NCBI RefSeq assembly: GCF_902459465.1
Contig: NC_047063.1
Location: forward strand, 1,798,001 to 1,862,000
DNA from: Asterias rubens
Taxonomy: Eukaryota
Length of the DNA stretch: 64,000 nucleotides
Direction of reading: 5' to 3'
Part shown: piece by piece, positions 1 to 64,000 of the stretch
Layout of the letters: every line of letters starts with the position of its first letter
Position numbering within the stretch: the stretch's first letter is position 1
Translations under genes and position numbers: made by a program
Notes under the pieces: generated by a model
Told to the model about the DNA's origin: nothing
The model's database searches: none
The model's input: only the letters and a program-made list of their open reading frames with translations

Positions 1-755
1 TTACATTCAAACCGCCCTCTGTTGACAAAACACTTCATGCAAAGAGTTGCGTATTCATAGTAAGATTGCAAACACTTTCTAGCTGGCTGCCAAAACACAA
101 AGGCTTTGCATGGTGGTATGCGCGCAAATCATGTTATGGTATTGGTGTGACGTCAGAGGTCACATCGTCTATACTCTGTTCGTACAAGTTTACCAGTAAT
201 AGTTACTTTCTCTAATCAAATTTTCATAGTTTTAAAATCAACTTTGTTTGGGGAAAACATTCTGCTGATAGAAATGGATATTGAATATGGAGGTCGATCT
301 GTGTGTACACAAAGCTGTCCAAAATGTGAAGTACAAATACATTAATTCATAAGATAAGATTGTACAATGAGTGTACTGCTTTAGGGTCAAAACAATTACA
401 AATTGAATGACTAAATAAATTACAAAATGAATGACTTTTTATTATTTTTTATTTTCTGTCTATTCTCACACAGCATTCGTGAAGACAGATCCTCTGGTAA
501 TGTTTAATCTTTTGATAATTTATTTGTTGGCCTTTAATCGTATTGCATGCCCTGGCTGGTCCAGATTTTAGTAATTTTGATTTCTTTTGTGCAAATTTAA
601 TTATTTTTTCCAGTGTTTTAATACTGCAACTTTACTTATCAAACTTAAAGGATGTTTTAATGCTGGGCACCTTTGAAAATCATTATCACTGAAGGTTTCC
701 CATGGTAAATAGGAAAAGAAAAAAACAAAAGAAAACAAAATAATTCAGCACTTAC

Positions 756-910
756 ATTCTCTTTACTGACTGGTATCTCCCGGAAGACCGGATGGTTAGG
801 GTTCCAAGGGAAGAGGATTCTCGCAGCGTAGTCTCTGTAATCATGGAATGGAATTCCAGATCCCTCTACATCATTCACTGTTAAAACAGTTATCTGCAAC
901 TCGGCAAAGG
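756..910 (-). CDS. PLXNA: Plexin exon: start of cytoplasmic GAP region
   Basis: gcag|CC TTT GCC GAG; AFAELQ...[25 protein letters not shown]. Donor AAT|gtaagt at 756, with an alternative CCA|gtcagt at 771. Confidence 0.93.
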
Positions 911-3900
911 CTGCAAATATGAAGATTGAAATCACACTCTTGATAAATGCATACAAGATGGATACAAAATATTCTTGACATAGTATCAGTACTTTACTTA
1001 TATTTAACCTTGAAGAAACCAAGCCCAATTTCATAGAATTGCTTAAGCAGAAAAAAAATATCCCGCAAAGAGCTGTTTGATGTTTTGGTGTGAATAATAA
1101 GACACTAAATAAATAGTAAACATGCAAGTACAACTATGTATAAAATCTGTTTTGTGGGAGTGATGGCTCTGAAACAGCTGCTGTGGTTTTGATGTTTTAA
1201 AAAGTATACTCTGCTCGTTTTTTAGGAGATACACTGCTAAGAAAAAAAATGAGCAGGGTGCCTGTCACAAACGGTCAAGTGACATGGTATTTTGGCTGGT
1301 AACCTTGTTCTGGTTAGCATAATTCTGTTGAGTGCCTTTTGCACTTAAGCAGCGCAATGAAATTGGGCACTGAAATCTCAGGACATCACTAACCAAGGTA
1401 ATTGTGGTAACGACATCTGGGCTCAATTTCATTGAGCTGCGTAAGCAGAAAATAGTGCTTAATGCTTTTTCGCTAAGCAGAAATTAATTTGTACTTGTGA
1501 CATGGCAGTTTGGCAAATTATTACGGTAAGCATAATTTTGTTGTGCTTATCATCTTTTAATGCTTAAGTAGCTCTATGAAATTTAGCCATGGTATTTAAG
1601 CTCAATGGACCGTTACGCAAATACCCATTGCGCAAGCAAACTGTTGAATTAGGTGCATGCTGGTCTAGCTAGCGGTCAAACTTGATCGCTAAGACCAGCA
1701 TGCACCTCATTCCATGCCTAACGTGCGCATACAGAGTATTTGCGATAAGGTATAAGAAAAGAGTTAATACGAAATTCTGTTGCCCTGTACTGACCATCTT
1801 TGCATTCCTGCGCGACTCTCATCTCCATCTCGTCCCTCTGCACCTCCATCTTCTTGAAGCGTCTCTCGTTGGCGCTGATGCGACGACAGATGCAGACAAT
1901 AAAGAGGATGATGATGATGAGGAAAGCTCCTCCACACACCGCCCCGATGATGATGTAGAGAGAAAGCTGCTGCGGGAGGTACTTCAGACGACCCACAGTC
2001 ACATTCAGGTTGCCTTGTTCCACCTTGAATTATTATAATAATTGTGTGTGAGTGTACTGTGTATATGCAGTTTACACATGATATAATATATACAATAATA
2101 TAATAACAGCATTTATTAAGCGCCATTATCCAAAAGATTGCTCAAAGGCGCTTTACATTAAAGACAGTCGACACTATCGGTTATTGTCAAAAACTAGTCT
2201 TCACAGTTGGTGTACCTCAACATATGCATAAAATAACAAACCTGTGAAAATTTGAGTTGTTTCACACAATGTTTTATACTATCAACCTCTCCCTATTACT
2301 AGTAATCAAGAAAGGTTTTATGCTAATAATTATTTTGAGTAATTACCAATAGTGTCCACTGCCTTTAAAAAGGCAAAAAACACTTAACATTATAAAAGCA
2401 AAACAAAGCTAAAACAGAAGAAATTAAAAAAACAAGGCAAAAACTATAAAAGTACAAAAGGTACAATCATACTGTACACATCAAAAGTCTAGTTTATATG
2501 ATGGAAGGCCGATATAGTTTTTCTATCATTCAAAACCACAGTTTGTGATATTGAATGGTCAGACAGTAGGAGGGTTAACTGCGTGCTGTATAGATGCATT
2601 CACCACATGATATCATATGGATGACTAGAATCAACCTATCATTCAAAACCACAGTTGGTGATAATATTGTTCCACTTTGGGTCAATAGTGGCTTCTTATA
2701 TAGCGCGCGCTTTAACATACAGTTTTTTCCTGCAAGGTAAGTGGAAATACGTTTTAATTGTGATACCTAATCCTTTTATAGCAAAATTGTAATGGTTTAC
2801 CAGGTGCTGTTGCGCAATATTCTGCCAAGAATATGCTATTAGTTAAGAAAAGTTTAAAATTGGGGACCTTTGAATTACAATGTGGAAGCAGGCTTACTAA
2901 GTGAAATCCATATATTCGCTTTAACAAATATTTGCAATACCCCCAATTTATTAAATAACAATAACTAGTTTATTAAGTGCTTTATCTACAGGCCTTGAAA
3001 AAGTACTTATAATTATTCTTAAGACATGATTTTTTTTAAACTATGAGACCCATTTATGAAACACCTTAATATCGTTCCCACTACGACTTTGCCCTGCTTA
3101 TTGTTGGCCACGACACAGCTACGCTTATTCTGTGCACGTTCAAAGTAAATGTGGGTAGAGAATGCAGCCTCCTGACCTTGGTGATCCCACCCCGACCAAA
3201 CCACGCTCATGGAGATCCTTCCACATTCGGCCCACGATTGGCCACGAGTTGCCATGCTCTCAGCCTTTCTTTTTTTCCATCAAAGTTGAGGTGGCGTCTA
3301 TGTGTGACTGGGGTATTAATCAGAGGCCAGAATCATTACTGCCTGTGCACTGAACGCTCAACCACTGTCTGATTTTGATGGATTTTGACCGGTAATAGGT
3401 TTGGCAACTCACCCTGACATCATAGATCTCATCTCCTTGATCGTTGACTGGAACAGGACACGTCAGGTTGTTTCCCTTCTGCGTTAATGATATGCATTCC
3501 ATACTCCCAACAAACACTTTGACGTCCTTCTCTTGGTATGTTTCCTTCACATAGCGACCCTTAAAATGCAAAGATGTAAAGATCAATACTATGTCAGACA
3601 ATTACTAAGATGCTTTTTCTATTTGTCTGTCTGTTTGTTTGTTTGTTTGTTTATTTAAATAATAAGTAATAGTAACTTCAATTTAAGTAATAGTAACTTC
3701 AAGTTCTGGTGGTTAAGATACGGAGTGTGGGTTCAGACCCCGATCGTGATTGTGTCCTTCAGTAAGATACTTCACTATAATAGCTTCTCTTCACCCGTGG
3801 TATAAATGGGTACCCGCGAGGGTAGAGGTTGATATTGTGTATGAAAAAGCCTTTGGAGCGCTACGGTTGCCCAGGTTGTATACTACCCAGGGAGCTGAGA

Positions 3901-6900
3901 AAGATCAAAGGGATGTTATTGGCCCAATGACCAGGGGTCGATTTCACAAAGAGTTAGGACTCGTCTTACCTCGAGTTAGGACGAGTAACTCGTCTTAACT
4001 TAGGATTAATCTTAAGGTCCGCATGCTACAGTGCAAGATTAATCTTAAGTTAGGAAGAGTTTTGTGAAATCGACGGCAGGGCACAATTTTAAAGCACATT
4101 GAACCGGTTATTGTCAAATGTGCTATACAACAACTAGATATTAACTTTGGATTTTAAATTGGATTTATCTCCCACCACTAAAGTTGGTCTAGCCACAACC
4201 CTGTTTAAAATAACGGAAAACTTAAAATTGACAGAGATCTTTGCGTACCTGAATAGTAATCATCGTCCGTGCTCCGAACTGCACCTCTTTGATGGATCCC
4301 TCCTCCTCAAACCGGAAATACTCTGGATCTAAATAAACAGTCATCCTGTAATCCTCATTCTCCTTGTACATCTCTACTCCATCTAAGATGAAGCCAAAGG
4401 TGACCACACCCAACTCAGGTGAGGATAGTCGCGAGTTGTTGCTTGGGGCGAGGAAATCACTTAAATCTGGCGTCTTGCAAGTCATTGCTGTGTCTTGGAC
4501 ATCGAAACAGTTCTGTTTCACACAAAAATGATGACTTGTTCAGTATAAGAATAACACCTTATGGACTGCTTAAGTAGAATGGTTCACAAAGTTTTGTTTT
4601 TGTTTGCACATGAAATAGCAGTATATTCTGTACTTACCAATGGTTTAACTGGCGGAAGATCTGGCCCAACATAAAACACCATCTGAGGCTCTTGAATCAC
4701 ATTCAAATGATCACCATTCACTTCCACTAATAATCCACCACTAAAAAGGAAAAGAGATATTCTCCATTAGTACTCCACACTAAAAGCTACACATAAAAGC
4801 ACATTCATACTCAAGCAATATTGAACATTTCAGAAATGTCTTCTTCTGTAAGATTCCACCTTAAGAAAATATTTTCTCTATTAATACTGTAACAATAATA
4901 AGTAGCTTGAAACTTTGCAAAGCGGAAACATAACTAACAGAGACTAGGTTTGTAGAAACATTATGTGAATATCTCTTTCTGAGTAGTGTTGGTTCTGAAA
5001 AGAACCAGTGGTTAACGACTCAACGTTTCAATCACTATGCGTCTTCACAATTCGTCTTCAGGAGAATGCTGGACTGTGTTGCTGGACGCTGCTGTATCAA
5101 TATAGAACATTTCAAACATCTCTTGTTCTGTAAGATTTAACCTTTTGAAAATACTTTCTATATTAATACTCTATCAATATTAAACATTTCAAAAATGTCT
5201 TCCTCTTAGTTTGGGGCTAAACTCACCTGAGTATAGTGGTCATCCGATTTACACTGTTTACTATAGGGTCGGCTGCGTATGAGAAGTTACTATCACTCCT
5301 GACCTCACCGAGATCATCAAAGGTCATCATAACCGAACCCGTAGTGCCTTCCTCAGACTGTGATGTTATGCAGCTAATCTGGGACACACTGCGTACAAAA
5401 AGATAAAACATGAACAACAACCTTTTCAAATACACCTTTTAAGTAGGATTTGAAACTTTGCATAGTGGAAGTATAACTTGGAGAGGTTTGCGGTAACATG
5501 TGAATATCCCTTTTGAGTAGTGTTGGTTCTAAAAAGAACCGACGGTTAACAACTCAACGCTTCGATGAGTATACCCCTCTCTTAATATTTATGAATATGG
5601 TACGTCACAATGCTAACTCACAACGAGGCGATGGGCGCAGCCACTGCAAGTGATGGGGGACGTGCGCCCATAGCCTCATTTTGGGAAAGAATTATGACGT
5701 CATGCATAAATATTAAGAGAGACGTATGCCCTGATCGTCTTCAGGAGAATGCTGGACTGTGTTGCTGGATGCTGCTTAAATACTAGGCTTGGTGGTGTGT
5801 GAAGCCAGAAACTGGATAAGCTGGGCTAGGTCAATACTAGTTAAAAGACATATTTACATGGTGTTATCGCAAACCTCTCGTAGAAATACACCTTTTGTAG
5901 TTTAGGGTATTGATGATGGGATGACTTACTTTGTGGGTCCATCGAGACTGCACGGCATGCCTGCTGCTATGATACTTTGCTGGCTTCCTGCGTTCAGGTC
6001 GGTTCCAGACAACGTGATCCTGGTTCCTCCTGACTTGGGTCCATCGGCCGGTCTGAAGGAGGTTATTACCGGAATCTTTCCACAAAAGAAAAAAACAGGA
6101 ATTTGAGGTCAATTTATGCGATAAGATTACATACTAGCTGCAGATCCAAAGGAGAGGTAAAATCATTAAAGTTTTTGGGCTTTGGTGTTTGAAGCAGATC
6201 GATGTAGGGTCTGTTGTACATTACCCACATTGAATAGAGCAAACTGAAACCCATTTGTCCCCTTCAAATAAGAGCAGTCTCGCACATACCATTAGGAACC
6301 TCTGATTCAAACTGAGATTGTGTAAGGAAAAACGTTGACAAAAACCCTTGACATCCCATATTCTTCAAAAACATCATTGCCAAAATGAAGGATTCAGAAG
6401 GAATAGGGTGGTCGTCCCAAACAACGTTTACTTCACACTACGTCAAGCACTCCAATCTTGTTTGGCCGAACAATTAAGTGTGGAGTGACAAAGCAGAAGA
6501 GGATATGGAAAGATTGATGTCACCTGGGCAAAAATGCCCTGGGAGTCATGGTTTATGGAGCCCATCGGTCGAAAATGCGCAAAACTTGCGCAGCTGTACC
6601 TGAAGATGATTTAAATAACGAATACTCACCACGTATGCAAAGTCGTCTTCGGATATGGCCTCTTCCGTTGTGGTATTGTTTTTGCCTAACATGACTCTTA
6701 CAGGTCCAGCTGTAACCTCTGTACTTGCTTGGGTCAGGCAGACGATTCTGTTGCAGAAAGAAACAAAGATTTGAAATCCTGGGTCAAGGCCTGGACGACT
6801 AGTGAAATTTACTACTCGACTAGTCGCGTTTTCAAATAGTAGCGACTACGAAACTTATCGCGAATAATGTTTAAATCCCAAGCAAGATGCATTGCGGCAT

Positions 6901-9900
6901 AATGTTTGCCGCGGGCGCCAAGGTAACAATCACGCTGAAAGAACTAAAGAATTGTGACACTAATTATGTTGTCATGAATAGTCGTGAGCGAAACAATTGG
7001 TTCACCAAACAGGTAGTCATGAAATTTTTGTAGTAGCTACGACTATTTTTGTAGTAGTCGTGGCGGCATGATTTATAAGCAGTTGAAAACCAATAGTCGT
7101 GACTCGACTAAGCAATCAATGGTCATGACTACAACACTAGTCGCACTAGATGCTCAAGCACATGGGTCCACTTTTACAGCTCTATTTACCACAGAATTCT
7201 GTGAGCAATTCTACAAGAACATCGGCCTAATTCTACAAGAGCTTCTTCCATTTGTTATGGTCAAAGAACATTTTCTTGCGCTGCTCTATTTCTTTGGAAT
7301 AGTCTTCCTGTGCATATTTGCCTGGCTAGTTCTTTTCACTGTTTTAAGTCTCTGCTAAAAACACACACGTTTGAAGCTGCTTATTTGTAAGCTGCGTACT
7401 TGTAATCTATCTTTCACTCATTGTCTAATTTATTGTTTTCTTTATGCACTTAGAGGCTTTAGCATTAGACGCTTTCCAAATGTCTATGTTATTATTATTA
7501 CTATTAAATTTGGCCTAGGTCACCTACAAGTTGTGTACTGAAAAATAAAAAACTGTGAGCAGCTTAAAATGGCAAGTTAAAAATATAACTAAATTCCCTA
7601 TATTATGACTGGACATACCTCTCCGCCTCGCTGTACTCTTTAACATCACATTTGATTCCAGCTACTCTGATCTCTATAACATCATCTCTGCTCTTGCCCA
7701 AGTTGTAACCCAAGATAGTCAGGTTGGTGTTCCCTCGAATGTGACCACTTTGAGGATGAAACTAAAAGAAAAGTGAAAAGAAAAAAAGATAAAAGTTGAT
7801 CTATTTATTTAGCAACGGACAGAACAGAATCAGTGATGAAAATACATCCCAAAAATGAAACAAAAAACTTACCAGAGTCCAAAGCTCTGGTATGGTCAGT
7901 CACAACCTCTAAGGAACTTTCAATTTCTCAGTTCAGAAAGAACTTAAAAACTCACCTCTTCAACAATAGGCACTTTAGCAAAATCATTCAGGCTTTATAA
8001 TTCAAGAGCTTTGAAGGCAATGAGTTGTTCCAATGAAACAACGAGCTTATTACATTTACTTTTAATCACGGTGTCTTGTTTTTTTATTGTGCTATATGAT
8101 AGGTCTCTTAATTCAAATGTAGTCCCAAATACCTGGCAGGAAAATACTGCAAGTTAAAGTGCCTTGAGCATCACTGATTGACTGATATGCATGCTATTTA
8201 AGAAGCCACTATTATTGTTATCATTAATCTGTAATGCGTAGTCAAGGAACCTGATGCAGTTGGCCACATCAATCTATTAAGGACATGTCACAGGATTGAT
8301 ACTTCAAAAACAATGATGCTAAATGGAAGGAAATAACCTTGCTAGTCAGCATGATTAATTTGACGCCTGTACAACAAATTCGAGCTGTATTAATCCATGA
8401 CAACACTAGGTTAGGGTCATGTGGAAGTCCTTAATTCCTCGAGAGATTTAGGGCTTTGTAACAGGAGATGCACGCAAGCTTAATGTCCATGGAAAATTAG
8501 GCACAACTAACAGTGGCTTCATCAAACTCATCTGAGGAAGAAGCAAAGTGCCAAGTCAAAACAACTTAATCCATAATGTTTATATAGTTTGCTAGATCTT
8601 GAAAGCATCTTTTGAATCCTAACAGATTATCTTTACCTTCTCCAATTTTCAAAACAGAGTGGAATAACTGGAATAATATTCAAGGATTTTAATCATAACC
8701 CTGTCCTACAAATCCATCAACTGACAAAGAGGTGGTTATTAAAATGAATCCTTGACAACGGTGAATATTTGTTTGACTGTCAATGTTGCCGGCCCATAAT
8801 ATTGAACCGTAAGACAGAACAACAGACAAACATACATCAACAAACCATCAGGGCCCAATTTCATAGAGCTGCCTAAGCACAACAACTTGCTTAGCATAAT
8901 ATTTCTTCCTTGATAAAAACAGGATTATCAACCAAACTTTCACTTGATTTTCAGGATAAGCAAACAACAGCTGAATACCAGTAACAAGCAGTATGCAACA
9001 AATAGAAATTTGGTTGGTAATCCTGTTATTATCAAGGAAATTTCATGCCAAGCAAATTTTTGTGCTTAGCAGCTCTATGAAATTGGGCCCAGGACATAGG
9101 TGTGTGCAACTTAGCCACATCCCCTACTGGTCATCATTATGCAATGACTCGATGGAACGCACAAATCGCACTTAAACCAGAAGTCTATGAAAGACAGATA
9201 GACAGACAGACTAACAAAAAACCTACTGATCCAACGGTAGAATCAGGACGTAATTTTGTCCCATGTTGGCCATCGTCATACTTTGACATCAGGGAACACA
9301 CTTTGGAATTCTCACACTAACCATGGAGGTAGAAGAGCAGAGATCTATGGACAGACAAACAAACAAATAACAAACAAACAAACAGACACCCCAACCAACA
9401 AACAAACAACCTACCGAGCTGACAGTAGGATCAGGACATAAACCGTCTTCCCCATTCAGCCATGTCTCCTGCTGGCCACACCTTGACTCCATGGAACACT
9501 CTTTGGTACTCTCACACCAACCGCAATCAAACTTGCTATCCAGCATAAGGCATTTGCCACAGTTAGTTCTTGGCATTGCACACTTGTAGAGGGTAACTAC
9601 AAGAAAAAAGGAGAGAAAAACTTGTTTTTATTTGTTTTAGGGTGTCATGGCTGAGTGGTTAAGAGCACCGAATTCAAGTTCTGGTGGTTAAGTCATCGGA
9701 GTATGGGTTCCGGTCCTGGTAAGTCCTGACACTTGTCCTTGAGCAAGATACTTTGCTTCTCTTCACCTAGGGATATAAATTAGTACCTGTGAGGGTGGAG
9801 GGTAGAGGTTGATATTGTGTATAAAAAAGTCTTGGGACCCCTATGGTTGCCCAGGTTGTAAACTCCCCAGGGAGCTGAGAAAGATTAAAGGAATGTTATT

Positions 9901-12900
9901 GATCTTTTTTTGGTAGCCAGAGAATTGGCGTTTTATTATCCTGCCCCTTTCAGGAAATAAACTTAAACTTCACACATAACAACTCTCAACTACTAAAAAC
10001 AAAATAAGTCAAACAGATTAATACTGTTCACTTCGCAGAACTGCATATTGTATTGATTTTATAAACATGTCACGGTCCTTGATCAACCCCCAACAGGCAC
10101 TTTTGTGGTCAATTAAAAATACCATGAGTCTAAAATACCAGACAACCTGGCATCAGACTTTAAGGACATTTCATATTTCACAGAATTTTGACTCCAACAT
10201 TGCTACTAGACTATTCACCATTTCCTCTTATTGGAATGGTAAGTTCTTTCCGCATCTGAAAAAAACATTAAGAATAGCTCTTCCCTAAAGGAGTTCAACG
10301 ATTGCTGAATGGGTAGGCACATCGAGCCCAAGCTTGAATGCTATCAGAGAGTGGGGTTATGGTCCCAAAGGTGGCACTTGTATCCTTAGATATTACAAGA
10401 CACATACTTATAATTGTCTGTCCTTATGATGGGACATAAAACTGTAGACTCCATGGGTTATGTAATGCAAGAACCTACAATCTCGGCCATATCTCGTTGG
10501 CTCCCAGCCCCCTTTCATTGTTACTTTTCATTGAGTGGTCTGCACTCAAAATTGAGTTTACAACATTGAACGGGGGAAGGAGGGAATGGAGGGTATTTAT
10601 TGTCACGTGGCAAAACAATTTTGGCCTGGATTTTAATTTACTCATTATTAAGAGAAGGGGTTTGCCCCAGTCGTTCTAGCACGGTTCGCTGCAGATTGTC
10701 CCATCTTGTAAACCGATACAAGATGCTATAAAAATGGATCTTATATTTCAAAATGGTGCTGGTACACCTGTTGTAGAATAACAAGTACTTTGAGACGCTT
10801 GCTGATAAAAGACTGTTTTAACAACAAATTATTTATAGAGAATCTTTTTTCGGTGGTTGATAACACACAGTCAGGTGGTGTTAAAATAACAACTTAATTA
10901 GTTGATGTCATGATGTACAAACAAATTATTGATAGAGAATCTTGAAGGAGTCTTACCGTGTATGTCAGAAGGGTTGTCCAAGAGAAACTTTCCGTCATTC
11001 CATCTCATGCTGAACTTAGCCTTTATGAAGCTTTCAGTTGAAGTGTAGTTGTACTGTGTATATAAATAAAAAATCCATCAAACTGAAGTTGAAAAAAGGA
11101 AAAGACATATTTAGATAACATTTTACAAATAGAGATGTTTCAAGATCTTTGAAATACAATACAGTACTTCTAACATTTGATATTAAACAATGATAATCCA
11201 GAGGGGAAAAACAACAAATTGTTAAATCAACCGATATTTGTTGTCTTTCATTGAAATGAAAATAACAAACTGAAATTAACAAATACTTGATCAACTTTCT
11301 TAGCTAAAGGATGAGCCAAGTAAATACAAAACTGCATTTTCTAAAATGAGCAAGTAAGTGATGTCGCCACTATAACACAGCAATGAGGACTCTAGTCTGA
11401 GACTTTTACTCAAGTTGCACTTGAGTCCCATCATAACGAGTCTTGGGACTTGCCTTGAAAGACTTGAGAGTTGACATGAGACTTGGGCCACGTGTGAATT
11501 GCCGGCTACAGCTTTGGCTAGGACTCTCATTAAGGGTCTTGCTAAGGACATCACATACTTCAATGCATGATGATGCGGAAATCTAGCAAAAGCCGTAGCC
11601 GACAATTCAGAAACAAACTTGATGACATTGAACAATCGGAAGTAATTACTGCCTCAGGTTTCTTCTTTTTAGATACTTTTTGATTTTGTTTAAAAGAAAA
11701 TGGTGCAATTGAATAACAAAGAGTATTTTCTCCACGATCTATTTATTGTGAAATATTTCTGTTTTTTGGGTTTTTTTTTTTGTATTTGTTTTAGTTCTCC
11801 ACACTGCACTACTGTCACAGACACAAAATTACAAACATCTAAACTTACAAACCATTTCACAACAGTTGTTGATCTATTTATTGTGAAATATTTCTGTTTT
11901 TGGGGGTTTTTTTTGTATTTGTTTTAGTTCTCCACACTGCACTACTGTCACACACACAAAATTACAAACATCTAAACTTCAGTTGGTAAAACATCTGCCT
12001 TAGATTGGCAAAGGTCGTGGGTTCGAAGCCCAACCGAGTAATATGCCTGTGATCTTTTCTTCTTCACAGAACTCAGGAAAGTATAGTGCTTACACACATC
12101 GGTGTAAAGATAAAAACCGAATAAGACATTTTAGACTTGATGAGAACCCTGCTTTAAAGTACCTTCCTTGGAGAGCACATGATGGCGTTATCTCCCATCT
12201 TTGTGGCTGGCGTTGTGATCACTCTGTCTTCATACCTCAGGACGCACTCGTATCCATCCTGTAATAAACAGAATATGGTATCATCATCAGGTTAAAAACC
12301 TAGGCATTAGAAGTTTAAGGCATGGCGGGTTCGTTTCTTGGGCACGGCGTCTGGACGAGGAGAGCAGATGTCTTTAATGAGACAGAGAAGAACAGGGAGG
12401 TAAACATAATCTTTTTAGGCATGTTTGCTTGTTTTTTGAAAGGGCAAGGGCACTGAGGCATTTTCTCATTGATACAGCCTACAGGGCATCCTATGAAGAA
12501 AGGGCAAATTTTGACTGTATATTTCAAAGACACCAAGGCAATGACCAAAGGGCATGGAGGCAATCGTCTTTAATTTGTTGCCTCCATAAAGTAGCAGGCC
12601 AGTCTTTAGGGCTTAATCTGTATGCTAATCTAATCAAATAAAAGCTTAGTAAGATGTCTCTCAATGCACTTACACTTACAGACCTTGAACTTTTTTTGTT
12701 TTTTACCCCGAAGAAAAGACATCTTGAACAGATATTTTACTCAACATTGAAAAATACTTTTTTTGCTTTTCGTAAAACATGACTTCTGTTCTTGAAATCC
12801 AATTCAGTGGAAACAATTAACAAAGAGACACCAACTTCCATGAAGGTCATAGATTAATCGTGGAAAATTAAGACAAAAAAAATCTCTTTCCTCTCTTGGG

Positions 12901-15900
12901 TAGTGCGTGCAGTGCATACTATTCCACAACTTTTGTACATTTTGTAAACTTACTGATTTAAAAAAAAAAAATTATTTTCCTGATGTTTCGACCCTTGAAG
13001 GCTAAATTACAACACAACAAACATGAATAGGTATCTAAGTGTAGCATAAGCAGTGAAGTGGAAGTTGTGGAAGTACGTGAATATACAGAGAGAGTCAGAA
13101 AGCAAACTGATTTTCTTCAGGGTTACTTTTCCACCAAAATAATCAGTGTAATTCACATTTATTTATTCGCATAGCAGTTACGTTGTAGTAATTCTTATCA
13201 ACATATCGTTGATCGTACCACAAACAGAAATGTATGACTTTTGTCAGTTAGGTCAGTTCGTGTTATGAGCAAGGATATACATCAACTTTCCAACTAACGT
13301 TTGAACAAAAACGGATCACCCGAACATTTTCAAGGATTAAAACACTTTTTTTTTAGGAAGAGTCAAGGTCACTCATGCGTGTGAAAATTGACACCAGCTG
13401 GAACGTAAATTTTAATGACTTCCTATTCACATGAAATTCCTTGCCCAAACATCTCTGGCAGGAAGTAGAAAAAACTAAGCCACATTTCCTGACCATTGTC
13501 TGAATTAGCCGGAGTCATATTCCATGGTAGGAGTCATATTCCACGGTAACGTCAAAACAAAAACCAGATTTTAGAATGTTGTTTTGGTTATTCACTTGTA
13601 ATGACTCTTAAGATAGCTAGAAGGTATTTAATCTCAAAAAATCGCTAGTATTTTCTCAACAAGTACAGGAAATGAACCTGCCTGAAATAGCTTAACAAAA
13701 ATAAACACCGGAAAATAATGGTTGAAACAATATCAACACAACGTTCCCTATTATGCGACAATTACTAGGTGACTAATAATCTATAACGTGTTAAAATATA
13801 CAATGTTAAAAGAGTTAGAGATTATTGGTGGCTTGGGGGACCTTAAAATGTGGACCTTAACTACTATACACTGTGAGTAAGTCAATTATTTATACACTGA
13901 GATGTTATTTTCAAGGTGAAGGGAATGAACAGTGGAACTTTTTGTTTAATTCAGAAAACGTTGACAAATTTGGATGACCCATGCCACTCACCCAAAGCAA
14001 GCAGGGATAAATAAATCTTGTTTATTCAAATTTTATTAGTGGAAAAAAAGAGGCACTTCTCGGCTAAGAGGAAAGAAGATTGATCCTACACTAAGTTTCC
14101 CCCTGCAACCATGTATAAACATATATAAGTATTCTTCAATGAGTAGTTCTCAGTCAGATTCTTCAAACTTCCTCCATACATCTCCACTCCTCATCCACAA
14201 CACAACTAGCTCCTTGTCCCCTTGCCCATACTCGCTATTGTGATAGAGCCTTTTTTTGTGTGCCATCTAAAAGTTAACTCCCCCGAACTTAAACAGTCTA
14301 ATGATGATGATGGTGATAGAGCTTCTTCTTTTTTTTGTGCCATCCAAAAATTAACTCCCCCGAACTTAAATGGTCTAATGATGATGATAGTAGAAAACGT
14401 CTCTTAAAATATTTGTATCTGAAATGTCATATTTGATGACAAAAATAGATAAAACTAATGTCCTGTTGAGCGTTTTATTCAATATTTTTTTTAATCGATG
14501 TTTTAATCAAAATGTGTATTTGATTTTTCACTATTTTCTCGAGACCCAAATGGTCGCTTGATCACAAACTTCTACAGGTTTGTCAGTTTGTGTGTATGGT
14601 GGATTACATGAAATGCTTACGATGCCAGCAACTGTTTTGTTAGAATACAAAACAATTCTGTAATGTTCCTTTAAGCTTACCTCTACAGGAAGTCGAGCAG
14701 CAATGAGACTAAACTCGCTGGTTTCACCTGCAGGGAGAAGAATTTCTACACCACTGCCAAGCTCAATTCTTGGGCAAAACTCCTTACCCGTAGTATTAGT
14801 GTTTCCCTATAAATTCAAAAAAAAAAAAAAACGGCTGATGGCTGATTCAACCCGAAAAACTACAGATTTGAGAAAGTTTCAAACTTTCATACAGACAGTT
14901 ATAAACTTTCAGGAAAAAATATGCTGATGATCATGAAAAGTGGTAGTCAACTTGTTGGGATCCCAAAATTTGTTAGGATCCAAAAATGTTTTCATGGTGT
15001 TCTTGGCATATGCAAAAGTTTTGTTTCTTGTCATTTTGAAACAGCATCATCTGCTACACAAATTTAAGGGGGGGGAATAAATTTCTGAAAAAAATCATAC
15101 AACTCAAAAAAAAAAAACCCACTAACTTATTGAATGATTTGGCAAAACTTTGTCTCTAACTAATAGATGTTTCTTTTGGTTAAATGTTTGCCATTTTCAG
15201 AGAAATTAAGTCATATCCTCTTTAAATTGTGGGAAGCATACCATTTCCTGTGAAATTTAATACATCTGAATTTAATTTCATGTCTTTCTCTCATTGCTTT
15301 CAACTACAGGAGCTTGTTCCATTTTTTAGGGACACAGATTTTCTCATGCTGCACTATTTCTTTGGAATAGTCTTGCTGTGCATATTCACCAGGCTAGTAG
15401 TGCTTTACACTGTTTTAAGTCATTTGTTTGAAGCTGCGTGTTTTATTGTTCTCTTTGTGAGCTAAGAGCCTTTTGCATTAGGCGCTTTACAAATGTCTTT
15501 ATAATTATTATTCATATTATCTGTCACAGTTTAGTTATTCTCAAATATTTAAAGTTTTTTCCTGATGAGTTTCAAGGTTGACACTGAACCTTTCAGGGGT
15601 TGGTGCTTAATTGTTCACAAACTTAGTAGAAACACTGGATGCTTTAGTCTGGGGAATTCAAAACTGAGCATCCACTAGCAATTGAACAAGGCATGATACC
15701 AGGCATCATTCAAATCTTACACACAAATGGCAGTTAGTACAAATTAAAACCTGACACAAGGCAAACATCCTTGTTATTAAAGTGGTACAATCTACTTTTG
15801 TCAAGACCAAGATAAACACAGATTGTAGCAATGATTAAGCTTTGTTTACATAACTGGTCATCAATAATGTCATTGTTATCTTTTTACTATCCAGAACCCT

Positions 15901-18900
15901 CCTTATCTAGCCTTATCATAATTACTTAAAACAAAAATCATAAAGGAAAAACAATAATCGTTTTAAAATTGTATTGTCACAATACATTAATGAAGTTACT
16001 AAAAATTTAATATATTGCCAGCTGATCATTGTTAACTTCTGTGACATTTAATCTCAAAATTACAGTTTCCAATTAAAGGTACATTTTCCTCAATGGTCAA
16101 ATTTCGAATCAATCTCAAGATCAACAACAACAACAAAACGTCAGGCCATCAATTTGTTCTTATTTTTTCATTTCTATTTTTGTTCACCAAGTACTCATAA
16201 ACTTACCTCCCGATATCCAACCACACCAGTTGCGATACAGCTGCTGGAATCACCCATACACCGATTCTCATGGACACACCAGTTACACATGAACGCATTG
16301 TCTACACATTTGGTACAGCTATCAAATGCGCTGCAGTTGTACAGGTCAAAGGTTGTGTTGACGATGAGCATATCAGTCTCCGTGGATCGGATGGACAGCG
16401 GTATGGACAGAGAGCCTGTCAAATTAAACACAAAATTTGATTATGAAGGTAAAATTAAGTGGTTTAGCTGGTTGGGGTCGGACAAAGTGGAGCAGACCGC
16501 AGTATTTTCAAAAGATCGTCTGTTCGAACCAGGTTTCACAATTTTCCAACACAGTCTTCTATTATGAATATCAATAATTGAATGATTTAAGTGAGTCCTT
16601 TATCAATCTAAACACAGGCCTTATACTTCACCGGAGGCAACGAAAGTGACTGCCTCCATGCCCCCTGGTTATTGCCTTGGTGCCCTTGAAATGCTCTAGT
16701 AGAAATTTACAATTTCCTCATATGGTGGCCCCTTACTCAAAACAGAGCACGCAGGCCTGTAAAAGTTAGATCCCCTTAAGGTGATCCCCTGGCTGCTGCT
16801 TTCCAGGTTGTATTGTAAACTTGGGTGTGATTCCTGTCCACACGGCAGTTAATGGTCGTATGGCTTCTGAATGGCACCCCCTGCACAAAGATATTGATAA
16901 AAAAAGGGAGGCCGCCAACATAGGGCTAGAAAGATAGCTTAGTTGATAGAGCGCTGGCACGTTAATCCTGAGGTCGTTGGTTCAAATCCTGCTCTAGTCA
17001 ACTTTTCTTTGTTTAACCCCAATCTATTTGAATTTCGTTTAGTATACAGAATCCATTGAAGGTAGCATTTGCTTTACCAATTAAGGCTACAATATCTAAA
17101 TAAAAATACACTTAATAAACAAACAGCCGTCGATTTCACAAAACTCTTCCTAACTTAAGACTAATCTTAGGACTTAGGATGAGTCACAACCCTGCACTGT
17201 AGCATGCAGACCTTAAGATTAATCCTAAGTTAGGAAGAGTTACTCGTCCTAACTCGAGATAAGACGAGTCCTAGCTCTTTGTAAAATCGACGGCTGGGTT
17301 AGGAAAAAATATGAAATTCAATCTTGGGAGGTTTGCACTATAAACCAAAGTGTTGTTGCTCTTAGATACAGCACCTTGTTGTAGCAGCTGCTTTAAAATT
17401 ACATAACAGTGTCTTGTTGACACAGCTGTATATTAGCTCCCATGAGCTGTTTATGAATTTATCAGAAATTGTTGTTTTTGCTTCTGTTATTGTTATTGAT
17501 GTTGTTGCTTCTAGATTGCATATCTGTACCTTGTTCAAACAGCTGTACATTGGTTGTATCAGGGGAGTGGCAATTGACTGAGGAGTTCCCAATGGGTTCA
17601 GTCATACTGGCATCCAGGGCCGTTGAGCCAAGATCTCCAAACACACACTCGTAGGAATAGTCCAAGCTGCTGTTGAGTTTGGGAAGACTTGTCACCAGGA
17701 TCTCAAGCTGTGACAAAGAAAGAAAGAAGGTCTTAAATAGCGCATTTCACAATAACTGGTTTAATGCGCTTTACATTAATTAGTGCCTTAGGGCCAATAA
17801 CATCCCTTTAATTTTTCTCAGCTCACTTGGGAGTATATACAACGTGGGCAACCGTAGCGCTCCAGCGGCTTTTTCATGCACAATATCAACCTCTACCAGC
17901 ATCACAGGTACCCATTTATACTCTCGGGTGAAGAGAAGCAATTAAAGTAAAGTATCTTGCTCAAGGACACAAAAGCCATGACCAGGATTCGAACCCCAAT
18001 CCGATGACTTAACCACCAGAACTTGAATTCAATGTTCTTAACCACTCGACCATGACACTCTACCGCATGTATTAGGCCTTGAAATAACAAGTCACTAACA
18101 GCTCAATTGGTGCCTTGTGCTTTTGCTGTAGTCAGTAGTTCCCTCCAAAAGGTTCCAATACAAACCTACATTTTCCCCATACCAGAGGAAAATTGCTGTG
18201 CCCCTTCAAGAACGAAGTTCAAGGCCTGATATAATAATGAGCATGGATGAGCACAAAATATTGTCCAATACATTATTATTATTATTGCTAGAGTCAGATA
18301 AAAAAACATGATGGAGATGATAAACTCTGTTTGAACTCTATGCTCTTAACAGCTATTCGTTTCCTTGTATTGTCAAAACATTGCGCATCTAAATAATTCT
18401 GTAAAACTTCCACAAAATGTCCATGCAAAGTTTAAACTCCATTTAGAGTTCATTATGGAGTTGGGCCAACTATTAAGCCTTCAGCAACATCAATAAAAAG
18501 GTGTTTTTTTTTACCTCTGGCATAGCAAGTAACCAAATTATATTTTAAAGAGAATTGTTTTTCTTCGAATTCAGCTTAACTTCTACAGTAGCAATCCTCT
18601 GGTAATTGGCACGTGTACCAGCCACTTTTTAAAACCAAATGAGGTTATAGATACCCCCCCCCCTTAAAAAAAAGGCTTGTATTTTAATTTTAAAATAACT
18701 CCCAAATTACAAAACCTCTTTAAAGTTTAATCAACGATGGAGTATTATAAAGAATCATAAAGCTCATCAAGGTGACAGCAAACTGTTCATATGTAAAGAG
18801 AAAGTCTGCCGTCAGGAAATATTGGCTTAGTTTTTCCCTGTCGCATTACGGTTGGTTTGGCATGTGAGTTATAACACTATATTACCATTTCAAGAGCCTT

Positions 18901-21900
18901 GTGCGCAAATTCCTGAGGAAATGAAATTTCTGCTAAGGTCGAGTCAGAATTGGGGGGTATTTCGGCTCAGCTATGGCAGAGGCTGTTGCTAAGGGTGTTG
19001 CTATGGGGATCCTATGCTTCAAAGCATGGAAACAAGGTGACCAAGCCACAGCCATAGCCCCAGCTGATGTTCGGGCACGGGCCTTAAACAGAGCTTAAAT
19101 GCTTACAACTGGGCCAAACTGAGCAAAGAGTTGGCACTTGCAAAAGCAGTATACTTTCTGTGCTTACGTCAAGCGTATTTCATGGGTTAGCAGGCAATTT
19201 TGGCTTGTTTGCGTTTTTCCTTTCAGTTTGGGAAGCGAATGAGCACAAAAACCAGAGTATATCTTGCTTGTCACTGGCTCCCTTTTAAATTTTGTTTCCC
19301 TCATAACTTGATGGTTTTATAATTGTATTCTCTGTACTATGAGTTGCTTTTGACCTATTCTGTATCTCTTTTGTGTTAAGCCCTTTGAGGCCTAGCATAA
19401 GGTGCTGTTTTATTCAATAGATGGAAATTTGCGTTGGGAATAAAGAACATAAATTTTGTTTTTTTCTTTACCCATATACACCGATGTGTGTTAGCATTGT
19501 ATACTCAGGGCTGACCCGAGCTCTGTGAAAAAATCACAGGCATATTACTTTGGTGGGATTCAAACCCACGACCTTTGCAATTCTAGAGCAGTGTCTTTTT
19601 GTTTTGGTTATTACCTCTGTTGGTGCAGAGTCACTGGGAATGCTGGGCGGAGTCACTGATTGGATCTTGATGCATTGGGATTTCTCTCCTATCCAGTGAT
19701 TGGTCATTGAAGAGGCACCGGGGCACTCTCCATCAAGACGCCTTGTGCATCTGAAAGAGAAAGTAACGAGTCAAGTATCATTCAAGTGTTTGGACATGGT
19801 TGGTAATTGCCCAGTATTCTCACTTGGTGTATCCCAAAATATGCATAAAATATCAAATCTGTACAAATTTTGACTCAATTGGTCACTAAAGTTGCAAGGG
19901 AATAATGAAAGAAAAACACCACTTTTTGCACAAATTTGTGTGCTTTTAGATGCATAATAAAAGTGTTTTATTATTTGAGTGTTTTATTATTTGAGTGAGA
20001 TTAGAAATTACCTTATCCTCAAAAACTACTGAACTTCAAAGGGAGCCGTTTCTCACAATGTTTTATACCATCAACAGCTCTCCTTTCTTGGTTACCCACT
20101 AACTTATTATGCTAACAATTCAATTTGGGTAGTTACCAATATAGTGCCTTTAAGTTCCAACTCATAAGTAGCTCTTTGAGACCATGGTGACCACAAGCTG
20201 CTTATACCCAAATGACCAGAGTGGCCAAAAATAGCCCCAAGATTTAACCTACTTCCATTCAACCATTAAGGTCAATGCAAAGGCCATGCCCTGCAATTAC
20301 AATTTCCCCTATTTTCCAAATGACACACACAGTAATGTCTTAAGCCAAACTAAAGTTCTATTTTACCTAATTTGTAACTGGAAAAGAGCAAGTTAAACAA
20401 TCAGGGACAGGTGGCTCTCAATTACTATACAAAAATGCATGAAGCCCAAAGGATTCAGTTCTGTTCTAGTTCTGTGTTGAAAATATAAAATGTGGACTCA
20501 TGAAAAGTGGAGTTACTGACAAATTTTAATCCAAACTGGTTCCACTGCCTAGTAAATGAAAAATGAATAGCAAACCCTGGTTTGGAAAATTATTCAATTA
20601 GGGGGAAGCTCATCTAAGTAACACATTGAAAAAAAAAAGTACACAAGAACAAAGGAGGAGAAAATGCAAGTAAAGTGTGGACGAATCATGGAAACAAAGT
20701 TTTTTTTTTTAAATGTACCAAGAGTCGAAACTTCCTACAAGAAAGTCTCCAGGATGCGAGCCAAATCACTTAATCATTGTAGACAATTGTAGACCTGAAA
20801 CCATAACTGAAAATACACTTAGCTACTTATTAATATGGTCATTGTATTAGAACGTCAACAAAATGCCATATCAAGTAACTAAATATGTTTCTGAAACCTG
20901 TAAAAACTAAGTATCAGCACTATTACACAACGCTTTCCATACAAAGAAAACATGTGCTGTGCCCTTATGCTCTCTCTCTCTCTCTCTCTCTTTTATATCA
21001 ATTACAATACAAAAGTGAAGTTTAACGTATCTGTAACCAAATACAAAGAAGAAACTTTCATTAGTGGGAAGCATTCTACCATCTGTGCATCAGCACAATG
21101 GCTCTCACAGATTTCTGTCTACTGCAGTGCAACGTCATGGTGTGGACATTTTGTTTATGTTCCCACACAAATCAATATCAGCAAACTGAGGCATACAGAC
21201 AGAATAATAGGAAGAGACATAATAATAGTCTGGTCCAGCGCCCAATTTTCGTAGAGCACGACAAAAAGCTAAGCATAACAAAACTATGCTAAGTACAATT
21301 TGTGACAGGTAAACTGCTCATTTGTGATTAGCAGAAAACAATTAAGCAATATGTTCTTCTTTAAAAACAGGCCCAAGGCTCACCCTTCAACACTAGCATG
21401 ACATAAATGTGTGTTGTCTAGTACAAAATGCTACAGGCTAGCAAAAACTACTTCTGAACTTGCCCTGAGGGCTACTAAAAAACTGCGTGACCAACTTATT
21501 TATAATGCTCAATATTTCTTCCTTTTTAGATGTGAATAATAAATTTTAAAAAATTTAAAAGTGTTAAATACATTTGGAGTTTGTGAATGTAACTTAATTT
21601 AAGGTATGTTTATACTTCCTGTGAATGTGAATGAAATACAAATTTTTATGTCACAGCCCTGTTTTCACAGGAGTTGAGCACAACATTGCAAATTCTTCGT
21701 TGCAAATTTGTGGCGTAAAAATTGGTACTGCATTTGCATTCGCAGGAAGCATGGAACAAGCTTCACACAATAAACTGGTTGCACTAATCAGAAGGATTGT
21801 TGAAAATGCACGCTTTAAATGTGTGCTGCTAAAACTTCCTAGGGGCAAGTAAAACACACAGCTACATCCTTACTCTATGGCTACATGTACATGACTAGCC

Positions 21901-36900: not shown

Positions 36901-36919
36901 TACATGCACCAACAGCCAT
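756..36919 (-). CDS. PLXNA: Plexin-A-like receptor, 20 coding exons in window (3' end beyond the left edge)
   Basis: Spliced translation is open across all 20 exons (4041 nt from ATG 36865) and gives Sema-PSI-PSI-PSI-IPTx4-TM-juxtamembrane. [14 protein letters not shown]...[17 protein letters not shown] resembles the class-A motif ECKEAFAELQ rather than class-B CKKEFTDL. Not assignable to a vertebrate paralog. Confidence 0.93.
1022..1588. mobile_element. Longer member of the GGCCCAATTTCATAG MITE family
   Basis: gcccaatttcatagaattgcttaagca ... tgcttaagtagctctatgaaatttagcc. Further degraded copies at ~21237-21370 and ~21993-22187. Confidence 0.7.
1605..1753. mobile_element. Small foldback MITE with an internal near-perfect hairpin
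   Basis: ccgttacgcaaatac..tgcgca / tgcgca..gtatttgcgataagg; inner hairpin at 1651-1707. Confidence 0.65.
1795..2023 (-). CDS. PLXNA: Plexin exon: transmembrane helix + juxtamembrane segment
   Basis: caag|GTG GAA...GAT G|gtcagt; VGRLKY...[27 protein letters not shown]...[11 protein letters not shown]. Confidence 0.95.
2162..2364. mobile_element. Kolobok-type MITE family A (internally deleted)
   Basis: TTAA|AGACAGTCGACACTAT ... ATAGTGTCCACTGCCT|TTAA. A more eroded copy lies at ~53670-53945. Confidence 0.75.
3413..3559 (-). CDS. PLXNA: Plexin exon: IPT4
   Basis: taag|GGT CGC...AGG|gtgagt; [37 protein letters not shown]. Confidence 0.92.
3690..3931 (+). mobile_element. 5'-truncated copy of the same SINE
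   Basis: caagttctggtggttaag...ggtataaatgggtacc...ggatgttattggcccaatga. Confidence 0.78.
3935..4076. mobile_element. Foldback MITE (GTCGATTTCACAAA termini)
   Basis: Inverted termini flanked by CAG; inserted at the 3' end of a SINE. Sister copy at 17124-17296. Confidence 0.8.
4249..4512 (-). CDS. PLXNA: Plexin exon: IPT3/IPT4
   Basis: acag|AAC TGT...CAG|gtacgc; [17 protein letters not shown]...FGFILDGV...YLDPEY; 264 nt. Confidence 0.94.
4638..4740 (-). CDS. PLXNA: Plexin exon: IPT3
   Basis: ttag|T GGT...TTG|gtaagt; (S)[34 protein letters not shown]. Confidence 0.93.
4903..5095 (-). mobile_element. ~200-bp hammerhead-bearing repeat (Penelope-like terminal repeat / retrozyme-like), copy 1
   Basis: Aligns with 5443-5776 (after removing the insert) and more distantly with ~41300-41445. 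Confidence 0.55.
5019..5064 (-). ncRNA. Minimal type-I hammerhead-ribozyme-like motif (decayed), copy 1
   Basis: Minus strand CTC-CTGAAGA-C-[stem II, degenerate]-GAAA-CGTT-GAG. Confidence 0.6.
5227..5388 (-). CDS. PLXNA: Plexin exon: IPT2/IPT3
   Basis: gcag|T GTG...CTC AG|gtgagt; [11 protein letters not shown]...[19 protein letters not shown]. Confidence 0.94.
5553..5747 (-). ncRNA. Hammerhead-like motif copy 2, split by a MITE in the stem II loop
   Basis: CTC-CTGAAGA-C-GATCAG..[151-bp insert]..CTCATC-GAAG-CGTT-GAG. Confidence 0.58.
5574..5724. mobile_element. TA-flanked MITE (Tc1/mariner-type ends)
   Basis: TIR ctctcttaatatttatg / cataaatattaagagag flanked by TA. The segment is absent from the sister repeat at 4903-5095. 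Confidence 0.7.
5930..6075 (-). CDS. PLXNA: Plexin exon: IPT2
   Basis: aaag|ATT CCG...ACA AA|gtaagt; [31 protein letters not shown]. Confidence 0.95.
6630..6747 (-). CDS. PLXNA: Plexin exon: end of IPT1
   Basis: acag|A ATC...GTG|gtgagt; [21 protein letters not shown]...DDFAYV. Confidence 0.93.
6790..7150. mobile_element. Degenerate element with clustered GACTAGTCG/GACTAC motifs
   Basis: Many CGACTA/TAGTCG motifs, typical of subterminal repeats of DNA transposons. A similar GACTTG/GAGTC cluster lies at ~11385-11500. Ends unclear. Confidence 0.4.
7256..7502 (+). mobile_element. L2/CR1-type LINE 3' end
   Basis: Translates [44 protein letters not shown], matching the L2/CR1 ORF2 C-terminus (G.R.FS..AP.LWNSLP...FK..LKTHLF), followed by an (ATT)n tail. 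Confidence 0.8.
7619..7761 (-). CDS. PLXNA: Plexin exon: IPT/TIG 1
   Basis: ttag|TTT CAT...GAG AG|gtatgt; [22 protein letters not shown]...VAGIKC. Confidence 0.94.
7872..7990 (+). mobile_element. L2/CR1-type 3' fragment
   Basis: ...[10 protein letters not shown] motif (ttcagaaagaacttaaaaactcacctcttc). Isolated L2-like tails also at ~8157-8222 (+) and ~2100-2155 (-). Confidence 0.55.
8846..9185 (-). pseudogene. Second decayed duplicate of the PSI3 exon, interrupted by a Harbinger-type MITE
   Basis: tgactcgatggaac ~ tgactccatggaac; ttagccacatcccctactggtca ~ tcagccatgtctcctgctggcca; atCAGgacata is restored when the MITE is removed. Confidence 0.65.
8852..9089. mobile_element. PIF/Harbinger-type MITE with CAG TSD
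   Basis: TIR GGCCCAATTTCATAGAGCTGC / GCAGCTCTATGAAATTGGGCC, CAG on both sides. Confidence 0.85.
9221..9346 (-). pseudogene. Decayed duplicate of the 3' half of the PSI3 exon (pseudo-exon 1)
   Basis: Homologous frame [13 protein letters not shown]...RPDSTVGS vs [14 protein letters not shown]...CPDPTVSS. Retains the GTAGGT donor and has an upstream polypyrimidine-AG. Confidence 0.8.
9415..9596 (-). CDS. PLXNA: Plexin exon: PSI3
   Basis: gtag|TT ACC...TCG|gtaggt; [35 protein letters not shown]...CPDPTVSS. Confidence 0.95.
9641..9905 (+). mobile_element. tRNA-derived SINE with CORE-like central domain
   Basis: A-box TGGCTGAGTGG, B-box-like GGGTTCCGGTCC, and ccttgagcaagatacttt..cttctcttcacc. 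Homologs at 17736-18058 (-) and 3690-3931 (+, 5'-truncated). Confidence 0.8.
10957..11053 (-). CDS. PLXNA: Plexin exon
   Basis: acag|TAC AAC...CAC G|gtaaga; [32 protein letters not shown]; ends phase 1. Confidence 0.9.
11736..11979. repeat. Tandem duplication of ~110 bp with a 24-bp spacer
   Basis: gatctatttattgtg...catctaaactt at 11736-11846 and 11871-11979, nearly identical. Confidence 0.9.
11980..12120 (+). mobile_element. Short tRNA-derived SINE (second family)
   Basis: B-box GGTTCGAAGCC then gtaatatgcctgtgat...cacacatcggtgta. Reverse copy at ~19455-19597. Confidence 0.7.
12163..12258 (-). CDS. PLXNA: Plexin exon
   Basis: acag|GAT GGA...AAG|gtactt; [32 protein letters not shown]; 96 nt. 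Confidence 0.89.
14241..14392. repeat. Tandem duplication, ~75-bp unit x2
   Basis: tgatagagc..gtgccatc..ttaactcccccgaacttaaa..tctaatgatgatgat twice. Confidence 0.8.
14400..14670. mobile_element. Kolobok-type MITE fragment abutting a splice donor
   Basis: One clear end, TAATGTTCCT|TTAA; the other end was not recognised. Confidence 0.5.
14681..14806 (-). CDS. PLXNA: Plexin exon
   Basis: atag|GGA AAC...GTA GAG|gtaagc; [42 protein letters not shown]; 126 nt. Confidence 0.9.
15309..15515 (+). mobile_element. L2/CR1-type LINE 3' end, second copy
   Basis: High similarity to 7256-7502 (ctatttctttggaatagtc..gtgcatatt..ggctagt). Confidence 0.75.
16207..16415 (-). CDS. PLXNA: Plexin exon: PSI2
   Basis: gacag|GC TCT...GAG|gtaagt; [31 protein letters not shown]. 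Confidence 0.94.
16790..17035 (+). mobile_element. Repeat with ~100-nt leader followed by a 3' tRNA-like module and T-rich end
   Basis: Homologs at ~25975-26160 (+), ~45080-45220 (-) and ~53435-53625 (+). Confidence 0.65.
17124..17296. mobile_element. Foldback MITE, same family as 3935-4076
   Basis: cagccgtcgatttcacaaaactcttcctaac ... gagtcctagctctttgtaaaatcgacggctg. Confidence 0.8.
17530..17707 (-). CDS. PLXNA: Plexin exon: inter-PSI Ig-like domain
   Basis: acag|CTT GAG...CAA G|gtacag; [11 protein letters not shown]...YECVFG...VNCHSP; ends phase 1. Confidence 0.91.
17736..18058 (-). mobile_element. tRNA-derived SINE, near full length with L2-like tail
   Basis: Reverse complement has tggtcgagtggttaaga, ggggttcgaatcc, and 3' aatgtaaagcgcattaaacc tail. 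Confidence 0.82.
19615..19750 (-). CDS. PLXNA: Plexin exon: end of PSI1/linker
   Basis: ttcag|A TGC...GAG|gtaata; [45 protein letters not shown]. Confidence 0.92.
19785..20149. mobile_element. Kolobok-type MITE family A (degraded left end)
   Basis: ctcacttggtgtatccc...ttaccaatatagtgcct|TTAA. Confidence 0.72.
22463..22575 (-). CDS. PLXNA: Plexin exon: PSI1
   Basis: gcag|ATC...ACA AG|gtatgc; [38 protein letters not shown]; ends phase 2. Confidence 0.94.
22615..22670. repeat. Poly-T/poly-G low-complexity tract
   Basis: Long T runs followed by a G run. Other simple repeats: (TGTT)n ~3627-3655, (AAAC)n ~9350-9410, (CT)n ~20970-20990, (AAT)n ~28445-28465, poly-C ~62705-62725. Confidence 0.85.
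22705..23052. mobile_element. Kolobok-type MITE family A
   Basis: TTAA|AGGCAC ... GTGTCCAGTGCCT|TTAT, with shared internal blocks. Confidence 0.78.
24380..24741. mobile_element. Kolobok-type MITE family A
   Basis: Same TIRs and internal sequence as 28664-29042. Confidence 0.82.
25374..25725. mobile_element. Kolobok-type MITE family A (opposite orientation)
   Basis: TTAA|AGGCACTGGACAC ... GTGTCCAGGGCCT|TTAA. Confidence 0.82.
26187..26329. mobile_element. Small foldback MITE
   Basis: agccggtttata..gtagtcgatcgcgcgatggaaa / tttccatcgcgcgaccgactataaaccgacct; TAA/TTA flanks. Confidence 0.65.
26554..26835. mobile_element. Kolobok-type MITE family A (internally deleted)
   Basis: TTAA|ACGCACTGTACAC ... 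GTGTCCAGTGCCT|TTAA. Confidence 0.75.
28664..29042. mobile_element. Kolobok/T2-type MITE family A (TTAA|AGGCAGTGGACAC)
   Basis: TIR AGGCAGTGGACACTATTGGTA / TACCATTAGTGTCCACTGCCT with TTAG/TTAA flanks. TTAA plus AGG termini is the Kolobok/T2 hallmark. Confidence 0.85.
29426..29482. mobile_element. 57-bp foldback element with 9-bp TSD (Mutator-like)
   Basis: cacaccgta|TAGTTGCGATAACGTAACCCTCCTGC..GCAGGAGGGTTATGTTATCGCAACTA|cacaccata. Confidence 0.8.
33105..33350. mobile_element. MITE family with CCTTTTCACAC...GTGTGAAAAGGGC ends
   Basis: Aligns with ~34231-34561 (gggcatacc..ggaat..cacccctgct..gtaggggtaa..ggaatagggac..gtatgaaagtg). Confidence 0.65.
34231..34561. mobile_element. Second copy of the 33105-33350 family
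   Basis: Ends cactgtgtgaaaagggct, about 30 nt from a plexin donor. Confidence 0.6.
34592..34723 (-). CDS. PLXNA: Plexin exon: end of Sema domain
   Basis: ccag|CTG CGT...AGA AAG|gtgagt; 132 nt; [44 protein letters not shown]. Not in the ORF track. Confidence 0.93.
35114..35308 (-). CDS. PLXNA: Plexin exon: Sema domain
   Basis: aag|ATT GAC...AAG AAG|gtaag; 195 nt; [12 protein letters not shown]...[14 protein letters not shown]. Confidence 0.93.
35471..35620. mobile_element. Harbinger-type MITE (AGCCTGRTTCA...TGAACAGGGCT) in a short plexin intron
   Basis: GCGAATGCGA / TCGCATTCGC subterminal repeats, TWA-like flanks. Sister copy at 38952-39053. Confidence 0.7.
35756..36919 (-). CDS. PLXNA: Plexin coding exon 1: signal peptide + most of Sema domain
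   Basis: 394-aa ORF with [20 protein letters not shown] signal, [43 protein letters not shown]. Acceptor tttcag with exon starting at 36982; donor TTG|GTAAGA at 35756, phase 0. Confidence 0.96.
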
Positions 36920-36923
36920 TCTG

Positions 36924-36950
36924 TCAATGATGGGGACCGTCAGTAGTCAT
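36924..36950 (-). promoter_or_regulatory. uORF (MTTDGPHH*) in plexin 5'UTR
   Basis: ATG ACT ACT GAC GGT CCC CAT CAT TGA ends 4 nt before ATG 36919, inside the same exon. Confidence 0.6.
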
Positions 36951-37404
36951 GCGGAAGTATGCTTGGGGTCCTGTTGATAATTCTGAAACAAATCAAAAAT
37001 ATGAGACGATATGAGTTCCTGGATTTTCCAAGTCACACGAGTCTTCGTTTACATTTTTAAATTTAGCATGTTGTACATAGCTTTGTGCATGCTGTTACTA
37101 CTACAACTTGCCTGAAAGGGACAAGGCCATTTCAATTTTGCAAAGGGCACTTTCAGTTGAAGAGTCTATTTTCCCAGACTCTGAACAGAACTCAAAGGTA
37201 AAACAGCAGGTTTGGACTAACAACCAGGTAATTTCCTTGATGGTCAAATCAATTTTCTGAAACAGGAGAAATCCTTACAAAAACTTGCCTAACAATATTG
37301 ATGGAATCAGGCATCAAACAGTTTTATATCATTTTTTCTGAAGTCAGAAAATTCCAATGAAACGACTATTACAGAAAATTGTTATACATGTACCAACTCT
37401 TTAA

Positions 37405-37716
37405 AGGAACACGTTGCCTTGGATCGGACGAGTTGGTCTATAAAAAGCGTCTGTAACCCTTTTTTATAAAATGCATATGGTTGGAAAGATGTTTTAAAAG
37501 TAGAATACAATGATCCACACAAGTTTGCCTCGCTCCCATAAATGGCCGACGTGTTAGTCGACAAGGTAAAAGGAAAACCGTGCAATTTCGAGGCATGTTT
37601 GTGCGGATCATTGTATTTTACTTTTACAACATCTTTCCACCCATGTGCATTTTATAAAAAACGGTTACAAACGCTTTTCAAAGACCAACTCAACTGATCC
37701 AAGGCAACGTGTTCCT
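37405..37716. mobile_element. Kolobok-type MITE family B, intact long TIRs
   Basis: TTAA|AGGAACACGTTGCCTTGGATC ... GATCCAAGGCAACGTGTTCCT|TTAA; arms complementary over most of the length. Confidence 0.9.
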
Positions 37717-38951
37717 TTAACAATTAATATCAAAGTGTACTAAGTTTAGGTTGGTGTAATTAACTGGCTGTCTCTCAAGCAGCCCACAAAATAAAAAAAT
37801 AATAAATGCAACTGTCTGCAGCGTAGCCAAGTCCTTATTTAGTGTTTTCCACCCACAAAGTCATCCAACCATGCCGGATGCCTGACTGCATACTCTCAAT
37901 CTCTTGAATTAACGTGTTTAGTTTGTGTTCATGTACACTTGGTAATACTGGCTATCGTGAACAGAAATCTTTTGTAAGTTCCAAACCTCAAACATCAAAC
38001 TTTAAACCCAGTCAGTTGAATCAGTCATACATGATCACATATGTAAAGGTGGCACACCCACACAATCAATGCAAACATGACTCGGGTTCTGTTGTAGCTT
38101 TTGGTACCGTGCAGTTCTATGTGTTCTCACAATTGTATGAGAAAAGAAAAAAAATTGAATGTGGAATATTAGGCACCTATAGTGTTGTACATGTTGTGTA
38201 TTGAAAGTTTGAAGGGAATGTTAAAAATGTAGAGCTGAATGTGTCAACATGTTTAAACCAAGAAGGCAAGAACTGTAACATCTTAAATTGGTAAAATTAC
38301 TAACGGGGACAGTCCTCGTTTCTCTTTCAGATACAAACCAATGGGGAGGTAGCTTACAAAACTATGTCCAAAAAAATGACAGTTTATAAAAAGAGGTCCT
38401 AGATTTACGACATTAAAAAACTTATGTGGGTGTGTGAAATGTCTACAGTGTAGAACCTACTAGTGTACCTGTGTTAATGTGCACATCTTAAAAGCAGTAA
38501 CAGCCAGAATTTACTAATTAGTAATATATAAAGCACCTACAATGATACAAGTTAACTTTAATCATTGTACAGGTGTTTCATCGAATCAATTTCTTCCTTT
38601 TAAGGGTACATTAAGTGTCACTCATACACTTATAAACTCAATGAAAAACCATTGATCAAAAACGAACAGTGCAACCGTGCGATGTTATTCTTGGTTGTTG
38701 TATCCCTGGTTATCGAAAACCTGTAACAGGTGGTTACACGTCCAATGGCTTCCTCCATCAAGGACTTGCTGGGTTTGTTCCAAAATATTGCAGTAAGACC
38801 AGCTTATCATCATTATTTTCCACAATTCCACTATTTGATATTATAGAGGGATGCTTTTCGTACACTGACCTAGCCAGCCGGACCACTTGGGTTGTGACTG
38901 GTCTTCATTTCAGGTGCTTCAACAAGCAAATTGACCAGCGGACCAATGTAA

Positions 38952-39053
38952 AGCCTGGTTCATGCTTCCTGCGAATGCGAATGCGATCGGAATTTTGACG
39001 AATTTGTGATGTCAAAATCCGCATTCGCATTCGCAAGAAGTATGACCCGGGCT
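38952..39053. mobile_element. Harbinger-type MITE, same family as 35471-35620
   Basis: agcctggttcatgcttcctgcgaatgcgaatgcg ... cgcattcgcattcgcaagaagtatgacccgggct. Confidence 0.72.
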
Positions 39054-41398
39054 TCAATGGGAGAACGCAGCTTTACGAAAACCTAACCATAGTGAATGGT
39101 AGTAAAACCTTGAGATGTTACTTTGGTTTTGTAACCATTAGTTCTAGGAGACCTGTAATAAGGTGGTTACACACCAATCACTTCCTTCCTGAGGGAAGGA
39201 ACTCTCACTTCCCATCCACAACAATTTGTCAAACTTTTCTGGTCACATTTAAATCAAGTAAAAGATGCAGGGTGTTTCTGACATGGTTTCAAACAATACA
39301 CCATCATGTCGGTTTTAAGGCCGGTGTCCAGTCTGTTCAGGGTTGGCCTGCTTTATCCCTATGGCTCTCCTACACACGATTAGTATTTAAAACAGTGTAC
39401 AAATTAAAAGGATTGCAAAGTTGACTCTGCAAGCCCATTAAATATTGATATTTTAACTGATTCAACCAGCCACTGTCACTGTCAAGCATTTGCAACACAT
39501 TCTACAAACATGTACTCATTCTAAATATGCCTTGCTTTAATTAAAAGTGGATTCTCTATGATGATGCTACGACAGTATCATAGGCGTTTTATAAGCAAGA
39601 CATTAATGCTTGACAACTTCACTTAACAGTGGCTAGGCGAAATCTGCTGGCTGGATATTTTTATTTTTTTGGAGTGGGTGTAAGGGGGGGTGAGGGTGGG
39701 TTTTGGGTGGGGTCAAGTAACTGTCTGGGTAATGAAATATGCAAGCAAGGTTATAACTGATGTTGGCAGGTTCCATTGGTGGCCACCCTGAGAAAATGCG
39801 CCAATAAAGTATGTTCTTCAACTCTTTTCATACTAATAAAAAAATCCTATATTGGACTGAAAAGCAGAAGCAGTCAAGCAATAGTCAAAATGAAAGTTTT
39901 TTTTTAATGAAACAGACTTACATTCCAAAGAAATACAGGAAATCCTTATGGGTTTTAAAACAAACAGATTTGGTTTTTACGATGGCCCTTTCATTGAAAA
40001 AGATGATAATAAGAATTACGTCGCTCAAATCCAAAGTTTTTTTAACGCAACCTCAGTAGTTATGAAAGTAAATTACTTTACAATTTACATGTTTGTGTCA
40101 CTGGTAAAAAAAAAAAAGATAAATGTTCCAATGCTCACTTCATATCAAAGACTACAATACATAAATCAACCAGGCCTAGAATATCACCAAGCATTATACA
40201 TGGGAGTGGTGAAAAAAACAGCTTTTCATACTGACATACAATCAATGAATTTCCACTTACAAGTTCGATGCCACTGTTGACTGCGGTTTGAAAACATAGA
40301 CAAACTTCCTGGTCTCTACCCCTGAAAAGCATCACCACTAGAACGAGACACTGCTATCAAACATATATCCAGTAGGCCACATCAACTATGATGAAAAGAA
40401 CATGAAAGATGGATCTCTAATCAAGTAAATATTACTACTGTACACGCGAGTGGAGATCAGTATCCAAACTAAAAAGCCACACACATGGACAGCAGCAAGC
40501 TCCGACAAACTCCTACTGGATAAGTGAAAATCATCATCCTGTGTGCCAGCCAACGCACTGGTTCAATTGATTAACCCTCAACCAACTCCCCCATGCTAAA
40601 AGTGGTATGACCTGCCGTCAACTATATGTCACAAACGACCAATCAACTACTACGTGAACGAATGCTCACTGCTCTTTCGTTTCTAGACAAAAAAGCAAAG
40701 TTCATTGTGATTTTTTTTTCAGTCGAGGGGACCCAATGGGATGCGAAGATCTATCAAAACTATTTCCAGCTGGATGGCAAACACAATTGCTCAATCAAAC
40801 GCATCCGGAAGCTAGTGCAGTGGTTCTGAAAAGGCCCTGTTAACTTTGACTATTCTAGAAGAATGGTGGTTCCTGTGTGGTTTATATGACCACTCTTGAG
40901 AGAGGGGGGAGGGTCAACTTTTGGTCACTGGCCGCTATCTAAACAGTTTAAGGAACCAAGTTCACCACAAAATCATAAATCACCTTTTGTCAAGTAAAAG
41001 CTTGCTATTAAATTTTTTCATCCCCAAATTTGTGATAAAATATCTCAATGAACGATTATGAAACATTTGAGGAAAACAAGTGTTACTTGATTTGTACCTA
41101 GAAACTGAACCTGGACCAGTAGGGGCAAAAACAAAATATGTGTAGCGTCTTGCCTTTTTAAAAAAGGAAAGCCTTTTTTTTCTTTTTTCTTCCTTTCAAA
41201 ATGGCCTGCTGACACATTTTTTAAGGCAACTATTAGGCCTACATAACAGCAAAGCTACATCATGCAATACAAAACAAATTTGTCAAGTCTAAAGTATTGT
41301 TTGAAGCTTTGCATGGTGTGGTAAACGGTAAACTTGCATGTACAACTATGTGTAAATCCCTTTTATGGGACTGTTTGCTCTGAAAAGAGCAGAGTGGT

Positions 41399-41438
41399 CT
41401 CGTCGTTTCGAACAGTTTACTCTGTTGGTCTTCAAGAG
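41399..41438 (-). ncRNA. Hammerhead-like motif copy 3 (related subfamily, decayed)
   Basis: CTC-TTGAAGA-C-CAACAG-agtaaa-CTGTTC-GAAA-CGAC-GAG. Confidence 0.5.
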
Positions 41439-44400
41439 AATATCATGTCTTGTTCATGCATAAACAAATTAAAAAACAGAACATTGCACAACAGTATAAC
41501 TACATCATGAATACAACAACTGTTATTACGTCATACAACAGCACTGAAATTCCATCTTTACACATCTGTTTTAATCACCAATTACCGTAGAGTTTTCAAC
41601 CGTCACTTGGTAATTTGACAGGCAATTAGATATTCTTATTAGGTTTAAGATGTATAACAATGTACAAGTCTGATAAGGTTCCTGGTTAATTTGATGTAAT
41701 TCCTAATGTCCTATTCTTGGCGCATAAAGTAGCAATGCAGGGTGCCGGATGTTTAGTATCAAAACAAATGAGCACCAGGCAGGACGTTGAACTATACTGG
41801 GGTAAAATATCGCGATCTGAAGAATGAATTGTAGAAGCGATTATAATGAAAGATGGTATAGTTTTGTTGTAGGCCTTTCAGAGTTATCAAAGTGTTATCA
41901 ATTGTTTTTCAATAATCTTTTTTACCCATCCACCATTACCAATTTTCAATTTCAAAATTGTTTTTGTTTCTACTCTTTTCCTTCCCTTGTTTTAAAAATT
42001 GAAATTACATTTTGATTTTTGATTTTCTTTTTTTTTTTAACCTTTTTCCAGTTTTTATTTTTTATTTTTTTATAATTGATTATATCCTGCCAATAATCCT
42101 GAATGGACCAGAGTTGCTTTGATTTTGATAAATACAAATTTTCTTGAGAACCGTGACAGAACGGCCTGAAACCAAGTTGGATTATGGGGTTTAGAGCCGA
42201 TATGGGCAAGAGAAATCATAAACATAAAGACATTACAATGTTGTTCAAGATTGTTTGAGGTTTTTTTTAAGGGGAGGTGGGTCCTTGCTCAAAAACATGA
42301 ATATCAAGTATTATTTTTTAATGTATTTCTTATATGTTTGCAATATTCAGTTTGAGCTAATAAAGTCTCAAGGATTTTCCCCAAAAATGAGCCTTGGTAA
42401 GAGTCTATAAAACTGTAAATAAAGAGACAACCTGTTTAGAAACCAACACTGTGTTTCTTTAATCATCGATTTGCTGTACCTTGCCTGACTGCCGTCGGTG
42501 GATCATGTTACAATCATTTACGAAGAAAACATGGATGTGGTCAAAGGAAACGCAATATCAATGTACTTTGCATCATCACACTACGTAACTTCATTGCAAA
42601 ACTCCCCAACAAAACTCCCCAACCGCTTCCGTCTTCTCATTGTTAAACAACATTTTTTAATTACAGTAATTTTTCCAGAATACAGCAATAAGAGTCATGG
42701 AGGTCGGGTTGGTGTAATGGTGTCTTGCCTCGATTTCCACCTCCATCTCATTCCCAGTGAATAGGGATTCGAGGCTAAAAACTTGATCTACAAAAAGTAT
42801 CAAAACCCTTTTAAGGTACCAAGGGGAAGACCCAGGCATCAAAGGACAAGGTCTCATCAGTGACCTTCAACAAATCTCCAGCTCAGCCCAACCGAAAAGG
42901 CGCCATTTATAGGCGCCATTTATAAGCCCCATTAGCTCCCAATAGACAAAGCAAAATGTCAGCCAACTAGGATTTGTAGCAACTTGAAAACCTTGTTCCA
43001 ATGGATTGAAGGATTTTAAAGAGACTTAGAGAGTAATTCACAATAGGCATCTTTTTTTGACTGTTGAACATCACACACCCAACGGCCTTTGTAAGTTTGG
43101 CCTTTCAATAAAGTTGTACTGGGGTGTGATTTGAAAGTAACTTCAGGCCCGACACTTCACGGCAGCAACGAAGGTAATTGCCTCCATGCCTGGGTGCCCT
43201 TGAAATTCTTCTGTACAAATGTATAATTTCCTCATAGGTTGCCCTTTACCAAGGGGAAAATGCTTAGTGCCCTTGCACTTTTAAAAACGAAGCACACAGG
43301 TCTGTAATTTACCTCTCATGAGTTGATCATACCTTAGAACTTCCCGCTCAACTGAGACGCCTAGTCACAGCGTGAAGGAAGGAACATGGTACACAACAAA
43401 AATGGATTCAGTATTGACCAAATTGATTTCCCGCAAGCAATCTCTGTAAGTAAATATTAAATTACTAGGATGAGGCTGTCTAGGTTTGCCTTTTCAACTC
43501 AACATTGTTGAATCAGGTACAGTTGGTATTACTAATCCTATGTGTGCACAGAGTCCTTGAACACATTCCATGGGTGTACTTCAAACAAACCTGACTAATG
43601 CATGGTCTAAACGCTGACACTATTCTAAATTTAAGAGAGCTATTTTATGGTTTGGTTCCAACTAAATTCCAGTTGATTTCAAAATATGGCTATGTTCAGC
43701 CTGCTGTGAAGAGTGTCAACCAAAAACTTGGCACATAAAATGCTGAAGGAGATTTTAGAGAGAACCCATTCTCAGGCCTTGGATTACACAGATGCTACTG
43801 TGGTTGGCCTCTCGCTGCCCTGGTCTTGGTCTTGGCCTTGGTGCCCCTTCACAAGTTTCACATACTCTTTAACATTTTCCAATGGAAGGGCCCTTAGCAA
43901 AATTAAAATGGCCTTGCTCTCTCAAAGATGAATTCCAGGCCTACTGTGTACATTCTGTTTACATGGATTTAAATCAATCCACCGCCATCTTACTTTATGG
44001 TAATAAAACCAACGACGAACCAATGGAAATCATACATTCACAGACTGGTCCAACCATGGAGGAATAATGGTCCAATAAGCAACGTTCTTATAGCCATTAG
44101 CTGAGGGTGCGACTGCCCTACACAATTTATCCTTTGTGCATAAAATCTATTTTACATCATCTATGCATTTTAAACACATTTGATATGAAGAATCATTTTT
44201 AGAAGAAGAATAGGATATTTGATACAACCTTTACATTGAAGGAACATTGATTGGGTAGTAAAACTTTCCAGATTTTTACAATCCATTCCCTACGCACAAT
44301 AAATACCATCTAGTCACGCCTCAGCTATCACAGCAGGCTAAAGTTAACCGGTCAATGCGTAACATACCTAGCTGTTACGTTTTTTAAATCGTTCAAACCT

Positions 44401-45540
44401 GGGAAATTACTTAACCTTTACAGTGGATTGAGTGGGCTTATTGAGCAAGTACAGATGGTAGTTATATAGTACACTATTCAACTCTACCCATTCACCAACC
44501 CCTCGCATCCCGTGATGTTTAACACTTTGACTTCTTCAGATACAAAATAGGCATCATCATTTTCCATTTAACGTCATAATAAAACACACATTCTTGAGTG
44601 GCAATTAAATTTTTAGTTTCATTCTAAAGTGATACCACAAAAGGTTTTTATTAACTCTTATCTTACTTCACTCTTATCTTTGTTATCACTTGGGTTTTTT
44701 TAAATAAATTTTTTTTATGAAGGACATGAGGATTTGATGCTCTAAATTATCTAGTAATGGTTGGAGGCCCAAATTTAATTGGGCTTTTGTGTCTTCAGAC
44801 TGCACAAACCTTGATTTGTAATTCTGTTGTAATGCTGGCCTGTTCCTGTACTTTTGAGGATTGGTGCCAAGCAATGAAGTGAATAAAATCAATCAAAACT
44901 GGTCGCCTAGAAAAGTCTATTCCACTTTGTATGACAAGAGGAAGGGACACTGATTCTACTCTTCCAGACTGTATAAAAAGTGGGTACTCACATTTTTAAT
45001 GCAAAAAAAATGAAATGCAATAGTGCAGACTTTATTCCCTGTGCACAAACACATTGTAATAAACTACAAGGGACACAATTTTGGGTTGAGTAAAGAAAAA
45101 TGACAAAAGCGTGATTTGAACCAACGACCTCCAGATTAAGGTACCAGTGCTCTACCAACTAAGCTATTATCCATTTAGCGTTCTCCCTAATTTTGTCAAT
45201 ATTTTTGTGGGTGGTCAGTAGGGGAATTAATTCCCAAGAAAATGCCAAAGTTACTTGATGTCCGTGGAATTGTCTTGGTAGTGTGAAGAGGGCTAAAGAG
45301 GGAAATGCTACTTATATGTATACATTTCAAGGGGCAACCAGGGCAGCATCATTGAAGTACATGTACCAGGCTTCCACCTTCCCTCGCTTTCTTGATCAAC
45401 GAGTTCTGACTCAAACTTTTAAAAGTATCACGGAACACAAAATCTGTCATTTTGTTGTTAGTTTAGGATCTGATTGACGTGGCACCACACCAGCAGATGA
45501 ACAAACCCCCTCCATGAGAGATCAAGAGTTCCTGCCGTTC

Positions 45541-45760
45541 TTAACCTAATTTTCCGGCTTCCTTCCAATCTTTATATCTGACACATTGAAGCACATTTTG
45601 AACACAAGGCGGAAACAATGACTTCAAAGGTTTTCGTTTCCAGCAACCCACTTTTTCTTAACCCCCACTTTTTAAACCTAATTTTCCAGCTTCCCTTCCT
45701 TAAGTTTTTTGACACATTGTCAGCGCACAGTTCGAGAGCATGAACAATGACTTCACAGTT
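45541..45760. repeat. Diverged tandem duplication (~130-bp period)
   Basis: aacctaattttcc.gcttcc...gacacattg...aacaatgacttca twice. Confidence 0.65.
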
Positions 45761-48700
45761 ACATGTTTTTCCCTACGCCGCTCATGTCAAAATAAATTTA
45801 CGACAAGGGGGCTGCGAACTTTTCACCATCTGGTCTCTCAAAATTTTGAAAAATAATTTTGAAAACAAATATTTATTTGGGAACTCAAACTCCACTTTGG
45901 ATCGGATTTTCATGGGAATGCAGTTTACAGTAATGGATACAACCAGATATTTGAGAGATGTCAACGCACCCAGGGAAAAAATGTGTATCGGACTGGACGT
46001 AGGGCAGACAGGTTAAATTATATAAATAGGAGCCTCCGGTCCAATTTCATTATGACATGTTTACAACAAAACAGTGTGGGAAACTTGAGCTGTACTCAGT
46101 ATGTTCTGGTGCATGACGTTATGTGCACACACCTGTAAGACACTCACATACCGCATGTAAACTTATGTGGGTGTAGGCAGTTCAAGTTTCAACATGCTTT
46201 CCAAGGTTTCTTTTCTACAGTGTTTTTTTCCCCCTCTGTTTTACAATTCATCATGGGAAAAGAAAAACACTTCAGTTGAAGTTGACAAACGATGTCACAA
46301 CAATGCATGGTATTGTTTATCAAGAAACCTGGTAAAGAAACCAGGTTGCTATGGTGCCAGTGCCTGCAAAGGTCTTCCTGGGGCAAGTGTATCAATAAAA
46401 AAAGTGCAAGAACTTCAAGGAAACCTTTTTTTTTTTTTTTTTTCTGTACATGGTCAAACTATGGATATTAATATTGTATCAGGTAAAAAGAATGTTATTT
46501 TGGTTTATCCTTATAATGATGTTTAGGTATACTTTACTATCCACGTCCTGTGGACAAAGTTTTACTTTACTTTTTGTTAGTACAAACACAATCTAGCAAA
46601 ATACAAGTTTGTATGGGCCTAATATGTAGATGCTCACTCAAGATTATATGAACTTCAAGCAAACTCTGCTTCCCTCAAAAAAATAAAATAACTCTACGAT
46701 ACTTCAAGTACAAAGTTGATACTAAAACTCTATGGCCTGAACCTGACCTCAGAGAAACAAACTTTATTTGATCATTTTGGTCCAATTTAAACATAAAATT
46801 CCTCCGCAACTTTTTTTCCTATCCACTTTAACCTTTCAAATATTTATTGTACATCACTTAATATGATGACAGATGTGGGCACGGCCATGCCTTCGGGGTC
46901 AAGGGTCAGTACGACCTTTATGAAGACAACCTGTTTCAATTTATTTCCCAAATAATAAAAAATCTCCACCCGAACTCCACTGTTTATTTTCAATTTTATG
47001 GGTGTTGATGTTTAGCGATACAAAGGATGTTCAGCATTAGACATGTTGGGTTTATTCCATCCAAGGGAAAGCAGCTGTGAGAAATCTTGAAAACTTTTTT
47101 TACGACAGGGGTGGGAAAAAAAGCTCTCTGAAAATAGCTTGTTTTTCTTGCAAGGAAGTCAGACGTCTATTTATTTATCTTGCTCTGTTGTTTAGGGAGA
47201 GTTGTCATGTAGTTCAATCATGTTGAAGTTGTTGTTTTGGGGTGTTTTTTTCTTTTTTATGTATGTTTGGGGGTGTTTTTGTTTTTCTTTTTTAGGTATG
47301 TTGGGGTTTTTTCAGGCAGCACCTGCCGAGTAAGACCACTTTGTTACAAGTGATCCGTGTGGAAATTATGTGGAAACACATTTTGTGTTCTGTCACTATT
47401 TTATGTTACTGTTTCAACTGGTGTGCGTTACCTTGAGTTTCGCAGCCAGCTTTGTTATTACTTGAATGGCCTTGTGTGTAGAGTTGTACAGCATGTGCTC
47501 TATTGAATAATCATAGATTGTTATGAAAACATTAACAGAAAACAAAATGTTCAATATTAACATCAAGTAAACATTTGTCAAAGTAAATTTCTGTTTTGAA
47601 ATTTGATGTTAAATTTTGTTTTCAATGTTTCTTAACATTTAACAATCATTTTTTAATATTAATAACTTGAATTACATTTCAAAGTAAAGATCAACACAAA
47701 TCAAAGTTTCAAACATATTGATAAATTCTGGTGTAGAATATTTATATTCATTGTTTTGGGGTTTGTTAAGCTAACATTTTATCAAGACAAAGTTTAAATA
47801 CTTTAAACCACAATTTTTAATAGATAGTTCTGAGCTTTTTTAGAGAAAAAAAATCATCAGGTTTTTCAAGACAAGTGAACCACTTGCACCTTAAATCCAG
47901 AAAACATATATATATGCTTAACATATTTTTTTTAAAGAAAAAAAACGCTTAGCAGGCCTTGAACTTTGCTCTTGAAGGGGCACAGACTGCAATTTCCCTC
48001 TGGTAAGGGACACTTCTATAAGAAAACATGTAATTTTGTACAGGGAACGAAAGCAAAAGCACAGGGCACCAAGACAATTACTTTGAGTGCCATAGATTAT
48101 TTTGAGGCCTGATATAGGCCTTCACTGTACATTCTAGGCCTACATCCCCTTATAAAAGGTAAAGTGTAAAAAAAGGAAATTCCATGGTGTTGGAAGAAAT
48201 TCTGTCTTTGTATCCATACAATGAAAGAGTGGAGTCCGATTGTCCGAAGATGACCTACAAATCTTCCTCTTTAACACCACACATTCCATCTCTTTGTATG
48301 AGGAGATGGTAATTTACCTTATCACTGACAACCGCCACAAAAGACTGTCTCAGGACCAAAGGCCATGGAAATAAGTGAAACTTTTCTTGGAACAATCTCA
48401 GAAGAAAGTAAAACACCAAAAGCTCCTGAAGAAACTAAAAAGATGACAGTGCATACATTGTACAAGTACAACTTTCTAGTGATTTATAAAATAAAATGAT
48501 TTTCACCAATTTGAAAAAGTACACATGATACATGATGTGAATATAGTGTAGTGCACTTTAACATGAAGTACAAAATGTATGTTATTACAATGTTCAATGT
48601 TGCTATAACAAACTGTTATGATTGACACTGACAACTGCAGTGATGTGATGATCAATCCATGTGCTGGACATTCATCAGCCTGTATCCTACCTAAAATAGT

Positions 48701-49892
48701 TTGAAACACATATAGCTCCATAGAGGGTAATTCTATCCATGACTCAGTTACAATGCGTCTTGTCATTCGGTCATTTGCTGAATCACACCATGGAGGTACC
48801 TCCATGATCACACTGATTAAGATGTCAACGCAGGCCTGTAATGCTTTGCTTTTGAAAGGATAAGGGAACGCACCAAGGCGTAAAGGCCATCCTATGAGGA
48901 AATTTTAAATTTCTACTGAGAGCATTTCAAGGGCACCAAGGCAATAACCAGGGGGCATGGAGGCAATGCATGAAGTATCAAGCCTGTCAACGTATATGAA
49001 GGATGAATTTCCAAGATATTTTAACTTATTTAATATGAACATAACACAAGTATGCATCCATCCTGTATCAAAAATGTGACCATGTAACCTAGCACTAATT
49101 AGGCTACATGTAGCTGAACTCGAGTGTCCCTGTCTAGTGTCTGTGGTGTGTGTATGATCCATCAATGTTTCAATCACTCTATTACATGTACACATGTGTA
49201 TTTTAAAAGAGATTATGTAACAGATTATTTGAAGTACATTTTTTCCAGAGTACATCGAGGCTCTTAATGTAATACACCTTTTCGTTTGTATGCACTTAAG
49301 CACAACACACGGCAAATTACGCTAACGAGTGACAGACAAAATTGTGTCTTTGGGCGCATGTCTACCAGGCCTGGAATTTCATCTTTAAAAGGGCAAGGCC
49401 ATTTCACTTTGCACACGCCACTTCCTTTGGGAAAATCTATAAAGTCAAAAGAAAACTTTTGAAAGGACACCAAGGCCAAGACCAAGACCTGCTATTCCAG
49501 GTACCAGCCAAAATGTCCATGCTACTCCTACCAGTCCCTACACTTCTTTTCCTTCAGGATTCTGCCTGACTGCCACCTTGACAACGCACTATTCTTCAAG
49601 CTTTCAACGGTGACTTTATTTTTGCAACCACACACATTCCCCTGGTTTCCAACATCACCGCAGGAATTAACCATAGAAAAGGTGTGATGTCACTTCAATC
49701 TCCAAACCTCAATTGGTAAATTAAATGATGAAACACAAGAGGTCAGGCAAAGGGTCAAACTAATTCTACAACTGGAAACTATGGTCTTATTTTCTACATA
49801 CTTGGTCAATTTTTCTACTTTCTCTTTTCTTTTATTACAGTTACAATGTGTAACCACATAGAGGTGGTCTAACACTGAACTATAGAACATGC

Positions 49893-50073
49893 CAGGCCTG
49901 TATATTTCATTTTTGAAAGGGCAGGGGCACCAAGGCATTTTCTCCTTGGTAAAAAAGGGCACCCAATGAGGAAATTGTAAATTTCTACTGTAGAGCATTT
50001 CAAGAGCACGAAGGCATTGACCAGGGGGCATCGGGGCAATCGCCTTTGTTGCCTCTGTAAAGTATCAGGCCTG
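49893..50073. mobile_element. CAGGCC...GGCCTG-ended non-autonomous element family (representative copy)
   Basis: Shared blocks aagggcaccaagg, gaaattgtaaatttct, ccagggggcatggaggcaat. Other copies at ~12417-12603, 16615-16759, 18073-18228, 23476-23776, 27115-27285, 43144-43304, 43773-43943, 47953-48111, 48831-48986, 49366-49505 and 56685-56813. hAT-like CAG ends, but no consistent 8-bp TSD was found. Confidence 0.7.
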
Positions 50074-51801
50074 TCAAGCTTTTGGCCAGCAGGAAATCCA
50101 AGTCTCCTTTTGTCATCCTCTTCAGACATTGGACAACCTACTTGATATTCAATCTACTACATACATGGCTTAAAATGGTATTCTGATGCCCCTAATATGA
50201 ATTTTTATTATCGACATTTTGCGAGAAACCCACTCATCGACTCTGTATTGCATCCAGTGATGTACAGCATTTCACCTTCTTCACATTACACAAACATACA
50301 TATAAAATTAGCAGTGCATTGATACAATCTATGCACAATAAAAGTGCATCACATAATGACTCAAAACCCCAACATATCAATATATGCTTTTAAAATCAAA
50401 CCACATTCCACCTGTCATACCAGCCTGTCAGCTTGACTCACACACCCAAAATGATAGCAACATCTAATGGCAACCAATTGACACTCATCAGATGTATCGT
50501 TAATGTGCACTACAAGTTTTAAGTTTTTGTGATGACAAAATAACTGCAAAATATTCAACCCAACTTGTATCAAAAGTACGCACTGTTACAGAAAGCACAC
50601 AACACATAGGCCTAGACTATTGAGATGGGTGCAGTGTGCAAAGCTTCCATACAGTTCGCAGTTTTTCTTCTCGTCTATACAAGTGGGTCTAAGGTCTTAA
50701 TCCTACTTGAGGCTGTAACAAGTGGAGACTCTTTAGAATGTTGCCGGTCTTTGTTTGCAAAATAACTGAATTGGGTGGTTACCTTGCGACATACCATTCC
50801 TCTGCGGTCAAAGAACCCATGATTTGAAGGAATTCAGGTTTTTTTCCAAAGCATCTAGATCCATTTGGAAACTCAGTGTAAAATGTAGGTTAATGTAGGT
50901 TTGCACTGCTTCCAAAATTTATTACAGAACCTGAGCTGAGGTACAGTTCTCAGATTACTTTAAGCTTTCCACTTGTCTTGATTGGTTGGGGCATGGTAGG
51001 GGGGTACATAATCTGTAAAAAGTAAAAGCTTCCTTGTAAGGACATGGTAACATGATAATTAAAAACCAACGTGGAATGAGAAACATTCTCAGCATAGAAA
51101 ATACAGGGTTATGACAATAGAAGTCATTTTCAAAGACATTTTCAAAGACATATGAGATACTAATAAAAAGTGACAGGGTGTTTAGCATCAGACCATTTAC
51201 ACAACCACCACCTCCCTGGGTAGAGTTTGCAAACACAAGTATCCAACTTTTATTTCAAGCCCCTGTTTTTGTAAATTTCCCTTAATCAATACACATTAAT
51301 CATGTGCACTTCTAGCCTATCTGCAGTGACAGTGCCACCCTGGCCAGGTCTAGACTCTATTCTAGCAAGACAGACAGGCGACCTCCCAGAAACTTCTAGG
51401 GTCAGAAAGTGTGTATGATACCCCTCCCTGGGTTCGATGGGACCACTTGAGTGTGAATGGCTGTAATTTCTATGATTGATCAGGCACCAGGACTTGCTCT
51501 TTTCTCTCCCTGCAGAGTCAAAGGTCAGCCAAACCATGATATGCAGACTACAGAAGTCACGGTTTACAATATAATTAGGTTTCTCTGGGGAGACTGTCCT
51601 TATAATTATGTCACAACATTTTTAAGAAGTGACCCCTTAAAAGAAGTAACACAAGTCACAAGTAGTACATGTACGTAGACAGACATAATACACAAGTTTG
51701 CTATTTGGAAAACGGAGATTTATAGACCCTGCACTACATGTAGTATAGAATTTTAAATAATCATATTTTTAGAGCATTACTCTGATATTTCTAGAGGAAA
51801 C

Positions 51802-51875
51802 ACAAAACATTTATTAATTTTGATTGTGTACTCTTTGCACAAAACATTTATTAACTTTGATTGTGTACTCTTTGA
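51802..51875. repeat. ~36-bp tandem duplication
   Basis: cacaaaacatttattaa.tttgattgtgtactctttg x2. Confidence 0.8.
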
Positions 51876-52589
51876 GCTCTGTAACACCTTGGCAAGTGTT
51901 TCACATTAATTTACAAATAAAATCTTTTCTTTACCAGGTATGTTCTTTTGGTAGCTCAGACCGACTAAGCGTAAATCAATGCTCTCAGACACACAGAATT
52001 CCATGAATTGAAATTGGGTTAGCAGTGAAATTTTGCTTATACCTGTACGTACTGCATGTTACTAGGCATTCTTCGCTTACAAGCTAGCCCAGAAATTCGG
52101 CCCTTGCCAGTAGGCGGAGTAAAAGTGATCATAAGCGCAGATTTTGGGGGTAAGCAGAGCCATGAAATGGGGCCCTGATCAGCTGAAAAACTAGCTGCAT
52201 GCCTGAACAAGGAAATCAGCCGATCAGCTGGGAAGTTGGATGCCTGATGAAAGAGGTAGCATGAATCAATATTGATCTCATCAAAATCAATCAAAATCAA
52301 TTTCCCATTTACTTTAATTGCATGTTCAGGTGGGGACCCGATAGTGAAGGTCTATCCCAACATTGCTTAAAAAGGTTTTTATCCAAATTGGAAACGAAAA
52401 GACAAAGAACCTCAAGAACATCTGAAAAATAACAACATGGAATCACATGTGCACAGCAAAAGTGTATTGGTTGCTTTTAATTGTGGCAAAAAACCCTCTC
52501 CAATCTACTCTCTCAGAATATACTTTACAAGTCTCTACAAAATACCAAAGCTGTCCTGTGTCCATATAGTAATTTGAAAACTCGGGTAA

Positions 52590-52740
52590 GACCCTCCTAC
52601 TACTGTTTGACCATTCAATATCATTTACTCTGGTTTTGAATGATAGATAAACTATGCAAGTCTACAATACGATATCTATCACAGCACACAGTCAACCCTC
52701 CTACTGTCTGACCATTCAATAAACTATGCCAGCCTATCAT
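52590..52740. repeat. Dispersed repeat, reverse complement of ~2520-2670
   Basis: aaccctcctactgtctgaccattcaat vs attgaatggtcagacagtaggagggtt. Confidence 0.65.
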
Positions 52741-54032
52741 ATAACATGGTAATTGCATTTAATACACAGACAGTACACAGTTACTTCTGCACACAGGGGT
52801 GCGTTTTCGCAGTCGTAGACAATTTTAACTGTTTACTTCAATGTCCAGTGATCAACCAAAACATTGCAATACAGCCAGGAAAACGCACCCCAAATGTGCC
52901 ACCATATAAAACCTGTGCAGTTGAATGGTTTCAAATGGTTTGTTGCAAGCAAATCACCGTAAAATATCACCAGAATATAGAAAGTGAAGTTTAACATTCA
53001 GAAATCTTAACATTTTACGCATGGATAGCAGTGAAAAGGAAAGTTCTTATGTCCAGTTAGATGTAATAGATGCCTGTTTATCTAGACACTTTTATCAATT
53101 CAATCTGGCAACTTCATGTTTTGCTTTCCCAATTATTTCATACTAGTTACAAGGGTCAATGACCAAGCTTAGCTGGTCCCTGGTAATTGATTGGGAACTT
53201 GTCAGTGTTTAAGAACCTACCTCCTCTGGTTCCAACCAAGGACATCCTTGAGTAGTACATCAAGCCAGATGACTGCCAACTAGTCCGACTAAACACTGTT
53301 TTAATAATTTGTACACGCCAATCAGAATAACTTTAACATGATAGATACAATTTTGCCAGCCTGCAAAATCATTAGCCTAAATGCATTGAATACACAGTTA
53401 GTCATGTGACGCAGTTTTTGTAATTTGGTCGTGATCCATGGCTACACAGCAACAGGTTGTTGTAGCTTCTGACTGGCTCCACACACAAACATATTGAGGA
53501 AACAAGGAGAGAAGACGCCAACATTAGGGCTAAATAGCTCAGTTGGTAGAGCACCAACAGGTTTCTGGGAGTCGCAGATTCAAGTCATGCTGTAATCAAT
53601 TTGTCTGTGTTCATCTCAAAATTTGAATCAATTTCATTCACTGAATGCTCTCATGAAAAAAAAAAACATGTGAAAAGTTTGCCTCACTTGGTCATCGAAG
53701 TTGCAAGGAAATACTGATAGAAAAAATACCCTCGTTGCATAGAACTAGATGTGTTTTCTGATGACTGAGAGGCTTCATGCCGAAGCCTTTCTCAGGTTCA
53801 AATTTTTAGGATGAAAAACTACCCTTTTCTCAAAAAGGGTGTCATTCCTAACAATGTTTTGTAATATCAACAACTCTTCAAGTTCAAGGTATTCTTTACC
53901 AAGTAAGTTTGTATGGTCATTAATTTTAGGGGTAATTCACCACTGTATCCATTACAAAATCCTACCGCTAAAAAAATTGACAATTTACGACTTCAGGACT
54001 GAACTTGACCCAGACAGGAGACAAGGCGTTTC

Positions 54033-54440
54033 TGTCAATTATGCTGACCTGACATCTGGATTTTCGCTTCAAAACCCAGAGAGGGTTTTATTAACATCTG
54101 ATTGAGAAATAAATCATCCACAGGGGGGGGGGGGGTGGGGTGGTTGAGGTAAAGACAACCACTGTGATGCATTATAAATGAAAATTGTTAATTCTGTCAA
54201 TTATGTTGGTTGAGGAAAAGATAATGTAGTGATACATGGTAAACGAAAATGGTAAATAATGTCAATTATCAAAATGAATATGTCAATTGTCAATTACGCT
54301 GACACAACATCTGGATTTTAGCTTTAAAAAAGCTGATTTTTAAATAAATCATACACAAGGGGCAGACTTCCCCTTCCGAGGGGAGGGGGGTGAGGAAAAG
54401 ACAACCATTGTGATGCTTTATAAATGAAAATTGTAAATTT
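54033..54440. repeat. Diverged tandem duplication (~255-bp period)
   Basis: gtcaatta.gctgac..acatctggatttt...aagacaacca.tgtgatgc.ttataaatgaaaattgt twice. Confidence 0.7.
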
Positions 54441-54618
54441 GACCAACAAGTTTGGTTGTTGAAAACTGTGCATGTGTTTAAATTAAAGCCATGATATAGG
54501 CTTACAAAACAAGACCTAAAACCCTCTGCCAGAAGATTTCTGAGAATTCTACAGCCCCCCTAAAAAGGTGATCCAGAGATTAAGCCTCATGATTGTTTGT
54601 ATTCCTTGAGCAGGATGA

Positions 54619-54635
54619 AGGTCATAAGGAGGTCA
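54619..54635 (+). promoter_or_regulatory. Perfect DR5 nuclear-receptor element (RARE-type)
   Basis: AGGTCA-taagg-AGGTCA. Motif match only. Confidence 0.4.
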
Positions 54636-57600
54636 ACACCCACTTTGTAGTGCCAGGGAGAGGTTCTCGTTATACAAAAAATCACCTAAGAGAAGGTCTC
54701 TTTGGTGCTTGGCACAACTTTCTCTCCAAATTATATCAGTTTCCGGAAGACATAAAGAGGTGCACACATGTAATTTATGACACCTGCCCCAGCAGGGGAT
54801 AATGCATTAGTTGCTGTTAACCTTGGAACCTTTCCCTCCTTCAAGAAGCTAAAATTAACTTCACCTTGCCCCCTTCTGATCAACACATCTTCCTACAACC
54901 TGTTCGAAATCAGAAAGGTCCACATACGAAAACATAGTGGCTTCTTGTGTACAGTGACCCATCTGCCATGGCTCCTTGAAATAATGCTCACTAAATGGCT
55001 TTATTACGGTAGTTTTATAGCGTCTTGTATTAACAAAAAATAATTAAAATTACACAGTACAATGTCAAGTGTGTATTTGAATAGCCAAGTTTAACCCCCT
55101 ATAGTAATTAGATTTTAGTACCCACAATTTTTGCCACACGGTTTTATGTATCAAGTTTTCCAATTCAATTAAATATTATTAATTCCAAACATTTTTGATT
55201 TCCTACCTGATTGCGTGGGTTTCCCAATTGTGGCATTTTCTTCCAGTATTTTGTTACCGTGAACAGTTCTTCTCTTTCATCTTTAATTTTTTAACATCAA
55301 ATTTCCTGGCATTATACAAGCCAAATTAGATGTGATTTACCATCAGTAATTAGCAATTATAGTTTAAAAAGTAAAACTTAATTCGTATTCATCCTGTTAT
55401 TGGTGCTTCTACTAGATGTGAAATAAATCAAACATTTATGTTTAAATTTATGTTTTATTTAACAGTACAAAGTTTACATTTCATCATCTAGTATAAAGTT
55501 CCCAACAGAATTCCCAAGGAGCAAAGTCCTGCATAATATTTTTCAGCAAATCAAGTAGAAACTTGTTCCAACAATGCACACAATCCTATAGAGCCTTTTT
55601 CTGGACCCAAAAGTGACAGGCAATTTGTTGCGAGGACTCAGGGGAAATGACCGATTAGCCAATCAAAAAACCACAACCGCTGCCGATTTCTATTAGATTT
55701 TCAACTCAGAGGGAGCCCAGGCTGCATCAGGGCAAGCTTTGCTAAGGGGAGACTAAGAGCCACAATGCGTGGGTGACCCATTGGTATAACCTTCCCTTGC
55801 ATTGGTTCCCACGGTCTGGCAGGTTACACTTCATTAAAGATGTGGTTACAGTTTTGGTTACTTTTTTTTGACGATAGATAAATTTCATTGTGTTAAAATT
55901 CATGTAAAATACCATTGCTGTTGGTGTAATTCTCTTACACAATGATCTAATCTGACATTTTAATTTTCCTTTTTTCAAGCGAAAAAGTTTCTTAACTAAA
56001 AAGTCTTTAATTTTTCAACACATTTCTACACCACAAATCAAAATACCATGTCTTTTTTTAAACAATTGCCCTGAGAAATAAATAAAGTCAAATAAAGATT
56101 ATTTTGCAAATACAATTAGTATTTACCAGTTGTGTCAGTACCTTTAATAACATCACAATAAATCTATCACATTACATTCCTCAATTGTCAAACCTAACCT
56201 CGCTTTACCATTAGGGTTTCTATGAAAGGTACAAGGTACAAACTTCATTATTTACAGTTGGTGATAACATTTGGCTGTGAATTTAAGGGTGTTTGCAAAC
56301 AATTCAACTCAAGAACACTAACAAGTGGTAACCTTCTGTTATCTTTTTTTTTTAAACAGAATCAGTTTTGAATTTTAACTGTCACACAGACTGGAGAAAC
56401 AAAGTGCTTTCACAGCCACCAACCGACTGGTGGTGCCTCGTTCTGAGGATGATTAGTGTAGTGAAACTAATCAACAAATTGGACATTATTGGCTGTGTTT
56501 CATAGAAAATTCATTTGCTGAATTGGAATCTTACCAGCCTGATGGAACTACTTTCATAAAATAAATTGGGTTTTTTTATAGAGGAAGGGGAAAATGTTTG
56601 TCTGTGTATTCACAATTTTTGGTCCGCCAACATTTCTGTAATTTGAGCGTGATAAACCAAGTCTTGATTTACATGGTTTTGCATGAAGGGCATCGGCTCT
56701 GTTGTTCTTTGTTCTGGCCCTGGTGCCCTTTCAAAGATTTCCCATAGACTTTAAGATTTTCCAATGGAAGTGTAAAAATGAAAATGGCCTTGCCTTTTTT
56801 CAAAGAAGGCCTGATGCATCAGTTGCTACTCAAATGTTATCATTCGCTACTCAATTGTAGTATTCAGTGTTTACAAAACATTGGGAACTCTATTCATTTT
56901 AATACAGTCTCTTCACTCGGTAAAAATTAACTGCCGATCGAACTGATCAAGTTTGTGGCGTCACTTCTACATTGTTTAATTGGTATTTTTTACATAATGC
57001 ATGACGTACTCAATGGAATGGACCATGATCACACAAAGAACGCCAACTATGGGCCACCTGTGACCTTGTATGCTTGGCAGCAATGATGAACAATGAAAGT
57101 ATGCGCTTTTATTGAAAAACAAAATACTGTTATATGATCTTGTCTGGAATATTTTAGTGAGCACTGAACACAATCTTTCAAAATTGGGTTTTGAATTTCA
57201 TTCATGACCAGGCACATAATGAAATGAAACACATTGTAAAAAAAAGAAAATACATTATGATGACATTTGAAGTCTTTACCAAAGAGCTAGGTTCTAAAAC
57301 AAAACTATTGACCACTAGATGCTCAAGATGCGCTGCGCAATACAAAATGTACACAAAGAAAATTACTCCCCAAAAGGTGGGCGCACATTGTGTGGAGGTG
57401 CATTTTATGTCATGCAAGGGGTCAATTGAAATTTTAAAAATGATATGGTGCTCTGGCTTCGGCCCAATTTTTATTGTTTTTTCAAGTTTTTATCTGAACT
57501 TAACATACAATGCAATCCTAAAGGCTGGCTGCAATTTTAGAGCAATTTTTATTTTATTGTACATGCTAATTCCAAGCAACCAACCAGTCTGTATCTAGGC

Positions 57601-58915
57601 TTACACCACATGTCAAATCTGTTTGAAATGCATGCATAGGATATTACATAATCGTGTGTCTGTGACTATTGTAATGTAATTGATTATCATTTACATTTAT
57701 ACATTATACAGTGTACATACATTCAATAATTTAAAAAAGTAGGCTTGTTTACAAATAAATTATTTTTTGTGAACTTTGCAGAAACTGTTATAAAAAGATC
57801 ATGACATTAGGCCTAATTGATAAACAAGGTCTGTCATCCACTACATATTAAAAATATCTAGCATTCAACCAGATAAACAACTGTACCAGATATAATTATC
57901 TGTCTCACAAGGAAGTTGGCATGGGAGAAAATCATGAATGCAGATCAATTCCAATAACAAACCTAATAATGTCCATGCATACACTCTGCCAAACTAGCGA
58001 CATGGCCTTTAATTTACAGTGCAGTCACCTTGATTACCATTGCTGTTTATGTATAGACTGTGTAAGTCGGGCACATTGAACATTGCCACATTGATTAAAG
58101 TGCACTATTTCGATCATTCACACAAAATGCAATGTACGAAGGAACCCTTGGAATGTTCCTTTTAAAATATTTGAATATGTGCAAGATTAGCACAGTCTAC
58201 TAGCCAGACCACTTAAATGACTTTATAATGTGTTGGGAATTTATTTCAGAATACAAATTGCTAACGTACATTCATACCAAAAGTCCTTCCCATGCTGCTA
58301 CTTAGGCTACTATCTTTGTGATGTACCAAGTGTGCCAACCTTACAAATGGTGGAGGGTGATTGTCATTACACCGATAAGGGACCCAACAATTTTGCCCTT
58401 CCATCCTCAGTTTGGTATTGATTTGAAAGAGAGAATTTGTGTCCATAAAGAGAAACATGGTACAACAAAGTCTACTACAATCCTATGGTAATTTCTCATA
58501 AAAAAACTGTTGTATCTTTAGGCTGTTTTGAGGGTAAACATGTCCTGGTTTCAGTGAAAAATATACTTTGGCACAACAAAGTCCTGGGTTCCGTTAAAAG
58601 GGCTATTATTTCAAAACGCAGTTCATCATTTATCCACAGAACTTTACAAGTTTGTCAACTTGACTGTCATTACTAAGGCTAGTCAACTAACTACAACATT
58701 ACAAAACACATGAATAAATTAGTATGAATGCCCAGCCCAGATGTAGAATGTGTTTTAAATACTGATTCAAATAGGGTCAGCACTAACCATCCGGCTACAC
58801 TATTTGAAAGTCAAAGAGCTAACATTACAAACGTTGAACAATCCACCTTGTACATCTGGAATGTAGTCAAACACTTTAGGACACTTTTGGTTCCCTAATA
58901 TTGCACAACCTCTTA

Positions 58916-59094
58916 AGGCCCGGTCCCACTGCTGCGATAACGAGATCGATAACGATAACGACACAAAGAGAACGCATTCCATTGGTTGAATGAGCGTGTG
59001 CGTATTCTGCGTGGAGCGATTCAACCAATACAATGCGTTCTCTGTGTGTCGTGACTGTTATCGTTCTCGTTATCGCTGCAGTGTGACCCGGCCT
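58916..59094. mobile_element. Harbinger-type foldback MITE, TTA TSD
   Basis: TTA|AGGCCCGGTCCCACTGCTGCGATAACGAGA ... TCTCGTTATCGCTGCAGTGTGACCCGGCCT|TTA. Confidence 0.82.
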
Positions 59095-59538
59095 TTAGTC
59101 TTTTTAGGCCACAATATCGTGTTCCGAAAAAGTCCCAATTTTTGAACACACATTACAGGAAAGACTTACACGGTCTAGTCTACAACAACGTTTCTAGCCT
59201 TAATACCACAGTACCTTATCTTTAATTGAGATGAGATGTTCAAGTTGTCGACAGATTTTATGATTAAAATGGCATATTCGCGGCCAGGCTGCTACGTTTT
59301 GTAATTGATTTCACAGCAAGCAAGAATTGTAGAATAATGGATAATTGAAGAATGCGGTTATTGAGTGCACTGCATCTTTTTTCCAGTTCGAGATTTCTTT
59401 ATAAGGAAAAGTGTTGCTCAAAATCTAAGATCAATGTTTTTCTTGAATTTTGTTAACTTTGTATTTACCGCCAAATCAATCTCTGGACAGTTTTACCAAC
59501 TACATGTACATGTAGGTAAGGTGCACCATGGACAGGGG

Positions 59539-59601
59539 TAGTTGCGCTAAACGTAACCCTCCTGCCGACGGCGTAGCAGGAGCGTTACGTTATCGCAACT
59601 A
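59539..59601. mobile_element. 63-bp foldback element with 9-bp TSD, same family
   Basis: ggacagggg|TAGTTGCGC...GTTATCGCAACTA|ggacaggga. Confidence 0.8.
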
Positions 59602-59662
59602 GGACAGGGAGGGGGAGGGGGTACTTTTCTGACTGCTATATTTTAGTCACTACCAAAACCTC

Positions 59663-59925
59663 ATAACTTTCCGCATGGCGCCACCACTTTTTCACTAATT
59701 TTTACAAAAAGGGATGGCTAACTTTCCGTATGGCGCCACCACTTTTTCACTCATTTTTACAAAAAGGGATATATCAATCAGGTAAATTAGATACTATATT
59801 ATTTTATTTCGAATGAAAAAGTGGTGGCGCCATACGAAAACTTTTCCAAAGGGATCAATCAGGTAAATTAGATACTATAATATTTAATTTCGAATGAAAA
59901 AGTGGTGGCGCCATACGGAAAGTTA
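59663..59925. mobile_element. MITE (AACTTTCCGTATGGCGCCACCAC TIR) with both ends locally duplicated
   Basis: Left TIR appears twice and the right half twice. Inverted single copy at 63236-63362. Confidence 0.8.
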
Positions 59926-60278
59926 TCCATTGTCCAGTCCATCCATGCTGTTGGTCAACTCTACATGGTCAACTGTTCAAAGTTTTGTCGGTCTCGAACT
60001 TGACTTGTCAAACTCAACTTCAAAAACGTCCGAACGGTCAAAACGTAATCACACATTCATTCAACACAAACACACACCGTCAATCCAAATCCAAAGTTAT
60101 TACGAAACGACAGCAATTAAGTAGAAATTATCAATAACAATAACATCAGTCATGCAGCCGTGCCCTTGCCCGTAACATCAACTCCAAAGTACACCTATTA
60201 TTATTAAATAAAACACCGTGGTATGGCGTAGTTGCGTGTGGCCGGCCCAAACGGTTAAAACCCCCATAAGTTACTCAC

Positions 60279-60720
60279 CTTACGTTGTGGAATGTCCCAA
60301 CTCTGAAAACTATGTCACGGCTATTTTCGAGTATTTCCGATTTCGTTTCACCATAATCACCCACAAACACTGGCCCGCTGTTTGTAGGTTTTCACTCTCA
60401 GAAGATTCTCGCCTTCAACTCCACACTAATACTCGTCAACTTTTATGAAAATTACGGAATTCAACAAGAAACTGTGTTTATGTTTTGAACACTGGCGACG
60501 AGTCCTTCAGGTTTGTGTGTGTGTCCCGTCCGGCCGTGTGTACTTTGTATGATTCATGCATGCATGCTGTGTGTGTGTGAGGAGCGCGGCTGGCCGGCCC
60601 TGCAAAAAAAAAGTGGTCAAAAGTGTGTGTTGCAAAATAACGTCTGCTAACTCGCTTCGTGGAAAAGTTTCAGTCGAAAAAATTAGTGGTGTCATAACAA
60701 GCGCCCTCTATGTCATAAGT
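60279..60720 (-). other. Candidate non-coding first exon / promoter region of the plexin gene
   Basis: CpG-rich island with a strong minus-strand donor (CGTAAG|GTGAGT at 60279). The ATG exon begins at an acceptor, so an upstream exon is required. The TSS is not determinable from sequence. Confidence 0.45.
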
Positions 60721-61391
60721 GCACCAGAACCACCTGTTGTGTTGTGGTGTGTACGGTGTTGTGATTAATTACTCAATGGGTGTGGCGATTATGCCAAATA
60801 ATTAATACAAACGATTTGACTGGTGACCAAAAGGCCACGGTATGTAAATAATCCATACATCAATAGGGGTTAATTTTAATGCAAGTTGAAGTGAAAACAT
60901 AAGTAAATAAGTGATGTGTGACATGTTTTTTTCTGTTGGTGCCGTGCATGAGTGGGCGTTTTTAAAGAACTTGTCCGAAGTTCTGTAATCTCCCAGGGAG
61001 ACTATCAAGTTTTGAATTTATTTTGCCTCCAAATTTTGTTCAAGAGAATAGTTTTCTGAAACTATCAAAAGTTTCTTTTGGTAATCACTCTAAATTATTT
61101 AAATAAAAACCTAACTGTTAGAAGCATTCAGCAGCTTCCAAAAGTATAAAACATTTTTCGAAGTAATGGGGTTATGGAAAAAATTAATTAGTTGTTATGC
61201 CCCTGAAATTTGACATTGATAACAATTTTTTTCTTCTTCAGATATTACAATTGTTCGGATTATTCTTCCTGCGTGGACATGACCGCACCGGAAATTTCGG
61301 CGATATCTCAAAAATTAGTTAATTTTATTGTATCCTATCATCTACATTCATAGGATTAAATCAAACGAACGGTTCACACTAACGCTAAAGT

Positions 61392-61989
61392 TTGTGCTTT
61401 GTCGGCCACTGGGGCTGGATGTATCTTCTTTAGTATTACTTTTGTTATAATATTTGACCCGTAAATAAATTTGGCAAGGAGGTATTATGGATATGATGGT
61501 TTGCAAGTAGGAAATCGGACGTGAAGCATACGTTGTAAAATAATTATTCACTTTATGCAGATCTTTGCTCCCAAATTTGTCGATTCTCGCGCCTAATGAT
61601 TTGCATAAAGCGGATAAAAATTATTCTATACAGTTTTACTTCACGCCCGATTTCGGCAAACTACTCTCTAAATGTAAAAGAGTGCAGAAGCATTCTTTGA
61701 AAAGCCATGTGAGGGACAATTCTTTTTCGAGTGGTCTTCCACTCCTTTAGATTGAAGTTTGTATCTTTTTGAGTGATTTTTCACTCTGTCCTGGAGAAAC
61801 CCGTCTTACAGAGCTTTTTTTTAGAGGGACAACTCGAAATGTAAAGAGTGGTGTATTCACCCTTTTACATTTAGAGAGTACTTGCACGTACCGAAAATAC
61901 ACCTTGCGCTAATGTCGGTACAAGTTAAATTACGTTCAAACAGTCATGTATGGAAACATATGCATCCAGCCCCGGCGGCACAAGTACAA
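61392..61989. mobile_element. ~600-bp foldback element
   Basis: Outer IR ggggctggatgtat / atgcatccagcccc; inner IR tactctctaaatgtaaaag / cttttacatttagagagta. Confidence 0.55.
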
Positions 61990-62641
61990 TTAGGCTTACT
62001 AAAGAAGCTATAAAGACAGGTGGACAAACTCTAATGACAATTGAGTAATGATAATAATAGGGAGGTTTAGCTGCACATTCCGTGAGAACGTGATCGTGAA
62101 CGTCATAATATTGTGTCGTTGAAACGTGATGTTACTATTTTCACGTCAGGAACGTACGTGCGAATGAAGCAATATTGTTTTTTTGTTAATAAGTCAGAGT
62201 TTATTGAGCGCATAACCCTCTTTAAAGTTGAGCTGTTTTCGAGTTTGCACCCAACAGAAATACTCAAAGGAATCCACGGCATCAACATTTGAAAAGTAAC
62301 ATGATTGTTTGTGTTACTGCAATAGACCATGAATAGACTAAGTGGTTGCACTCTACAAGTGCACTAAGATTGATTGATTGTTAGATTACCGTAAATGAAG
62401 GAATGGTTATGTTCATATTATTGTCTCAAATGACATAACAGTAATTCATTACTTGTTATTACTTTCTTGTTTCTACAATAAAACGTTCATACCTTGCCAA
62501 ATGCCAAGTGAATGTTTGTATAACCTCTAAAGGAATGTTTCATACACTTTAAAAAACAAATTACATTTTATTTCATGGGAAGGGTCTATTAACGGTGTCC
62601 TTAAACAGCGCCCGCTAGGGTCTAATTGTGGGTTAGTTTAC

Positions 62642-62865
62642 TTAACGGTGTGTTTAAATAGCGCCCTCTTACATTTGCTTAATGCCGCGTCAATTGACCT
62701 CCGACCCCCCCCCCCCCCCCCCCCCGCTATCAGGCTTCGGGTTGTCAATACAGCACACGAAAGTAACAGATTGACCTTTGACATGATCCATCATGTGTTG
62801 TTGGTCTAATGACGTCATATCTTTATGTCCACACGTAAGAGGGCGGTAGTTAACACCACCGTTAA
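62642..62865. mobile_element. TTAA-bounded MITE-like element
   Basis: TTAACGGTG..TAGCGCCCTCTTAC / GTAAGAGGGCGGTA..CACCGTTAA inverted ends. Confidence 0.6.
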
Positions 62866-63235
62866 ATTTTCACGAAAGTAGCAGATTAACCTTTGACATG
62901 GGGGGGGGGGGGGCAGGGTGTAATACGAGTTTACTAAAAACATCATCCACATGTCAACGGCGACTCAGGTTAACTTCAGTTCTGATTCTGGAACTTGGAA
63001 TTTGATCATTATTTTCTTCACTGTTTGCAGAACTTGTGCCATTTTTCAGTGGGTACAAACTATCATCTATCTAGGGAATCTCAAAAGAAAGTGGAATCAG
63101 AAAAAGGAAGGTAAAGCAAATGAAATAGCAAACACCATACAAATAGAAATAATTACAATACATCTCTGTCCTTACTCTATGAATGATTAATCATAGATCG
63201 AGTAAGGACACTTACTCTATGGCATTTATGCAGGA

Positions 63236-63362
63236 AAAGTTTCCGCATGGCGCCACCACTTTTTCATTCGATATGAAATAATATAGTATCTAATTTACCT
63301 CATTGATATATCCCTTTTTGTAAAAATGAGTGAAAAAGTGGTGGCGCCATACGTAAAGTTAC
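63236..63362. mobile_element. Single MITE copy, inverted relative to 59663-59925
   Basis: aagtttccgcatggcgccaccactttttca ... tgaaaaagtggtggcgccatacgtaaagtt. Confidence 0.82.
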
Positions 63363-64000
63363 CCTTTATGCATTAACATACATGTATATAGACTCTGCTG
63401 CACACCTTGTGACCTTCTCACTACCCGTAGCGTCATACGTTATCGACCCTCATAATGTTTTCGAACCCCAACTTTGATTCCCGTTTACCGCGAGATTGTG
63501 CAAGCTGCACCGGTGACAGAAGCTATGCAGTTTACTCACGGTCTGTATTTTCGTCAGGCTTAATCATGCTATTGCTGAGAATACAGTTTCCTGTCGTTGG
63601 TTATGTTCAAACATTTATAAAATGATTGATTTTTGTTACAAATCACTTGTGCATTATTATGCCAACATTCAAATGAGTCAAAGAAACATCATGATCATCC
63701 AACCTCAAAAGTTCAAAACAAAATTACTATCTGCTAGATTGAGTTTCATTCTGCTTTAAGTCACTAGATGGATCACGTGAGGTGGTTACTATTTGGGATT
63801 ATATGGTGTGCCAATATGGGGAAAAAATTAAAATATTTTAAGTGAAAATGACAACAACAAAAATTGTTGATTAACTGCATACTGTAATGCGCTTTCCAGG
63901 TAGATATTTCACGGGTAAGCAGGTTAATTTTGCCTGTGCGCTTGTCCGCCAGTTTACTAGGCATTCTTCAGTCACACAGCTAGTGAAGAAATTTTTCTTC

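What the first reader, a model, noticed from the sequence alone, without database searches (positions are those of the whole stretch)
5019..5064. Hammerhead-ribozyme motif inside an intronic repeat family, in host-gene sense
Seen: the minus strand reads CTC-CTGAAGA-C-[hairpin]-GAAA-CGTT-GAG. That is the catalytic core CUGANGA...GAAA, a CUC/GAG stem I, a loopless self-complementary stem III (AACGTT) and a GUU cleavage triplet. Established: minimal type-I hammerheads with palindromic stem III are carried by Penelope-like elements and retrozymes, and are thought to cleave as dimers. Inference: this ~200-bp repeat is a Penelope-like terminal repeat or retrozyme family, possibly uncatalogued in this lineage. 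No in-window copy is intact, but the consensus of the three copies (CTGAAGA C GATCAG-agcata-CTGATC GAAA CGTT GAG) is a plausible complete ribozyme.
Basis: partly seen in the sequence, partly recalled or inferred. Interest (0 to 1): 0.8.

Follow-up and report, generated by a model that had tools for sequence, protein, structure and literature searches.

The report
Dead Penelope-type hammerhead repeat copy
The motif is real, but it is a mutated, inactive copy of a roughly 2,000-copy mobile repeat derived from Penelope-like retrotransposons, which are already known to carry such minimal hammerhead ribozymes; the unusual part is that the repeat also carries a near-perfect copy of the signal that ends histone mRNAs.

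Summary
The minus strand at 5064..5019 reads CTC CTGAAGA C [24 nt] GAAA CG TT GAG. Markov shuffles of the window give 0.02 such matches. This copy has lost helix II. The second copy (5830..5440) is split by a 149-nt MITE and reads GAAG. A third, diverged copy lies at 41438..41399.

Genome-wide, the repeat has about 2,000 first-look candidates. It meets every published feature of the metazoan Penelope-like-element (PLE) "min-HHR": an extra base after A9, a G10.1-C11.1 pair, a 6-bp helix II, no loop 3, a palindromic 15.2/16.2 and a short helix I.

Two autonomous PLE families in the same genome (RT plus GIY-YIG, 921 and 931 aa) carry the same architecture about 20 nt from their 3' ends, with covarying helices. 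At least 7 of 30 loci show the PLE-typical inverted, 5'-truncated partner copy. This is a new member of a known kind, and the window copies are dead.

Thirteen nt downstream of the hammerhead sits a histone-mRNA-type stem-loop plus downstream element that closely matches this genome's own histone genes. The scan already noted this fusion on other DNA of this genome (s1-150093, s1-150168). Catalysis is untested.

The parts
5019..5064 (-). Decayed min-hammerhead of repeat copy 1. The core boxes, 3-bp helix I and palindromic ACGU are intact. Helix II is destroyed.
   Evidence: (30.9 bits)
4907..5093 (-). Repeat copy 1 (short 5' form), lying in the 486-nt intron 4741-5226 of a minus-strand plexin-like gene.
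4967..5011 (-). Histone-mRNA-type module of copy 1: stem-loop GGTTCT TTTC AGAACC at 5006..4991 and the purine-rich downstream element AAAGAGA at about 4978..4972.
   Evidence: RF00032, 29.8 bits, gathering score 34, E 6e-6
5440..5830 (-). Repeat copy 2 (long 5' form), lying in intron 5389-5929. The hammerhead halves lie at 5747..5724 and 5574..5553. The 3' box reads GAAG.
5575..5723 (.). MITE-like 149-nt insertion with terminal inverted repeats of about 19 nt, inside loop 2 of copy 2. It explains the spurious mir-592 hit.
5501..5545 (-). Histone-type stem-loop module of copy 2.
   Evidence: 21.5 bits
5831..5883 (+). Inverted, 5'-truncated fragment of the same family, facing the 5' end of copy 2. 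This is the PLE-type insertion signature.
41290..41443 (-). Third copy, from a diverged subfamily. The hammerhead is at 41438..41399: box TTGAAGA, one compensated helix II pair, C at 10.1 and A at 16.1. The stem-loop TGCTCT TTTC AGAGCA is at 41391..41376, with two compensated pairs.
5227..5388 (-). Host coding exon lying between the two repeat-bearing introns.
   Evidence: spliced contigs in four runs
5930..6075 (-). Host coding exon encoding an IPT/TIG domain.

Best explanation
The site is a mutationally dead copy of an old, non-autonomous retroelement family with about 2,000 first-look candidates. The family derives from, and was mobilised by, Penelope-like elements (PLEs). The family's master sequence read CUC CUGAAGA C GAUCAG-agcaua-CUGAUC GAAA CG UU|GAG. 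This is a PLE-type minimal type-I hammerhead without helix III. A single motif cannot close helix III. Two motifs can pair through the palindrome ACGU (extendable to AACGUU) to form an intermolecular helix III, and each would then cleave after U17 (GUU|GAG). In autonomous PLEs of this genome the same motif sits 20-24 nt before the 3' end of the inserted unit. Its most likely role is therefore to process multimeric or read-through transcripts into unit RNAs used by the PLE RT/GIY-YIG protein. The repeat is a mini pseudo-LTR: the 3'-UTR end with the hammerhead is joined to a 5'-UTR module of a 931-aa-type PLE, and that module includes a histone-type stem-loop. Shown here: the sequence architecture, the covariation between families, the homology to PLE parts, the PLE-type insertion signature, and the intronic sense position. 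Inferred: dimerisation, self-cleavage and mobilisation in trans. The window copies themselves do nothing; the host introns are spliced normally.
For: The motif is present, against 0.02 expected by chance. The genome-wide consensus from 29 copies is an intact motif, and 6 of 29 copies still pass a strict descriptor. All min-HHR features from PMC4209133 are met. PLE family A reads CCU CUGAAGA A GGUCCG-gau-UGGAUC GAAA GC UA|AGG. PLE family B reads CCU UCGAGAA A GACUC-ugcua-GGGUC GAAA CG UC|AGG. Both have the same layout, with helix I, helix II and 15.2/16.2 all changed in a compensated way. On 10 chosen sequences, 97.6% of cells are paired, against 17-43% when partners are slid. On 49 distinct model hits, 92% are paired and 21 cells are changed on both sides, against 5.2 in shuffles. 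Another family at L017:1356-1395 has helix II GACUAG/CUAGUC, with two pairs swapped. The PLE ORFs contain RVT_1 plus a C-terminal GIY-YIG domain. The repeat's stem-loop and GGTGTTACCGC module is homologous to L048:1968-2050, just upstream of the family B start codon. Inverted, 5'-truncated partner copies occur in at least 7 of 30 loci, as described for PLEs. RNAcofold predicts the intermolecular AACGUU helix, with the dimer 4.7 kcal/mol more stable than two monomers.
Against: No Rfam hammerhead model matches, even at E up to 10 on 200-nt stretches, although the control PLE motif also fails. Helix I has only 3 bp. The extra base is C, which in the monomer MFE fold pairs with G12 and would sequester a catalytic residue. 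Published min-HHRs cleave poorly in vitro. The youngest PLE here, family B with 99% identical copies, has U3/A8 plus U4C in the 5' box, so recent transposition did not need a canonical core. Conservation of hammerhead positions within the family is only slightly above the rest of the element: 91.3% against 85.8%, P about 0.03, on a sample chosen by BLAST. All RNA runs available were assembled contigs, so no cleavage ends could be seen.
Confidence: 0.8

Rival explanations
1. The identity is the same (a PLE-derived repeat), but the hammerhead-shaped fold is not a working ribozyme in vivo. It is kept as a structured RNA landmark near the 3' end, for binding or positioning the PLE RT/EN, or it simply hitch-hikes on the element.
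For: The active family B has the non-canonical 5' box UCGAGAA. Genomic copies always keep a 20-115 nt tail beyond the cleavage site, so the reverse-transcribed RNA was uncleaved there. PAc, a PLE, initiates reverse transcription internally (PMC11167929). Min-HHR activity in vitro is low. Naiad PLEs thrive without hammerheads, and Craig et al. suggest hammerheads may simply parasitise PLEs.
Against: CUGANGA, GAAA, G10.1-C11.1, U16.1, H17 and the palindrome are retained across families whose helices have fully diverged. That is hard to explain without the catalytic fold.
Confidence: 0.3
2. The repeat is mainly a dispersed copy of a histone-gene 3' end. The stem-loop and downstream element, acting through SLBP and U7, are its working part, and the hammerhead likeness is incidental.
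For: RF00032 hits occur in nearly every copy at 18-32 bits. The stem-loop and downstream element are the best conserved part of the family, at 94.7% (P<0.0002). They closely match the genome's own H2A/H2B 3' ends.
Against: There is no histone coding sequence upstream. The hammerhead architecture recurs in PLEs that lack the stem-loop, such as family A. The copies run 50-95 nt past the predicted U7 cut site.
Confidence: 0.05
3. The repeat is a tRNA-derived or other pol-III SINE moved by a LINE, with a chance hammerhead-like string.
For: Some copies have an upstream stretch ending ...CGCACCA that recalls a tRNA 3' end. The genome is rich in tRNA-like SINEs.
Against: No tRNA-model hit abuts any copy. 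The upstream stretch is a 230-nt family-specific extension without a cloverleaf. There is no poly(A) or simple-repeat tail. Inverted partner copies and homology to PLE parts point to PLE machinery.
Confidence: 0.03
4. The motif is a chance match with no biological meaning.
For: The core boxes carry little information. Neither copy near the site (copies 1 and 2) folds into a hammerhead.
Against: Shuffles give 0.02 hits per window. The motif is the consensus of a large family and recurs, with covarying helices, in autonomous PLEs.
Confidence: 0.01

Closest known systems
Minimal hammerheads (min-HHR) of metazoan Penelope-like elements (Cervera and de la Pena 2014, PMC4209133)
   Same: The shared features are the CUGANGA and GAAA boxes, an unpaired base between 9 and 10.1, a G10.1-C11.1 pair, a long helix II (6 bp), no helix III or loop 3, a palindromic 15.2/16.2, a short helix I, thousands of mostly solitary copies, and pairs on opposite strands 100-700 bp apart.
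   Different: Helix I is 3 bp; 4-5 bp is typical, and 2 bp occurs in D. virilis. The extra base is C, which can pair with G12. The motif is followed 13 nt later by a histone-type stem-loop and downstream element, which that paper does not describe.
Non-LTR retrozymes of animals (Cervera and de la Pena 2020, PMC7229834; Li et al. 2026 preprint, 10.64898/2026.07.22.740005)
   Same: These are small, non-autonomous, hammerhead-bearing elements thought to derive from PLE pseudo-LTRs and to be moved by PLEs.
   Different: Here the sampled copies are dispersed singles or head-to-head pairs with a minimal motif. Only the diverged subfamily shows one 3-unit array of about 180 nt. Circular RNA was not tested. 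The preprint reports exclusion from introns in vertebrates, whereas copies 1 and 2 here are intronic.
Histone mRNA 3' stem-loop and histone downstream element (Rfam RF00032)
   Same: The shared features are a 6-bp stem starting GG, a UUUC loop, A/C-rich flanks and a purine-rich AAAAGAGAT element 10-11 nt after the stem. This closely matches this genome's own H2A/H2B 3' ends.
   Different: The third stem pair is U-A instead of C-G. This family scores 18-32 bits, below the gathering score of 34. No histone gene lies upstream. The element continues past the predicted cut site.
Schistosoma Sm-alpha SINE-like hammerhead repeats (Ferbeyre et al. 1998, cited in PMC4209133; details from my own knowledge)
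   Same: It is a high-copy short retroposon carrying a type-I hammerhead that needs dimers.
   Different: Sm-alpha has a canonical hammerhead with a short helix III and a tRNA-like head. No tRNA-like head was found here.
CChMVd (+) hammerhead with an extra base after A9 (De la Pena and Flores 2001, cited in PMC4209133; details from my own knowledge)
   Same: It has one extra nucleotide between A9 and 10.1.
   Different: In that viroid a C at this position was detrimental because it favours inactive folds. The family here has C, while PLE families A and B have A.

Membership tests
PLE min-HHR (PMC4209133) | Core boxes CUGANGA and GAAA | tested here: met
   The family consensus and window copy 1 have both boxes. 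Copy 2 reads GAAG and copy 3 reads TTGAAGA.
PLE min-HHR (PMC4209133) | [quoted passage not shown] | tested here: met
   It is C in the family (86% of copies) and A in PLE families A and B.
PLE min-HHR (PMC4209133) | G10.1-C11.1 pair and a long helix II (6-8 bp) | tested here: met
   The consensus has GAUCAG/CUGAUC. This is not met in window copy 1, which has 2 bp.
PLE min-HHR (PMC4209133) | No loop 3; complementary 15.2/16.2 giving a palindrome for dimer formation | tested here: met
   The family and PLE B have ACGU; PLE A has AGCU. Cofolding gives an intermolecular helix.
PLE min-HHR (PMC4209133) | Short helix I (4-5 bp typical) | tested here: inconclusive
   Only 3 bp are present (CUC/GAG). 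PLE A and B also have 3-4 bp. D. virilis has 2 bp according to the paper.
PLE min-HHR (PMC4209133) | Located in a PLE pseudo-LTR or its derivative | tested here: met
   The positional homologue lies 20-24 nt from the 3' end of autonomous PLE A and B. The repeat's 3' half is homologous to the PLE B 5' UTR.
PLE min-HHR (PMC4209133) | Self-cleavage after H17, as a dimer | not testable with these tools
   Only assembled contigs were available, so no RNA ends could be read.
Rfam hammerhead families (types I, II, III, HH9, HH10) | Match to a curated covariance model | tested here: not met
   There is no hit at gathering score or at E up to 10. The control min-HHR of a bona fide PLE also gives no hit, so this test is uninformative for minimal motifs.
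Non-LTR retrozyme | Head-to-tail tandem arrays of hammerhead-bearing units | tested here: not met
   None of the 30 sampled loci has a direct tandem copy upstream. One 3-unit array exists in the diverged subfamily.
Non-LTR retrozyme | Abundant circular RNA of unit length | not testable with these tools
   No raw reads were available.
Penelope-like element (autonomous) | [quoted passage not shown] | tested here: not met
   No such ORF lies within 1.5 kb of any of the 30 copies or in the window copies. The ORFs exist elsewhere in the genome. The family is therefore non-autonomous.
Penelope-like element insertions | An inverted, 5'-truncated copy adjacent to the 5' end, and a tail beyond the hammerhead | tested here: met
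   At least 7 of 30 loci show this, plus window copy 2 and L044. The features are described in PMC8557442.
Histone 3' stem-loop (RF00032) | Score at or above the gathering threshold of 34 bits | tested here: not met
   This family scores 18-32 bits and the window copy 29.8 bits. Other dispersed families in the genome reach 37-44 bits.
tRNA-derived SINE | A tRNA-like pol-III head at the 5' end | tested here: not met
   No tRNA-model hit abuts any copy. The 5' extension has no cloverleaf.

The most novel reading that the evidence does not exclude
PLE-derived elements of this genome have captured the host's complete histone pre-mRNA 3' processing signal, that is, the SLBP-binding stem-loop plus the U7-binding downstream element, and placed it 13 nt after the hammerhead. 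The element RNA would then be shaped by a ribozyme on one side and by the histone SLBP/U7 machinery on the other. The gain would be a non-polyadenylated end, S-phase or oocyte/embryo-linked stability, or SLBP-driven translation of uncapped ribozyme-cut RNA. In family B the stem-loop sits in the 5' UTR without the purine-rich element. This would be a new way for retroelements to exploit a host RNA pathway.
Probability: 0.3. Interest if true: 0.7.

Novelty: new member of a known kind. Interest (0 to 1): 0.4.

Why it matters
For the hammerhead itself the result is ordinary. It adds one more animal genome in which PLE-type minimal hammerheads are spread in thousands of mostly dead copies, including inside introns of a plexin-like gene, where they have no visible effect on splicing.

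Two side results are worth keeping. First, the hammerhead is fused to a faithful copy of the species' own histone mRNA end signal, and several unrelated dispersed families in this genome carry that signal. I found no paper describing this in the searchable library. It gives a concrete, testable link between retroelement RNA and the SLBP/U7 pathway.

Second, the youngest PLE family has a non-canonical hammerhead core (U3/A8 plus U4C). This bears on the open question of whether PLEs need ribozyme catalysis at all.

Tried and rejected
- **Rfam hammerhead models.** I ran them on the whole window at gathering score, on 4000-6200 at E up to 10, on 20 loci with intact copies, and on a 211-nt stretch around an intact copy. 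There was no hit. I do not count this as evidence against the motif, because the min-HHR of an autonomous PLE also gives no hit.
- **tRNA-derived SINE idea.** It was prompted by ...CGCACCA upstream of some copies. I rejected it because there is no tRNA hit next to any copy and the stretch is part of a 230-nt family-specific extension.
- **A linked RT ORF.** I looked within 1.5 kb of 30 copies and found none.
- **More sequence from the genome.** I tried to fetch six further candidate PLE families and the loci of the diverged subfamily. The closest autonomous partner therefore could not be pinned down beyond 'family-B-like'.
- **RNA ends at the cleavage site or after the stem-loop.** All 14 runs offered are assembled contigs, so starts and ends cannot be read. 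The contig breaks near 5052-5057 are most likely repeat-induced, and I did not interpret them.
- **Preferential conservation within the family.** There is only a weak excess for the hammerhead (P about 0.03). It is confounded by the BLAST-based sampling and by CpG decay at 15.2/16.2. I do not rely on it.
- **Literature on histone stem-loops in SINEs or PLEs.** I found nothing relevant. One search failed on syntax.
- **The 457-aa ORF that ends in a histone stem-loop.** Pfam gave no family.
Full report
**Observation.**
On the minus strand, 5064..5019 reads CTC CTGAAGA C, then 24 nt, then GAAA CG TT GAG. I scanned with a descriptor requiring the two core boxes, a complementary 15.2/16.2 pair, U16.1, a non-G at 17 and a 3-bp helix I. 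It hits once in the 64-kb window on both strands. In 200 Markov shuffles it hits 0.02 times per window. The string is there and is not a chance match.

The hairpin between the boxes is broken in this copy. Only 2 bp of helix II can form. The family alignment shows a 6-nt insertion that looks like a local duplication of TGAAGACG, plus changes in the 3' strand. The MFE fold has neither helix.

**The copies in the window.**
Copy 1 spans 5093..4907. Copy 2 spans about 5830..5440. Its hammerhead is split in loop 2 by a 149-nt MITE-like insertion (5575-5723), and its 3' box reads GAAG. It belongs to a diverged subfamily.

Spliced transcript contigs from four runs define exons 4248-4512, 4638-4740, 5227-5388, 5930-6075 and 6630-6749. 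The introns read CT..AC on the plus strand, so the gene is on the minus strand. Copies 1 and 2 therefore lie in two neighbouring introns in the gene's sense. Exon 5930-6075 encodes an IPT/TIG domain. The introns are removed normally in these contigs.

**The family.**
A genome search with copy 1 gave 2,012 first-look candidates. Forty were scored, at 77-90% identity. An alignment of 29 further copies gives a consensus that contains CTC CTGAAGA C GATCAG AGCATA CTGATC GAAA CG TT GAG. Six of the 29 copies still pass a strict descriptor with at least 4 bp in helix II.

Some copies carry a 5' extension of about 230 nt. Others are 5'-truncated, and the 3' end comes in a short and a long form. In at least 7 of 30 loci an inverted, 5'-truncated copy faces the 5' end of the direct copy. 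The same holds for window copy 2 (fragment 5831-5883) and for L044.

**Comparison with what is known about PLE hammerheads.**
Cervera and de la Pena (PMC4209133) describe the metazoan PLE min-HHR as follows:
- the two core boxes;
- an unpaired base between 9 and 10.1;
- a conserved G10.1-C11.1 pair;
- a long helix II;
- no helix III or loop 3;
- a palindromic 15.2/16.2;
- a short helix I;
- thousands of mostly solitary copies;
- pairs on opposite strands 100-700 bp apart;
- weak cleavage in vitro, and only as dimers.

The family consensus meets each sequence feature, with the one reservation that helix I has only 3 bp.

Craig et al. (PMC8557442) list the hallmarks of PLE insertions: strong 5' truncation, partial tandems, an adjacent inverted 5'-truncated copy, and a short tail. 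These are seen here.

**Autonomous PLEs in the same genome.**
A GIY-YIG profile search found 149 matches, many inside open frames of 921 or 931 aa. [quoted passage not shown]

Family A (921 aa) carries CCT CTGAAGA A GGTCCG gat TGGATC GAAA GC TA AGG, 24 nt before its 3' end in a (TA)n target.

Family B (931 aa; copies 99% identical) carries CCT TCGAGAA A GACTC tgcta GGGTC GAAA CG TC AGG, about 20 nt before its 3' end, followed by CCATTAAC. The repeat has TCGTTAAC at the same place.

The layout is thus identical in all three, while helix I, helix II and the 15.2/16.2 pair differ in compensated ways. On ten chosen sequences, 97.6% of cells pair, against 17-43% when partners are slid. On 49 distinct hits of a covariance model built from them, 92% pair and 21 cells are changed on both sides, against 5.2 in shuffles. 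Both alignments are selected or fitted to the structure, so these figures lean towards it. A further family at L017:1356-1395 has helix II GACTAG/CTAGTC, with two pairs swapped.

**What the repeat is made of.**
Its 3' half, consisting of the stem-loop, the downstream element and GGTGTTACCGCAAACCTC, is homologous to L048:1968-2050, about 100 nt upstream of the family B start codon. Subfamilies at L002:107-146 and L012:2832-2877 are intermediate in sequence.

The repeat therefore looks like a mini pseudo-LTR. The end of a PLE 3' UTR with its hammerhead is joined, after TTAAC, to the ORF-proximal stem-loop segment near the end of a B-like 5' UTR, with about 590 nt missing. No RT ORF lies near any sampled copy, so the family is non-autonomous.

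**Rfam.**
No hammerhead model matches the window, the 20 loci, or a 211-nt stretch around an intact copy. The min-HHR of autonomous PLE A also gives no hit on a 201-nt stretch. The negative result says only that Rfam models do not cover motifs without helix III.

**Mechanism.**
A single motif cannot form helix III. RNAcofold of two copies predicts an intermolecular AACGUU helix, and the dimer is 4.7 kcal/mol more stable than two monomers. Cleavage would fall after U17 (GUU|GAG).

Four points count against strong activity:
- Helix I has only 3 bp.
- The extra base is C, which pairs with G12 in the monomer MFE fold.
- Published min-HHRs cleave poorly.
- All genomic copies keep sequence beyond the cleavage site, so the reverse-transcribed RNA was uncut there. 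This fits the internal initiation of reverse transcription seen for another PLE (PMC11167929).

Family B, the youngest PLE here, has UCGAGAA. Older B-like relics have UUGAGAA, the U3/A8 covariant reported by Cervera and de la Pena. Family B therefore carries an additional U4C. From my own knowledge of hammerhead mutagenesis, this change strongly reduces catalysis.

I put the identity of the element at about 0.9. I put real self-cleavage of the master copy in vivo at about 0.4-0.5.

**The histone-type module.**
Thirteen nt after the predicted cleavage site, every copy has a 6-bp stem, a UUUC loop, A/C-rich flanks and, 10 nt further on, AAAAGAGAT. Rfam's Histone3 model scores it at 18-32 bits in nearly every copy, and at 29.8 bits (E 6e-6) in window copy 1.

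The two true histone genes in L058 read CAACC GGCTCT TTTC AGAGCC ACCAC (A/T)TATTC AAAAAAGAGAT. The repeat reads CCACC GGTTCT TTTC AGAACC AACAC TACTC AAAAGAGAT.

Within the family, this module is the best conserved part, at 94.7% against 85.8% for the rest (P<0.0002). The stem is kept by compensated changes in the third window copy (TGCTCT/AGAGCA) and in a related family (GGCTCT/AGAGCC, L060).

From my own knowledge, the known SLBP determinants are a G at stem position 2, U at loop positions 1 and 3, and a 6-bp stem with a 4-nt loop. All of these are present.

A genome-wide search with the Histone3 model gave a very large, rough candidate count. Of 75 scored hits, 73 were above the gathering score. 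They are spread over nearly all chromosomes and belong to several unrelated repeat families.

In PLE B the stem-loop sits in the 5' UTR and lacks the purine-rich element. PLE A has no stem-loop.

What the module does is open. The copies extend 50-95 nt past the predicted U7 cut site, so it did not define the 3' end of the transposing RNA. Earlier notes of the scan report the same fusion elsewhere in this genome (s1-150093, s1-150168). I found no paper on it.

**Verdict.**
The element is a new member of a known kind, the PLE min-HHR repeats. The window copies are inactive relics. The histone-type module and the non-canonical core of the youngest PLE are the points that deserve follow-up.

Noticed in passing
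window 4967-5011 and 5501-5545 (minus); L058, L051-L062: A histone-mRNA-type stem-loop plus downstream element is carried by this repeat and by several unrelated dispersed families. Of 75 scored genome hits to RF00032, 73 exceed the gathering score, and they lie on nearly all chromosomes. The repeat's module closely matches the genome's own H2A/H2B 3' ends.
   Followed up: partly
L048:5106-5142; L025:2655-2691 (minus); L048:5708-5780: The youngest PLE family (931-aa ORF, copies 99% identical) has the hammerhead 5' box UCGAGAA. Older relatives have UUGAGAA, the U3/A8 covariant. Recent transposition therefore went with a U4C core, which questions the need for catalysis.
   Followed up: partly
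L051-L057 and L059 (for example L051:97-1545): There is a near-identical multi-copy ORF of at least 457 aa on at least eight contigs, with no Pfam family. It has a C2H2-like C-terminus and ends 35 nt before a 44-bit histone stem-loop with a downstream element. It may be a mobile-element gene that uses histone-type 3' end formation.
   Followed up: partly
window 5575-5723: A MITE-like 149-nt insertion with terminal inverted repeats of about 19 nt sits inside loop 2 of repeat copy 2. Its hairpin causes a spurious mir-592 hit, and transcript-contig depth over it is very high.
   Followed up: no
G000:C11:14531260-14531793 (not fetched): Three consecutive same-strand copies of the diverged subfamily (the window 41443..41290 type) lie with a period of about 180 nt. 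This is a retrozyme-like tandem array.
   Followed up: no
L017:1356-1395 (minus): This is another hammerhead family, reading CTC CTGACAA T GACTAG agcaag CTAGTC GAAA CG TT GAG. Two helix II pairs are swapped relative to the main family, and no stem-loop follows.
   Followed up: no
window 16928-17000 and 53528-53598 (plus): These are weak tRNA-model hits of 33.4 and 29.8 bits. They are probably heads of tRNA-derived SINEs rather than tRNA genes. Similar hits occur in several fetched loci.
   Followed up: no
L046:5766-5800 and 9207-9250: PLE family A copies end in (TA)n microsatellite. This fits the target bias for (TA)n described for some PLEs.
   Followed up: no
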